A stretch of DNA of 50,414 bases from Craspedostauros australis (taxonomy: Eukaryota). The notes beneath the pieces were generated by a model. The model had not been told where the DNA came from, made no database searches, and saw nothing but the letters and a program-made list of their open reading frames with translations. Location of the stretch: assembly GCA_030167865.1 (NCBI GenBank), contig JALAGF010002776.1:1-50414 (forward strand). Direction: 5' to 3'. A program made the position numbers and the translations under genes. Shown in pieces: positions 1 through 50,414 of this stretch (within the stretch, counting starts at the first letter, position 1; the number at the start of each line of letters is the position of its first letter).

Positions 1-1
1 C

Positions 2-2890
2 TCCAATGCGCTGTGGAAAGCGCTGATTCTGGCAATGAACTTGCCAGTTCCTCAGATGGAACAGGTGGTGGTGTTCGTGCGCGCAGGGGTAGACTTGCCG
101 CCTATCAAGCTGGCTCCCAACCTCTACGCGATTTGCCTCGTCGGCAAGAAAAACATTGCACGCAAAGCAAGGTGCATTCTTGCCATGTCTGTCTCGCCAC
201 GCCAATGTACTAACCTCCTCTTGCGACACAAGAGCGAACTTCCTGACGATCAGCGTCTTCGCTTCTTGCCAGAGCAATACACCATCACACGGGGCCAGCT
301 CCTCACTCTGCGCAACTACTACGAGCTCTTGCGCGAGGGCAATGTGCTTGGTGCTGCTGTTCANNACTATCGTGTCAGCACATACAGCTTGGCTGGCATG
401 GTGTCCTTCATCAGCAACACAACCACATACAAGGTGGGCCTTTGTCACAATATCAAATTGGGAGGGGTGATATTTGAAAATGTGTCAGTATTCGAATGTG
501 GCAGAACAAGCGTAGACGAGCTGTTCCACATGTACAAGATTACGACGAACAATCCAGTCAGCAAGCCAGCATTCTGAGCAATGACGGGCCTGCTCACACG
601 CAGAGACAAAGTGGTTACTGGTCTCTCCTCTTTTGAAAACTACTTCTTGATGGCAATGAAGACGTTGAAGGAGATGCTCATGCGCTTGAATACCCTACTC
701 GAGGATTCATTCAACAGTGATGACGGACACGACGACCTAACTGTGGAGTATATTCAAACCTGTGAGACATTGGTGCGCGATCTGGACCTAATGATCACAT
801 NCCTCAAGTGGGAGTATACTGCGTCGCACATGCAGATCAAGTGCAAAGAAGACTGCATGCACTGCGCTCATTTCGCGCTTCGCCGCGATCCAAAAACGTG
901 ACAGGCTAAATCTACACTCAACACCACCACCACAACAGCACCTGCCAGCACCGATATGACATGCGTGGTCATTCATCCTCCCACAACAGCAACAGAGTGT
1001 GATGCCAATGCCATTTCTCCCATCACTCATGATCAACAAGGCAAAGTATGCAACAGATGTGGAGACACGATGCGATTCATGGATGTTCACGTCGCACCAT
1101 TCATCGAGACGCTCAAGGCCAATCATCTTGGCGACCATGAGGATGAATTAAGCAGGATGCTGGAGGCAGTACTGGGCTTCAACAATGAGATCACTGTGTA
1201 CATGGCACACCGAGTGAGAGCAAAGATCCAATTCAATCAGATGAACAAGTACAAGGCCAAGCTCAACAACAATGACAAGTGCGCCTATGTCGTCATCAAT
1301 CATAAGCAGAAGATTCTGCTGACAGCGCAAGGAGAATTGCAGACAGAGTACTGGGGCAAGAAGGGCATGTCGCTCCTTGGCATTATGATTGTCACTTGCA
1401 AAGATGACGAATTCACGTATCGCTTTGTTGACATAATTGTTCATGACCTGCCAACCCAAGACACACTTAAAGTTGGTGGGCTTCTCAAAGCCATCCAGAA
1501 GAAGGTACGCGATCTCCTACCATCGGTGACAGAAATCATGCTGCAGTCAGACAACGCTGGCTGCTTTGCCAGCCACGAGCACATCGTGCTCGTCTCATCA
1601 CGGATCAACAAGAATGCGTCATGCAACAGACTTCCCAATTTGTCATTTGGATCTACACAGAAGCCCAAACCGGCAAAGGGCGAATCGACACTCACTTCGC
1701 CTACATCACTATCGTACTACGATCCTATGTGCAAAGTGGCGGCAAGATTCAAACCGAACACGAAATTTTCGTCGCGATGCGAATGGGAAATATCAGAGGT
1801 ACTACCACCGTCTTAGTTGACGCATCGGGTTTGGAAGGTCGCTGTGTGATGCACAAGACAAATGCACGCATCAGGTTCCGCGCGAAGGGCATGAATGTAC
1901 GATCAACGCACAAGGTGCAACACAGAAACGGCTATGCAGACGTACTTGCAGCTTCAAATGTTCCTGATCCAGTGCATGTGGAGGAAGCTGAATGGGAAGA
2001 CTATGACGTCATGAATTCCAAGGTTCCTATCATGATAGAACACCGGTCCACACAAGAGCCACTTGCAGCAACATCACCACGGAAGCAGAAAAAGACCCTC
2101 AGGTTCGCGAAGAGTGCCACTGAAAGCAAGGCGCTGACGTACCTCGAAGGGATCAACATGGCAGCCTTGGAGACACCTGACGTAAGTAGTGTGCTGCAGG
2201 ACACCACAGCAGCAACAGAACATCCGCGATTGGCTGAACCTGGCTGGGCTGCGAAAGCCGTACGACGTAACAAGCCCATTCCCCCATACCTGGTGGAAGT
2301 GTTGGAGGAGGTGTGCAGAGTGGCACGCGCGGACCCGAAGAACAGACCAACTGAGTACGAGGCATTCAGGCGGTGCATGGAGACGACCGAAATGAAGACT
2401 GACTGGTATGCACGGGTACACGTGAACCCAATGCGAGTGAAGCAATACATGTCCGCGTCGTACCAGCGCACGAAACCGAAGCCCACGAACATGAGTACCC
2501 TGGAAACCACGATAAACAAAAAACGCGACAAACACAACGAACACAACTAACACCCCACCACTGACGAACGCGAACAGCACCCACACAGAGATCGTGCCTG
2601 CACAACACACAACAGCAGATGAGAAGGAAATCGCGCTGCAACAAGAAGAAAACGAAGCATCGGAGCAAATTGCGTGCGAGACACAAACAATGAAGGAGAA
2701 TACGGAATCTCCNNNNNNNNNNNNNNNNNNNNNNNNNNNNNNNNNNNNNNNNNNNNNNNNNNNNNNNNNNNNNNNNNNNNNNNNNNNNNNNNNNNNNNNN
2801 NNNNNNNNNNNNNNNNNNAAGATGCAGATTATGAGTCTTATCGATGTCGTACGAGTCTGTGCAACTGCTTCACTGCTGGATCGTCCTTGA
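2..2890 (+). pseudogene. Transposase pseudogene (Sola3-like DDD family)
   Basis: ORFs 35-577, 581-901 and 956-1816 share one frame that is open from base 2 and broken only by TGA at 575-577 and 899-901. A frameshift near 1637 continues into ORF 1621-2550, and probably another near 2520 into 2594-2890. Motifs: CxxC (CMHC, CNRC), YMAHRVR, VVI[N]HKQKIL, Q.EYWGKKGMSLLG, LQSDNAGCF (D 1550-1552), YTEAQTGKGRID (D 1687-1689), C-terminal PGWAAK. Confidence 0.8.
2713..2818. other. Assembly gap (run of N)
   Basis: 106 consecutive N bases. Confidence 1.
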
Positions 2891-3761
2891 TTGGTGCACG
2901 TGTTCACAGCGTAACGCCAATTCAACGGTTTCACACGTATCCTGGTTTGGAGGGACTAAGAAAATAAATTAGCACTGCAATTGACATCGATAATTCTTCT
3001 TTTGGTGATACGAATCAAGGCACCAAGACACCGAATCTGGCCGTAGTGCGCTAGTCGTGTCTAGATGAGCGCGAAATTGATGGGTCCATAAAACTTAAAA
3101 TAAACCATTAAAGCAAAATCGGCGTCCACTGTGATTCTTAGATTTTTCTCTAGTTTATGAATATGTGGGTGGTTTGGTTGAAATCCCCGTAAGTTGCCAC
3201 CCCTCCAGGACCGACTGCAGGTCCCGTCACACAACCGGGTCATACAGAGACCACCTTCTGAGCAACATCAAGACACACAAGACTCGTTTGGACGGAAGCA
3301 GCGGTACAATACAATACAGGCAAAATAGACTCCAGTTTCCTACCTGAATCAAGCTAGTCGAATGACGCTTTACGAGAATGTCTCATCCAACGCACAAAAC
3401 ATCACAAATTTCGTCGCGACAGACCACCTTGTCTGCACGGCACGACCCGAAGAACACAGCAGCGGCAGCTACGGGGCGGTGAGGGAGGTGAGCACAACAG
3501 AGAAGGACGAAGGGTTGGAGCTGGTGAGGCAGAGAGGAAGGCATTCTGGACAGGGACAAGGCTGAGAACAGAAGACACGACGAGAGGTGCAAAGCATCAA
3601 GAGCGTGCGCCATACGAGCAACGAGCAGGTCGGAGAAGGCACGACCACACCTGAGACAGACAAAGACAAAGCAAAGGAAGCCCCTCGCACTCGCTGCCGC
3701 TCTCGCACGACCACGATAGAACGAAGACGAGTGAGATACCGAAAGGCAGACAGCCCCGGAC

Positions 3762-6700
3762 ATGATCAGGGATTGCGGTGGTATGCAGACACCAGCGATG
3801 AACCAGAAGATCAAGTCAACAGAAACTTCGTCACTCGATGAATTGGACGCCATCATGAATCTGCAACGCCAGGAGGCATTTGGCCACCCAGGCGCCAAAG
3901 GAAAACTCAATGGCAATGGCAGTGGCAATGACAAAGCTGGCACTGGGGCAAGCTCCAACAGTCCCAAGCAACAACAGAACCAAAACCAGCATCAGCATCA
4001 GCATCAGCATCACCTTGAACAATCAAAGAAGAAGATCCCGCTGCATGAGACCATCGCCTTCGAAGAGGCGCATCAGCAAGTCACCCTCGAACGGCACCAG
4101 CAGAGTAGGCGCGCCAGCGGTAACGCCGCTTCCGGCCGCAGAAGCCGGAGCCGCAGTCGCAGTCGCAACATGCCACTCACAAAGCCGAGCAGCCGCCGCC
4201 AGTTGATGGATGGCAACCGTCAGCAGAGCATCGGCAACATCAAGGTGGGCAGCAAACCATCTCCCAAGAACAGAGCGCGCTCTGTCAGCCGGGTCAGGCG
4301 CCTGGGATCCTCGCGTGCCTTGGTTTCCCCAGAATCCAGCCCGAAGACGGCGCCGGTAATGAGATCGAACTCGTTGGATAGCTCGGACAACACCACGCGC
4401 CGTGCCATGCTGGAGCGCAAGTCGTCCCAACGTCGTTCCATGACTCCCCTTGCCACACCAGGCAGCGCGCCATCCAGGAACTCTAGGCGTCTCAGATCGG
4501 GTGGAGGATCTACACCTAGTTCTGGTGGCGGTGGCGTGCCCATTCCCACCAATAGTAGCAGCAGCAACAGCAATGACAACAGTGAGCTGCCACCCGTCGG
4601 CAACGTGCATCAGAGGGCAGACGGCAACAGACACAAGGACGATCGCCCAGATGCTGGCAATGGCGACGAAAGCCAAAATGGGAGACGACGGAGGAGTTCA
4701 TCAGTCTCAGGTTCCAGACGAAGGAGCTCCAGCAGGAAGGCATCCTATCGTGGTGGCAGTGGTGTCGATACCGGCAATCACAGTGATATTCCACCAAGTC
4801 CGGGACCTGGACGACGCAAGGTCCCCTCGTCATCCTCATCTTTCCGAAGCGCCGTTGACAATGGCAATGGCAATCTTAACGGTCAGGGTCGGCAAAAGAA
4901 ACGCTCCAGCTCTATCGATAGGCGCACTGCAAATCAACAGCACCAGCACCAGCAGCAATACCAGGACTCTTCAATGGAGCACCTTGCCGCGTCTATTTCC
5001 GTTGAATCGGACGGCATGCCCTCTCGTCAGTCATTCAGCCAACGCGATTCCGAACGCGGTGGCTCGACTGCGTCGGAGGACATCAATGGATCGAACTTCA
5101 AGAAAAAGACCAAGATGGAAAAGATCATCGAACTGCAAGCCAAGTACGACAAGTACAAGCAAGAGTTCATTGAAACATCGCGGGAGAAGCGAGCTCTCAA
5201 GAAGGAGCTCCAACAGCAAAAGAACGAATTCAGTTCATTGCAGAAGGAACTGGATTCGAATCGCGAAGAGAAGCAAACGGTCAGCAATCAGCTCACAGAT
5301 GCGATGAAGCGGTTGGAGCATCTCGCCGAGGAACAACGCAAAGAGCGAATGGAATTCTCAAACACCGCCAAGCAGTTGGCCGAGGCACGGTTGGATCAGA
5401 CCAATGCCATCGATGAAACGCGTAAGGTGCGCACCGAACTTGACGATGCCAAGCGGGAGCTGGAGGAGCAAAAACGCAAGGAGAAGACGCTCTCAGAAAC
5501 CATTGAGACTCACTTGGATAAGATCTACGATCTGGAGAACAAGCTTCTGCGTGCTGACGACGAGATCAAGCATCTCGACGATGACATTCGCCATCTCGAG
5601 CAGGAGCTGGAGGTCTACCGCAAGAAGTCATCGAATGAATCGGAGCAAGGCAGCACGGCGACAGCCGCCACTGTCAGCACCACCGAAATGGAAATCCACG
5701 AGCTCAAGATGAAGCAGCTCAAGGAATTGCAGGACCGCGTTGGCAAGCAGGAACTGGAAGTCGAAGAGAAGACGTTGGCAATGAAGAAGGATCAGATTCA
5801 GCTGGAGGAACGTGAGAAGGTGCTGGAAGAGAAGCTGCAGGAATTGCAAAATGCGGTGACAGACGCCGAAGCTGCCACAGCCGAACACACGGAAGATCCC
5901 ATCGATTCGGAAGAGTACAAAGAGTTGCAACAGCGAACTGCGGAATTGGAAGGCCAGATATCCGCCCTGCAAGCCAAGCTGAAGAGCGAGCAGCTCATGT
6001 CGACGGACAAGATTAAGAACCGGGATGCAAGCATTGATGAGTTGAAGCGGATGCTATCCACCACAAAGGAAGAACTGAGGCAACGTGATGCAGACCCCAA
6101 TAGCATCGTCTCTCTCAAGAAGCAGATTCAAGACCTGGAATCCAAGATCTTGAATCTTCAGAAGGTTATCGCGGACAACGCCCAGCACGCAGATCAACTG
6201 GAGGAATCAATGGAGGAATCCAAATCCACGACCCAGGAACTCCAATCTGCTATCAAAGAGAAGGAACGAGAGCTTGCGGATTCGAAACGCCAGGTCGAGG
6301 ATTGGAAGCGCAAGGCTGACGACTTTCAAAAGAAGGCCGGCGAATGGACGGAAAAAGCGTATCAATGGAAGGAGAAAGCAGAGAAAGCTGCCGAGAGCAA
6401 TGACGCAGCAAACGGAGGTGGCGCTACTGGTGCCACTGGTGGTGGCGCAGACAGCGGCGGTGGAACGGAACCCACTCCTCAGGAATTATTCCTGCAGGCG
6501 GCCATGGAACGTAAGAAGGCGGTGGATACCACAGCTGCAAGCGCCGGTGGTTGGGGATTGACCTCCATGTTTGGCAAGCGGACAGATACCAACGATGAAG
6601 GCGATACTTCCACGAAAGTTAAGGCGTTGGAGGAAGAGAATGCGAGCCAAGCAGAGACCATCAAGCGGTTGCAAACGGAGCTCTTCCAACAAAGGGCCAA

Positions 6701-6851
6701 GTTCAAGGAGGACATGTACAGTGCACAGAAACAAGCCAAGAAAGTCCAGGATGAAGTGGACGCCATGCAACTCAAGAATGAGGATTTGGAACGGGAGCTG
6801 CAGTTGGCACGCAAGCTACAGCGCGTTGCCCAAAACCATGGTTCCGCGTAA
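3762..6851 (+). CDS. Large coiled-coil protein of unknown function (1029 aa): disordered Ser/Arg/Gly-rich N-half, long heptad C-half
   Basis: Uninterrupted 3.1-kb ORF with E/K/Q/L-rich heptads from about aa 450. The start could be the downstream ATG at 3798. Confidence 0.85.
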   Translation: MIRDCGGMQTPAMNQKIKSTETSSLDELDAIMNLQRQEAFGHPGAKGKLNGNGSGNDKAGTGASSNSPKQQQNQNQHQHQHQHHLEQSKKKIPLHETIAFEEAHQQVTLERHQQSRRASGNAASGRRSRSRSRSRNMPLTKPSSRRQLMDGNRQQSIGNIKVGSKPSPKNRARSVSRVRRLGSSRALVSPESSPKTAPVMRSNSLDSSDNTTRRAMLERKSSQRRSMTPLATPGSAPSRNSRRLRSGGGSTPSSGGGGVPIPTNSSSSNSNDNSELPPVGNVHQRADGNRHKDDRPDAGNGDESQNGRRRRSSSVSGSRRRSSSRKASYRGGSGVDTGNHSDIPPSPGPGRRKVPSSSSSFRSAVDNGNGNLNGQGRQKKRSSSIDRRTANQQHQHQQQYQDSSMEHLAASISVESDGMPSRQSFSQRDSERGGSTASEDINGSNFKKKTKMEKIIELQAKYDKYKQEFIETSREKRALKKELQQQKNEFSSLQKELDSNREEKQTVSNQLTDAMKRLEHLAEEQRKERMEFSNTAKQLAEARLDQTNAIDETRKVRTELDDAKRELEEQKRKEKTLSETIETHLDKIYDLENKLLRADDEIKHLDDDIRHLEQELEVYRKKSSNESEQGSTATAATVSTTEMEIHELKMKQLKELQDRVGKQELEVEEKTLAMKKDQIQLEEREKVLEEKLQELQNAVTDAEAATAEHTEDPIDSEEYKELQQRTAELEGQISALQAKLKSEQLMSTDKIKNRDASIDELKRMLSTTKEELRQRDADPNSIVSLKKQIQDLESKILNLQKVIADNAQHADQLEESMEESKSTTQELQSAIKEKERELADSKRQVEDWKRKADDFQKKAGEWTEKAYQWKEKAEKAAESNDAANGGGATGATGGGADSGGGTEPTPQELFLQAAMERKKAVDTTAASAGGWGLTSMFGKRTDTNDEGDTSTKVKALEEENASQAETIKRLQTELFQQRAKFKEDMYSAQKQAKKVQDEVDAMQLKNEDLERELQLARKLQRVAQNHGSA

Positions 6852-7344
6852 AGCCAAAAGAGAAGAGTGCGGGTACATTGGAACATAATAAAGATAGGAA
6901 TAGAGAGTGTCTGTGGTTGTATGCGTGTCTGTGTGTATGTTCAGTATCGTACACTGTGGCTTGCACTCCACTTTAGCGCTCGTTGCGTGCGGACACTGGC
7001 ACGATGCGAACGTCTTGGTGGGCTGATGCTCCCGTTGTCATTGCGACGACGTACCTCTGTCTCTCTCCATAGATCGTATGTACCATACAGCACCAATACT
7101 GATAATCTAATTCACTTCTACTCTGCATTCTGCTGCTGCTGCTGCCATTCACTCCTGCGAGTATTGGCATGCTGGAGTCGCGTGGTATGAGTTCGTTCTA
7201 CTGTAGAATCGTGTAGTACATGGTTCTCCTGAATATCGCCCCCGGCCCCAAACCTCGATTCATGCGAAGTTCTGGAGTGGAGTAGTTCGTTTTCGGAGTT
7301 CTGCGTTCCATGTTCCACACGTAGCGGTTGCTATTGGCGATATC

Positions 7345-8614
7345 TTACAGATCGATCAATTCTGGAAAGTCGGCAATGATGTCAGATCGTGTCAACACCT
7401 CCTTGCCGTCACCAGGTGTCCAGAAGGCCTCCACAGCATTGACGCAGTATCCGTCATCGACCATGGTATCGCTGGCAATGCTGGCAAGAACTTCCTTGGT
7501 CTTGGCGAACGAAAAACCCGCGCCCTCGAAACTGTGGCCACATGCCGGAAATGAACAATAGTTAGAAAAGAGCGTTTTGTGTTGTTGTGTCAAGGATGAG
7601 ATGAGGAGGCAAATATGAGTTGGTTGGATGTCGAGTTGTCAGGTGGTATCACACGTGCCGCACAGTACACGAACTTGTCAGTTACGGTCTGAGCCCAGGA
7701 TCGGACCCAGATGCTGAAGCACTGCATCGCGCTACGGCGCGACATCATTGATTCGATACTTACGTCGTGGAATCGCCTTGTATTTCCACCACCAAACTGA
7801 CAACGGCGAGGGTGCTGCCGCCGGTCTTTTCTTTCGAGTCCGCACCTGGGATGTACTCCTGTGGAGAGCGTACAGTATGCACCGAGGATGAGTATTTGAC
7901 AGCAGGTATATTGTATACAAGTACGGTTGTGCAATCAACTGAGGGTGAGTTTGTGGCAGTTCGAGTTTCCAAGCAAGCACCGTGATTGCGCACTGTGGTA
8001 TAGGATGGGACTTCTATACATTGCCCTGGAAGAGAGTGTGCTCAATTGAAGAGGGGGCCATTCTCATCCACGCAATGGGTTCATAGGTGCAAGCAGCATT
8101 CATGAAGCAGGCATGGGCACAAATGGAAATGTACCTTCTCGAACTTGACTGCTTCCGCGTTGGCAAGCTCATTGTAGTAGCTCTCGGCCTTGCCGGCATC
8201 ATTCTCGCTGAACCACTTGCCCACGCTTGCTGCCGCTGTCCAGGAATCGGAACGCCTCATCAAGGCTAAGCAGATTTCGTTGGCGAACTCTGACAGCTCC
8301 TCCGGTGAGTTGCCTCCGTGGGCGGCCTCGTCTTCCAACGCGGCAAAGATCGAGGTGTCGGAACGATCGGGGACCATCAGTGCGACTTGGATCTTTCCAA
8401 CAGTGATGCCCTTTCCGAGCATGCCCTCCTCTTCGAAGATCTTGTCGAAGAAGTTGAGGGCGGTGGAAGAAGCCGCATCCCCGCGCACGATGGAATCGCG
8501 AGTGATGGCGGACGGAGTCGCCGTTCGTCGGAATGCTCGGCTCTGTGGGCCGATGCTGGAAAAACAAAGGGCGCCGGAAAGGAATGGAAGGATTCGGAGC
8601 ATGGAGATCATCAT
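7345..8614 (-). CDS. Plastid-targeted DUF1517 family protein (FLAP1-like), 3 exons
   Basis: Exons 8614-8135, 7858-7764 and 7531-7345 join in frame via GT-AG introns (phases 0 and 2). Motifs: TVGKIQVAL, EICLALMRR, AESYYNELANAEAVKFEKE, LAVVSLVV, AVEAFWTP...VLTRSDIIADFPELIDL. Signal peptide ends ALC|F and is followed by a S/T/R-rich transit-like segment (ASAFAP-type). Confidence 0.85.
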
Positions 8615-10300
8615 GGTTCTGGTTTCAATCGGTTTCAATCGGTTTCTTGTGCATTGCAGGATTGCAGGATTGTGGGTGAAATGGATGTGGAGAATGGTCG
8701 ATTGCTTGGGCAGTCAATCGGAGGGTTGGTTTGTTGAGAAAGGGAAGAGGTCATCACCGTCGTCATCGTTGTCGTCAGCGCGAACAAAGTGACGATCTTC
8801 GCGATCTTGTGAGGTTGAGTTGTGACGATGACGTCACACACCAAACAATTGTATCGATATCTGCTCGTAGTACTTCAATCAGAAAAGGGTATCTTTAAGG
8901 GGGTACTGTCTCACGTGATTGGAACTAGAGATCGTTCATGAAACGCGACAAGTGGCAATCTCCATTGTTCGCACACTCACATGCCTCTCTCCCTCAAGCT
9001 ATGGTCTGAGTGAGATTGGGAAAGATGCCGCACTGTCCTGATCATCAGATATTGCTCAAGCGGCACACATATAGTACAACCACCGCCCACGCTGTGGGTG
9101 TATTCCGAGGATCCACCGAGTACCCTATTGGCCATGGTTTCCGGTTCGGCTGCGCTCGGGATAGAGGAGGAACATGAAGTGATACTTTCAAACTCTGCAT
9201 CGCTCGCACTCCTGCTTCGTTCATCGTCCACAAGATCCGACGGCTGCCGTCGCCATTCATTGTCGCTGTCGATGCTTGTGCTCGCCACTTCCAATCCCAC
9301 CGTCCCACTTGTGAGAGGTCCGCACTCAACCGATTTTCATCATCATCATGGTCGTCGTCGTCGTCGTCGTCGTCGTAACTGTCTATGCCAATCATAGAAG
9401 CGGTCCATAGTGAGACCAGGATCAGGAACACTACGCAGGGACAGTCCTCTATCTGTACTCTGTTGGAGCCGAAGTCACATTCCCATCAATTCAAATGAAG
9501 CAGCGAATTCAAACGTCTCAGCAAGGAATTTATGTTGTGAAATTGTGGTTGCGCATCGGCGTGCTCGGTGACCGTTGCGATCATCGCTCCGAGCATATTT
9601 ACAATGGCGAATATTTTCGAATCTATCCCGATCGTTAAATACTGCTTGTCCGTTCAACGGATCACTCCACGAAATTGTGTGGAATCTGGCCATCACCATG
9701 ATCACACGATTTCCTCCTTCTGCGTCGCTTGTGGCGTTTTCTCTTTTTCGCCTTTGTGCGAACGATGTGATTGGTGTTGTGATTCTGGTTGGATGTGTCT
9801 GTCTGCGCGTTTGTGTTGTTGTCCTCCTCTTTGAGGCTTTGTTGATGTTCATCGAGATGCTGAGTGAGGCTGAACTGAACTGGGCCGAAATGAACTGGAA
9901 TGAGGTTCGTGACAGCCGACCGTTTTGAAATCGTACTCTTCCTCCTCCCAGAGTACGTCCCACCAAGTCGTACCAAACAATCAATCAATCGATCCAGAGC
10001 AATCGAGTGGAAGTAACCGCAGCGAAGAACAAAGGACAGCATACCACCAAAAAGGAACGGTGCCCAACCATCATCGCATGCACTACGCCAACCAACTTTC
10101 CAACGTGCCAACATATCATCTTCCCAACAAGCAATCTACTGGACCACCCTCGTGTTGGTGGCATGGCAACGAGACGACTATAGAACCAGCTTGTCACTGC
10201 TCGTACTCGTACACGGGGCACGTGTTGGTATCTTCGTCCTGGTTCAGCCGTCGTCTTCTTCGTTTCTGTTTCGGTCGCCCTCCTGTATTCGAAAGTCAAG

Positions 10301-13300
10301 ATGATTCGAAAGATGAAAGGCTTCAGAAAGCCAATGTGGATGAAGCAATCGAAGAAGGCGCCAGCGTCGGGAACGGCGTCAGCTTCAGCGTCTACACCTG
10401 CCCTGAAGCCAACTCCAGTCGCTGTAATGACGCCTCCAACGCATCCCAACACACAGCCAGAGGATCGTTCTCCCATCGGCATGACGGTCATCTCCAAATC
10501 GCCACGTACCGAGTCTCGCCAGCCACCATCACCACGCGGGAACGAGAGCAGAAAAGACCTGCCGCAACCAAAGAAACTCCTGACGTCTCCGTCGCCGGAG
10601 CAGATGGATGCTGTGAAACGCAATCGTCGAAGGGTATCGTTCGGTGATCATCAGGACCGGCAAATCGAAAGCAGAGCCCCGGTTACTCCTGATACACCCA
10701 CCAAAACACCCATCAACGAACACGAACATGACAGCACCCCCAAGACTGCCATCGACGCAGATGAAATAGCAAGCAGCAATACCCAGGGTCACGTGAATGT
10801 CAATACCAACGCCTATACCCAGGGCAAAGTGAATGTCAATACCAACGCCAATACCAACACTACCATCGATCACGACAACGGTCGTTGCACCAACAGCGAG
10901 CTGAAGGCAACACTTGTGGAAAGGAACCGTGAGATACGTTCAATGCATGACAAGTTCCATGCAGTTCAAGACGGACTGCTGCGTATTGACGAGGAGCGCG
11001 ATGCGTTGATGGAGCGAACAACGAGCTTGGAGGACGAAAGCAAAGCGCTTCGGCGCAAGCTGGATGTGCGAGAGCAGGAGATCCTCTCGTTAGTCAAACG
11101 ATGCGCAGCACAGGAGCTGAAAGTCAAGGAGCTTGCAAAGCTCCGCAAGCACAACAGGGATCTCTCCGAATCATTGCACAGCGTCCGAAACAAACTCCAC
11201 GATGTAGAGCACGAGCAAGATGAGCTCGAAAAACTTCGGAAGGAGCTCCGCGACTCCGAACTATCGCGTGAGGAATTGGTCAGCCGACTTGACGTTGTCC
11301 AGAGAGACCATGACAAGCTGGCGGAGACTCTGTCAGATTGCCTGTCCAACATGAGGCGCTTGACGGAGGAGAAGGAGCTCCTTCAGCTGGAATGGCAACG
11401 TGAAGTGAAGCAGATTGCGATGCAGCTGGAGAGAGAGCGGATCGACCACATCTCCGCCAACAATGATCTCAAGGCCGAACTGCAACGCAAGAACGACAAA
11501 ATGGCCGAGGCTGAGCAGAACCTGCAGAAGGCACTGAACACGAACAATGACATCCGGCAGACCAAGGTGCAGGTGTCTCAGGAACACAGCAAGACGGTCA
11601 ATGACTTGAAGGTCGAACTCGACGAAGTCATGGCGTCGGTCACAGCCAATCGACAGAAAATCAACGATGTGAATAACAAGAACCAACACTTGGAGGAAGA
11701 GTTGGAGCGCACATCATCGATGCTCACGTCCCGGACCAACAGCTTCGAAGCGAAGGTTCACGAATTGAATGACGACTTGCATGAGAAGGAAATTGCTTTC
11801 GTTGCATTGGAGATCGAGTTTTCCGATCAGATGGAAGAGCTCATGCGCAAGTCTTGCCAGGTGGACGAGCTGTTGGAGGAGAAGGCTGCGCTCGAGGAGA
11901 AGCTGGCAGACTTCAACGTCATTTCAACCAAGTATGCCGGCCTTCAGGAGTACATGGCACTCTTCGATTCCACCGTCGTGGACGTGACCACGGAAAACGC
12001 ATACCTGACCCTCGAGAAGGAGACTTTACACGAAGAGATCGCTGAGCTCGAGAATAAGATCGAGCTGCTGGAAAGCATCACAGGCATTGACCATTACCAA
12101 GTGCAGAGCGATGACATGCAACCTATGGGGGAGGACGAGGATGACGACATTGATGACGACTGTGCCAGATTGAATCCTGACGCATGCGAAGGTATGACGA
12201 ATAATCACGCTCATGCCGACAAGCGTTCCGCTCTGCATGAACAGGGTAGCATTCAGATGATGCCAGATAGCGGAACGGGGGATTTGTCAGACCCACAAGC
12301 AGCCACACCAGTCGAACGCAGAAGTCCTCTGGATGGTAACGCAGATCAAGCAGAAGGCATGGCGGAGCTGGGGATCGTCAGCATGGAGACGACAATACGG
12401 CAGCTGGAGCATCGCCTGCGGCAACAGAAAGAGGATCACGCCACGGCATTGAAGAAGTTGGAGGACGAGGTGGAGCAGCTCAACCAAACGAAGGATGAGA
12501 TGTCAAAAGAGTTGGCGAACACAGCGTCGCTCAGAGAACGGGCTGATGATAAGGTGATCAACCTCCAAGCAGAATTATCCGAGAGCAACGAAATGTTGGC
12601 ATCCATGACCTCGACGCTGTCATTGAGGAATGACGCGATGACCCATCTCAACAATGAACTGATCGCAGCTCGCGAGCTCCATGATACCATGGTGGTGGAA
12701 CTATCCTCGACCAAGCATCAGCTTGAAGAATCCGAAGGACTTGTTCAGAAACTCCAAGGCCAGTGTGCTGAAGCAGATGCGGCACGTGCATCACAGCACC
12801 GTAACTTGCGAAATGCCATCAAAGAGAAGGAAACCTTGCAATCGACTGTGGATGAGACACGTTCATGTTTGACCGCATTGAAGGCAGATCTATGTGCCGC
12901 GAACCAGATAATTGAAGAGAAAGCGCGAAAGGAAGCATTACTCGTTGCTTTGACTGCTGAGAAGCAAGGTATGGAACAAACGCTGTGTGATGCCAACGAA
13001 CAAATAGATAATTTGAAGGAGGAGATCGACAGGCGCTCTTCGGATTGCGCCAACTGCATGCGTGAGCTTGAAAGCCGTCGCCTTGCAGAAATCGCAACGC
13101 AAGAATCCATGGAGGAACTTCGTAGCTTGCACGAAACACAACAGCAGTCTCTGAAATCTGAGCTGGAAGCAATGAGACTGCATGTTGGTGCGGTGAATGC
13201 GACGCTCGCACAAAAGACGGATGAACTCGCGGAGATGCAGAAGGAGCTTGCCGAAACCAAGCAGGAGCTGGACAAGGAACGACGACTGAAGGAGGCCATC

Positions 13301-14542
13301 GCTGCATCGGCGCCCGCAGCGGCAGCCACTTTATCTCTTGTCAAGGATGAGGCAGCAACGATGGACACGCGAACGAAAGGACCAATCAGCCCCCAGTCGT
13401 TCATGCAGCTGGAGCAGGCGATGTCCGATCAGGAGGAGGAACTGCGTCGGCTCGAAAGGGCGTGCAACAACAAGGACATCGAAATGCAAGATCTGGTGGA
13501 GGTGAATGACTGCATGCATGGTGAGAACCAAAAGCTCAAGACAGAGATTTCCAACCTCGAGAACGTGATCACGAAGTTGCAGACGGAGGTCGCGTTGAAG
13601 ACCGACGAAATCCGCGACCTTCGATTACTGGATCTGAAAGATGCCAATGAGATGATCGTTTGCCTGGAAGAGCAGATGCTCGAGCTCGAACTTGGTTGTC
13701 AGGAGAAGGAGTCCACCATCCAGAAACTCCGACAACAGCTCCAGCAAAGCCAGAAGAAGAAAGAGCAGATGGAGGAGGATATTGCCAGCACAACACTACC
13801 ACTGCCACCACCATCACGACGCAAGATCGGCTCCGATGCATCCATTGCCAACGAGAAGGGCGTGATGATTGCCTGTCTCGCGCAGCATCAGTCAGAGCTT
13901 GAGAGGGAGAAGATTGAGCTGAGGGGACAGCTGGATCAGGTAAAGAAGGTCGCACAGCAACTCAAAGACGAGAACAGCGCGCTCCAGGACGAATTGAAAC
14001 AAGTGATGGACGAATCGGAGGCGTGCATGAAGGAGTTGGAGGAGCAGCTTGAGACAGAACGCGCCAATGGCATGTTGTCCGCGAAAGAGCAACGAGAGAA
14101 GGTCAAAGAGTTGGAATCGATACTTGACCAACGCAGCACTCTGCTGGCTGACATGGTGAAGTACAACAAGGAGATACAATGCAAGTGGGATGCGGATCGA
14201 TTGAAGCTGTTGAAGCACGAGGAGGATGCTAAGGAAAATGGAGCGGCGTGTACCGCCCAAATATCCAATCTGCGGCAACAGCTGAAGAGCGTCGAAGGCA
14301 AGCACAGGCAGGAGATGGAGAGACGCGGTGAGCAATGCAGAATATTGGAAGCCGATCTTGCAAAGATCAAGGTGAAGGTGCGAGGATCTTCGGTCGATGA
14401 CAACAAGGTCGTAGCTGAGCTCCAAAAAGAGAACGGCAAGCTCAAGGACAAGATCAGCCGGCAGGAGGCCTACTTGCAACGCAAGTTACAGAAGGAGAAA
14501 GAGCAGAGGGGCCGCTCCCTTCGAAGCGCCCTGCCCAAATAA
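10301..14542 (+). CDS. Very large coiled-coil protein of unknown function (1413 aa) with Pro/Ser/Thr-rich N-terminal head
   Basis: Uninterrupted 4.2-kb ORF with heptad-rich sequence from about aa 200 to the C-terminus, broken by short linkers. No motor domain motifs seen. Confidence 0.9.
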   Translation: MIRKMKGFRKPMWMKQSKKAPASGTASASASTPALKPTPVAVMTPPTHPNTQPEDRSPIGMTVISKSPRTESRQPPSPRGNESRKDLPQPKKLLTSPSPEQMDAVKRNRRRVSFGDHQDRQIESRAPVTPDTPTKTPINEHEHDSTPKTAIDADEIASSNTQGHVNVNTNAYTQGKVNVNTNANTNTTIDHDNGRCTNSELKATLVERNREIRSMHDKFHAVQDGLLRIDEERDALMERTTSLEDESKALRRKLDVREQEILSLVKRCAAQELKVKELAKLRKHNRDLSESLHSVRNKLHDVEHEQDELEKLRKELRDSELSREELVSRLDVVQRDHDKLAETLSDCLSNMRRLTEEKELLQLEWQREVKQIAMQLERERIDHISANNDLKAELQRKNDKMAEAEQNLQKALNTNNDIRQTKVQVSQEHSKTVNDLKVELDEVMASVTANRQKINDVNNKNQHLEEELERTSSMLTSRTNSFEAKVHELNDDLHEKEIAFVALEIEFSDQMEELMRKSCQVDELLEEKAALEEKLADFNVISTKYAGLQEYMALFDSTVVDVTTENAYLTLEKETLHEEIAELENKIELLESITGIDHYQVQSDDMQPMGEDEDDDIDDDCARLNPDACEGMTNNHAHADKRSALHEQGSIQMMPDSGTGDLSDPQAATPVERRSPLDGNADQAEGMAELGIVSMETTIRQLEHRLRQQKEDHATALKKLEDEVEQLNQTKDEMSKELANTASLRERADDKVINLQAELSESNEMLASMTSTLSLRNDAMTHLNNELIAARELHDTMVVELSSTKHQLEESEGLVQKLQGQCAEADAARASQHRNLRNAIKEKETLQSTVDETRSCLTALKADLCAANQIIEEKARKEALLVALTAEKQGMEQTLCDANEQIDNLKEEIDRRSSDCANCMRELESRRLAEIATQESMEELRSLHETQQQSLKSELEAMRLHVGAVNATLAQKTDELAEMQKELAETKQELDKERRLKEAIAASAPAAAATLSLVKDEAATMDTRTKGPISPQSFMQLEQAMSDQEEELRRLERACNNKDIEMQDLVEVNDCMHGENQKLKTEISNLENVITKLQTEVALKTDEIRDLRLLDLKDANEMIVCLEEQMLELELGCQEKESTIQKLRQQLQQSQKKKEQMEEDIASTTLPLPPPSRRKIGSDASIANEKGVMIACLAQHQSELEREKIELRGQLDQVKKVAQQLKDENSALQDELKQVMDESEACMKELEEQLETERANGMLSAKEQREKVKELESILDQRSTLLADMVKYNKEIQCKWDADRLKLLKHEEDAKENGAACTAQISNLRQQLKSVEGKHRQEMERRGEQCRILEADLAKIKVKVRGSSVDDNKVVAELQKENGKLKDKISRQEAYLQRKLQKEKEQRGRSLRSALPK
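10779..10850 (+). repeat. In-frame 36-bp tandem duplication (TQG[H/K]VNVNTNA x2)
   Basis: ATACCCAGGGTCACGTGAATGTCAATACCAACGCCT followed by ATACCCAGGGCAAAGTGAATGTCAATACCAACGCCA. Confidence 0.9.
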
Positions 14543-15612
14543 GCCTAGATTCGTCGATTCTCTCCAGAGACAGAGAGCGAGAGTACACACTGTCGCTTTA
14601 GATTGGAGATGCTGTGCACATAGTTGTGGAATCATCCAGCGGTACCGCGCCAACCGGATTCTTTGGACAAATCATCTGAGCTCCAGCGAGATCGATGCGG
14701 CGTACTCTATGAATTCTCCCTCCATGTTGGCGACGACCGATTGCCAAGCATCTTCATACCTGTTGTTGAAGCATGTATGCGTTACCCGTAAACACCCCAG
14801 GACGGGAACATGCAAGAGAACATGGACTTTCACAACCGTGGTGGAATACCAGGGGCGGACGACTTGGTGCAGTCCAAACATCTAAGAAGAGAGCTTGACG
14901 AGCAAAAGAAGCAACCCACTGAGGAGTGTAGGTTTTGAACCTCATGGCTGACACATAGTTCCACGGAGCAAGTGCAAGAAGCCAGCGGTCAGCGATCCAT
15001 GACCTATGCCCGCCGTATACCCATATGCCTTCCTCCGAAGTGCTCCCAACTATGTTCGTTTGGCGGATGTCCCTGTCGGCCGCCATGGATCGAGCATCGG
15101 TCTGCTGCAATTCACGAGCCACGACGGGGGTGCCTCTACATCTGGTTTGAACGTAGATATTCGTGGTCTGCGCCCTACGATCAGTGAAGGCGACGCGATG
15201 CCGCTGCGCCTGTTGCTTTTCGTTGGTGTCGAACCATCCCAATGCGTCATACGGTGTTGGTTTAATGTTGATGGTGCTAGTTAGCTATGCTGAGCTTGAT
15301 CATCGCAATGCGACAGGATGGCAGCCTGTCGAATCAGAATGAGATGGATGGTCACCAACAAATCCAATCACATCGGTGGCTCCTGCGCGTACTATTGCCA
15401 ATAAACCAGATGTCCGAATGCCTGATTGGTATCGAGGAAATTCGAGGAAATTCAGAACCTGGTTCGTGAATTTCCTCGAGTGCAATACACACTCGTGAAT
15501 GGATGGTGTTGGCAATGCCGGACTGTCATGACCTATTTTTTAGCGACCATCCCAAAAGTTGGCCACATCGCCATCACCATCATGACTATCCTCCCTCCAC
15601 AAATCATCAATC

Positions 15613-17331
15613 ATGACGAAGTCCACGCCTGCCCCCATCCACCCACACCGCCTCCAATCTGAGAGTGATCTTTCACGAGCTGCTACGATGGAAGCTACCT
15701 CTCGAGATGATGGTACCGCACGAACAATGGACAGCACCCGCCAATCCGCGACTTTTCGAGACGATTCGACCAATCGCAACGATCACACTGGCAGCGACGC
15801 CGAGCCGGATACCACAGCCCGGATCCCCCTCCCAGGAAGATTCCATTCACCCAGGTTTAGCTCCGGTCAAGATGATCCCATCACTGTTGATAGCATTCTC
15901 GATGTCTTCTTCCCCAGGCAGATGTTGACGAAGATGTGCACACATACCAACAACCACATCCTCAACAGTGGTGTATCAGCAGCGCCGGTGGAGCCGAAAG
16001 ACCTCTATCTTTTCTTCGCCATCTACTACTACATGGGGTACATCGAGGGACCATCGAAGATTGACTACTGGAATCGGACCAGCCCCTTTTCGCCGAAACA
16101 TGCGCTGATGGAGCGCATGTCGTGGTCGCGGTTCCAGCTGATTTGGGACAATATTCATTTCACCTGTCTCCGCGACGCTGGCGATGCTGATACTGATACT
16201 GATGAAGCATCTGGCGTCTTCGACACCTCTGATTCAGTGGATGAAAATTTCGATTTCGATGATGAATGCTCACGTATGGGTGATTACTGGGGGCAAAGCT
16301 CCGACGACAGCGATAGCCTCGACGAAATCTCTAGCTCTCCCGAGGACGACGAGGAACCTGAAATCATTGCCACCATCAAGAGCTGGCTCCGGGAGATACA
16401 GCCGTTCCTGGACCACGTGAATGAAGTCTCGAAGCAACTCTGCAAGTTCCCTGGCTCCGAGTGTGCCGTCAATGAAATGATAGTCCGATTGACTCGCCAG
16501 TCGCGACAGGCCATCCGCATGGGGGAAGATCAAGCCAAGCACACCCACAAGTTCTACGGTCTCTGCTGCTCCACGACCGGCTTTGTGTACCACGTGCTAC
16601 CAGCCAGTGGCATGGATGGGATGGCAAACGCTGGCGGCACCATCCTCGACTTGCTGAGAACGCTGGATGATCAACACCAGTACGTTGTGGCTATGCAGAG
16701 ACGGCTCGCCACCACTACAGTGCTGCAGAAATCGAGGGAGATGAAGGTTGGCATAGTGGGGCCAGCACAAATGCAATACGGAGTTGCCATGGGCAAAAGT
16801 ACTCGTCTCATCAACTACTGCAGACCCGACCTCCGATGCAAAAGGCCGTGGGTACGAGTCATATTCCACCTGCTGGACATCATGAAGGCCAACGCCAAGA
16901 TTGCCTTCAGTGCTCTGGCAGAGAGGGATAACCAAACCGATCCGAATAGATTCTTGCAGAACATGATCGAGGCATTGGCCCGTAAAGCGGGCGCGCAAGA
17001 AGAGGCCACGAAGAAGCGAGGCTCCAACGAAGCAACGGTCCCAAGAGGCGTGAGGGTGCGACAGAGGTGCAGGATGAGCAGCACGAGGCCAAGTCTAGAC
17101 AACGCCAGATTCGAAGGCGATCCGTCAGACCACCTGCAAGTCATCAGTCAGGAGACGAGCCAAAGGGTGTGCAGGTACTGTGCCTATCTGAACGTCGTTG
17201 CGAAGAAGGAGGGCAAACAGGCCCCGAAACTGAGACGAGTGCGAAGGATGTGCATTGTGTGCAATGTCCACATATGCAAATCGCATTGGGACGATTATCA
17301 CAAAACGAGGATCCCTGAAGACAAAGAATGA
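15613..17331 (+). CDS. piggyBac transposase-derived protein (PGBD-like), catalytically inactive, with C-terminal Cys-rich zinc finger
   Basis: Intact 572-aa ORF with piggyBac blocks FFP..ML..MC..TN.H, LFFAIYYYMG...DYW, MSWSRFQLIWDNIHF, IQPFLDHVN...PG..CAV[N]EM, KFYGLC..TGF and R.KRPW..VIFHLLD...NA.I. The C-terminal domain reads CRYC...CIVCNVHIC..HW..YH. Confidence 0.85.
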   Translation: MTKSTPAPIHPHRLQSESDLSRAATMEATSRDDGTARTMDSTRQSATFRDDSTNRNDHTGSDAEPDTTARIPLPGRFHSPRFSSGQDDPITVDSILDVFFPRQMLTKMCTHTNNHILNSGVSAAPVEPKDLYLFFAIYYYMGYIEGPSKIDYWNRTSPFSPKHALMERMSWSRFQLIWDNIHFTCLRDAGDADTDTDEASGVFDTSDSVDENFDFDDECSRMGDYWGQSSDDSDSLDEISSSPEDDEEPEIIATIKSWLREIQPFLDHVNEVSKQLCKFPGSECAVNEMIVRLTRQSRQAIRMGEDQAKHTHKFYGLCCSTTGFVYHVLPASGMDGMANAGGTILDLLRTLDDQHQYVVAMQRRLATTTVLQKSREMKVGIVGPAQMQYGVAMGKSTRLINYCRPDLRCKRPWVRVIFHLLDIMKANAKIAFSALAERDNQTDPNRFLQNMIEALARKAGAQEEATKKRGSNEATVPRGVRVRQRCRMSSTRPSLDNARFEGDPSDHLQVISQETSQRVCRYCAYLNVVAKKEGKQAPKLRRVRRMCIVCNVHICKSHWDDYHKTRIPEDKE

Positions 17332-17797
17332 TTGTCGTGATGGTTGTACTCCTACGCATAATCCCAGCATGAGTGTTAATAGGTAAGTAAGAGTAGCGTA
17401 CATATAGTAAGAAAGTAGTGATGGAGTATATGCTAACATCCTCGAGAACAAGACAAACATTGAGCACTCATCGAGTAGATTCGATTCCGACATCTATGAA
17501 TGAAATTGGGTGTTCTTGTATTGGCAGTGCCCAATGATTATTAACAGCCACTACTGATGCAAAACTCACAAACTTACTTGTATCATCATAATACACACAA
17601 GTACTCTCTCTCTCTCGAACTCAAGGTTCTCCTGAGGCAGATCTTGTGTCATCCATCGTTTGTGAGTTTGAAGATATGACTATTAGAGTATTGCATTTGT
17701 CTTTTGTGTCCGCGTTGCGGTTGTACAGTACTGCGTTGCTGAAGGTATTACTCCACTCGATAATACCTGGCTGTGATTCTGTGTTGTGATTACATGA

Positions 17798-20715
17798 TCA
17801 GTAACCGGGACCACCCTGGTATGGTTGTTGGGCGTACTGCTGCTGTTGCGGTGGTGCCTGCTGGTGGTATTGCTGCTGCGGCGGTGGGGCACCTCCATAG
17901 TTGTTTGGTGGCGGTGCCTGTTGGTACTGTTGTTGCTGCTGTTGTTGCTGCTGCGGCGGCGGGGCACCTCCGTACTGGTTGCCCTGGTCGTACGCCTGCG
18001 GCTGCTGCTGGTGTTGCTGCGGCTGGCTTTGGCTGCGGCGACCATCGTACTGGTCCCTGCTGGCGTTGTTGCTCGTGCTGCGGGAGTATCCGCCGCCGCC
18101 ACCACGGTCACGCTGCTGGGCCAGCAGGACACGGCGGATGCCTTCGTGCACCGGCTTGAGGCGGGCGAGGTTGGGGGAAGAGATCTTGATCGGATTCCTG
18201 GCAACCGGAAGCACCACGATGTACTTCCATGGGTGGAGCTTGTTCTTGTACTTGACCATCTGCGGTCCCTGCCAGTCGTTCTGGATGCGCGCGCCCTGAA
18301 GGGAGAACTGCTTCACCTTCACGGACACGGGACGTCTGGCCTGGGTCTCGATGACGGCAATGTCGTACTCGGACTGTGGTCAGAAGAGAATGAAACAGCA
18401 CAAGATGGAACGTGACACAGGAAGCAAGCGGTATGTAGAGGAAGAGTGAATTGAAGAGGAATGGAACGGTGCCAAAGTAGAACATCAGAACGCGATGCGA
18501 TGAAGGTGAGTATTTGTGAATGTTGCGTCAGGAGTGTTGAAACGCGATGAGAAGGTGAATTTTTGCAGGCAACGGCGCAACCTCCTTGTTTTGCGGCCGA
18601 TCTGAATTGTCTGTGGCATCGTCGCCGTTACTTGATGATTGGTTTGGCTTGACTTACTTTGGAACGGTACATGTTGATCATCCACGGCTGGGCGATGATT
18701 CCTCCGATGACAACATACTTGGGCTTCCAGTCCTTGGCGCTGTTTGGCGCGTTGGTCTCCCTGGTGTCGTACTTCACCATGTGCTCACCCTCAGCGATGA
18801 CGACCTCAGCGTTGGGGACGTAGAAGAGGAGCGGCAATGGACGCGGTCCTTCCTTGATGAGACGGGATGCCTCCTTTGGATTGCGGACGTCCACACCGTT
18901 GACCTTCAGCAGGACGTGTCCCAGCTCGACTCCTGCGGATCTTGCGGAGGAACCTTCGACGATGAATGCGACGACTGGGCGGTCGGCAAGACCATCCACA
19001 ATCTGCTTCTCGGTGTTCAAGAAAAGGGAATCGGTGAGCTCCTGTGGCTTGAAGAACATGACACCGAGGGTCGGGGTGAAGATTCTGGCATCATACCACT
19101 CTCCGCCCGGAGGAAGTCCATCGTCCTTCTTCTCCCCACGCTCCTCGCGTGTGGTCTTGACCGGCTCGACGGCCTCTTGTGCTGGGACCGGTGGCTGCGA
19201 TGGGGCAGCGGAATCGAATCCCATGCTTGCGAAGAAGTCGTCATCGCTCTGCTGCACAGGTTGGAGCTGCAACTGCTGCTGCTGAGGTGGTTGCTGTGCC
19301 GGTGGAGCCTGCGCAGGCACGATTGCTCCCTGCGATTGACCTTCAAAGACGGAGAATGGGTCGGCAGCAGCTGGGGCCGCGAGGGCCTGCTGTGCCGGTG
19401 GCTGGCCGTATGGTTGACCGTACGGCTGCTGCTGCTGATACTGTCCCGGGACCTGCGCATACGGCTGGTTTGGCTGCTGCGATGGAACCAACGCACCGAG
19501 GCTTGGGTCCGCTGGCGGTGCTGAAGCCGCCGGTGATGGCTGCTGCGGTGCGCCCCATGGATCGGCGTATGGCGCTGGTGCCCCCGGTGGTGGAGTTCCC
19601 TGGGCCAGTTGAGCTGCGTCTGACTGCGGAGCTGCACCTGGTGCCATGAGTGCTGGGAAGCCGGCCTGTGGAGGTGCGGGTGCGCCCTGCGGAGGTGGTG
19701 GTGGGTTGGACGGCGGCATTCCGAAGGCCCCGGCCACTGGATCGTTGGCTGGTGGAAACATGCCAGGGGCGGGTGCGCCCGGTGTTGGAGCGCCGTAGGG
19801 GTTGGCGCCTCCGAACTGGTCGGCAGGCGGTTGGGCTGGCTGGACCGGTGGAGCAGGTGCGGGAGCTGGTGCTCCGAAGCCTCCGAAAGGATCCGCGGAT
19901 GCTGCTGGCTGTGGGGGCGCTGGAGCTGGCGGCGGGGCTTGGTTGTTCATCATTGGCTGGCCATGAGCAGGGGCAGGTGCTCCGAAACCTCCGAATGGAT
20001 CAGCGGCTCCAGTCGATACTTGTGGTGTTGGTGCGGGTGGGGCCATGCCCGGCATGGTTGGTGCGGCCGGTGGCATGGCAGGTGGCTGCTGGCCTGGTGG
20101 GGCTCCGTAGGATGGCGTTGGGGTAGGAGGTGCGCCGAGAGCATCAGCGCCGCCAACGGACATACCAGGTCCAGCCGACATCTGCGGAGGCTGTGGTGGC
20201 ATGCCCATCTGCTGCGGTGGCAGCTGTTGCTGCGGAGCACCGAATCCCATGCCGTTGCTGGCATTGTCGAAGCCAAAGGCACCGCCATTGGCCTGGGGTG
20301 CTCCGTACATGCCTGGCTGTTGCATGCCTGGCTGTTGCATACCTGACTGTTGCATACCTGGCTGTTGCATACCTGGCTGCTGCATGCCCATCTGTGGTTG
20401 GCCACCCATCTGAGGCTGGCCCATTGGTGGCTGCTGCATGCCCATTGGCGGCTGCTGCATGCCCATTTGAGGTTGGCCGCCCATTGGTGGCTGGCCCATG
20501 GGTGCGGCGCCATAGCCATTGCTCATCATCGCAGGAGGGGCGTTCATGACGGGCTTGTCGGATGGAGCCGGTGCCGGAGCGGGCGGTTGGCCAAGACCGT
20601 TGGCGAATGGGTTGCTGGGGTCGGCACCTGGTGCAGCCGGTGGTGGTGCCCCAGGTGCGCCGGCTGGCAGAGCAGCCTGGAAGTCGGCCGCGAACTGATC
20701 GAATGGATTCGCCAT
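17798..20715 (-). CDS. Pro/Gln/Gly/Met-rich protein with PDZ domain and PH-like domain, 2 exons
   Basis: Exons 20715-18658 and 18373-17798 (phase-0 intron GTAAGT...CACAG). PDZ: LGVMF...VVAFIVEGSSARSAGVELGHVLLKVNGVDV...EASRLIKEGPRPL. PH-like: VIAEGEHMVKY...WKPKYVVI...INMYRSK...EGIRRVL. Q-rich tail. Confidence 0.85.
20311..20385 (-). repeat. Coding 15-bp tandem repeat x5 (MQQPG / MQQSG)
   Basis: Units such as GCCTGGCTGTTGCAT repeated five times on the + strand. Confidence 0.9.
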
Positions 20716-21705
20716 GGTGTTGTTAATCTGTGTGCTTGGTTCCCAAGGTGCTTGGCGGTTGTTGGTCACTTGTTTTGGCCGTTGCGATTCTGCTGGGAGC
20801 TGTGGGGCGTTCTTTGAGGTTCTTGTTGCTCCGTCCGTGCTGGTGTGGGTGGATACAGCTCCTCTGCTCGTTCTCTCACGGCAGGAACAGCGGGAGTCAG
20901 AGCAAGATGAGAATGATGCTCAGGCTGGTGCTGCGACTGGTGTTGCCGAAATGATGGATTGCGCACGATCGATTGTTCGGATAATCGATGCGTAAAACCA
21001 CGAGTATGTTGTGTTTTACTCTCCTCTGTGCGAATGCTGATGGCAATGATGGATTATGGGCGTGACAGCTGCCTCCGAATTGTTTCGTTTGTTTTTGTTT
21101 TGTCTTGCTTCATGTCGTGTCGTGTTGTGCTGCGCTCTGCAGTACCGCGCTGTGCTGTGTTCTGCTCTGTGTTCTGCTACCAGCACATCGCGTAAAGGGT
21201 GAATGTGGATTGCTGCAGTGTGGCGCGCTGTGTGTTCGCTTCCGGGAATGCAATCTTTTCGTGTGGCGCAACGTGATCTTTGCCCGGATCGCCACAAAAC
21301 GTCACAAAGATAGGTCGTGTGGTACGCTGTTTACGCGCGCTGTTGCGCATCTTCGCTCTGTGTGTTGACTCAGACCAGTTACTACGGCAGTTCGAAGCAG
21401 TGCGCGCAGGATGTGCGCGATGTTGTTGGAGGCACATCACAACACAGCGATGTGAGCCAAGCGGCCTTTTCCTGTCCAACGGATCGATTTTGCACAGAGA
21501 GTATTATTGTATCGAAGCTTGAATAACTATCCATGATTGTGACCATGTGGGAAGACAGCGTGTCCGCCATTGGTACGAGCCAACGGGCGTAAAATTCAGA
21601 AAAATGTTGTCACGTTGAGTTTGCCAAAATTGGGTCACGGATGAGACAAATCGTGCGTAAGTTAGTCTGGGGAGATTGTTAGGAGAGTTGGGCAGAGCAG
21701 GCAGG

Positions 21706-21736
21706 GTAGAGTAGGTAGAGTAGAGTAGAGTAGAGT
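21706..21736 (+). repeat. Imperfect (GTAGA)n pentanucleotide microsatellite
   Basis: GTAGAGTAGGTAGAGTAGAGTAGAGTAGAGT. Confidence 0.8.
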
Positions 21737-22133
21737 GGCTCCAATTGCGCTTCGGAGCAAGGCACTTGTAGCTCGTGGAGTATACAGGAGTCAGAGCAAG
21801 CAGCGATAAGGGAATGGTACCGTACCTGGACCATCCCCAAGACGATCGTCTGGAGAGAAAGAGAGTATTCTTGGCTGTAGCTGGGACAGCGGATGTGACG
21901 TCGCCCAGTGTCGTTGCAACATAGCGCTCTGCTTTGATGCTGTCAGGCAAAACACGTACACTCTGCTCAATGCTCTGTTCTCGCCTTCCGACATGATGAA
22001 CACAGTGGAATATTGGACACATCTGGTCTAAAGGTTGCCATACTCTGGAGAGTCCTCAATCATGACTATGCTCTGCCCCACTCTACATACAAATGATTTT
22101 CTCCATCACGGGATTGTACGAACGGGTGCTATT

Positions 22134-23096
22134 TCATGACACGATGCCACTGAGGGACGTTGAGAAAGACATGGTTCCCTTCGGGCAGGTTGCGGTGAAG
22201 TTCCTCCCACCGCTTTGACGCAGACTGATGTTGGTGGGTTTCAATTTCTCGTACCAATCCGAGGCCGCGTGTTGTGTTCGCGAGAACACAAAGGCGACGG
22301 AGCATTCTTGAAGAAGAAGCTGCATCTGTCTCATGACCTCCGCTCGTGTCGCCGCATTGCTCTCCTCCGACAAGAACCCATCCCACACCACCAACGTCGG
22401 CGGATTGGTCGCGGAGTCATTGGATGGCAGCGAAGTTCGACACGCCTCGAGTATCGGCACCCATTCCGACAGCGCATTGGCACGCACGATGTGTATTCTG
22501 GATGAGCACCATTCCAGATCCGCGCGAGTGTTGCCGCTTGTGCCGTTGGCTCCCCGCGACAGCATCTTGCCAAGGATCACCGACATCTTTTGCGCCGAGA
22601 CATCGTACGTGCTGTCGAGGAACAGGACATGTGGTTGCAGTGCAGTCGGAGCTCCGCCCTCTTCTTCGCCGCCATCGTCGTCATCATCATGCCCGAGAGT
22701 TGACGACTCTGGTGGTGCTGTTGCTGCGGTTGCTGCTGTCGCTGTCGCTGCTTTGGAGGTGTGCCCTTCGAATTTGGATGTGCAAGTTGCCACGACAAAT
22801 CGCGACGCCAGCGTCATCAGGAACCATGTCTTTGCACTATCCCCGTTGAGGGATATGACGGGAACGCTGTCGCTCCCACCCTCACGATCATTGCCCTGGC
22901 CACTCGCCCAGATGGCATCAACGACCTGGATGCCGGATTTGCCGCGGATGAAGCGCCACGCCGCACGCGCAACAGGGCTGGTTCTACTCTCTTCCTCGTC
23001 TTCGATCTGCTTCTGCCTTGTTCGCCGAAGCCACTGCGATGCGTCTTCCTTCAACGTTCTCGCCGCACCATGTCGACTTTGGTGGCCTTGGATCAT
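22134..23096 (-). CDS. XRCC2: RAD51 paralogue, XRCC2-like (RecA fold, degenerate Walker A)
   Basis: 320-aa ORF with N-terminal E.ASQWLRR, SGIQVVD, VISLNGDSAKTWFLMTLASRFVV (P-loop position), HVLFLDSTYD, WCSSRIHIVRA and LVVWDG (Walker B). The motif order matches XRCC2. Confidence 0.55.
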   Translation of the reverse strand: MIQGHQSRHGAARTLKEDASQWLRRTRQKQIEDEEESRTSPVARAAWRFIRGKSGIQVVDAIWASGQGNDREGGSDSVPVISLNGDSAKTWFLMTLASRFVVATCTSKFEGHTSKAATATAATAATAPPESSTLGHDDDDDGGEEEGGAPTALQPHVLFLDSTYDVSAQKMSVILGKMLSRGANGTSGNTRADLEWCSSRIHIVRANALSEWVPILEACRTSLPSNDSATNPPTLVVWDGFLSEESNAATRAEVMRQMQLLLQECSVAFVFSRTQHAASDWYEKLKPTNISLRQSGGRNFTATCPKGTMSFSTSLSGIVS

Positions 23097-23781
23097 GATT
23101 GCTGTTATTACCGTTGCCGTTATTGTTTGCTTCTGGTTGCTCTCTGTTGTGGACGATGAGAAGAAACCAATCCAGGCCAGACCAGATCAAATCACTCCTT
23201 GCTTTGTGGTGGAGTGAAGTTTGTCTCCATCAGCGCTCCTGTTTTTGCTTGATTCATCCCTCTCCTGTGCGCGTTCGTTGTCTCCCCCACGAATCGTCCG
23301 CAAAAGATACCACCAACAGAGAATGCGTCGGTGGTACTTTGCAATCTGTTGTGGTATCTCACACTCCAGTCGTGACACGTTTGATGATCTGTCCATTGAT
23401 CCATCGACCCGTCACACGTTTCTGGTCAACCAACCACGACCAAGACCTTCAACCAACCATCAAGACAACCACAACGACGCAACATGGAACCACGTTTGCG
23501 ACTCCACGAAGATCATCGTCGAGCATCCCAGAGGAAACAAGAACAGACCAGGGCGGCGCAAAAGACAGGAGCAAAGGATCCAGAAACAGGGTACGAGTGG
23601 GGGAGTCGCACCAGATTGATCCCTCCATCATTCCCCCCACAATTCATCAATTGATCGATCGGAAGACCATCAACAACGAAGCTCCCGGACGGATCCGAGC
23701 ATCTCACGGCGTGATTGACCTCCTTCCTTCCTTCCTTCTTCCCTCCATTCGATTTGGTTTGGTTTGATTTGATTTGGAACC

Positions 23782-25297
23782 ATGCTGTATTCGATGGCAA
23801 AGATGCGCGCAGCCGGGACCTTCGCAACAATGGCCACAACCACGATGGCGATACCGGTTGGAACCGCAAACAGGGCTCACCGGATGGCCAGACGGTCACC
23901 TCTGGGCTTTGTCCCACAACACGCGGTGCGCAACCTTTCATGCGGCACGCTCGGGAACAATAGCGGTCTTTTCCGTCGGGGTATCATTGCATCCAACGCT
24001 TCCAACAACGACAACAGCAACGGAAGAATCAACGTGCACGAACGTGGTGGAATCTTAATGACCGGCACAGCCGCCGCTGCTGCCACTGCCAAGACATCGC
24101 AGCAATCTAGGATGGCCCATTCGAAAGTATCTGCGCTGTCTCTCACGTCCAAGAAACGGAAGGGCAACAAAATCACCATGATCACAGCGTACGATTACCC
24201 ATCCGCCATCCATGTTGCCCGGGCCGGGGTAGACATGGTGCTAGTGGGCGATTCTGTTGCGATGGTAGAGCTAGGCCATGAAACGACGCAGCAGATGAGC
24301 ATGGAGACGATGCTCCATCATTGCCAGTCCGTCAAGCGCGGTCTGGAGGTGACCAAGAGTGGGTCCATGCTGATTGGCGACATGCCGTTCGGCACGTACG
24401 AATTCAATGACAGGGACATCGCCTTGCGCAATGCCTTCCAGTTCATCAAGGAAGCGAGTTGCGACGCTGTGAAGATCGAAGGCGGAAGCAAGGATCGAGC
24501 ACTGACGGCGAAGACGATTGTGGAAGGAGGAGGTGAGTAGTTCGATCCGATCGTTCGTCCAGTCTTCACCACGTGTTAGCGAATTATTCCTTCCACATGT
24601 GTTTCCATTTACTTATCCTCGCGCTTGTATTCACGCTTCTCCTTCACATTCGCGACATGATTCTATCGTCCTCATCAATGCCAAACACACAATCGACGCA
24701 CACGATCGCATGCTCATGGTAACGCTCATAACAGTCGCCGTGATGGGGCACATCGGTCTCACTCCTCAGGCCATCAGCGTGATCGGGGGGTTCCGGGCAC
24801 AAGGACGCACCGCGATTCGCGCCAGAGAATTGGTGGACGAGGCATTGCGGCTGCAGGATGCTGGGTGCTTTGCGATCGTAATCGAATGTGTCCCAGACAA
24901 CGTCGCCAAGGCCATCACGGAGAGTCTGGAGATTCCCACGATCGGGATTGGCGCTGGCGGGCATACCTCCGGACAGGTGCTGGTGTTCCACGACATGCTC
25001 GGGATGCTGAGCCATCCTCATCACGAGCAATTCGTACCGAAGTTTTGCAAAAAGTACGCCCAGGTTGGTCACATCATCCAGGAAGGGCTGACCGAGTTCA
25101 TCGCGGACGTGAAGTCCGGCGAATTCCCCGGAGAGCAGTATGCACCTTACAGCATGAATGAAACGGAGCAGGCCATGTTCCAACAGCTGCTGCGGAATGA
25201 TGCCGCCAAGCGGCAAAGGGATCACCAAAAGGCGTCGGAACGGTTGAAGCAGACAGATGAATACGAAACGTTGCACCTGTACGGTAAGAAGTCGTAG
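23782..25297 (+). CDS. panB: 3-methyl-2-oxobutanoate (ketopantoate) hydroxymethyltransferase, probably mitochondrial, 2 exons
   Basis: Exons 23782/23797-24532 and 24735-25297 (phase-1 intron GTGAGT...ACAG). Motifs: KITMITAYDYPSA, VLVGDS, IGDMPFGTY, AVKIEGG, VMGHIGLTPQ, IPTIGIGAG..TSGQVLVFHDMLG, PKFCKKY. Arg/Ala/Thr-rich N-terminal presequence. Confidence 0.97.
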
Positions 25298-25835
25298 GAG
25301 AACACAGACAGAACGAGACAGATGCTTGATTTGGAAATGTGCGAGTAGGTCGTCAACATGTTAGTGCTCGTTCCGGTGGTGCTAATGATACAAACGAATC
25401 TACGTGGAGTTCTGTATCTTGGGTGCTGGTGGCACCGGGATGGAAACGAACGGCGCGCGGCACAAACGAAGTGTCATAATGTCTCATGAATCGAAATGTT
25501 TATGTTACTCCGGAATTCATTTATTGATTGAAAAGGTTTGCACGGACAACGGAGAGGTTCCCTTCCACCGGTGTCCGAGGAGCGCAGCGATGTTGCTGCC
25601 TTGAGCAGGAATCGTGCGAGTGTTGTTGTTGTTTACGTGCTATGATAACAGTTGTTGTTGATACTGCTGCACCTGCCTCGACGAAGACATTGGGTGATGC
25701 AGACGATCACAATGTGCCCTCCCACTTTCCCAGCCAGGTAGGGATCAGGATTCGGCGATCGCTGGCGGAACGAGAAACTCAGTTAGATTCTATCTGGCCA
25801 GAGAGATGCAGGTGTGACGACGATGGGGAAGGGGT

Positions 25836-27007
25836 TTAGTTGTTCTCCTTCTTGTAAGCGATGACCTGCTCGATACCGACAGCGGACTGGACAGTCACAA
25901 TGACACTGTTCTCGCCACCGTTCCATGCCTCGCGGATCTCGTCGGCCATGGTTTCTGGGTAAGTTGGGAGGTTGAGGTCGGTCTTTTGGTTGCCGCCCTC
26001 GTCCATGAGAGTGAGCTCGTCTCCCTCAATGTCGATGATCTCCCAGTCAGCACGGACGACGACTGGAACGGTAGTTCCGTGGGTGGATGGGACCATATCT
26101 TCCAGCTTCTTTCCGGTGAAGATGTCGGTGGCGAGGAAGTTGCACTTGGCGTGACCGTGCTTTCCGGTCTTGGAGACAGAGATAGAGAGGACCTTGCATG
26201 GCTTTCCCTTGATCATAATGAATCTGCACGCGATCCGAACGTTGCGACGATGTTAACATGGTTGCGTGCCCGTTTTTGTTTGTGCACACGGTCCATAGCC
26301 AATGACAATGAGCAGAATTTACGGAGAGGGTGTACCGTCCGAACAGCAAATTGGGGAGGAGAAAGCGTGAGTTTTGTGACTGCGATGATGACACGCGACA
26401 CTTCGACCGCGGGTATCGCAAAATTCTGCCATCGCTTGGGTAGCCAATGCTCGCCACCCGTGCTCGTTGGTGTCGACGTTTGCGGCAATGAAATGCATTC
26501 TGTTCGTCGGAGACATCCGATGAGCCCGCCCTTCATGTCGGCGCATTCAGCCGCTCGCGTGTCGCCATGCAAATGCCTGTGCGTTGTTGACCACAAGTTC
26601 GACCAGGCCAAGTGCAGGAGGGAGGGACCTTGCGATGCTGCGGTCAGCTTCCGATTCTGCACTTGTTGCGTGTGTTGGTGTTCGTGCGTCGATTGTGATT
26701 GTTTTTATCTGATGGTGGAGCAGCAGCATGCGTGTGCTTGCGGTGTGTTCATACTTTGCCGTTCTTCTGCTGCACCATCAGATAAAAGCATGGCAAGTCG
26801 ACGGGACGAATGAAGGACGGCGGATCGCAAGTACCCAGAAAACACAGCAACGCGCAGGAAAACCCCGTCAGGCGGATGGAATCCAAAATGAAGCGGAGAT
26901 GTGTCGATGCAAACGTACCCTCCCTTCTTGATCTGTCCGGCCTCCATTGGGATGGTGGCGGAAGCACCGGCATCGGTGGTCTCAATTTGGTAATCGTCGT
27001 CGGACAT
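25836..27007 (-). CDS. eIF5A: Eukaryotic translation factor 5A, 2 exons
   Basis: Exons 27007-26919 and 26223-25836 (phase-2 intron GTACGT...TGCAG). Sequence MSDDDYQIETTDAGASATIPMEAGQIKKGG-FIMIKGKPCKV, with the hypusine motif SKTGKHGHAK. Confidence 0.97.
26703..26787. repeat. Inverted repeat (21-bp arms, 1 mismatch) in the eIF5A intron
   Basis: TTTTATCTGATGGTGGAGCAG (26703-26723) pairs with CTGCTGCACCATCAGATAAAA (26767-26787). The outer 15 bp are perfect. Confidence 0.9.
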
Positions 27008-27982
27008 GATGGAAGTGCTTGAGTATTTATCTTCGTCTTCTTCTTCGAATTGTGGCTGTGCTGGAGGCAAAGCGGGTTGTGGTCGGCTTTGCTTCGTTGC
27101 TCTTGTTTTGCTGCTCTTGTTTGGTCGGTCGACTGGCTGCGTTTCGCATCCAACGTCTGTGCTTGCGCTGGCGTTTTTGGTCTTTTCGTCTTCCTTCTTT
27201 GTCTCCGTCACGTTTCGTGGTTGCTGTTGTTCTTCGTGTTGCCGCCAAAACTTCCTCTCCCCTCCTGTTTGTTTCTTGTTGCGTACGGCCAAAAGCCATG
27301 TCTGTCACGAATCAGTACGGAGTGCTCCGCAACAAACAACGTGTCGCATGTGTGTGTTCTTGCGCGCGAGACGAGGTGTGCGGTGCACGAACGTTGGCAC
27401 GGCATGTCTGGCCGTCAACAGTATCACTCGCGATTTCCGCGTTTCGTGTGCCAACGAAAACGTCTTTGGGTGAGAACATGGCAGGACACAAACTCCTGGT
27501 GCGCCAGCATTGGTTGGATGGTGTTGATTCTCCGCACAACCGACACGCAGATTCGTTCCGTTTTTCCATGACTCATGACCTATTATAAATATACACTGCA
27601 TAAGGTATCTTTGATCTAGCTCAATACTCAGCGTATCAATGATGTACAAGTGGAATACCACGCGAAAGCAACTCCAACAAGGACCAACCAAATCTGTGCG
27701 TGTTGAAGCCCCTTTCCCTCAGGAGGGCAAGCGCTCTGGCTGTTGTGCCACCTGGCTCGTACGATCTACTCGCACCATCGTGCTCCAGAGAATCCTCGAG
27801 AGCGCTCTCGTGTTCGTGCTCGTGCTCGTTGTTTGGATGACCTCACCTGCCACAAACACAAGATGGGATTCATGCCAAGGACACGAGCACCGCCCACTCG
27901 AAGTGTCTCCCTCCTCACCACAAGAGCGGAACTGATCTGATCTGAGCTGGCTGGAAGAAGGCCTCGTTCTGCGCGATCCACG

Positions 27983-28261
27983 ATGCCGTTCTACGAGGAG
28001 ATCGAGATCGAGGACATGACGTACGATGCTGAGGAGATGCTGTATTGGTATCCGTGCCCGTGCGGAGACAAGTTCAAGATTCCCCTGGAGGAGCTGTGGG
28101 ATGGCGAAGATGTCGCCGACTGCCAATCGTGCACCCTCTTCGTTCGAGTCGTATACGAGAAGTCCGATCTGCAGCCTCTGCCAGAAGGATTCACTGTGGA
28201 GGAGGTTGATGAAGGTGGCACAGACGACAAAGATCAGGACGGCACTTCCTCCGGTGATTGA
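27983..28261 (+). CDS. DPH3: Diphthamide biosynthesis protein 3 (CSL zinc finger, Kti11)
   Basis: YEEIEIEDM.YD....YWYPCPCGDKFKI.LEEL.DGEDVADCQSCTLFVRVVY. Confidence 0.95.
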   Translation: MPFYEEIEIEDMTYDAEEMLYWYPCPCGDKFKIPLEELWDGEDVADCQSCTLFVRVVYEKSDLQPLPEGFTVEEVDEGGTDDKDQDGTSSGD

Positions 28262-29132
28262 TACAGCGATCCCCGAAGACTGAGACAGCGACGAGTCCTG
28301 CTACTTCGTAGTTCCATCAGATCGATGCGTCGCCGTAGTCGCACGTGCAATTGTAGTTGTGGTCATCAGACAGAGCATGCTCTGCTCTGCAACATTCTGA
28401 CACCAAGCTTGGTAAGTTGACGAGCAAGACAATACTGTGGCTTCCTTCCTTGTGAATGATTTTTATTATGACACCAACCAATCAACCAACAATTGGTACC
28501 CCACGAGTGCAAGTACCAAACATGCCAGACCAGCTAACCGGGGAGAATTCAACTGACTCTCCTTGGTCCGTTCATTTCTGGCAACAGCGAACATTCCACC
28601 CTAAAACGCCATCGGACGACGCGGCGCTCATCAACCGTGCAAGGTGGCAATGGTCTTGGCAAGGTGGAGAGAACGCTAAAATGGCGATCTCGCTCTCATC
28701 CCACCCATACAATGCCGAGGCCTGCGTGGAACAAACATACGAATGTAGAGCAGAGCAATCACAGACATGCTCCTCTTGACACCACTGCTCCGAATGTACC
28801 AATAGAGCAGAGTAGAGCAGAGTAGCTACAAGTCCTGCGCATCATCGCAGCTCCATTCAGCTCAACTCACATCATCGCTTTTGCCACTGCTCCTGTTCTG
28901 TCTTGTGCCAGCACTCTACTCTATCACGCTGAACTCTCATTGAAACCTTTCGCTTCTTGTTGGGCATTCCTGACACCTTCCGATTGCGACGACGGTTGCT
29001 TTTGGCATACACATCCTGATGCTGTCGATTATTACATGATATATCTTTCGGGTACGAAGGCAGCAATCCCATGGCCAAAGCACTGCTTTCTCAGCTGGGC
29101 ACCTCGGGACCATCGGTCGCAACCACCACTCT

Positions 29133-30839
29133 CTAGGAGTTCATGGTGAAATTGAAGCGAGACTCCATGCTTACTGCAGGTTTGTTGCGGCGCCGGTACC
29201 GTGGATTGAACCGTTTGCGTCCAAACGTGTGCATCTTGGTGCTCTCACGATTGTCCTTCAAAGGATTGTTCAGAAACTCCAGCACATGCTCAAACTCCTT
29301 CGGCCGTTCGACGTCAGGGAGATGGACAAGGAGCTTGTGCTGAACGAGGTACTCAAAGCTCAATTCGCCTGCCGCAAATGATGTCGATTGGTTGTGCGAC
29401 AAGGAGTAGTGTGGTGTTGTGGGATCATCACGGAACAACCACGACTCCGAACTTTGATGACATGACATGCTCGTGCCATCCGTGGAGACTTCGCAAAACT
29501 CCGGATGACCATCCTCGGCTGTCGTCGTTCCTGTTGCTGCCGCTGCTGACAAGTCTGCACGCTGGAATACCAGCGACAACGGGAGGCTCTGAGTAAAAGC
29601 CGAATGGCGTGCTGCGATGACGACATCCGTATGGCCCAGGATGATCATGTCAGACAGCATGGCCTGCCAACCCTTCAGACACTTCTGCCCAGCACCCTTC
29701 CATGCCGTGAAGCTCACGCCCTGATCGGCCTCCACTCTGATTTGCGGGAACAAGATCACTGGCACCTGAGCCTTGTCTTTGAGCTGCTGCTTCACGGCCG
29801 CTATTCTCGCCGGCGCATCTGTAGCGAGAAAAACGACGACTGACTTGCGTGATGACTTTTGCGATTGATCACCGGCAGTCGTGCTCATGTCAGTGCGTCG
29901 GTTGCGTATCATGCTGGCGATCAGACTGGTTAAATTAGCAACAAATTCGGTTTCATTCGCGATCTGCCTACCCGCCTCTTGAAAGTGATCTTGCTCTCCG
30001 TTGCCAAGACGCAGATGCAGCCCGATCACCACGTGATTGCGAAACCCGTTCTCTTCCATGAAGTCATCGATGGAGTCGCGGAATCGAAACATCGTCTCGA
30101 TCCTTCGATAGAAGGCAGCATCCGATCGCAGCTTGCTCCCAAAGGGACCATCTCTGGTGGATTTGTATGTCGCATTCAACGGAACACCGAAATCCTTCAG
30201 GCTCTGGCCTGGAACGTAACCGTACACATCGTTGCGCACACGAACCTGCTTTTCGATATCATCCCTGTGATTGCGCCTCCCGTGCTGCCCCTGCCCATCA
30301 GCACGAGCCGCGTCATGAAGCGGTCTCTCCCTCATGCTAATACTACCCGAAGTACTGCCCAAGCTGGGTTGGGGAAGGTCCCATTCGCTGGTCTCGAAGA
30401 GATACTCGAAGATGTCAGGCCCCGTGGCGTGGTCCTCCCCGCACGTCCCCCATCTGAACTTGACCGTCGTCATACCGAGCGCTTGCCCGAGATGCCAGGC
30501 CGAACTTGCTCGCAGCAGACGGTGACCCAACCCGTAGATGCCGACATGGATGAGGCGACTCTTGTCTCTTCTGACGGGCATTCCATCGGCATCCAAGCCT
30601 TGACTTCCAGCACTTGTCTCGCCATCCGTTCGTGCAGTCCACCCATCGACTTCTGGTTCCGCCCCTGCTTTTGGTGCTGTCGCCGCCAGGAGAGAAGACT
30701 CAGCATCAAAACCATGACCATCACTTTCGTCTTCAGACTGTGCCAGGATTGTCCGCAACAGAGATATGCTTGTCTGGGTTGACACAACGCAGAGTGTTGT
30801 CAGCATCAACAACAGCGGCACATTACGGCGCCGTCCCAT
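29133..30839 (-). CDS. Type II membrane fucosyltransferase-like glycosyltransferase (GT23/NodZ-like fold)
   Basis: 568-aa ORF with a short basic N-terminus plus hydrophobic anchor. Motifs YGLGHRL, VIGLHLRLGN (motif I, HxR), VFLATD (motif II) and DMIILGHTDVVIAARHSAFT (motif III). Confidence 0.7.
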   Translation of the reverse strand: MGRRRNVPLLLMLTTLCVVSTQTSISLLRTILAQSEDESDGHGFDAESSLLAATAPKAGAEPEVDGWTARTDGETSAGSQGLDADGMPVRRDKSRLIHVGIYGLGHRLLRASSAWHLGQALGMTTVKFRWGTCGEDHATGPDIFEYLFETSEWDLPQPSLGSTSGSISMRERPLHDAARADGQGQHGRRNHRDDIEKQVRVRNDVYGYVPGQSLKDFGVPLNATYKSTRDGPFGSKLRSDAAFYRRIETMFRFRDSIDDFMEENGFRNHVVIGLHLRLGNGEQDHFQEAGRQIANETEFVANLTSLIASMIRNRRTDMSTTAGDQSQKSSRKSVVVFLATDAPARIAAVKQQLKDKAQVPVILFPQIRVEADQGVSFTAWKGAGQKCLKGWQAMLSDMIILGHTDVVIAARHSAFTQSLPLSLVFQRADLSAAAATGTTTAEDGHPEFCEVSTDGTSMSCHQSSESWLFRDDPTTPHYSLSHNQSTSFAAGELSFEYLVQHKLLVHLPDVERPKEFEHVLEFLNNPLKDNRESTKMHTFGRKRFNPRYRRRNKPAVSMESRFNFTMNS

Positions 30840-31207
30840 GATGGGGTATCACCACATGCTCTGTTCGTAGAGTGGGCGAACATCGACAACAACGTATTCG
30901 ACGACAGCGACAACAACGACAACGACAACAACAGCGAAGGCACCATCGTCGCTCTTCGTTGCGCCAAGACACGCCACGGACTTTTTGTGGAGGGAATTCA
31001 TGCCAAATTCTCCAACCGGGAACCACAACACAACGTGACTCGATCGAGCACTTCCAAACCAAACCATCTCCTGCAAGCAGGTACTGCGTTGCTAGCTCGT
31101 GTGGTGGACAAGCGACAGCCACTGACCAATACGTAATGGCTACACTATTACATTCACCAGAATGATACCAATCAACACTATTGTATTCTATTATACTACA
31201 TTCTTGT

Positions 31208-34200
31208 TTAAGATCTCTTCTGTCGTTTGGCGCGACGCGTCACGACGGTGGACATCTCCTCGACAGTGCTCTTCCTGTTGTGTTTGGTGTAGCGCTTGCC
31301 ATCCAATGGCACGAATGCGTACGGCTCGAATTTCTGCCCCTTCTTCCTCACATCGCCACCGGACTTCTTCGACTTGTAAGCGGCACCCAGGGCAGATACT
31401 TGCTTCTGTCGCTGCTGCTGTTTCTTGCTTGCCCGAGCTGCGGTCGAGTTGCGTCTCTTGGCTTCTTCGAATCGGCTGATGTTGCCTGCCTTCGATTGTG
31501 ACGTTTGTGTGCCATTGCTTCTGTCGGTCTGCGCCGTTTCGGGGGACTCTCGGACAACGAGCTTGCCGCTTGCGTTGAACTGCAGGCAACCGTCATCCGA
31601 ATCGCTGCCATCATCCATGTTGTCATCAAAGCGGACCGTCTTCTTTGTGAGGTTGCTGATGTCATACGCGTCGCCCTTGGAGTCGTTCTTGACACGGAGA
31701 AGCGAGGACTTCGCGCCTCGTCCTGTCGCTGCGGTTGCATCCGAGCGCGATCGTTTGCCACGGCGTTGAACGGACGCGAGCGACTTGCTTGCGGTGGAGA
31801 AGCGTGAGGACATCGTCGCTCCTGTCCTTCGTGTGAATCCTGTTGCCAACGTGATGCCACCATCCGAGTCTTCCTCGTCTGAATCCAGCAGATCATCGAA
31901 ATCGCGAGCTTCGTCTTGCCTCGAACCCTCCTTGTTTCTTTTCTTACGTCGGGCTTCGCGCTCCGACAGCTTCCTCATGTGCGTCAGGAGGCGGCTATCT
32001 CCGTCGGAGACGAGCGGAAAGAGCTTCTCGTACCCAAAGAGCTTTACCAGCCGCTTCAGAATGATCTTGATCTTCGAACGGAATCTGTCCTTGCCTCTGT
32101 TGAACATGAGCAGGGATGGGACCAGCTCGGGCAACAACGGCTCCAACGCATCGCGGGGCATTGCGACAACCGTGACGCGCACGAACCCAACCACGCTCTT
32201 CACTACTTCGCGGGCGGCGTCGTTGAACAGGATGAGAACTATTTGCAGTAACGAAGGCAGCAGCATCTGGATCGTCTCATCTTCCTGTGACTTCTCAAAG
32301 ATGATTCTGGAAATCGCCGTGAGACCGGCCGATCTCATGTGAGGACTCTCAGCACCAAGCGAGGCGCAGACTGACTTGATGAACCCAGGCAGGTCATTTG
32401 TGTGCTCGACCATTGTCATCAGCACACTGTACGCAGTATCTCGAGTCTTCCTATTGAAATCTTTGAGGCAAAGAATGACCTCACTCAAAAAATGGGACAG
32501 TGCGGCCTGCACAAAGTACGGATGAGAGACAAACAAAAGGGGGTGAGAGGTGGTGAGATGACATTGCAGCAGCTGAAGCCAGGTGTCTGCTGCGACCGAA
32601 ATTCAATACTACCGAAGCAACAAACGGCACTCCAAATACTTACTGTGTGGGAGCTGTTGTTCGCATCCATGTTCTCCACCAACGAGCCCAGGCATTTCAA
32701 ACGCATGTGACGGGCAGATATTTGCGACGTTGCGCTTGCCACGGTCAGGATGTCGCACAGATCCTTGAGGCGGTCTGCTTCCAACAAGAAATTGCTGTTG
32801 GCTTTGCACAGTGCTCCAAGGACCTTGTACGAGCGCTTCTGAACTCTGGGATGAGTTTCATCGGTCCGTATCATCGGCTTGATGCAGCGGTACAGCAATG
32901 CCACATCGTCGGAGTCCAACGACTTGGATAAGACCAGCGCCTCGGCGAGGCACAGCAAAGACAGTACCTCGCCTGTTTGGGTCGGATTTCCTGCATTCTG
33001 ATTCGCCTTGACCAGTTTTTGGAGGAGCCTTTTGAACAGCGCACGAACTGTGTCCGTCGAGGCGACTTGTGCCAGGCTCGAGATGGTGGCAGCAACCTGT
33101 TCGATGTCCTGATAGCTGCCGGAGTGGTTCTTGCCTTCGTACTCCTCGCGATGCAGCGTCCCGACGAGTTTGAACAGCGAGGGAAGCAAAGTCGAGCACT
33201 GCTTGTCAAATGCCTCCGAAAAACCGGTTTGCTCGACCTGCTCAGCATTTGACTGCGAGGCCAGCGAGACGAGGCCCTTGCAGATGAATCTGAGGATGAC
33301 CGGATACCGCCTGTCATTCACAGCACGAAGGAGTATCGGTACGATCTTTGACAGCTCTCCTTCCACATCCGATGCATGGTCGCAGATGGTGGGAAACGAC
33401 GCCCACAGATCTTCGACGCGGCGTTGGTACAGCGGCAACGGCTGCGCTGCCTTGCTTGCGATCATATCGTTTTGGCGCGCCAGTGGCAAAATGCTCTGGA
33501 GGAAGAATGCGAGATGGGTGGGCGTTGTTTGCAACGATGCCCCCCTTTGCCTCAGCACGGTCAGAACCCACCAATTGTCGGTTGCGGCTGTTCGCCCCGC
33601 AGGAAATATGATCGTCCAAAAGCTCTCAATCCCGATGGAGTCTGCGAGGGAGCATATTGCCTGATCGAGAACATCCGTGGGTTTCTCATCGCCAGCTAGC
33701 GTGGTTCGCTCGTGGAAGAGTTTGGAAAGGGTGGAAGAGAGCTGGCTTGGGTATTCATCGTACAGCATGGTGACGAAGTGCACCAAGGTCTGAACGGTGC
33801 TATCCCATGTATGCCTTGAATTGGCGTCGAGCACAGTTTCCATGATCGGGATGCACTTTGCGACCATTTCGTCAAACATCCCTGGTTCCTTCGTTCGGAA
33901 CGAAGCCAGTTCAACACGGAAGACTTCGGTCAGCTGCGGTGCCAGTTTGGCCGCGATCTCGGATTCATCGGTGTCTGCGTGGCATGCGCTGAGCTTGAGC
34001 ACCAGCCGGATGGCGAGAGGGAGCAGACCGCGGGCTGTCTTGGCATCGCCATATCGAAGCAGCTGCTGACATGCTGTCAGAACGAGGTCTCCATGCAGGA
34101 TGTGATTGGCAACACTGTCTTCCACAGCCAGCGCGACGTGAGGTCCGCTCAAGCCAGGTTGGGCTTGGAGGAGCGTAGCCAGAACGCGCGCGCCGAACTC

Positions 34201-35124
34201 CCCCATGATCCGTTGCTGTTTGGGCGATAGTTCTTCGATTTGCAGGATGCGTTGGACGGTAGACAGCAGTGCGACTATCGCTTCGAACCTTGCTTGAGCG
34301 TCATGCTTGGTTGCCTTCACGAACACCGTCTGCATGCCCATATCCCTGAGTTCCGACAGGCCCGTAGCCGCCTTCTCCATCAGCGTGCTACCGATCTTTG
34401 CCATGTCCATGAACGCGACAGCAGTATTGAGGAACTCGAGGGTCGGGGCAAGCGTGTTGCCCTTGCTGCCGGCTGACCCCACAGTGAACGATTTGATTTC
34501 AGAGTCCACCATCTTCATGACGTCCTTGCGAATTGCCTTGTGACACGCAGGGCTGCTCATCATGAGGAGTTCGCATGTGCTCTCCTGGGCAACCTGGGCG
34601 ACCTTGCGCTTCGGATGACCAAACAGCGTCAGCAGAGTGCCGTGAAGCAGGCTGCTAACCTCGTCGGGGGAGGCCTGAGGCGGGATCGATCTCAGGAACT
34701 CGCAGGAGCATCTGCAGGCACTTCGAAGGATGGAGGTGAGGCTGCTGAGATCATCCTTGGTGTCGAAGACAGCCTGCGCCTCCTGGCACGAGAAGACGAT
34801 GGCTCTCAGGATTCTGGAAACGACCGGGAAAGTGGCCTTCAGAGCCGACTTTTCGATGTGGGCGAATGTCACGCTGAGAAGCTCGAGCAGGGCGCATTGC
34901 GTCAGATGGGCGTCCAGCTGCTGCTTCGCCTCGCCGATGGCCAGCGTGGCCTCCAGAGTCTTGCACGCGGTGGCATACACGTGTTTCGCCGATCGATTCT
35001 TCGTGGGCTCGATTTCCAGAATAGAACTCGTAACGGAGGCCAGGCGCAGGAGCCTCGGATCTCTGCTTGTGCAATGGGTCTGGATGGTGTCCAGAACCTC
35101 GTCGTACGATTCTTCGTCCATCAT
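31208..35124 (-). CDS. RRP12: Ribosome biogenesis HEAT-repeat protein RRP12, 2 exons
   Basis: Exons 35124-32644 and 32506-31208 (phase-0 intron GTAAGT...TGCAG). Motifs: LWASFPTIC, VQKRSYKVL, EVILCLKD.N.KTRD.AY, REVVKSVVGFV, RSKIKIILKRL, G..YKSKKSGGDVRKKGQKFEPYAFVPL. Confidence 0.93.
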
Positions 35125-35955
35125 GGTGGTTGCGCCGATTCGTAGCTGCTCGAATCTACGGTACGATACGATACGATACGAATACGAGCGGAGTCGACAA
35201 GATGATGATTGTGCCGATACGGACGCAGGTGTTGATGCGGATGCAGATGCAGGTCCAGTGCGGATTTCGTGAGCAACAACGACAATTTGCGATGTTGATT
35301 GTTCCTCATGTTTTTGCTTTTGCGTCTTGTTGCGTTTGGTGGTGGCGATTTGTTGGTCATCGGCTTGCAGACAGACGCATATCGTGGATTTTAATATTCA
35401 AACGGGACTTGAAACACAAATAACGAACAACTGGTGTGCTTTCATGTCCATAAATAGACATTGTGTGAAAGACGGCGTCAACGAACAATACGAGACAACA
35501 TGTCCAACAACAAATGGTATCATCTAATATACTATAAACGGACATGTGAAGTTGCGTTCGCGTCCTGTGTCGATTGCAATAAATACAAAGATACGTCACG
35601 AACCACATCGAAAAGATTTGTGTGTTCTGTCGTTCGCATCTATCTTGCTCTCGCGTTGCGCTCGCGTGGAATCTCGCAGTCAATTTGCGCGTGACGGAGA
35701 GGGGTTGGAGGATTCCTGTTCTGTGTCTTCCTCTTTCCTTCCTTCTTCAGCGACGCTTTCTGTGTCTCGTGTCTCTGTCTCGTGCCTCTTGTCTGTGTTC
35801 TTGTTTGCTTTCCCCCAGGCCACCTTCCTCGTCTTTTGGGATCTTGCTTCCCCTCGCACACAAAAAGATCGCCGCCGACTGAACTCAACGGACAACGTCA
35901 AAGAAGCACCTCTCCGACTCACCCACCCAGCAACAACAGCAACAACAGCAGCAGC

Positions 35956-37544
35956 ATGAAATTGAGCATTGCATTCCTCGCGCTTGGCCTCTCCATGGCC
36001 ACCGCCCTCGAGCTGGGCATTCGCGGCGCCGCCAAGGACCAGTCAACCGAGCCAGGACTCCAGTGCGCCATCGAAGGTTCCGCCAGCGAAGATGCGTGCT
36101 TGGTAAGACGAAGATGGCCTGACACCCCGCCTACGGCTTGTTACACGATCTTGACATTGCCGACGCCGGAGGAAATCGATGGCGTGACAACTGACCTGCT
36201 CTGCAGCTAATCTCACCTTTCGCACGACTGACCCATTTTGCTCCGCATCTTTCGTCTTCGCTCGCTTTGTTGCGGCCATTGCTTTCCAACTCATGGCTGC
36301 TGCCAACATCCGCACGATCGGAATGCCACCAATTTGAACACCCTCCTCTTTCGCCACCACCACCACCTGGCAGAATGCTGAGGACGAAGATGGAAACGAA
36401 TGCGTTTGGTGCAGCTTCAGCACCTTGAATGCTTGCGTATCGGCAGATCAGGCCGAAGTAATCGAGGAGAAGCTTCCCATGGTAACGTGCAGCAACGACG
36501 ACGATGATGACGATGCTCCACCAGAGGACGATGATGCTCCACCGGAAGACGATGATGCTCCAGCGGAGGACGATGACAGCTCTCCAGACGACTACTGGAA
36601 GTGCCTCAAGCAGGGTGACAATGAGGAAGACTGCAGCGGCTTGGGTTGCACTTGGTGTGTAAGTACCTGCGCGTGCTGCTTTTTTGGCGAAGGAGCATTT
36701 GGGTCTCAACGGTTTTGACGAACAGCTTTGTTCATTGGGGGTACTTGGTTGCTCGTCTGCTCGGAGGATTCGTTGATTGAATTCGAGCATGAAGCATTCT
36801 ATTATATGATTGAGGATCGCTATCCGCTCCATGATGACCGTATACCTTCCAAGGCGTTGTTGCTGTTGCCGCCGTCGGTCTATCCTGAAGTATTCTGACT
36901 TCGTTGCATTACATTGCCACACTTTTCTCTGTCTCGCTATCCGTTTGTTTCCGCTCCCGTTGTCACGAATATGATGTTACCAACCACAGATGACCGGAGC
37001 AGGGTACGGCATTTGCCTCGACGGTGAAGCCGCGAAGCAAGCCGACAAGAGCGATTGGGTTCAATGCGGGGCAGACATTGACGCCGCCATCGTTGCTACC
37101 AGCGCCAAGGAATTCGCCGTGAAGAACCCGTACGATGTCACCTGCGTCGCCGCGACAGCCGAAGGCGACAGCGAGACCTGCAAGCAAACCGTCGACGAAG
37201 ACGGTCAGCCATGCGAGTGGTGCTCGTTGCAGGCACACGAATTTTGTCTTTCCGACGAGCAGGCGCAGATCTTCGAGCAACTCGGAGCAACCTGCGACGA
37301 CGATGCCACGCCCTCCATTCTTTCTGTCGTCAAGGACATCCAGGACATCACCTGCATCGCACAATCGACCGAGGACGAAGTGACATGTGAGAGCACCATC
37401 GATGAGGACGGAAACGCATGCGAGTTCTGCACGATCTCCGACTACAACCTCTGCCTCACCGGAGACCAGGCTACGTTGGCGGAGCAATTGGGCGTCAGCT
37501 GCGGAGACGATAAGCGCAAGCAGCCCGTGCTGGAAAGCTCCTAA
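35956..37544 (+). CDS. Secreted acidic cysteine-rich protein with four 6-Cys repeats, 3 exons
   Basis: Exons 35956-36102, 36374-36658 and 36990-37544 (phase-0 GTAAG...CAG introns). Signal peptide MKLSIAFLALGLSMATA. Repeats follow C-x(9-11)-C...(DEDG)xxCx[WF]C...C[LV]...QA...C. Confidence 0.85.
36506..36568 (+). repeat. Coding 21-bp tandem repeat x3 (DDDAP[PA]E)
   Basis: GAYGAYGATGCTCCASCRGAR units in exon 2 of the Cys-rich gene. Confidence 0.9.
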
Positions 37545-38099
37545 GCTTGATCGGGGTCTCGGCTTCGCCTTCACGCCATGCGTTCGCTGCGAGACACAAA
37601 CAAATCGCACCAGGATGTATGAACGAGGAGTACAAGCAACAGACGAACCCCCCGGTGCTGGCCAACACTACAATGCATACAACTTGAAGCCGCACAATAT
37701 AACACTAATCTTACTAGTACTCGCAACTGGGAGTGATGACTCTGCTGCTTTCCCTTCAGAGCTGTATCACAGACTGTCCTCATTATTGCTTGCGCGGTAC
37801 GAGTGCGAAGACGAGCAGGCATCTGCAGTTTGGGCATCCCCATAGTCCTCGTATGGTGCCGTGGAGTATCCGACAACACTCATAAACTATCCATATGTAC
37901 TGGTGGTGGAGACCAGACGAGAAACACAATATTAACTTGTAATACTTGTAGAATACAATATACTACGCCCAATCTTTTAATATCATAGCATGCTGTTCTT
38001 GCGCTGTCATGGAAGAGGTGCCAGGACTCCACCTCGAGCTCGCACCTGTACTCGCACCATGAAGCATTCCACTGACTGCATGTACACCTGCCGTTGATT

Positions 38100-38504
38100 T
38101 CATTGTGTCTGTTGCTGGATGGTACGTATATTCGACAGATGATGATCGTAGACAGGACGTGGCACCTCCACACGCACAAGGTGCTTGCCGGGTATCAACG
38201 CTTGCGAAAGCTTGCGCTCGATCTGGCACCGTTTGCCTTTGTTCTCCTGCGAGTTGTTGTAATGGCTGGGATCGATTGTTCGTTCCTCTGTGACGTTGCA
38301 AAGGATGACGTTCTTCAGACGGTCCACGCAGACCAGCGTGCCCGACAGCTTTCGTCCATCGCTGAGGGTACAGCTGATCTTCTTTCCCAGGATTGCATGC
38401 ACAGCTGTGACAAGCTTATTCTGCGGTTGTGGCGACGATGGTGGCGACGATGACGGCGACGATGACTGTTGCTGTCTTTCGATTGTTTCACTTTCGATGG
38501 ACAT
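38100..38504 (-). CDS. NAA38: LSm-domain protein, NatC auxiliary subunit NAA38/LSMD1 (Mak31)-like
   Basis: Sm1 motif LGKKISCTLSDGRKLSGTLVCVDRLKNVIL and Sm2 motif ERKLSQALIPGKHLVRVEV. The C-x-D-R and PG-x-H residues favour NAA38 over SmB. Confidence 0.75.
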   Translation of the reverse strand: MSIESETIERQQQSSSPSSSPPSSPQPQNKLVTAVHAILGKKISCTLSDGRKLSGTLVCVDRLKNVILCNVTEERTIDPSHYNNSQENKGKRCQIERKLSQALIPGKHLVRVEVPRPVYDHHLSNIRTIQQQTQ

Positions 38505-39123
38505 CTCAGCTAACGCAAGCGTCCCTCTTCGCCTGTCTTGTGAGTACTAGTATGATGTGCTGTTGCTTGAGCTTACTCGTAGTTGCTTTGATGCTTTGAT
38601 GCTTCGATGCTTCTTGGAGAGAGGTCGTCCCAAGGTCTCCACGCCCCTGCCCCTGTTCCTGCTCCTACTCTTGGACACTGGTGTCTGTGCTGGTCTTTGT
38701 TTGCGTTGTTCTGCGCGCAGCGATTTTGTTCGATTCCATTCCGTCTCGCCTCGTCCCGCCTTGTTTTGATTTGGCGCTATTGGGATCTGTGGTGAATGTC
38801 TTAAAACAATCCACTTTTGCGAACGAGCGCAATCTTCCCCAACTGCCACCGAGGAATTGAGAACGAAGCCAACCGCAGTCACAACAGCAACACAGACAAA
38901 GTCGCGGGGATACCATCGCCTGCTCGCACTCCTGCACCCAGAACACAGGAGGGTATCTCGAAGAGCGAGGACAGCGAACAAGAACAAGAACAAGAGCAGG
39001 AGCAGGAGCAGGAGCAGGAACAGAGGCACTCTCGCGCACCATAGCTCGTCCTCGTCCACAGAAGCACCCAACAAGTCAGTGAACACAACCACACCCACAC
39101 GAACATCCACACGAACATAGACG

Positions 39124-41717
39124 ATGTCGTCGCCAAAGCCAAAACAGAATTCGAATTCGCTGACATGGAGCCTCGCGCTGACATGGGTTGCACCCATTCT
39201 GGTGCTGGCCGTGTTCAGCCGCTTCACATGGGAGAACGGGCCAGCCGTGACGCCAGTCGCTTCCAGGCCGATCTCTGTGGACACCCAAAAGATGCATCAG
39301 CAGACATCAACAACGGGACGCAAAAAGAAGAAACCGGAGCGAAGGTCATCCAAACCAATTCGTGATGATCGCCCATCATTTCTGTCATCCAAACCGCGGA
39401 GCTATCAAAAGGTGAATTCGAATTCGTGCCATCCCGTGCTTTCTGTTTGCTTCACCAATTCATGCTATTCATGCTATTCGTTCTTTTCGTTCTATTCGTT
39501 CTAGTCCTCTGTACCACTACTCCGCATTCGTACTGTATTTGTCAGGGCAGGGGTAATCTACAAGTAGTCCGTACTCTACGTTTGTGTGCATTATACGTAT
39601 GTTCAGCCTTGCATTCATGTAGTATAGTACGTCAATCTCAACCTTCTCGCACTTTCATCCTCGATCCACCATGCATGCTCTACGCAACGCAACGTCACGC
39701 ACAACGACACAATGAAACATGCACGTGCGATCCTTTGGATGTGCAGCTCCTGGATTCCATCGAGGTCAAACGCATGGATTGGATCGCTGAGACCATCACT
39801 CCGACTTTTGATTTCTTGCAGGGTGCCCAGCCATTGGGACATGACGACGCCAACACGTCGAAGCCCAAGAAGCCACGCGACCGAAGAAGCAGGGCGACGA
39901 ACACAAGAACAAACGCCAAAGACACTCGAGCTGGAGCCGGAGCCAACAGCCGCGCTGCAAGCAGCGACACCAGCACGGAGCAAGCGAAAAGAAGCATCCC
40001 ATCCTTGGATCCTGTGCGCAAGATGTTCCTAGACAAGATCGAAGAAGGACGAGCAGAGTATCAGGCAAACTCGGATGACATCTTCAAGGTCGTGAACTTT
40101 GCGGACACCCTGAGGCTCTACGACGTCAAATACCACGACGGAGGCACTGTGCAGGAGGAGGCCATCAAGGTGTACCAACATGCAGCTAAGTTGGCAAAGC
40201 AGCGAAGGGAGGCCGCCATCGAGAACGGCAAAGACCCGAAGACTTCGTTGTCCATGCTCGACAGCGTCAACGACGAGGTCGTCATCGATTATTCGGCACG
40301 CAGCGAGGATGGAATGCTGTGCACCATCCAATGCGGGCTGGGAAAGACGTACTTCATGGCGAATATGTTCGAGGAGGCAAGCGCGGCGTACTCCACCTGC
40401 CTCGAAGTTGCTCCGGAGTACCTCGATGCCAGATCGTCCAGAGGATCGACCAGGATCATCTTGGGCGACTACCGAGGTGCGGCGTCGGACTTTGAGAGTG
40501 TCATCGACGAGGATGTCGATCGAAGATTTCAGGATGCGTTCACAGGTCTCGCACGAGTCCTGCAGGCCAAGGAGAGCGCATCGGAACGGGGGTGGGAACC
40601 GATGATCCAAGTTGCCAAAGACCTCATCGGCCAGCTTGAGGCTGGACTGCGAGAGACGGACGATCCCAGCCCCAACGTCGTCATATCCAACTCCCTCAAC
40701 AGATTGTACCATGTGCTATTCCTCTACCACGACGTCAAGACGCTGGACACCGACGCAGCATGGGAGGCTCTGACATCCTCCTACGAGCACAAGTCCAACG
40801 CTATCGAACCATGGAACGAAGGGTTCGAGAAGCAGAAGACTGACACCACAACAGCCATCTTCCGCGACGGTTTCTGGCCGAGCGGAATTGGCAGTCAATC
40901 ACGAACACCGATCTTCATCATTGGCTTTGTCCGCAGCGGTTCGACGCTGCTCGAGAGAGTTCTCGATTCACACCCCGAGATCGTCGGCACTGGCGAGAAT
41001 TCAGTCTTCAATGGCCAACTGGATGAAATTCGCAACAGGATCGTCGAAATTAGTGTGGGAGGTGACACCTCTGAGCTCGCTTCTGTCATCGAGGCCATGG
41101 CTGACGGCGTGGTCGACGAGATGAAGAGCAGATGGGAGATGGTTACTGGCAACACCAACGATGGCGATACCGCCGAAGGTGCGGAGAAAATCAACCCGGC
41201 GAGATTTGTTGACAAAATGCTGACCAACTACTACAACGTCGGCTTCATCCATATGCTCTTTCCAAACGCGCTCATCCTTCACGTTGCTCGCGAGCCAATG
41301 GACACGCTGCTCTCGGCATACAAGCACGAATTCCCTCCGGGGGCATTGGATTACACATCGTTCTTCCCGAGCCTGGCAGAGATGTACATTGCTTACCGCA
41401 ATCTCATCGATCATTGGGATAATGAACTACCTGGCCGAATCACTCACGTTCGGTACGAAGACATGGTCAACGACCTTCCGACCGTGGCAAAAGGTGTCAT
41501 CGAAAAGGCTGGGTTGGAATGGAACGAGAGCGTTCTGGATTTCCACAAGAAGAAGCACGCGGTAAACACCTTGTCCACAACTCAAGTCAGGAAGGGCGTA
41601 TACAAAGACAGCATCCAGGCCTGGAAGCGATACGAGGATCAGCTGCAGCCCCTTGCGGAGCTCGTTGGCAGCCGAAAAAGCTTCGACAATTTGAAAACGT
41701 CCTTGCCTGGGTTTTAG
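39124..41717 (+). CDS. TPR-containing sulfotransferase (Sulfotransfer_3 type) with N-terminal membrane anchor, 2 exons
   Basis: Probable exon 1 is 39124-39411 (LALTWVAPILVLAVF anchor, donor AAG|GTGAAT). Exon 2 starts at 39747 or 39822 (both in phase) and ends at 41717. TPR helices (LGKTYFMANMFEEASAAYSTCLEVAP), 5'-PSB PIFIIGFVRSGSTLLERVLDSHP, FVDKML, 3'-PB REPMDTLLSAY, VRYEDMV. Confidence 0.85.
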
Positions 41718-42014
41718 AGGGTGAGAATCGTTGCTTGTCCCTCCTGTTCTCCGAGTATGAGTACGCATACATGTGAGTACGGGTATGAGTCGAGAAGAGC
41801 ACTTCGCACACGTGCTCTGCTCACTAATGTCTTTATAGGCGCGACGTACTACTCTACTCTAAAAGTACATACTTTGACAAATGTAAGCCTGCGTCTACAT
41901 TCAATCTACATACATACGTACAGCACAGCACCCATCATTTCCGAGTTTGCATGGGACGGGTGCGACGCTGGCATGCAGTGATTTCCTCCTCCGGTCCAAT
42001 GGCGAGCCCGTTGC

Positions 42015-45000
42015 CTATCCGTATCTGGCCTTGTATTGCACCAGCTGCTCAGTTGGAAGTTTGTTGATGACCTCTGCACTGCTCACCCCACTCGATTCTG
42101 TATTCTCCAGCATCTTGGCCGATCTCATCCAACCTTCCCACTGGCTTCCGTCCGTGTAAATCTCTCCATCGACCAGCCGCTGAAGCAAGGTGTTGCAAAT
42201 CCACCCATGCAGACTCTCGTGGTTTGAAATCACCAAGATTATAGTCCTCATGTACGGCAGTGGAAGCTTTTCACCGGTGCTCAAGAAGGTTCCGGAGATA
42301 TGGTCCAGCGCTGCCATGATGACGCGATCATTGAAGAGCCTCTCGTGTCTCAAGCAAATCCCGATAGCCTTGAGGTACCTTCGTTGGGAGATCCCAGCCT
42401 TGGCAAAGTCCACACGATGCAGGAATACCAGCTGCTCGCAGAGCGTCATTCCCCGCAACGATGCGACATCCTCTTCCGTTGGTTCGTCGCGGAAAACGAG
42501 CGCATGGCGTTCCAGCCTGTGCGATGTCCGCTCGAGCAGGGCAAGGAACGAGTCGTCGTCGTCTCCACGGAGGAGTTCGGGGAGAAGATCGATGAGATCG
42601 CTTCGGTTCATCATCGAAAGGATTGGCATTAAGAATCTCGGGTCCTTCTTGCCATCGACGGATTTGAGTTCTTGAATGGCCTTGCAGGTGTCGATGAATT
42701 CCTCAGCTGGTGACGACTTGTCGTGCGCACCGTGGAGGTGCTCCAGGAAAGACAGGAGCAGTTCGATGCCATTCTCGCTGCTGTTCGTCATATGAGCAAC
42801 CTTCAGCGCAGCCTTGGACAGGCCATGGATCGAGGCCATCGCTCTCGCGAGTTTTGGCATGTTGTGCTTGACCGCCAGACAAAGCAAGTCGGCGCCTGCT
42901 TCCGAGCTGATCTCAAACAGAATTTCAATCATGTCAGGTTGTCGGACGCAAAGTGCCATGAACAGGAACGAAGGTTTGTCCACCTTGTCGAACACATCTT
43001 TGTCGATCCCAGCTGGCGGCGGATGCAATCTATCATGGCGATGCTGCTGCTGCTGTCTATCATTCGCCTCGACGTTGTCGAGATGCTGACGATTCTGTTT
43101 GGCAAACGTGCATGCCGTGGTCAATTCTGCTCTTGCATTCTTCATGACTTCGGCGGCGAGGGTGTCAGACCGCGGATAGAGGACATTCATCACAAGCTTG
43201 AGTGCCTTGTCTTCGCACCCACCGCTCGCCCTGAAGCCTCCGGAGGCAAGCTTCACAGCACATGCCACTGCGGCGGTCCTTGTTCCGGGCGACGTGCGTT
43301 GGAAGGCGGCGTCCCTCAGCAGGAGCAGAGCGACGGTCGCTCGTTTTTCCGCTGCCTGACGCGTCGCGTTCCAGCTGGCAATGACCTGCGTGCTCTGCTG
43401 GGAGCCCTTTCGTGCGACTTCTTGGCTCTTCTTCACGACGCCATCGATGTCACAGAGCGCACTGATGTATGTCAGCGATGACATCGTCAGCTTTGGAGCC
43501 AGCGCGACGATTCCGGGCAGCGATGACAGGGACTGGGTGGCCATCTTCTGGAGCTCTTCGTCGGATGGTTTCTCGTTTGCGTTACGGCACGTGACCACCG
43601 AGGATGCCAAGGAAAGATCCAGGCATGCCCCGTACATAGAATCCACCTTGGCTTCGCCACCCGCTAGAGACTGCACATAAGATTCAACAAGCAAGCTCAT
43701 GTCCAAGGACGATGCAGTGTTTGGAGCTGTCTTCGACTGGGCCACTGGGTCCACGGAAGGTCGGGATTGGGAAAGATACTTTGATATCAGTGGGAAAGAC
43801 GCGGAGAGATCATGGATCTTGGTGTCGGACGCGTGAAATGGCGTGCCCTGGAATGATTGCACGATAGCATCGGGCCCATTTGGCGATGCTGGACCTTCCT
43901 CATCGATTTTCACCTCTTTGGTACACCACGCAAGGCGTGCAACGATGGTGTTGGCAAACTGAGACAGGTTCTGTCTTCCGTTGGCGTACCTAGGTGTCGT
44001 CGTGTGGATGCGGTCGATCGACTTCCACGCTGCCTGCTTGCACTGGTCGAGAAACGGATTGGGCGCACCACTCTTCGCCTCCGCTTTAGCTGCATTCTCC
44101 TTGTCCAGTTGCTGTTGCGTGAGTGTCTCGGGTGCCTTGAAGCTGCAATGAAATTCGTATGCACCGCTGGACCGGGTTGTGGCGGTTTCCCACGCACTCC
44201 CTCCGTCTCTCGAGTACCAGCATCCTTCACCTTGCTTCAGCGACGCGCCGTTAGTCATGATCGCATCGATGACGGCCTTCAAGGAAGCCTTTGATGTTCG
44301 ATTACTCTCCGTGCCTGCCGGAGGTGGGCGTTTTTCTGGCAGGTGCTCGATGTTGGCCAGCACTAAGTCCATGGCGTCCGACATCGAAACTGGCATCTGG
44401 ATTCCGTTCCCCAAGCCTCTTGCAGCCTTGGCCTCCTTGAGTTCTTGCAGGGCGTCGTCCTTATCCCTTCGTCGTTTGTTCCCGCGCTTCTCTACTCCGC
44501 TCGTCTCCCATTCGTAAAACATGTTGGCTCGTGCACGAGCTGCACGCCCGGCAGTCTTCAGTTTCGTCGTTTGCTGTGCCATGGAAAGGGCTTTCTTGGC
44601 TTGGATCTCCATGCCGGATTGGCACAGCGCATCCTGCAGCACTTTCCAGCTCGCTGTAGTCACTGACAGCGAGTTTCGGAGAAGAGTCAGGCAAGACGCG
44701 CGGAGCTGATTCTGGACCGCCATCGCATCTGACGCAGAGAGAGCGCTCGATTGCATGTCGTTGGGAGGATCTACCGTTCGGCGCGCAAGGCACGTGGCAC
44801 CTTCACGAAAGAAGACGGGGCGTTTCGATGATAGCGTAGACACGGCATTGACTGTCAGTGCGTACGACTTTTTCGACAGCAAGAAGTCGAATTCAATCGA
44901 CGATCGGTCGACCTTCGTCTCCGCCAGGCTCTCTTCCGAGTCTCCCATCGAGGGCTCAATCTCGAGGTAGGCAAGGGCCGGCGGCTTCAGGATGGACACG

Positions 45001-46599
45001 ACCTGCGTGGCAGGATCGCCATCGGTGGTTCCTATTGCTGAGAGCAGCGCGTCATCCAGCTTCCTTTGACCGCCGAGAAAAGCTAAGCCTCGCAGAGTGG
45101 AGAAGGCATACTCTGCGATCGACTCGAGCGCCTCCCGCGTGATGATAGGGTGTCCGTTGGGAAGATCGTCAAGGCAGAAACTGTCGTGCTGCATGCCGTG
45201 GGACTGTGGGAATGAGTGGTTCGTCAGTGTAGAGATACGTGCATAAGTACCAGGAGACGTATGATTGGTATGTTAGTCGGTTGACGAGCGCGAGTGGCTG
45301 CGCATTGTTGATATGGTGCCTCTGTACGAGTTGAACAGAGTAGAGCAAAGTAACGTGGCCCACTCTCAAGCCGGTGTGCCCATGATCATGCACCCACAGT
45401 GCCATATCGGCAGTGCCATTGTCAATCGCGGTAGTGTTAACGATGGCATCAATGCCACAGCAGCACGCAGGACCATCCAACACTTCAGGAGGACATAGCT
45501 GGCGAATGAAAATGGCCGCCCAATGAGCATGGCACACATATCTGTCCATGACAAAGTCGCATCGTAACATCGTCGCACAGTACATCGCCGTTCAACCCGG
45601 CACCCCTGGGTATGACAAAATCAGAACATCACAAACACAAACACAACGCACGCAACTTACAACTTTCGCCTTGCGTCTATGCGAAGTCTCCGGCGGCCTG
45701 GAGGAGCAGCACAAGCACACAATCTCAAGGAATTTCACACAGGAGCTTCGGATTGCATCTCCATCCGTGTTTTGCATGAAGAGCTTTCGGAGCACGCTGT
45801 CCACCATCTTCATGGCAGGACCAAAGATGCGGTTCGCGCCGCGATCGTCCGCATCTCGGATACGGGCCGCGATGTGCCTTAGCGCCGGTCGCAAGGACGC
45901 AGACGCCGCGATCACTCCTCGCGCAGCAACGGCTTCTTCCGATTGTTCGTTGGTGAACACGCCAGGGACCATGCAGGCGGTGGAGGCTTGGATCCAGTAC
46001 CTCAGAATCTCACTCTCGTGCCGCAGCTTTTGTGCCAGGCGTCGCTTCTCCTGCCCGTGCAGAGCAGGGTCTTGGCGCACCACGGAGCCCGAGTGACCAC
46101 CAGCGCTGCCTTGGCTGTAAGGCCCTCGCTTGGTTGGATCCTCTGTCACCGCATCCAACCACGATCCTGCCTTGTGGTATTCCTGCCACAAGCCCTTGAA
46201 GAATTCCAGCGAGGCTGCGCGCTTCGTCGCGCTGGTGTCGGACTGCGCGATCTGCAGGATGACGGGGAGCACCAAGTCTGCCACGATCCGCGCGTAGACC
46301 TCGTGGCAACTGGCCTCGATTCCATCAGCGCCTGCCCCTCTGTAGTACGTGCGGGCCACCGACGGAGCCGTGTGCGCCGCAACTTCCATCACGGGGCGCA
46401 GGATGATCGATAGCTCTTCGTGCACGGTCGATCCAGAGGATGGTGCACCAGTACGCACACCTGGATGACTCTTGAGATCGTCGAGCGCGGAGACGACGCG
46501 GCCCTCCAAGTCCTCGATCGCGAGCAACAAGGGATCCTCTCTCTCCGCCTCCTCCGGTTCGGATTGCATCTCTGGCGCAGCATTGTCATCGTCCGACAT
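42015..46599 (-). CDS. SYMPK: Symplekin (Pta1-like scaffold of mRNA 3'-end processing), 2 exons
   Basis: Exons 46599 (or 46668)-45661 and 45203-42015 (phase-0 intron GTAAGT...CACAG). N-domain RSSCVKFLEIV and FCLDDLPNGHP. C-domain RFLMPILSMMNR, LPLPYMRTII, LLQRLV...QWEGWMRSAK...VINKLPTEQL. Confidence 0.85.
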
Positions 46600-47284
46600 G
46601 TTGTCGGGGTCCTGGGCTTGGCCAAGCGACCCCAGGCGGTCTTCATCGTACTTCTTTGCCGAGTACATCGCTGCTTGATCGGCTCTTTGTTCCGAATTGA
46701 GTGTCGAGCTGAAATCCTGGCACGTCCTTTGCTTTGTTCTGATACGCTGTGGAGTACTCTTGCTGCGCCGTTGGCATCCTCAGGCTGTCACAACCTCGAT
46801 TTGTGCGCTTCGCAGATGGCAAACAGAACAGGACAAAGCCTGTCGGAGATCTGTTTTGTTGTCGTTGTGGTTGTCTTTTGGCCTCCCTCTCAGTCGTTGG
46901 CGCCACACAGGGAGCCAAACACGAAAACACGGGAGGATACTACCTGGACTAAACCTAGAGAGAGCATTCCACTCGAAACTGGCGTATCCACGATTGGGCG
47001 ATTCCGCAGAGTGGAAATGTTGTTGTTGTTGTCACTGTTGTCACTGGTGGTGGTGGTGGTGGGAGGATGACATCACACGAAATGCGCACGAGTACCTAAC
47101 CGTACCACCACCACAGAGGTACGAACGACCAACGCAATACTATTCGTGCAACAACAATCTGCACCAACAACAACATCAACGCCAGCACCAGCTCCGCCAC
47201 CAGTGGTAGGCACCTCAGTGTCAACAAGACAAACAAAAGCCAAGCTCAGAAAGGCAGCCAAGCCAAGCAGTCAAGGACGACAGA

Positions 47285-48187
47285 ATGGCAACCGCGAAAG
47301 CGACAACGCAACAAAGAACAGCCGACTGGAGGAGCTGCTTCCGCGATGATCTATTTGACGGCAAAGTAGCATTGGTGTCAGGCGGAGGAACGGGCATCGG
47401 GCGATCGATCGCGTTGGAACTTGCCACCCTGGGTGCCACAGTCATCATTGCAAGCAGGAAGCGCGGGCAGTGCGTGGAAGCCGCGGAGGAAATCAATGCG
47501 TTGGCCCATGTGCGTGGGAAGGTCGTGGCGGGGCCATCCACGAACATACGGAAGGAGGAGGAAGTGGAGGCTTGCATCGAATTCTGCGTAGAGCAGTTTG
47601 CGAAGTTGGACATCCTGATCAACAATGCGGGAGGACAGTTCATTGCCGACAGCGCCGACATCAGCCACAAGGGATTCTCGGCTGTGGTTGACACCAACCT
47701 CACGGGGACCTTCCTCATGTGCCGTGAGGCGTACCGGCAGTGGATGGGCGACAACGGTGGCTCCATCGTCAACGTGACGATCGGGAACCGAAACGGCATG
47801 CCCGGAATGATGCATTCGGCATCAGCGAGGGCGGGGGTTGAGAACATGACGATCTCATTGTCGCAGGAATGGATCGAATCGAACATCCGCATCAACTGTG
47901 TCCGACCGGGCATCATCTTCACGGAGTCAGGCTTCAAGAACTACGGCCCGGCCGGGGACTTCTTCTTGGACAAGATCGTTCACACGCTGCCTGCCCGAAG
48001 ACTCGGGAGTCCCGAGGAGGTCAGCTCTGCAGTGGTTTGGCTGCTTTCGGATGGGGCGAGCTACGTCACAGGAAGCGTGATCAACGTGGATGGTGGGGGC
48101 AGCTTCGTTGCCCTGCCAACGATCGAGATTGAAGACAAATCTCATCTGTCGGTGTATGGCGACTTGCCGCCGCGCGCAAAGCTATGA
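47285..48187 (+). CDS. PECR: Peroxisomal trans-2-enoyl-CoA reductase (SDR family)
   Basis: FRDDLFDGKVALVSGGGTGIG, LINNAGGQF, VVDTNLTGTFLMCRE, GMMHSASARAGVENMT, YVTG..INVDGG, and C-terminal PTS1 -AKL. Confidence 0.9.
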   Translation: MATAKATTQQRTADWRSCFRDDLFDGKVALVSGGGTGIGRSIALELATLGATVIIASRKRGQCVEAAEEINALAHVRGKVVAGPSTNIRKEEEVEACIEFCVEQFAKLDILINNAGGQFIADSADISHKGFSAVVDTNLTGTFLMCREAYRQWMGDNGGSIVNVTIGNRNGMPGMMHSASARAGVENMTISLSQEWIESNIRINCVRPGIIFTESGFKNYGPAGDFFLDKIVHTLPARRLGSPEEVSSAVVWLLSDGASYVTGSVINVDGGGSFVALPTIEIEDKSHLSVYGDLPPRAKL

Positions 48188-48376
48188 ATACTATTCAATC
48201 GATGCCGTAGCTCGCGAAGTACAAACACAAGTGCTCTGCTCTCCTGCTACATACTTGCAGTACTCGTCAGCGTGCGGCTGCCAGCGCCAAACATTAACTA
48301 TCGGAACCGTCCATTCTTGACGTCTTCGTTTGGAAAAACGACTTCCAGCACGCAACATCTTGTCAGAGTAGGAGTA

Positions 48377-48403
48377 GTCTCTCTCTCTCTCTCTCTCTCT
48401 CTC
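48377..48403 (+). repeat. (CT)n microsatellite
   Basis: Run of about 13 TC units. Confidence 0.9.
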
Positions 48404-48650
48404 AAGGAATGGATCATAGTATCCGTGCACTACTATGGTAGTATGTACAACTACATTTGTTTCATTTTTTCTCATCGCGGCGTATACTGATTGAAAATCG
48501 CACAGACAGCCCTCAGTTCACTTTGAGTACTCAACGTACTCGCATGTATGGTATGTAGAGTAGCAGTGGAGTACTCGTACTATCGTGCGGCACAAGCACA
48601 TCACAACACTCCATTCCATATTTGGCATTCCAAATCACACCGCATCAATT

Positions 48651-49643
48651 CTATTCGTTCTTTTTCGTTTTGCCCGTGGCCGGATCAAGCTGGGAGGCAG
48701 GGTTGACCCGATCCTTGCCGTTGTAGGGACGGAAGGTTCCAAACACCCAGTCCCAGAACACCGTGTACTGTCCGTAGTTGCTCTGCGGGATTCGGTGATG
48801 CACGTCGTGCGCCTTGGAATCGTATAGATTGATGCCAAAGAACTTGATCTCGACATCGTACCTCGTGTGGTTCAAGCCTGCGAGGATACCACCGGAAGCC
48901 ACGAAGATCAAGGCGCCAAGAATGTGGATCGGCATTTCCAGGCACGTAGCGATGAGGTACATCGTCCATAGATGGTTATATTCGCCGAGGATGAACTCCA
49001 CAGGATGGACGTTGACTGCGTCGACGACAGCGCGGCTCGGTGCTTTCTGATGGTGGTGGTGCTTGTGAATGAATCCGTACACGGCCTTGATGTGGAGGGC
49101 CCAGTGCATGATCGTGTAGAAGAAGTCGAACACGATGAACATGAGCGGGACCGGGAGAATTACGTTGGCCAACGTGGCATCTTGCAAGCTCCACAGGATG
49201 TTCTGTTCGCTCATCCAGTACGACAGTAGGAAGTACACGAAAGGGCCAGTTTGGATCTTGCTGATCGTGACGAAGACATGGTCGGTGGAGCTGAACTCGT
49301 CCAGGTGTTTGCCTCGAACGGGTATGGTATCCAATCGCAGCCATGCCCCAAGATGCGCGGTGATAAACTGAAGGATCTCCATCGCGATGATGATCACGGC
49401 GCAGAACAGCAGCTTCTCCGCAAGGCTCCATCCCGATGGATCCAGCATCGTACTTGCATCAGCCAGCCACCCAGTCCACATGGTGGAGTCGCTTTCGTGA
49501 ACATGGGAGCTTGCATCAACGCTTGCATTTGATTGTCTTTGGTCGGTGCTCCCGCTAGCGGTGTGCACAGTTGCCTGCACGGATTGGATGGCGGCAAGGA
49601 ATCCCAGCATCCATGTCGAGAGACTCACGCAACGTTGACGCAT
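48651..49643 (-). CDS. Fatty acid hydroxylase / sterol desaturase superfamily membrane protein
   Basis: His boxes DFFYTIMHWALH, IHKHHH, LNH and HDVHH followed by NYGQYTVFWDWVFGT. Several hydrophobic segments and an N-terminal signal-like peptide. Start at ATG 49643 is inferred. Confidence 0.88.
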   Translation of the reverse strand: MRQRCVSLSTWMLGFLAAIQSVQATVHTASGSTDQRQSNASVDASSHVHESDSTMWTGWLADASTMLDPSGWSLAEKLLFCAVIIIAMEILQFITAHLGAWLRLDTIPVRGKHLDEFSSTDHVFVTISKIQTGPFVYFLLSYWMSEQNILWSLQDATLANVILPVPLMFIVFDFFYTIMHWALHIKAVYGFIHKHHHHQKAPSRAVVDAVNVHPVEFILGEYNHLWTMYLIATCLEMPIHILGALIFVASGGILAGLNHTRYDVEIKFFGINLYDSKAHDVHHRIPQSNYGQYTVFWDWVFGTFRPYNGKDRVNPASQLDPATGKTKKNE

Positions 49644-50414
49644 GATTGCCGTGTTGGGAGATGCAGAATGCTGCTCTGTTCGTGCTGGTAGTTGTAATAG
49701 CGACCCTTTGCCAAACTCAACCAAGACGAAGCACGTTTTTGGGCTCGTGTGTGCTACTCGAAGAATGGGTGTGACTACGAGTATGAATGTGGCTGCTCTC
49801 TAAGGACAGCAGGGCGCTGCTCTCCTCGATCAATCCCTCCCGCGTCGCAGGTTTGATACGATGCAATGCGAATGCTCCAGTCGACCCAATGCAGCGACGT
49901 GTCCCTCCGCGGTCCTGGGACGTTCATCTTGTGCGCACTCTCACTCTGTTCCATGCAGGTTGCATTTCCAATGCATTGGCTTTGCCCTTCCATGACTCAG
50001 CCTTCGCCTTTGTTGTTCCTTCCTCGCGAACTTCGATGATTGGTGATTGGAAGCATTCAGTCACGTACTACTGGGAGAAGATGCTGGTCCAAAATGATGA
50101 CGTCAAGTTGGGACAGACTAGCTCCGGGACTTACTCGGGACTTGACTGTCCATTCCGCGTACACGGTATTCGGTACCCAAGACCGATACTGTGATGAAAG
50201 GCTACCACACACACGATGTGTAGTTGAACTGCAATCCTTGCGTTGCTCGCCCTCCAGCTCATGCACCCCTGCCATCTGTCCACCTCGTCACCCTGCCGAA
50301 CATGCATCTGTCTTGAAGCATATCCATGTAAATGGATCAGCTACTGCTCTACGGGTGATGATACTGGAAAGCTGTATGTGTGCAGGATCACCACGGCATG
50401 CTGCTGCGCAACAA

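Follow-up and report, generated by a model that had tools for sequence, protein, structure and literature searches.

The 50,414 nucleotides of Craspedostauros australis DNA analyzed here (contig JALAGF010002776.1; hereafter, the window) include an open reading frame, P0001, that resembles a piggyBac transposase without its catalytic residues, and the question this locus raises is whether the host has retained the protein for a purpose other than transposition. As the original prediction stated, the frame is unbroken over 572 amino acids; its stop codon lies at 17329-17331, and an in-frame stop at 15583 precedes its start by 9 codons. The parts of P0001, the positions aligned with the catalytic site, and one matching contig from a public sequencing run are as follows.

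15613..17331, plus strand: P0001, 572 aa
15613..15840, plus strand: N-terminal tail, aa 1-76; predicted disordered (pLDDT <50 over residues 1-70)
15841..16194, plus strand: N-terminal helical domain, aa 77-194 (pLDDT 89-98)
Inside 15841..16194, plus strand: conserved YYMG..P.K.DYW..P.H block
16195..16353, plus strand: acidic low-complexity loop, aa 195-247; predicted disordered (pLDDT <50)
16354..16782, plus strand: degenerate RNase H-like core, aa 248-390; strands 1-5 and two helices
16471-16473, plus strand: aligned catalytic site 1, N287 in CAVNE; Asp in 36/40 filled rows (T. ni, LTIDEQ)
16696-16698, plus strand: aligned catalytic site 2, Q362 in VAMQRR; Asp in 43/47 filled rows (MDNYFT; T. 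ni, ITCDNWF)
16780..16785, plus strand: deletion junction between G390 and V391; insertion domain and DDYNxWM segment gone
16783..17037, plus strand: C-terminal helical part, aa 391-475; helices 412-435 and 444-473
16792-16794, plus strand: aligned catalytic site 3, G394; Asp in 35/38 filled rows (GVDxxDQ; T. ni, GGVDTLDQ)
16801-16803, plus strand: T397, in a fourth conserved Asp column; Asp in 33/39 filled rows
17038..17328, plus strand: linker and Cys-rich C-terminal domain, aa 476-572 (pLDDT 87-97 over 491-560)
17236..17398, strand uninformative: 166-nt contig from public run X1 that matches the window exactly, depth 6.5

Directly downstream of P0001 lies a small Q/G-rich ORF (17798..18259, minus strand), with a PDZ gene (18628..20715, minus strand) beyond it; none of the small flanking ORFs has a Pfam match. 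We considered a second ORF of nearly the same length (29136..30839, minus strand), but it is NodZ-like and unrelated to P0001. Upstream, 15432..15479 contains TCGAGGAAATTC three times without mismatch, twice in direct and once in inverted orientation, and these copies make up a hairpin-capable palindrome 135-180 bp 5′ of the P0001 ATG (DNA fold z = -6.0).

P0001 is a piggyBac-superfamily protein by its Pfam match, by profile matches and by fold. It scores 90.7 bits against Pfam PF13843 (DDE_Tnp_1_7), for which the curated cut-off is 22.4 (E=1.5e-25), and a family profile that includes P0001 matches both piggyBat (9c0f, 1e-43) and T. ni piggyBac (6x67, 1.6e-28). These matches are obtained from family profiles only, as a phmmer search with P0001 alone returned nothing from the PDB sequences at E<=1; a word-based protein search among near lengths likewise returned nothing at E<=0.001. 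Superposition of a structure model on the piggyBac transposase, a check proposed along with the original prediction, revealed the piggyBac core fold, in which a helical domain encloses an RNase H-like core: in the AF2 model (pLDDT 76.6, pTM 0.70), residues 78-470 superpose by VIA on residues 117-524 of 6x67_C with a Z of 29.8 and an rmsd of 3.4 Å over 322 aligned residues. Foldseek hits of the same model were at 2.9e-13 and 1.1e-10, with a probability of 1.00.

The D-D-D triad of T. ni piggyBac consists of D268, D346 and D447. We read the corresponding columns by alignment of P0001 against 49 relatives, and on that reading all three catalytic Asp are replaced, by N287, Q362 and G394. The Asn and Gln codons had been picked out as catalytic positions beforehand, and both indeed fall in the columns in which the relatives carry Asp (36/40 and 43/47 rows), and the spacing of 75 between sites 1 and 2 that was given with them holds. 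The third Asp, which had been expected at T397, is also lost, but the alignment puts site 3 at G394 and assigns T397 to the fourth Asp column. The motifs around these sites are degenerate as well (NEMI for DEMM, MQRRLA for MDNYFT and GPAQ for GTAR), while E288, adjoining site 1, is retained.

P0001 has also lost the insertion domain. Sites 2 and 3 are 32 residues apart in P0001 compared to a median of 124 in its relatives (range 118-127, n=28), and thus about 92 residues, corresponding to this domain, are cleanly missing. The gap preserves the frame and follows strand 5, ahead of the third-Asp helix; of the aligned proteins, only P0001 has nothing in alignment columns 775-880, and 0/38 conserved columns of the insertion-domain part are filled. 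The original prediction of an in-frame loss of this domain therefore stands, although its site 2-3 spacing of 35 becomes 32 with site 3 at G394, and its estimate of about 65 missing residues gives way to ~92 when the closest family is the reference and ~69 when T. ni is. None of the listed relatives has the P0001 deletion in common. One protein, P0101, looked in the match table as if it crossed the deletion point, but was set aside because its alignment runs on into the insertion domain (GWPPKEYK).

We considered that P0001 might be an immobilized, decaying piggyBac relic without function, the frame of which is open by chance or because inactivation was recent. Decay of this kind is expected to be uniform, whereas conservation in P0001 is a mosaic. 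The N-terminal domain keeps 22/28 family-consensus residues and the Cys-rich part 17/22, similar to the intact members (means 0.78 and 0.83, respectively); in contrast, the RNase H-like core keeps 27/60, where intact members keep at least 0.70 and on average 0.81, and the C-terminal helical part keeps 13/29. Intact members average 0.78-0.86 consensus retention in every part. The difference between the N-terminal and Cys-rich parts (39/50) and the core parts (40/89) is significant in one alignment (A3) with thresholds set by the analyst (P = 1.7e-4, Fisher test). Judged from its sequence, the C-terminal Cys-rich DNA-binding domain is present in P0001, with Zn and DNA binding predicted; Cys or His occupies all of the conserved ligand columns (H507, C520, C523, C547, C550, C555, H558 and H563). 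In these two respects, the claim that the dimerization/DNA-binding region and the Cys-rich zinc finger had been kept was accurate.

The open frame and the base composition also argue against decay. In simulations of P0001 restricted to point substitutions, a load of 0.2 per site (34% amino-acid change) left 0/4000 ORFs open, such that none survived a divergence as large as that of the core, even though no indels were introduced; at 0.1 substitutions per site, 0.6% remained open. The values of P0001 for GC1/2/3 (0.537/0.442/0.645), CpG o/e (0.90) and a CAI-like score (0.727) are all within the range of 10 neighboring ORFs, and each folded part of P0001 has a GC3 of 0.66-0.69, as in host genes and unlike the flanks (GC 0.40-0.51). 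Moreover, the deletion is precisely in frame and the predicted fold is good. Thus, the mosaic conservation, the ORF-survival simulation and the host-like codon-position composition together point indirectly to selection on a non-catalytic protein, that is, to exaptation.

Neither do the surroundings of P0001 look like those of a mobile element. We found no TTAACCC anywhere in the window and no TIRs flanking P0001, in agreement with the original prediction that TTAA-CCC/GGG-TTAA ends are missing. The flanks contain only three TTAA, the 16-mers adjacent to which are complementary at 8/16 and 7/16 positions, and the sole inverted pair from flank to flank is a 15-nt AG/CT low-complexity match. The window holds neither a second copy of P0001 nor an active piggyBac-type partner gene.

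Some observations do favor a decaying relic. The best relative of P0001 among 1.84 billion representatives is 34% identical, and no orthologue was found in metagenome contigs, which yielded only 3 short loci with 27-38% identity. In a quick full-length tree, the terminal branch of P0001 is long (1.78 compared to a median of 0.88). Furthermore, piggyBac-like elements are annotated diatom repeats, with 65-116 in P. tricornutum according to the available portions of two sources (PMC5859163, PMC2806351). The exact protein is absent from a collection of 15 billion proteins, and no near-identical fragment occurs among the 1.84 billion representatives, while 3/8 neighboring ORFs are present in the former collection, from transcriptome-derived sources (marine microbial eukaryotes). 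Absence as a predicted protein where these neighbors are present fits a relic, and may mean that expression of P0001 is low or absent in those data. Weighing these points against the mosaic, the simulation and the composition, we regard a decaying relic as unlikely.

There is a faint hint that P0001 is expressed. The X1 contig at 17236..17398 takes in the final 96 nt of the ORF and continues for 67 nt past it, in a run (containing 7% of words) whose RNA nature is guessed; no run of established RNA origin was among the matching runs listed. Across 14400-18800, X1 has three identical contigs (14400-14566, 17236-17398 and 17632-17987), and the rest of the P0001 ORF is uncovered, which is uninformative. 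The contig at 17236-17398 could alternatively be part of a long 3′ UTR of the downstream minus-strand gene.

Loss of the catalytic site in a protein that remains full length is found elsewhere in this group. In environmental data, the family includes further full-length proteins with dead sites (4/40 rows); thus, its members may repeatedly have lost catalysis while keeping the ORF. The dead-site relatives P0009/P0154 (618 aa), P0002 (606 aa) and P0005 (610 aa) are full-length ORFs that, like P0001, carry non-Asp residues at the catalytic columns, but unlike P0001 they keep the insertion domain, and they are at most 34% identical to it. P0009 displays the same kind of mosaic, with 27/30 and 20/22 consensus residues in the N-terminal and Cys-rich domains compared to 17/60 in the core (P = 9e-10). 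We also considered a shared origin of the dead-site proteins, as P0001 and two others were grouped in the quick full-length tree (SH-aLRT 94, not starred). With the catalytic columns removed, however, no bootstrap tree (0%) united the dead proteins, so that a shared origin is not supported and the grouping is treated as a possible long-branch artifact.

Considering all of this evidence, we think it probable that P0001 is a host-retained (exapted), nuclease-dead and probably dimeric DNA-binding protein. This agrees in part with the original proposal: the piggyBac origin, the dead triad, the retained domains and the signs of selection all speak for it. The proposed checks of syntenic orthologues and dN/dS did not bear fruit, since a best relative at 34% identity provides no orthologue of P0001 for them. 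A homodimer prediction for P0001 yielded an ipSAE of 0.48 (0.50, 0.48 and 0.45 in three runs; best of 3 controls, 0.00), passing a mark that is reached by 21/30 proteins solved as one-chain pairs and by 0/23 solved as single chains, but the prediction was made without an alignment and the pass may reflect memory of the solved piggyBac and piggyBat dimers. At least 40% of contacts agree among the runs, with a partner pLDDT of at least 69, and the predicted interface comprises residues 140-165 of the N-terminal helical domain and 445-456 of the C-terminal helical part.

On this basis, an exapted P0001 might have arisen and might act as follows. A piggyBac-type transposase ancestor would have given rise to a host-retained protein that no longer cuts DNA, in which the RNase H-like fold would persist as a scaffold without an active site. 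Two copies would pair through the helical surfaces at 140-165 and 445-456, and specific DNA binding would be provided by the Cys-rich domain with the helical core. In the solved piggyBac and piggyBat complexes, the Cys-rich domain and core read transposon-end motifs, according to the accessible part of the source (PMC11707139). The likely targets of P0001 would be sequences descended from the ends of the ancestral transposon family, and the likely output at these targets would be tethering, or repression or regulation, rather than cleavage.

Two other readings also make use of the retained parts. P0001 could be an architectural partner of an active piggyBac-type protein whose gene lies elsewhere in the genome, placing or restraining that enzyme on DNA. 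Loss of the catalytic site along with retention of the predicted pairing surface and of the DNA-binding parts is consistent with such a role, and intact D-D-D relatives are abundant in environmental data (36/40 rows). Nevertheless, the window offers no active partner, and the portions of the literature available to us held no mention of programmed DNA elimination in diatoms; we consider a partner role decidedly unlikely. P0001 could also be a repressor of transposition, serving itself or the host, that competes for transposon ends or poisons oligomers of an active transposase. The same retained pairing and DNA-binding parts, as well as the reading of end motifs by these parts in the solved complexes (PMC11707139, accessible part), would suit a repressor. 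However, a repressor would need its genome to contain a cognate element that is still live, the lack of transposon ends around P0001 implies that it is not element-borne, and with the nearest relative at 34% identity no close cognate family is visible. We give a repressor only a slim chance.

A more elaborate form of the partner role would make P0001 a scaffold in a multi-protein, piggyBac-derived machinery of a photosynthetic SAR protist, in which it would pair with an active piggyBac-type enzyme and guide or restrain DNA excision. We hold this to be very improbable; if it were true, P0001 would represent the equivalent, in a free-living alga, of the ciliate Pgm/PgmL system, and regulated DNA rearrangement or dedicated transposon policing would exist outside ciliates. 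Finally, although E288 is kept beside site 1 and the accessible part of one source mentions a claimed activity of human PGBD5 with distinct Asp residues (PMC5381638), it is scarcely credible that P0001 is still a nuclease or recombinase by way of other acidic residues, since neither the three Asp columns nor the fourth has an acidic residue (N, Q, G and T), the surrounding motifs are degenerate and the insertion domain is missing.

The proposed exapted, nuclease-dead P0001 can be compared with both active and domesticated members of the superfamily. P0001 has the same fold and domain order as piggyBac (PDB 6x67/6x68) and piggyBat (9c0f), that is, a disordered N-terminus, a helical domain, an RNase H-like core and a C-terminal Cys-rich domain, and its Zn-ligand spacing aligns with the piggyBat-type domain. 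Unlike these canonical transposases, it lacks the D-D-D triad, the insertion domain, and TIRs or TTAA-flanked ends, and its N-terminal domain is set apart from the core by an acidic loop that is common to its marine relatives, in which the equivalent of aa 195-247 is also an acidic stretch (alignment A1, columns about 350-440).

Vertebrates, Xenopus and ciliates are known to have exapted piggyBac transposases (PMC5381638, accessible part). Our literature search found no domesticated piggyBac gene described in diatoms or stramenopiles, as had been supposed for diatoms. If the selection we propose is real, a marine protist lineage joins the list of piggyBac exaptations, and nature would have supplied in P0001 a minimal protein, with the piggyBac scaffold and DNA-binding parts but neither active site nor insertion domain, that would be useful, once selection is confirmed, for asking what these parts do alone.

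Further parallels are proteins that have likewise lost catalysis. The vertebrate piggyBac-derived genes PGBD1 and PGBD2 are without a conserved DDD motif, and the available text (PMC5381638) presumes that they now serve an unknown function in the host, maintained by purifying selection. Like P0001, they are transposase-derived ORFs with neither transposon ends nor a catalytic triad, but in the same text they have orthologues across mammals, with Ka/Ks of 0.12-0.43, in contrast to P0001, for which we found no orthologue; moreover, PGBD1 is without the Cys-rich domain (PMC11707139, accessible part), which P0001 keeps. In Paramecium, the available part of the source (PMC6143343) describes PgmL1-5 as piggyBac-derived proteins that have no conserved catalytic site and yet are kept, and that take part in programmed DNA elimination together with the active PiggyMac. 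P0001 resembles them in that the catalytic site is lost and the protein kept, a likeness drawn at the level of the superfamily. The loss of cutting with retention of DNA-binding parts is a known fate of piggyBac-derived genes.

The open frame at 15613-17331 on the plus strand runs through 572 codons without a break, as the original prediction had it, and its protein, P0001, matches the piggyBac transposase family PF13843 (DDE_Tnp_1_7) at 90.7 bits (cut-off, 22.4). Since a stop lies in frame nine codons 5' of the ATG, the ORF is complete, barring an upstream exon. A language-model search for look-alikes returned piggyBac clusters and nothing else, and tblastn found no second copy in the window. 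A word-based search with P0001 among proteins of similar length gave zero matches, and 391 proteins reached E ≤ 0.001 when 1.84 billion representatives were searched exhaustively with HMMER. We aligned P0001 with 49 relatives of at least 300 aa, picked among 150 of these matches, and set the catalytic columns by alignment with LTIDEQ, ITCDNWF and GGVDTLDQ of T. ni piggyBac.

Conserved Asp columns in the alignment and the residue in P0001
Site 1: Asp in 36 of 40 filled rows; N287
Site 2: Asp in 43 of 47 filled rows; Q362
Site 3: Asp in 35 of 38 filled rows; G394
Fourth conserved Asp: Asp in 33 of 39 filled rows; T397

Thus the Asn and Gln originally read at sites 1 and 2 stand, but the Thr assigned to site 3 occupies the fourth conserved column, the true third site being G394. 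Sites 2 and 3 are 32 residues apart in P0001, compared to a median of 124 in relatives (range 118-127, n = 28), so that about 92 residues are absent, namely the insertion domain and about ten residues preceding the third Asp, with the gap between a GTAR-like strand and the DDYNxWMxGVD helix. The claimed excision of the insertion domain is therefore confirmed, and is clean, although the deletion is bigger than had been stated. No relative among the matches listed shares it, and clean loss of this domain appears, from the alignment, to be the distinctive trait of P0001.

An AlphaFold2 model built on this alignment (mean pLDDT 76.6, pTM 0.70; low confidence in the first 70 residues and in an acidic loop at 195-243) retains strands 1-5 and the helices of the RNase H-like core, with strand 5 (379-382) running directly into the would-be third-Asp helix (395-401). 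Superposition on a piggyBac transposase, which had been proposed as a check, gave Z 29.8 with T. ni piggyBac 6x67_C (rmsd 3.4 Å, 322 residues aligned), and the model superposes on piggyBat 9c0f_C across residues 71-567, C-terminal domain included. A homodimer of residues 77-572 was predicted with ipSAE 0.48 (runs 0.50, 0.48 and 0.45; controls, best of three, 0.00), with contact agreement of at least 40%, partner pLDDT of at least 69, and an interface at residues 140-165 and 445-456; the mark used was reached by 21/30 solved one-chain pairs and 0/23 solved single chains. Because piggyBac dimers are solved structures, this score may be memory of them, and indicates likeness rather than binding.

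We considered whether P0001 is simply decaying. No orthologue DNA was found among the sequences searched, and thus three indirect tests of selection took the place of dN/dS. For columns with at least 60% agreement among D-D-D-intact relatives, we counted those kept by P0001.

Consensus residues kept by P0001, and the fraction kept by intact members
N-terminal helical domain: 22/28; mean 0.78
Cys-rich domain (CRD): 17/22; mean 0.83
Core, first part: 27/60; mean 0.81, minimum 0.70
Third-Asp helices: 13/29; mean 0.78, minimum 0.50

As predicted, the DNA-binding parts are kept, at levels like those of intact members; these two domains together differ from the two core parts (39/50 vs 40/89, Fisher test, p = 1.7e-4). 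Neutral decay would not leave two domains intact in this way. Moreover, when point substitutions alone were simulated on the ORF itself, only 0.6% of ORFs were stop-free at 0.1 substitutions per site and 0/4000 at 0.2 (34% amino-acid change), as compared with loss of ~44% of conserved residues in the P0001 core. The GC1/2/3 (0.537/0.442/0.645), CpG o/e (0.90) and CAI-like score (0.727) of the ORF all lie within the ranges of ten adjacent ORFs, and GC3 is 0.66-0.69 for every folded part, degenerate core too (flank GC, 0.51 and 0.40).

The closest protein in the HMMER search was P0002 (606 aa, 34% identity); no near-identical fragment of P0001 was among the matches, many of whose alignments break at residue ~390, and the exact protein is absent from a 15-billion collection, in which setting 3/8 neighbouring ORFs were found exactly (mmetsp, eukprot, UniRef and JGI/IMG labels). 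The sources of the relatives are environmental or of transcriptome type, and any name given is 'Transposase IS4'. Family profiles that include P0001 match solved piggyBat 9c0f at 1e-43 and T. ni piggyBac 6x67 at 1.6e-28; P0001 alone matched no PDB sequence. A quick tree built from 32 rows, each at least 450 aa, places P0001 on a long terminal branch (1.78 vs median 0.88), clustered with the dead-site proteins P0002 and P0009/P0154 (618 aa) (SH-aLRT 94, unstarred). Once the catalytic columns were removed, a carefully built tree (17/50 rows, both ends filled; 309 columns) was unresolved, with the dead-site proteins forming a single group in 0% of bootstrap trees. Thus, a shared, old domestication is not supported. 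Catalytic columns read E/S/R in P0009, G/E/D in P0002 and S/N/V in P0005 (610 aa), all full-length ORFs; the P0009 mosaic is stronger still (N-terminal 27/30, CRD 20/22, core 17/60; p = 9e-10), and its contigs reach 50.9 kb. Judging by these sequences, loss of catalysis with retention of the ORF may be recurrent in the family.

P0001 is not a transposon copy in place. In agreement with the reported absence of TTAA-CCC/GGG-TTAA ends, TTAACCC does not occur in the window and no flank pair resembles terminal inverted repeats: TTAA occurs once upstream and twice downstream, and the adjoining 16-mers are complementary at 8/16 and 7/16 only. The sole inverted pair between flanks was judged chance, being of low complexity, without TTAA and with no inward extension. 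Around it lie eukaryotic genes of ordinary kinds (a coiled-coil ORF of 1413 aa, PDZ protein, RRP12-like, symplekin, sulfotransferase and SDR).

Features around P0001
14572-14586 and 17601-17615: inverted pair, 15-nt AG/CT, 93% complementary, on either side of the 5' stretch plus the ORF
14754-15284, minus: candidate 176-codon stop-to-stop open frame within the 1.07-kb stretch 5' of P0001; no Pfam match
15432-15479: hairpin-capable palindrome, 135-180 bp 5' of the ATG
17236-17398: sequencing contig on the P0001 3' end, depth 6.5
17632-17987: deepest sequencing contig, depth 35
17798-18259, minus (probably reaching ~18400): small ORF between the P0001 and PDZ genes, C-terminal half Q/G/P-rich and of low complexity; no Pfam match
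19000-21000: G+C up to 0.62-0.65 within the PDZ-protein ORF (GC1 0.738, CpG o/e 0.74) vs ~0.50-0.57 elsewhere

A small public sequencing run, RNA by guess, yielded three contigs identical to the window, each at a 3' end: that of the gene upstream, that of the P0001 ORF and that of the downstream minus-strand gene (17798-18259). They hint weakly at transcript ends, and that on P0001 could derive from a neighbour gene's UTR. The palindrome is built from three exact copies of TCGAGGAAATTC, a 12-mer, two overlapping direct and one inverted (DNA fold z-score -6.0), with no further exact copy elsewhere in the window; a role as a promoter element is possible.

In the structures solved for piggyBat and piggyBac complexes, a palindromic motif is described as read by the dimer's CRDs and a second transposon-end motif by the core domain (PMC11707139). 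P0001 retains exactly these DNA-reading parts, which, together with the homodimer prediction, suggests a nuclease-dead, sequence-specific DNA-binding protein that probably works as a dimer. It may regulate genes, repress related transposons or partner an active enzyme. A parallel with the 15432-15479 palindrome can be drawn by analogy, nothing linking the two. The best-supported reading, which we consider fairly probable, is that P0001 is an exapted piggyBac gene; the original prediction was essentially right, apart from one reassigned residue and the larger deletion.

In diatoms, annotations list piggyBac-like elements among the repeats (PMC5859163, PMC9998398, PMC2806351). In our literature search, no account of piggyBac exaptation came up for diatoms or for stramenopiles, as the original prediction had remarked for diatoms, and the word 'diatom' does not occur in PMC5381638. 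Catalytically degenerate piggyBac-derived host genes are nonetheless already known: PGBD1 and PGBD2 are reported to lack a conserved DDD and to be under purifying selection (PMC5381638), and the Paramecium PgmLs, described as missing the catalytic site, as is P0001, act together with PiggyMac (PMC6143343). P0001 would join these genes, minus the insertion domain.
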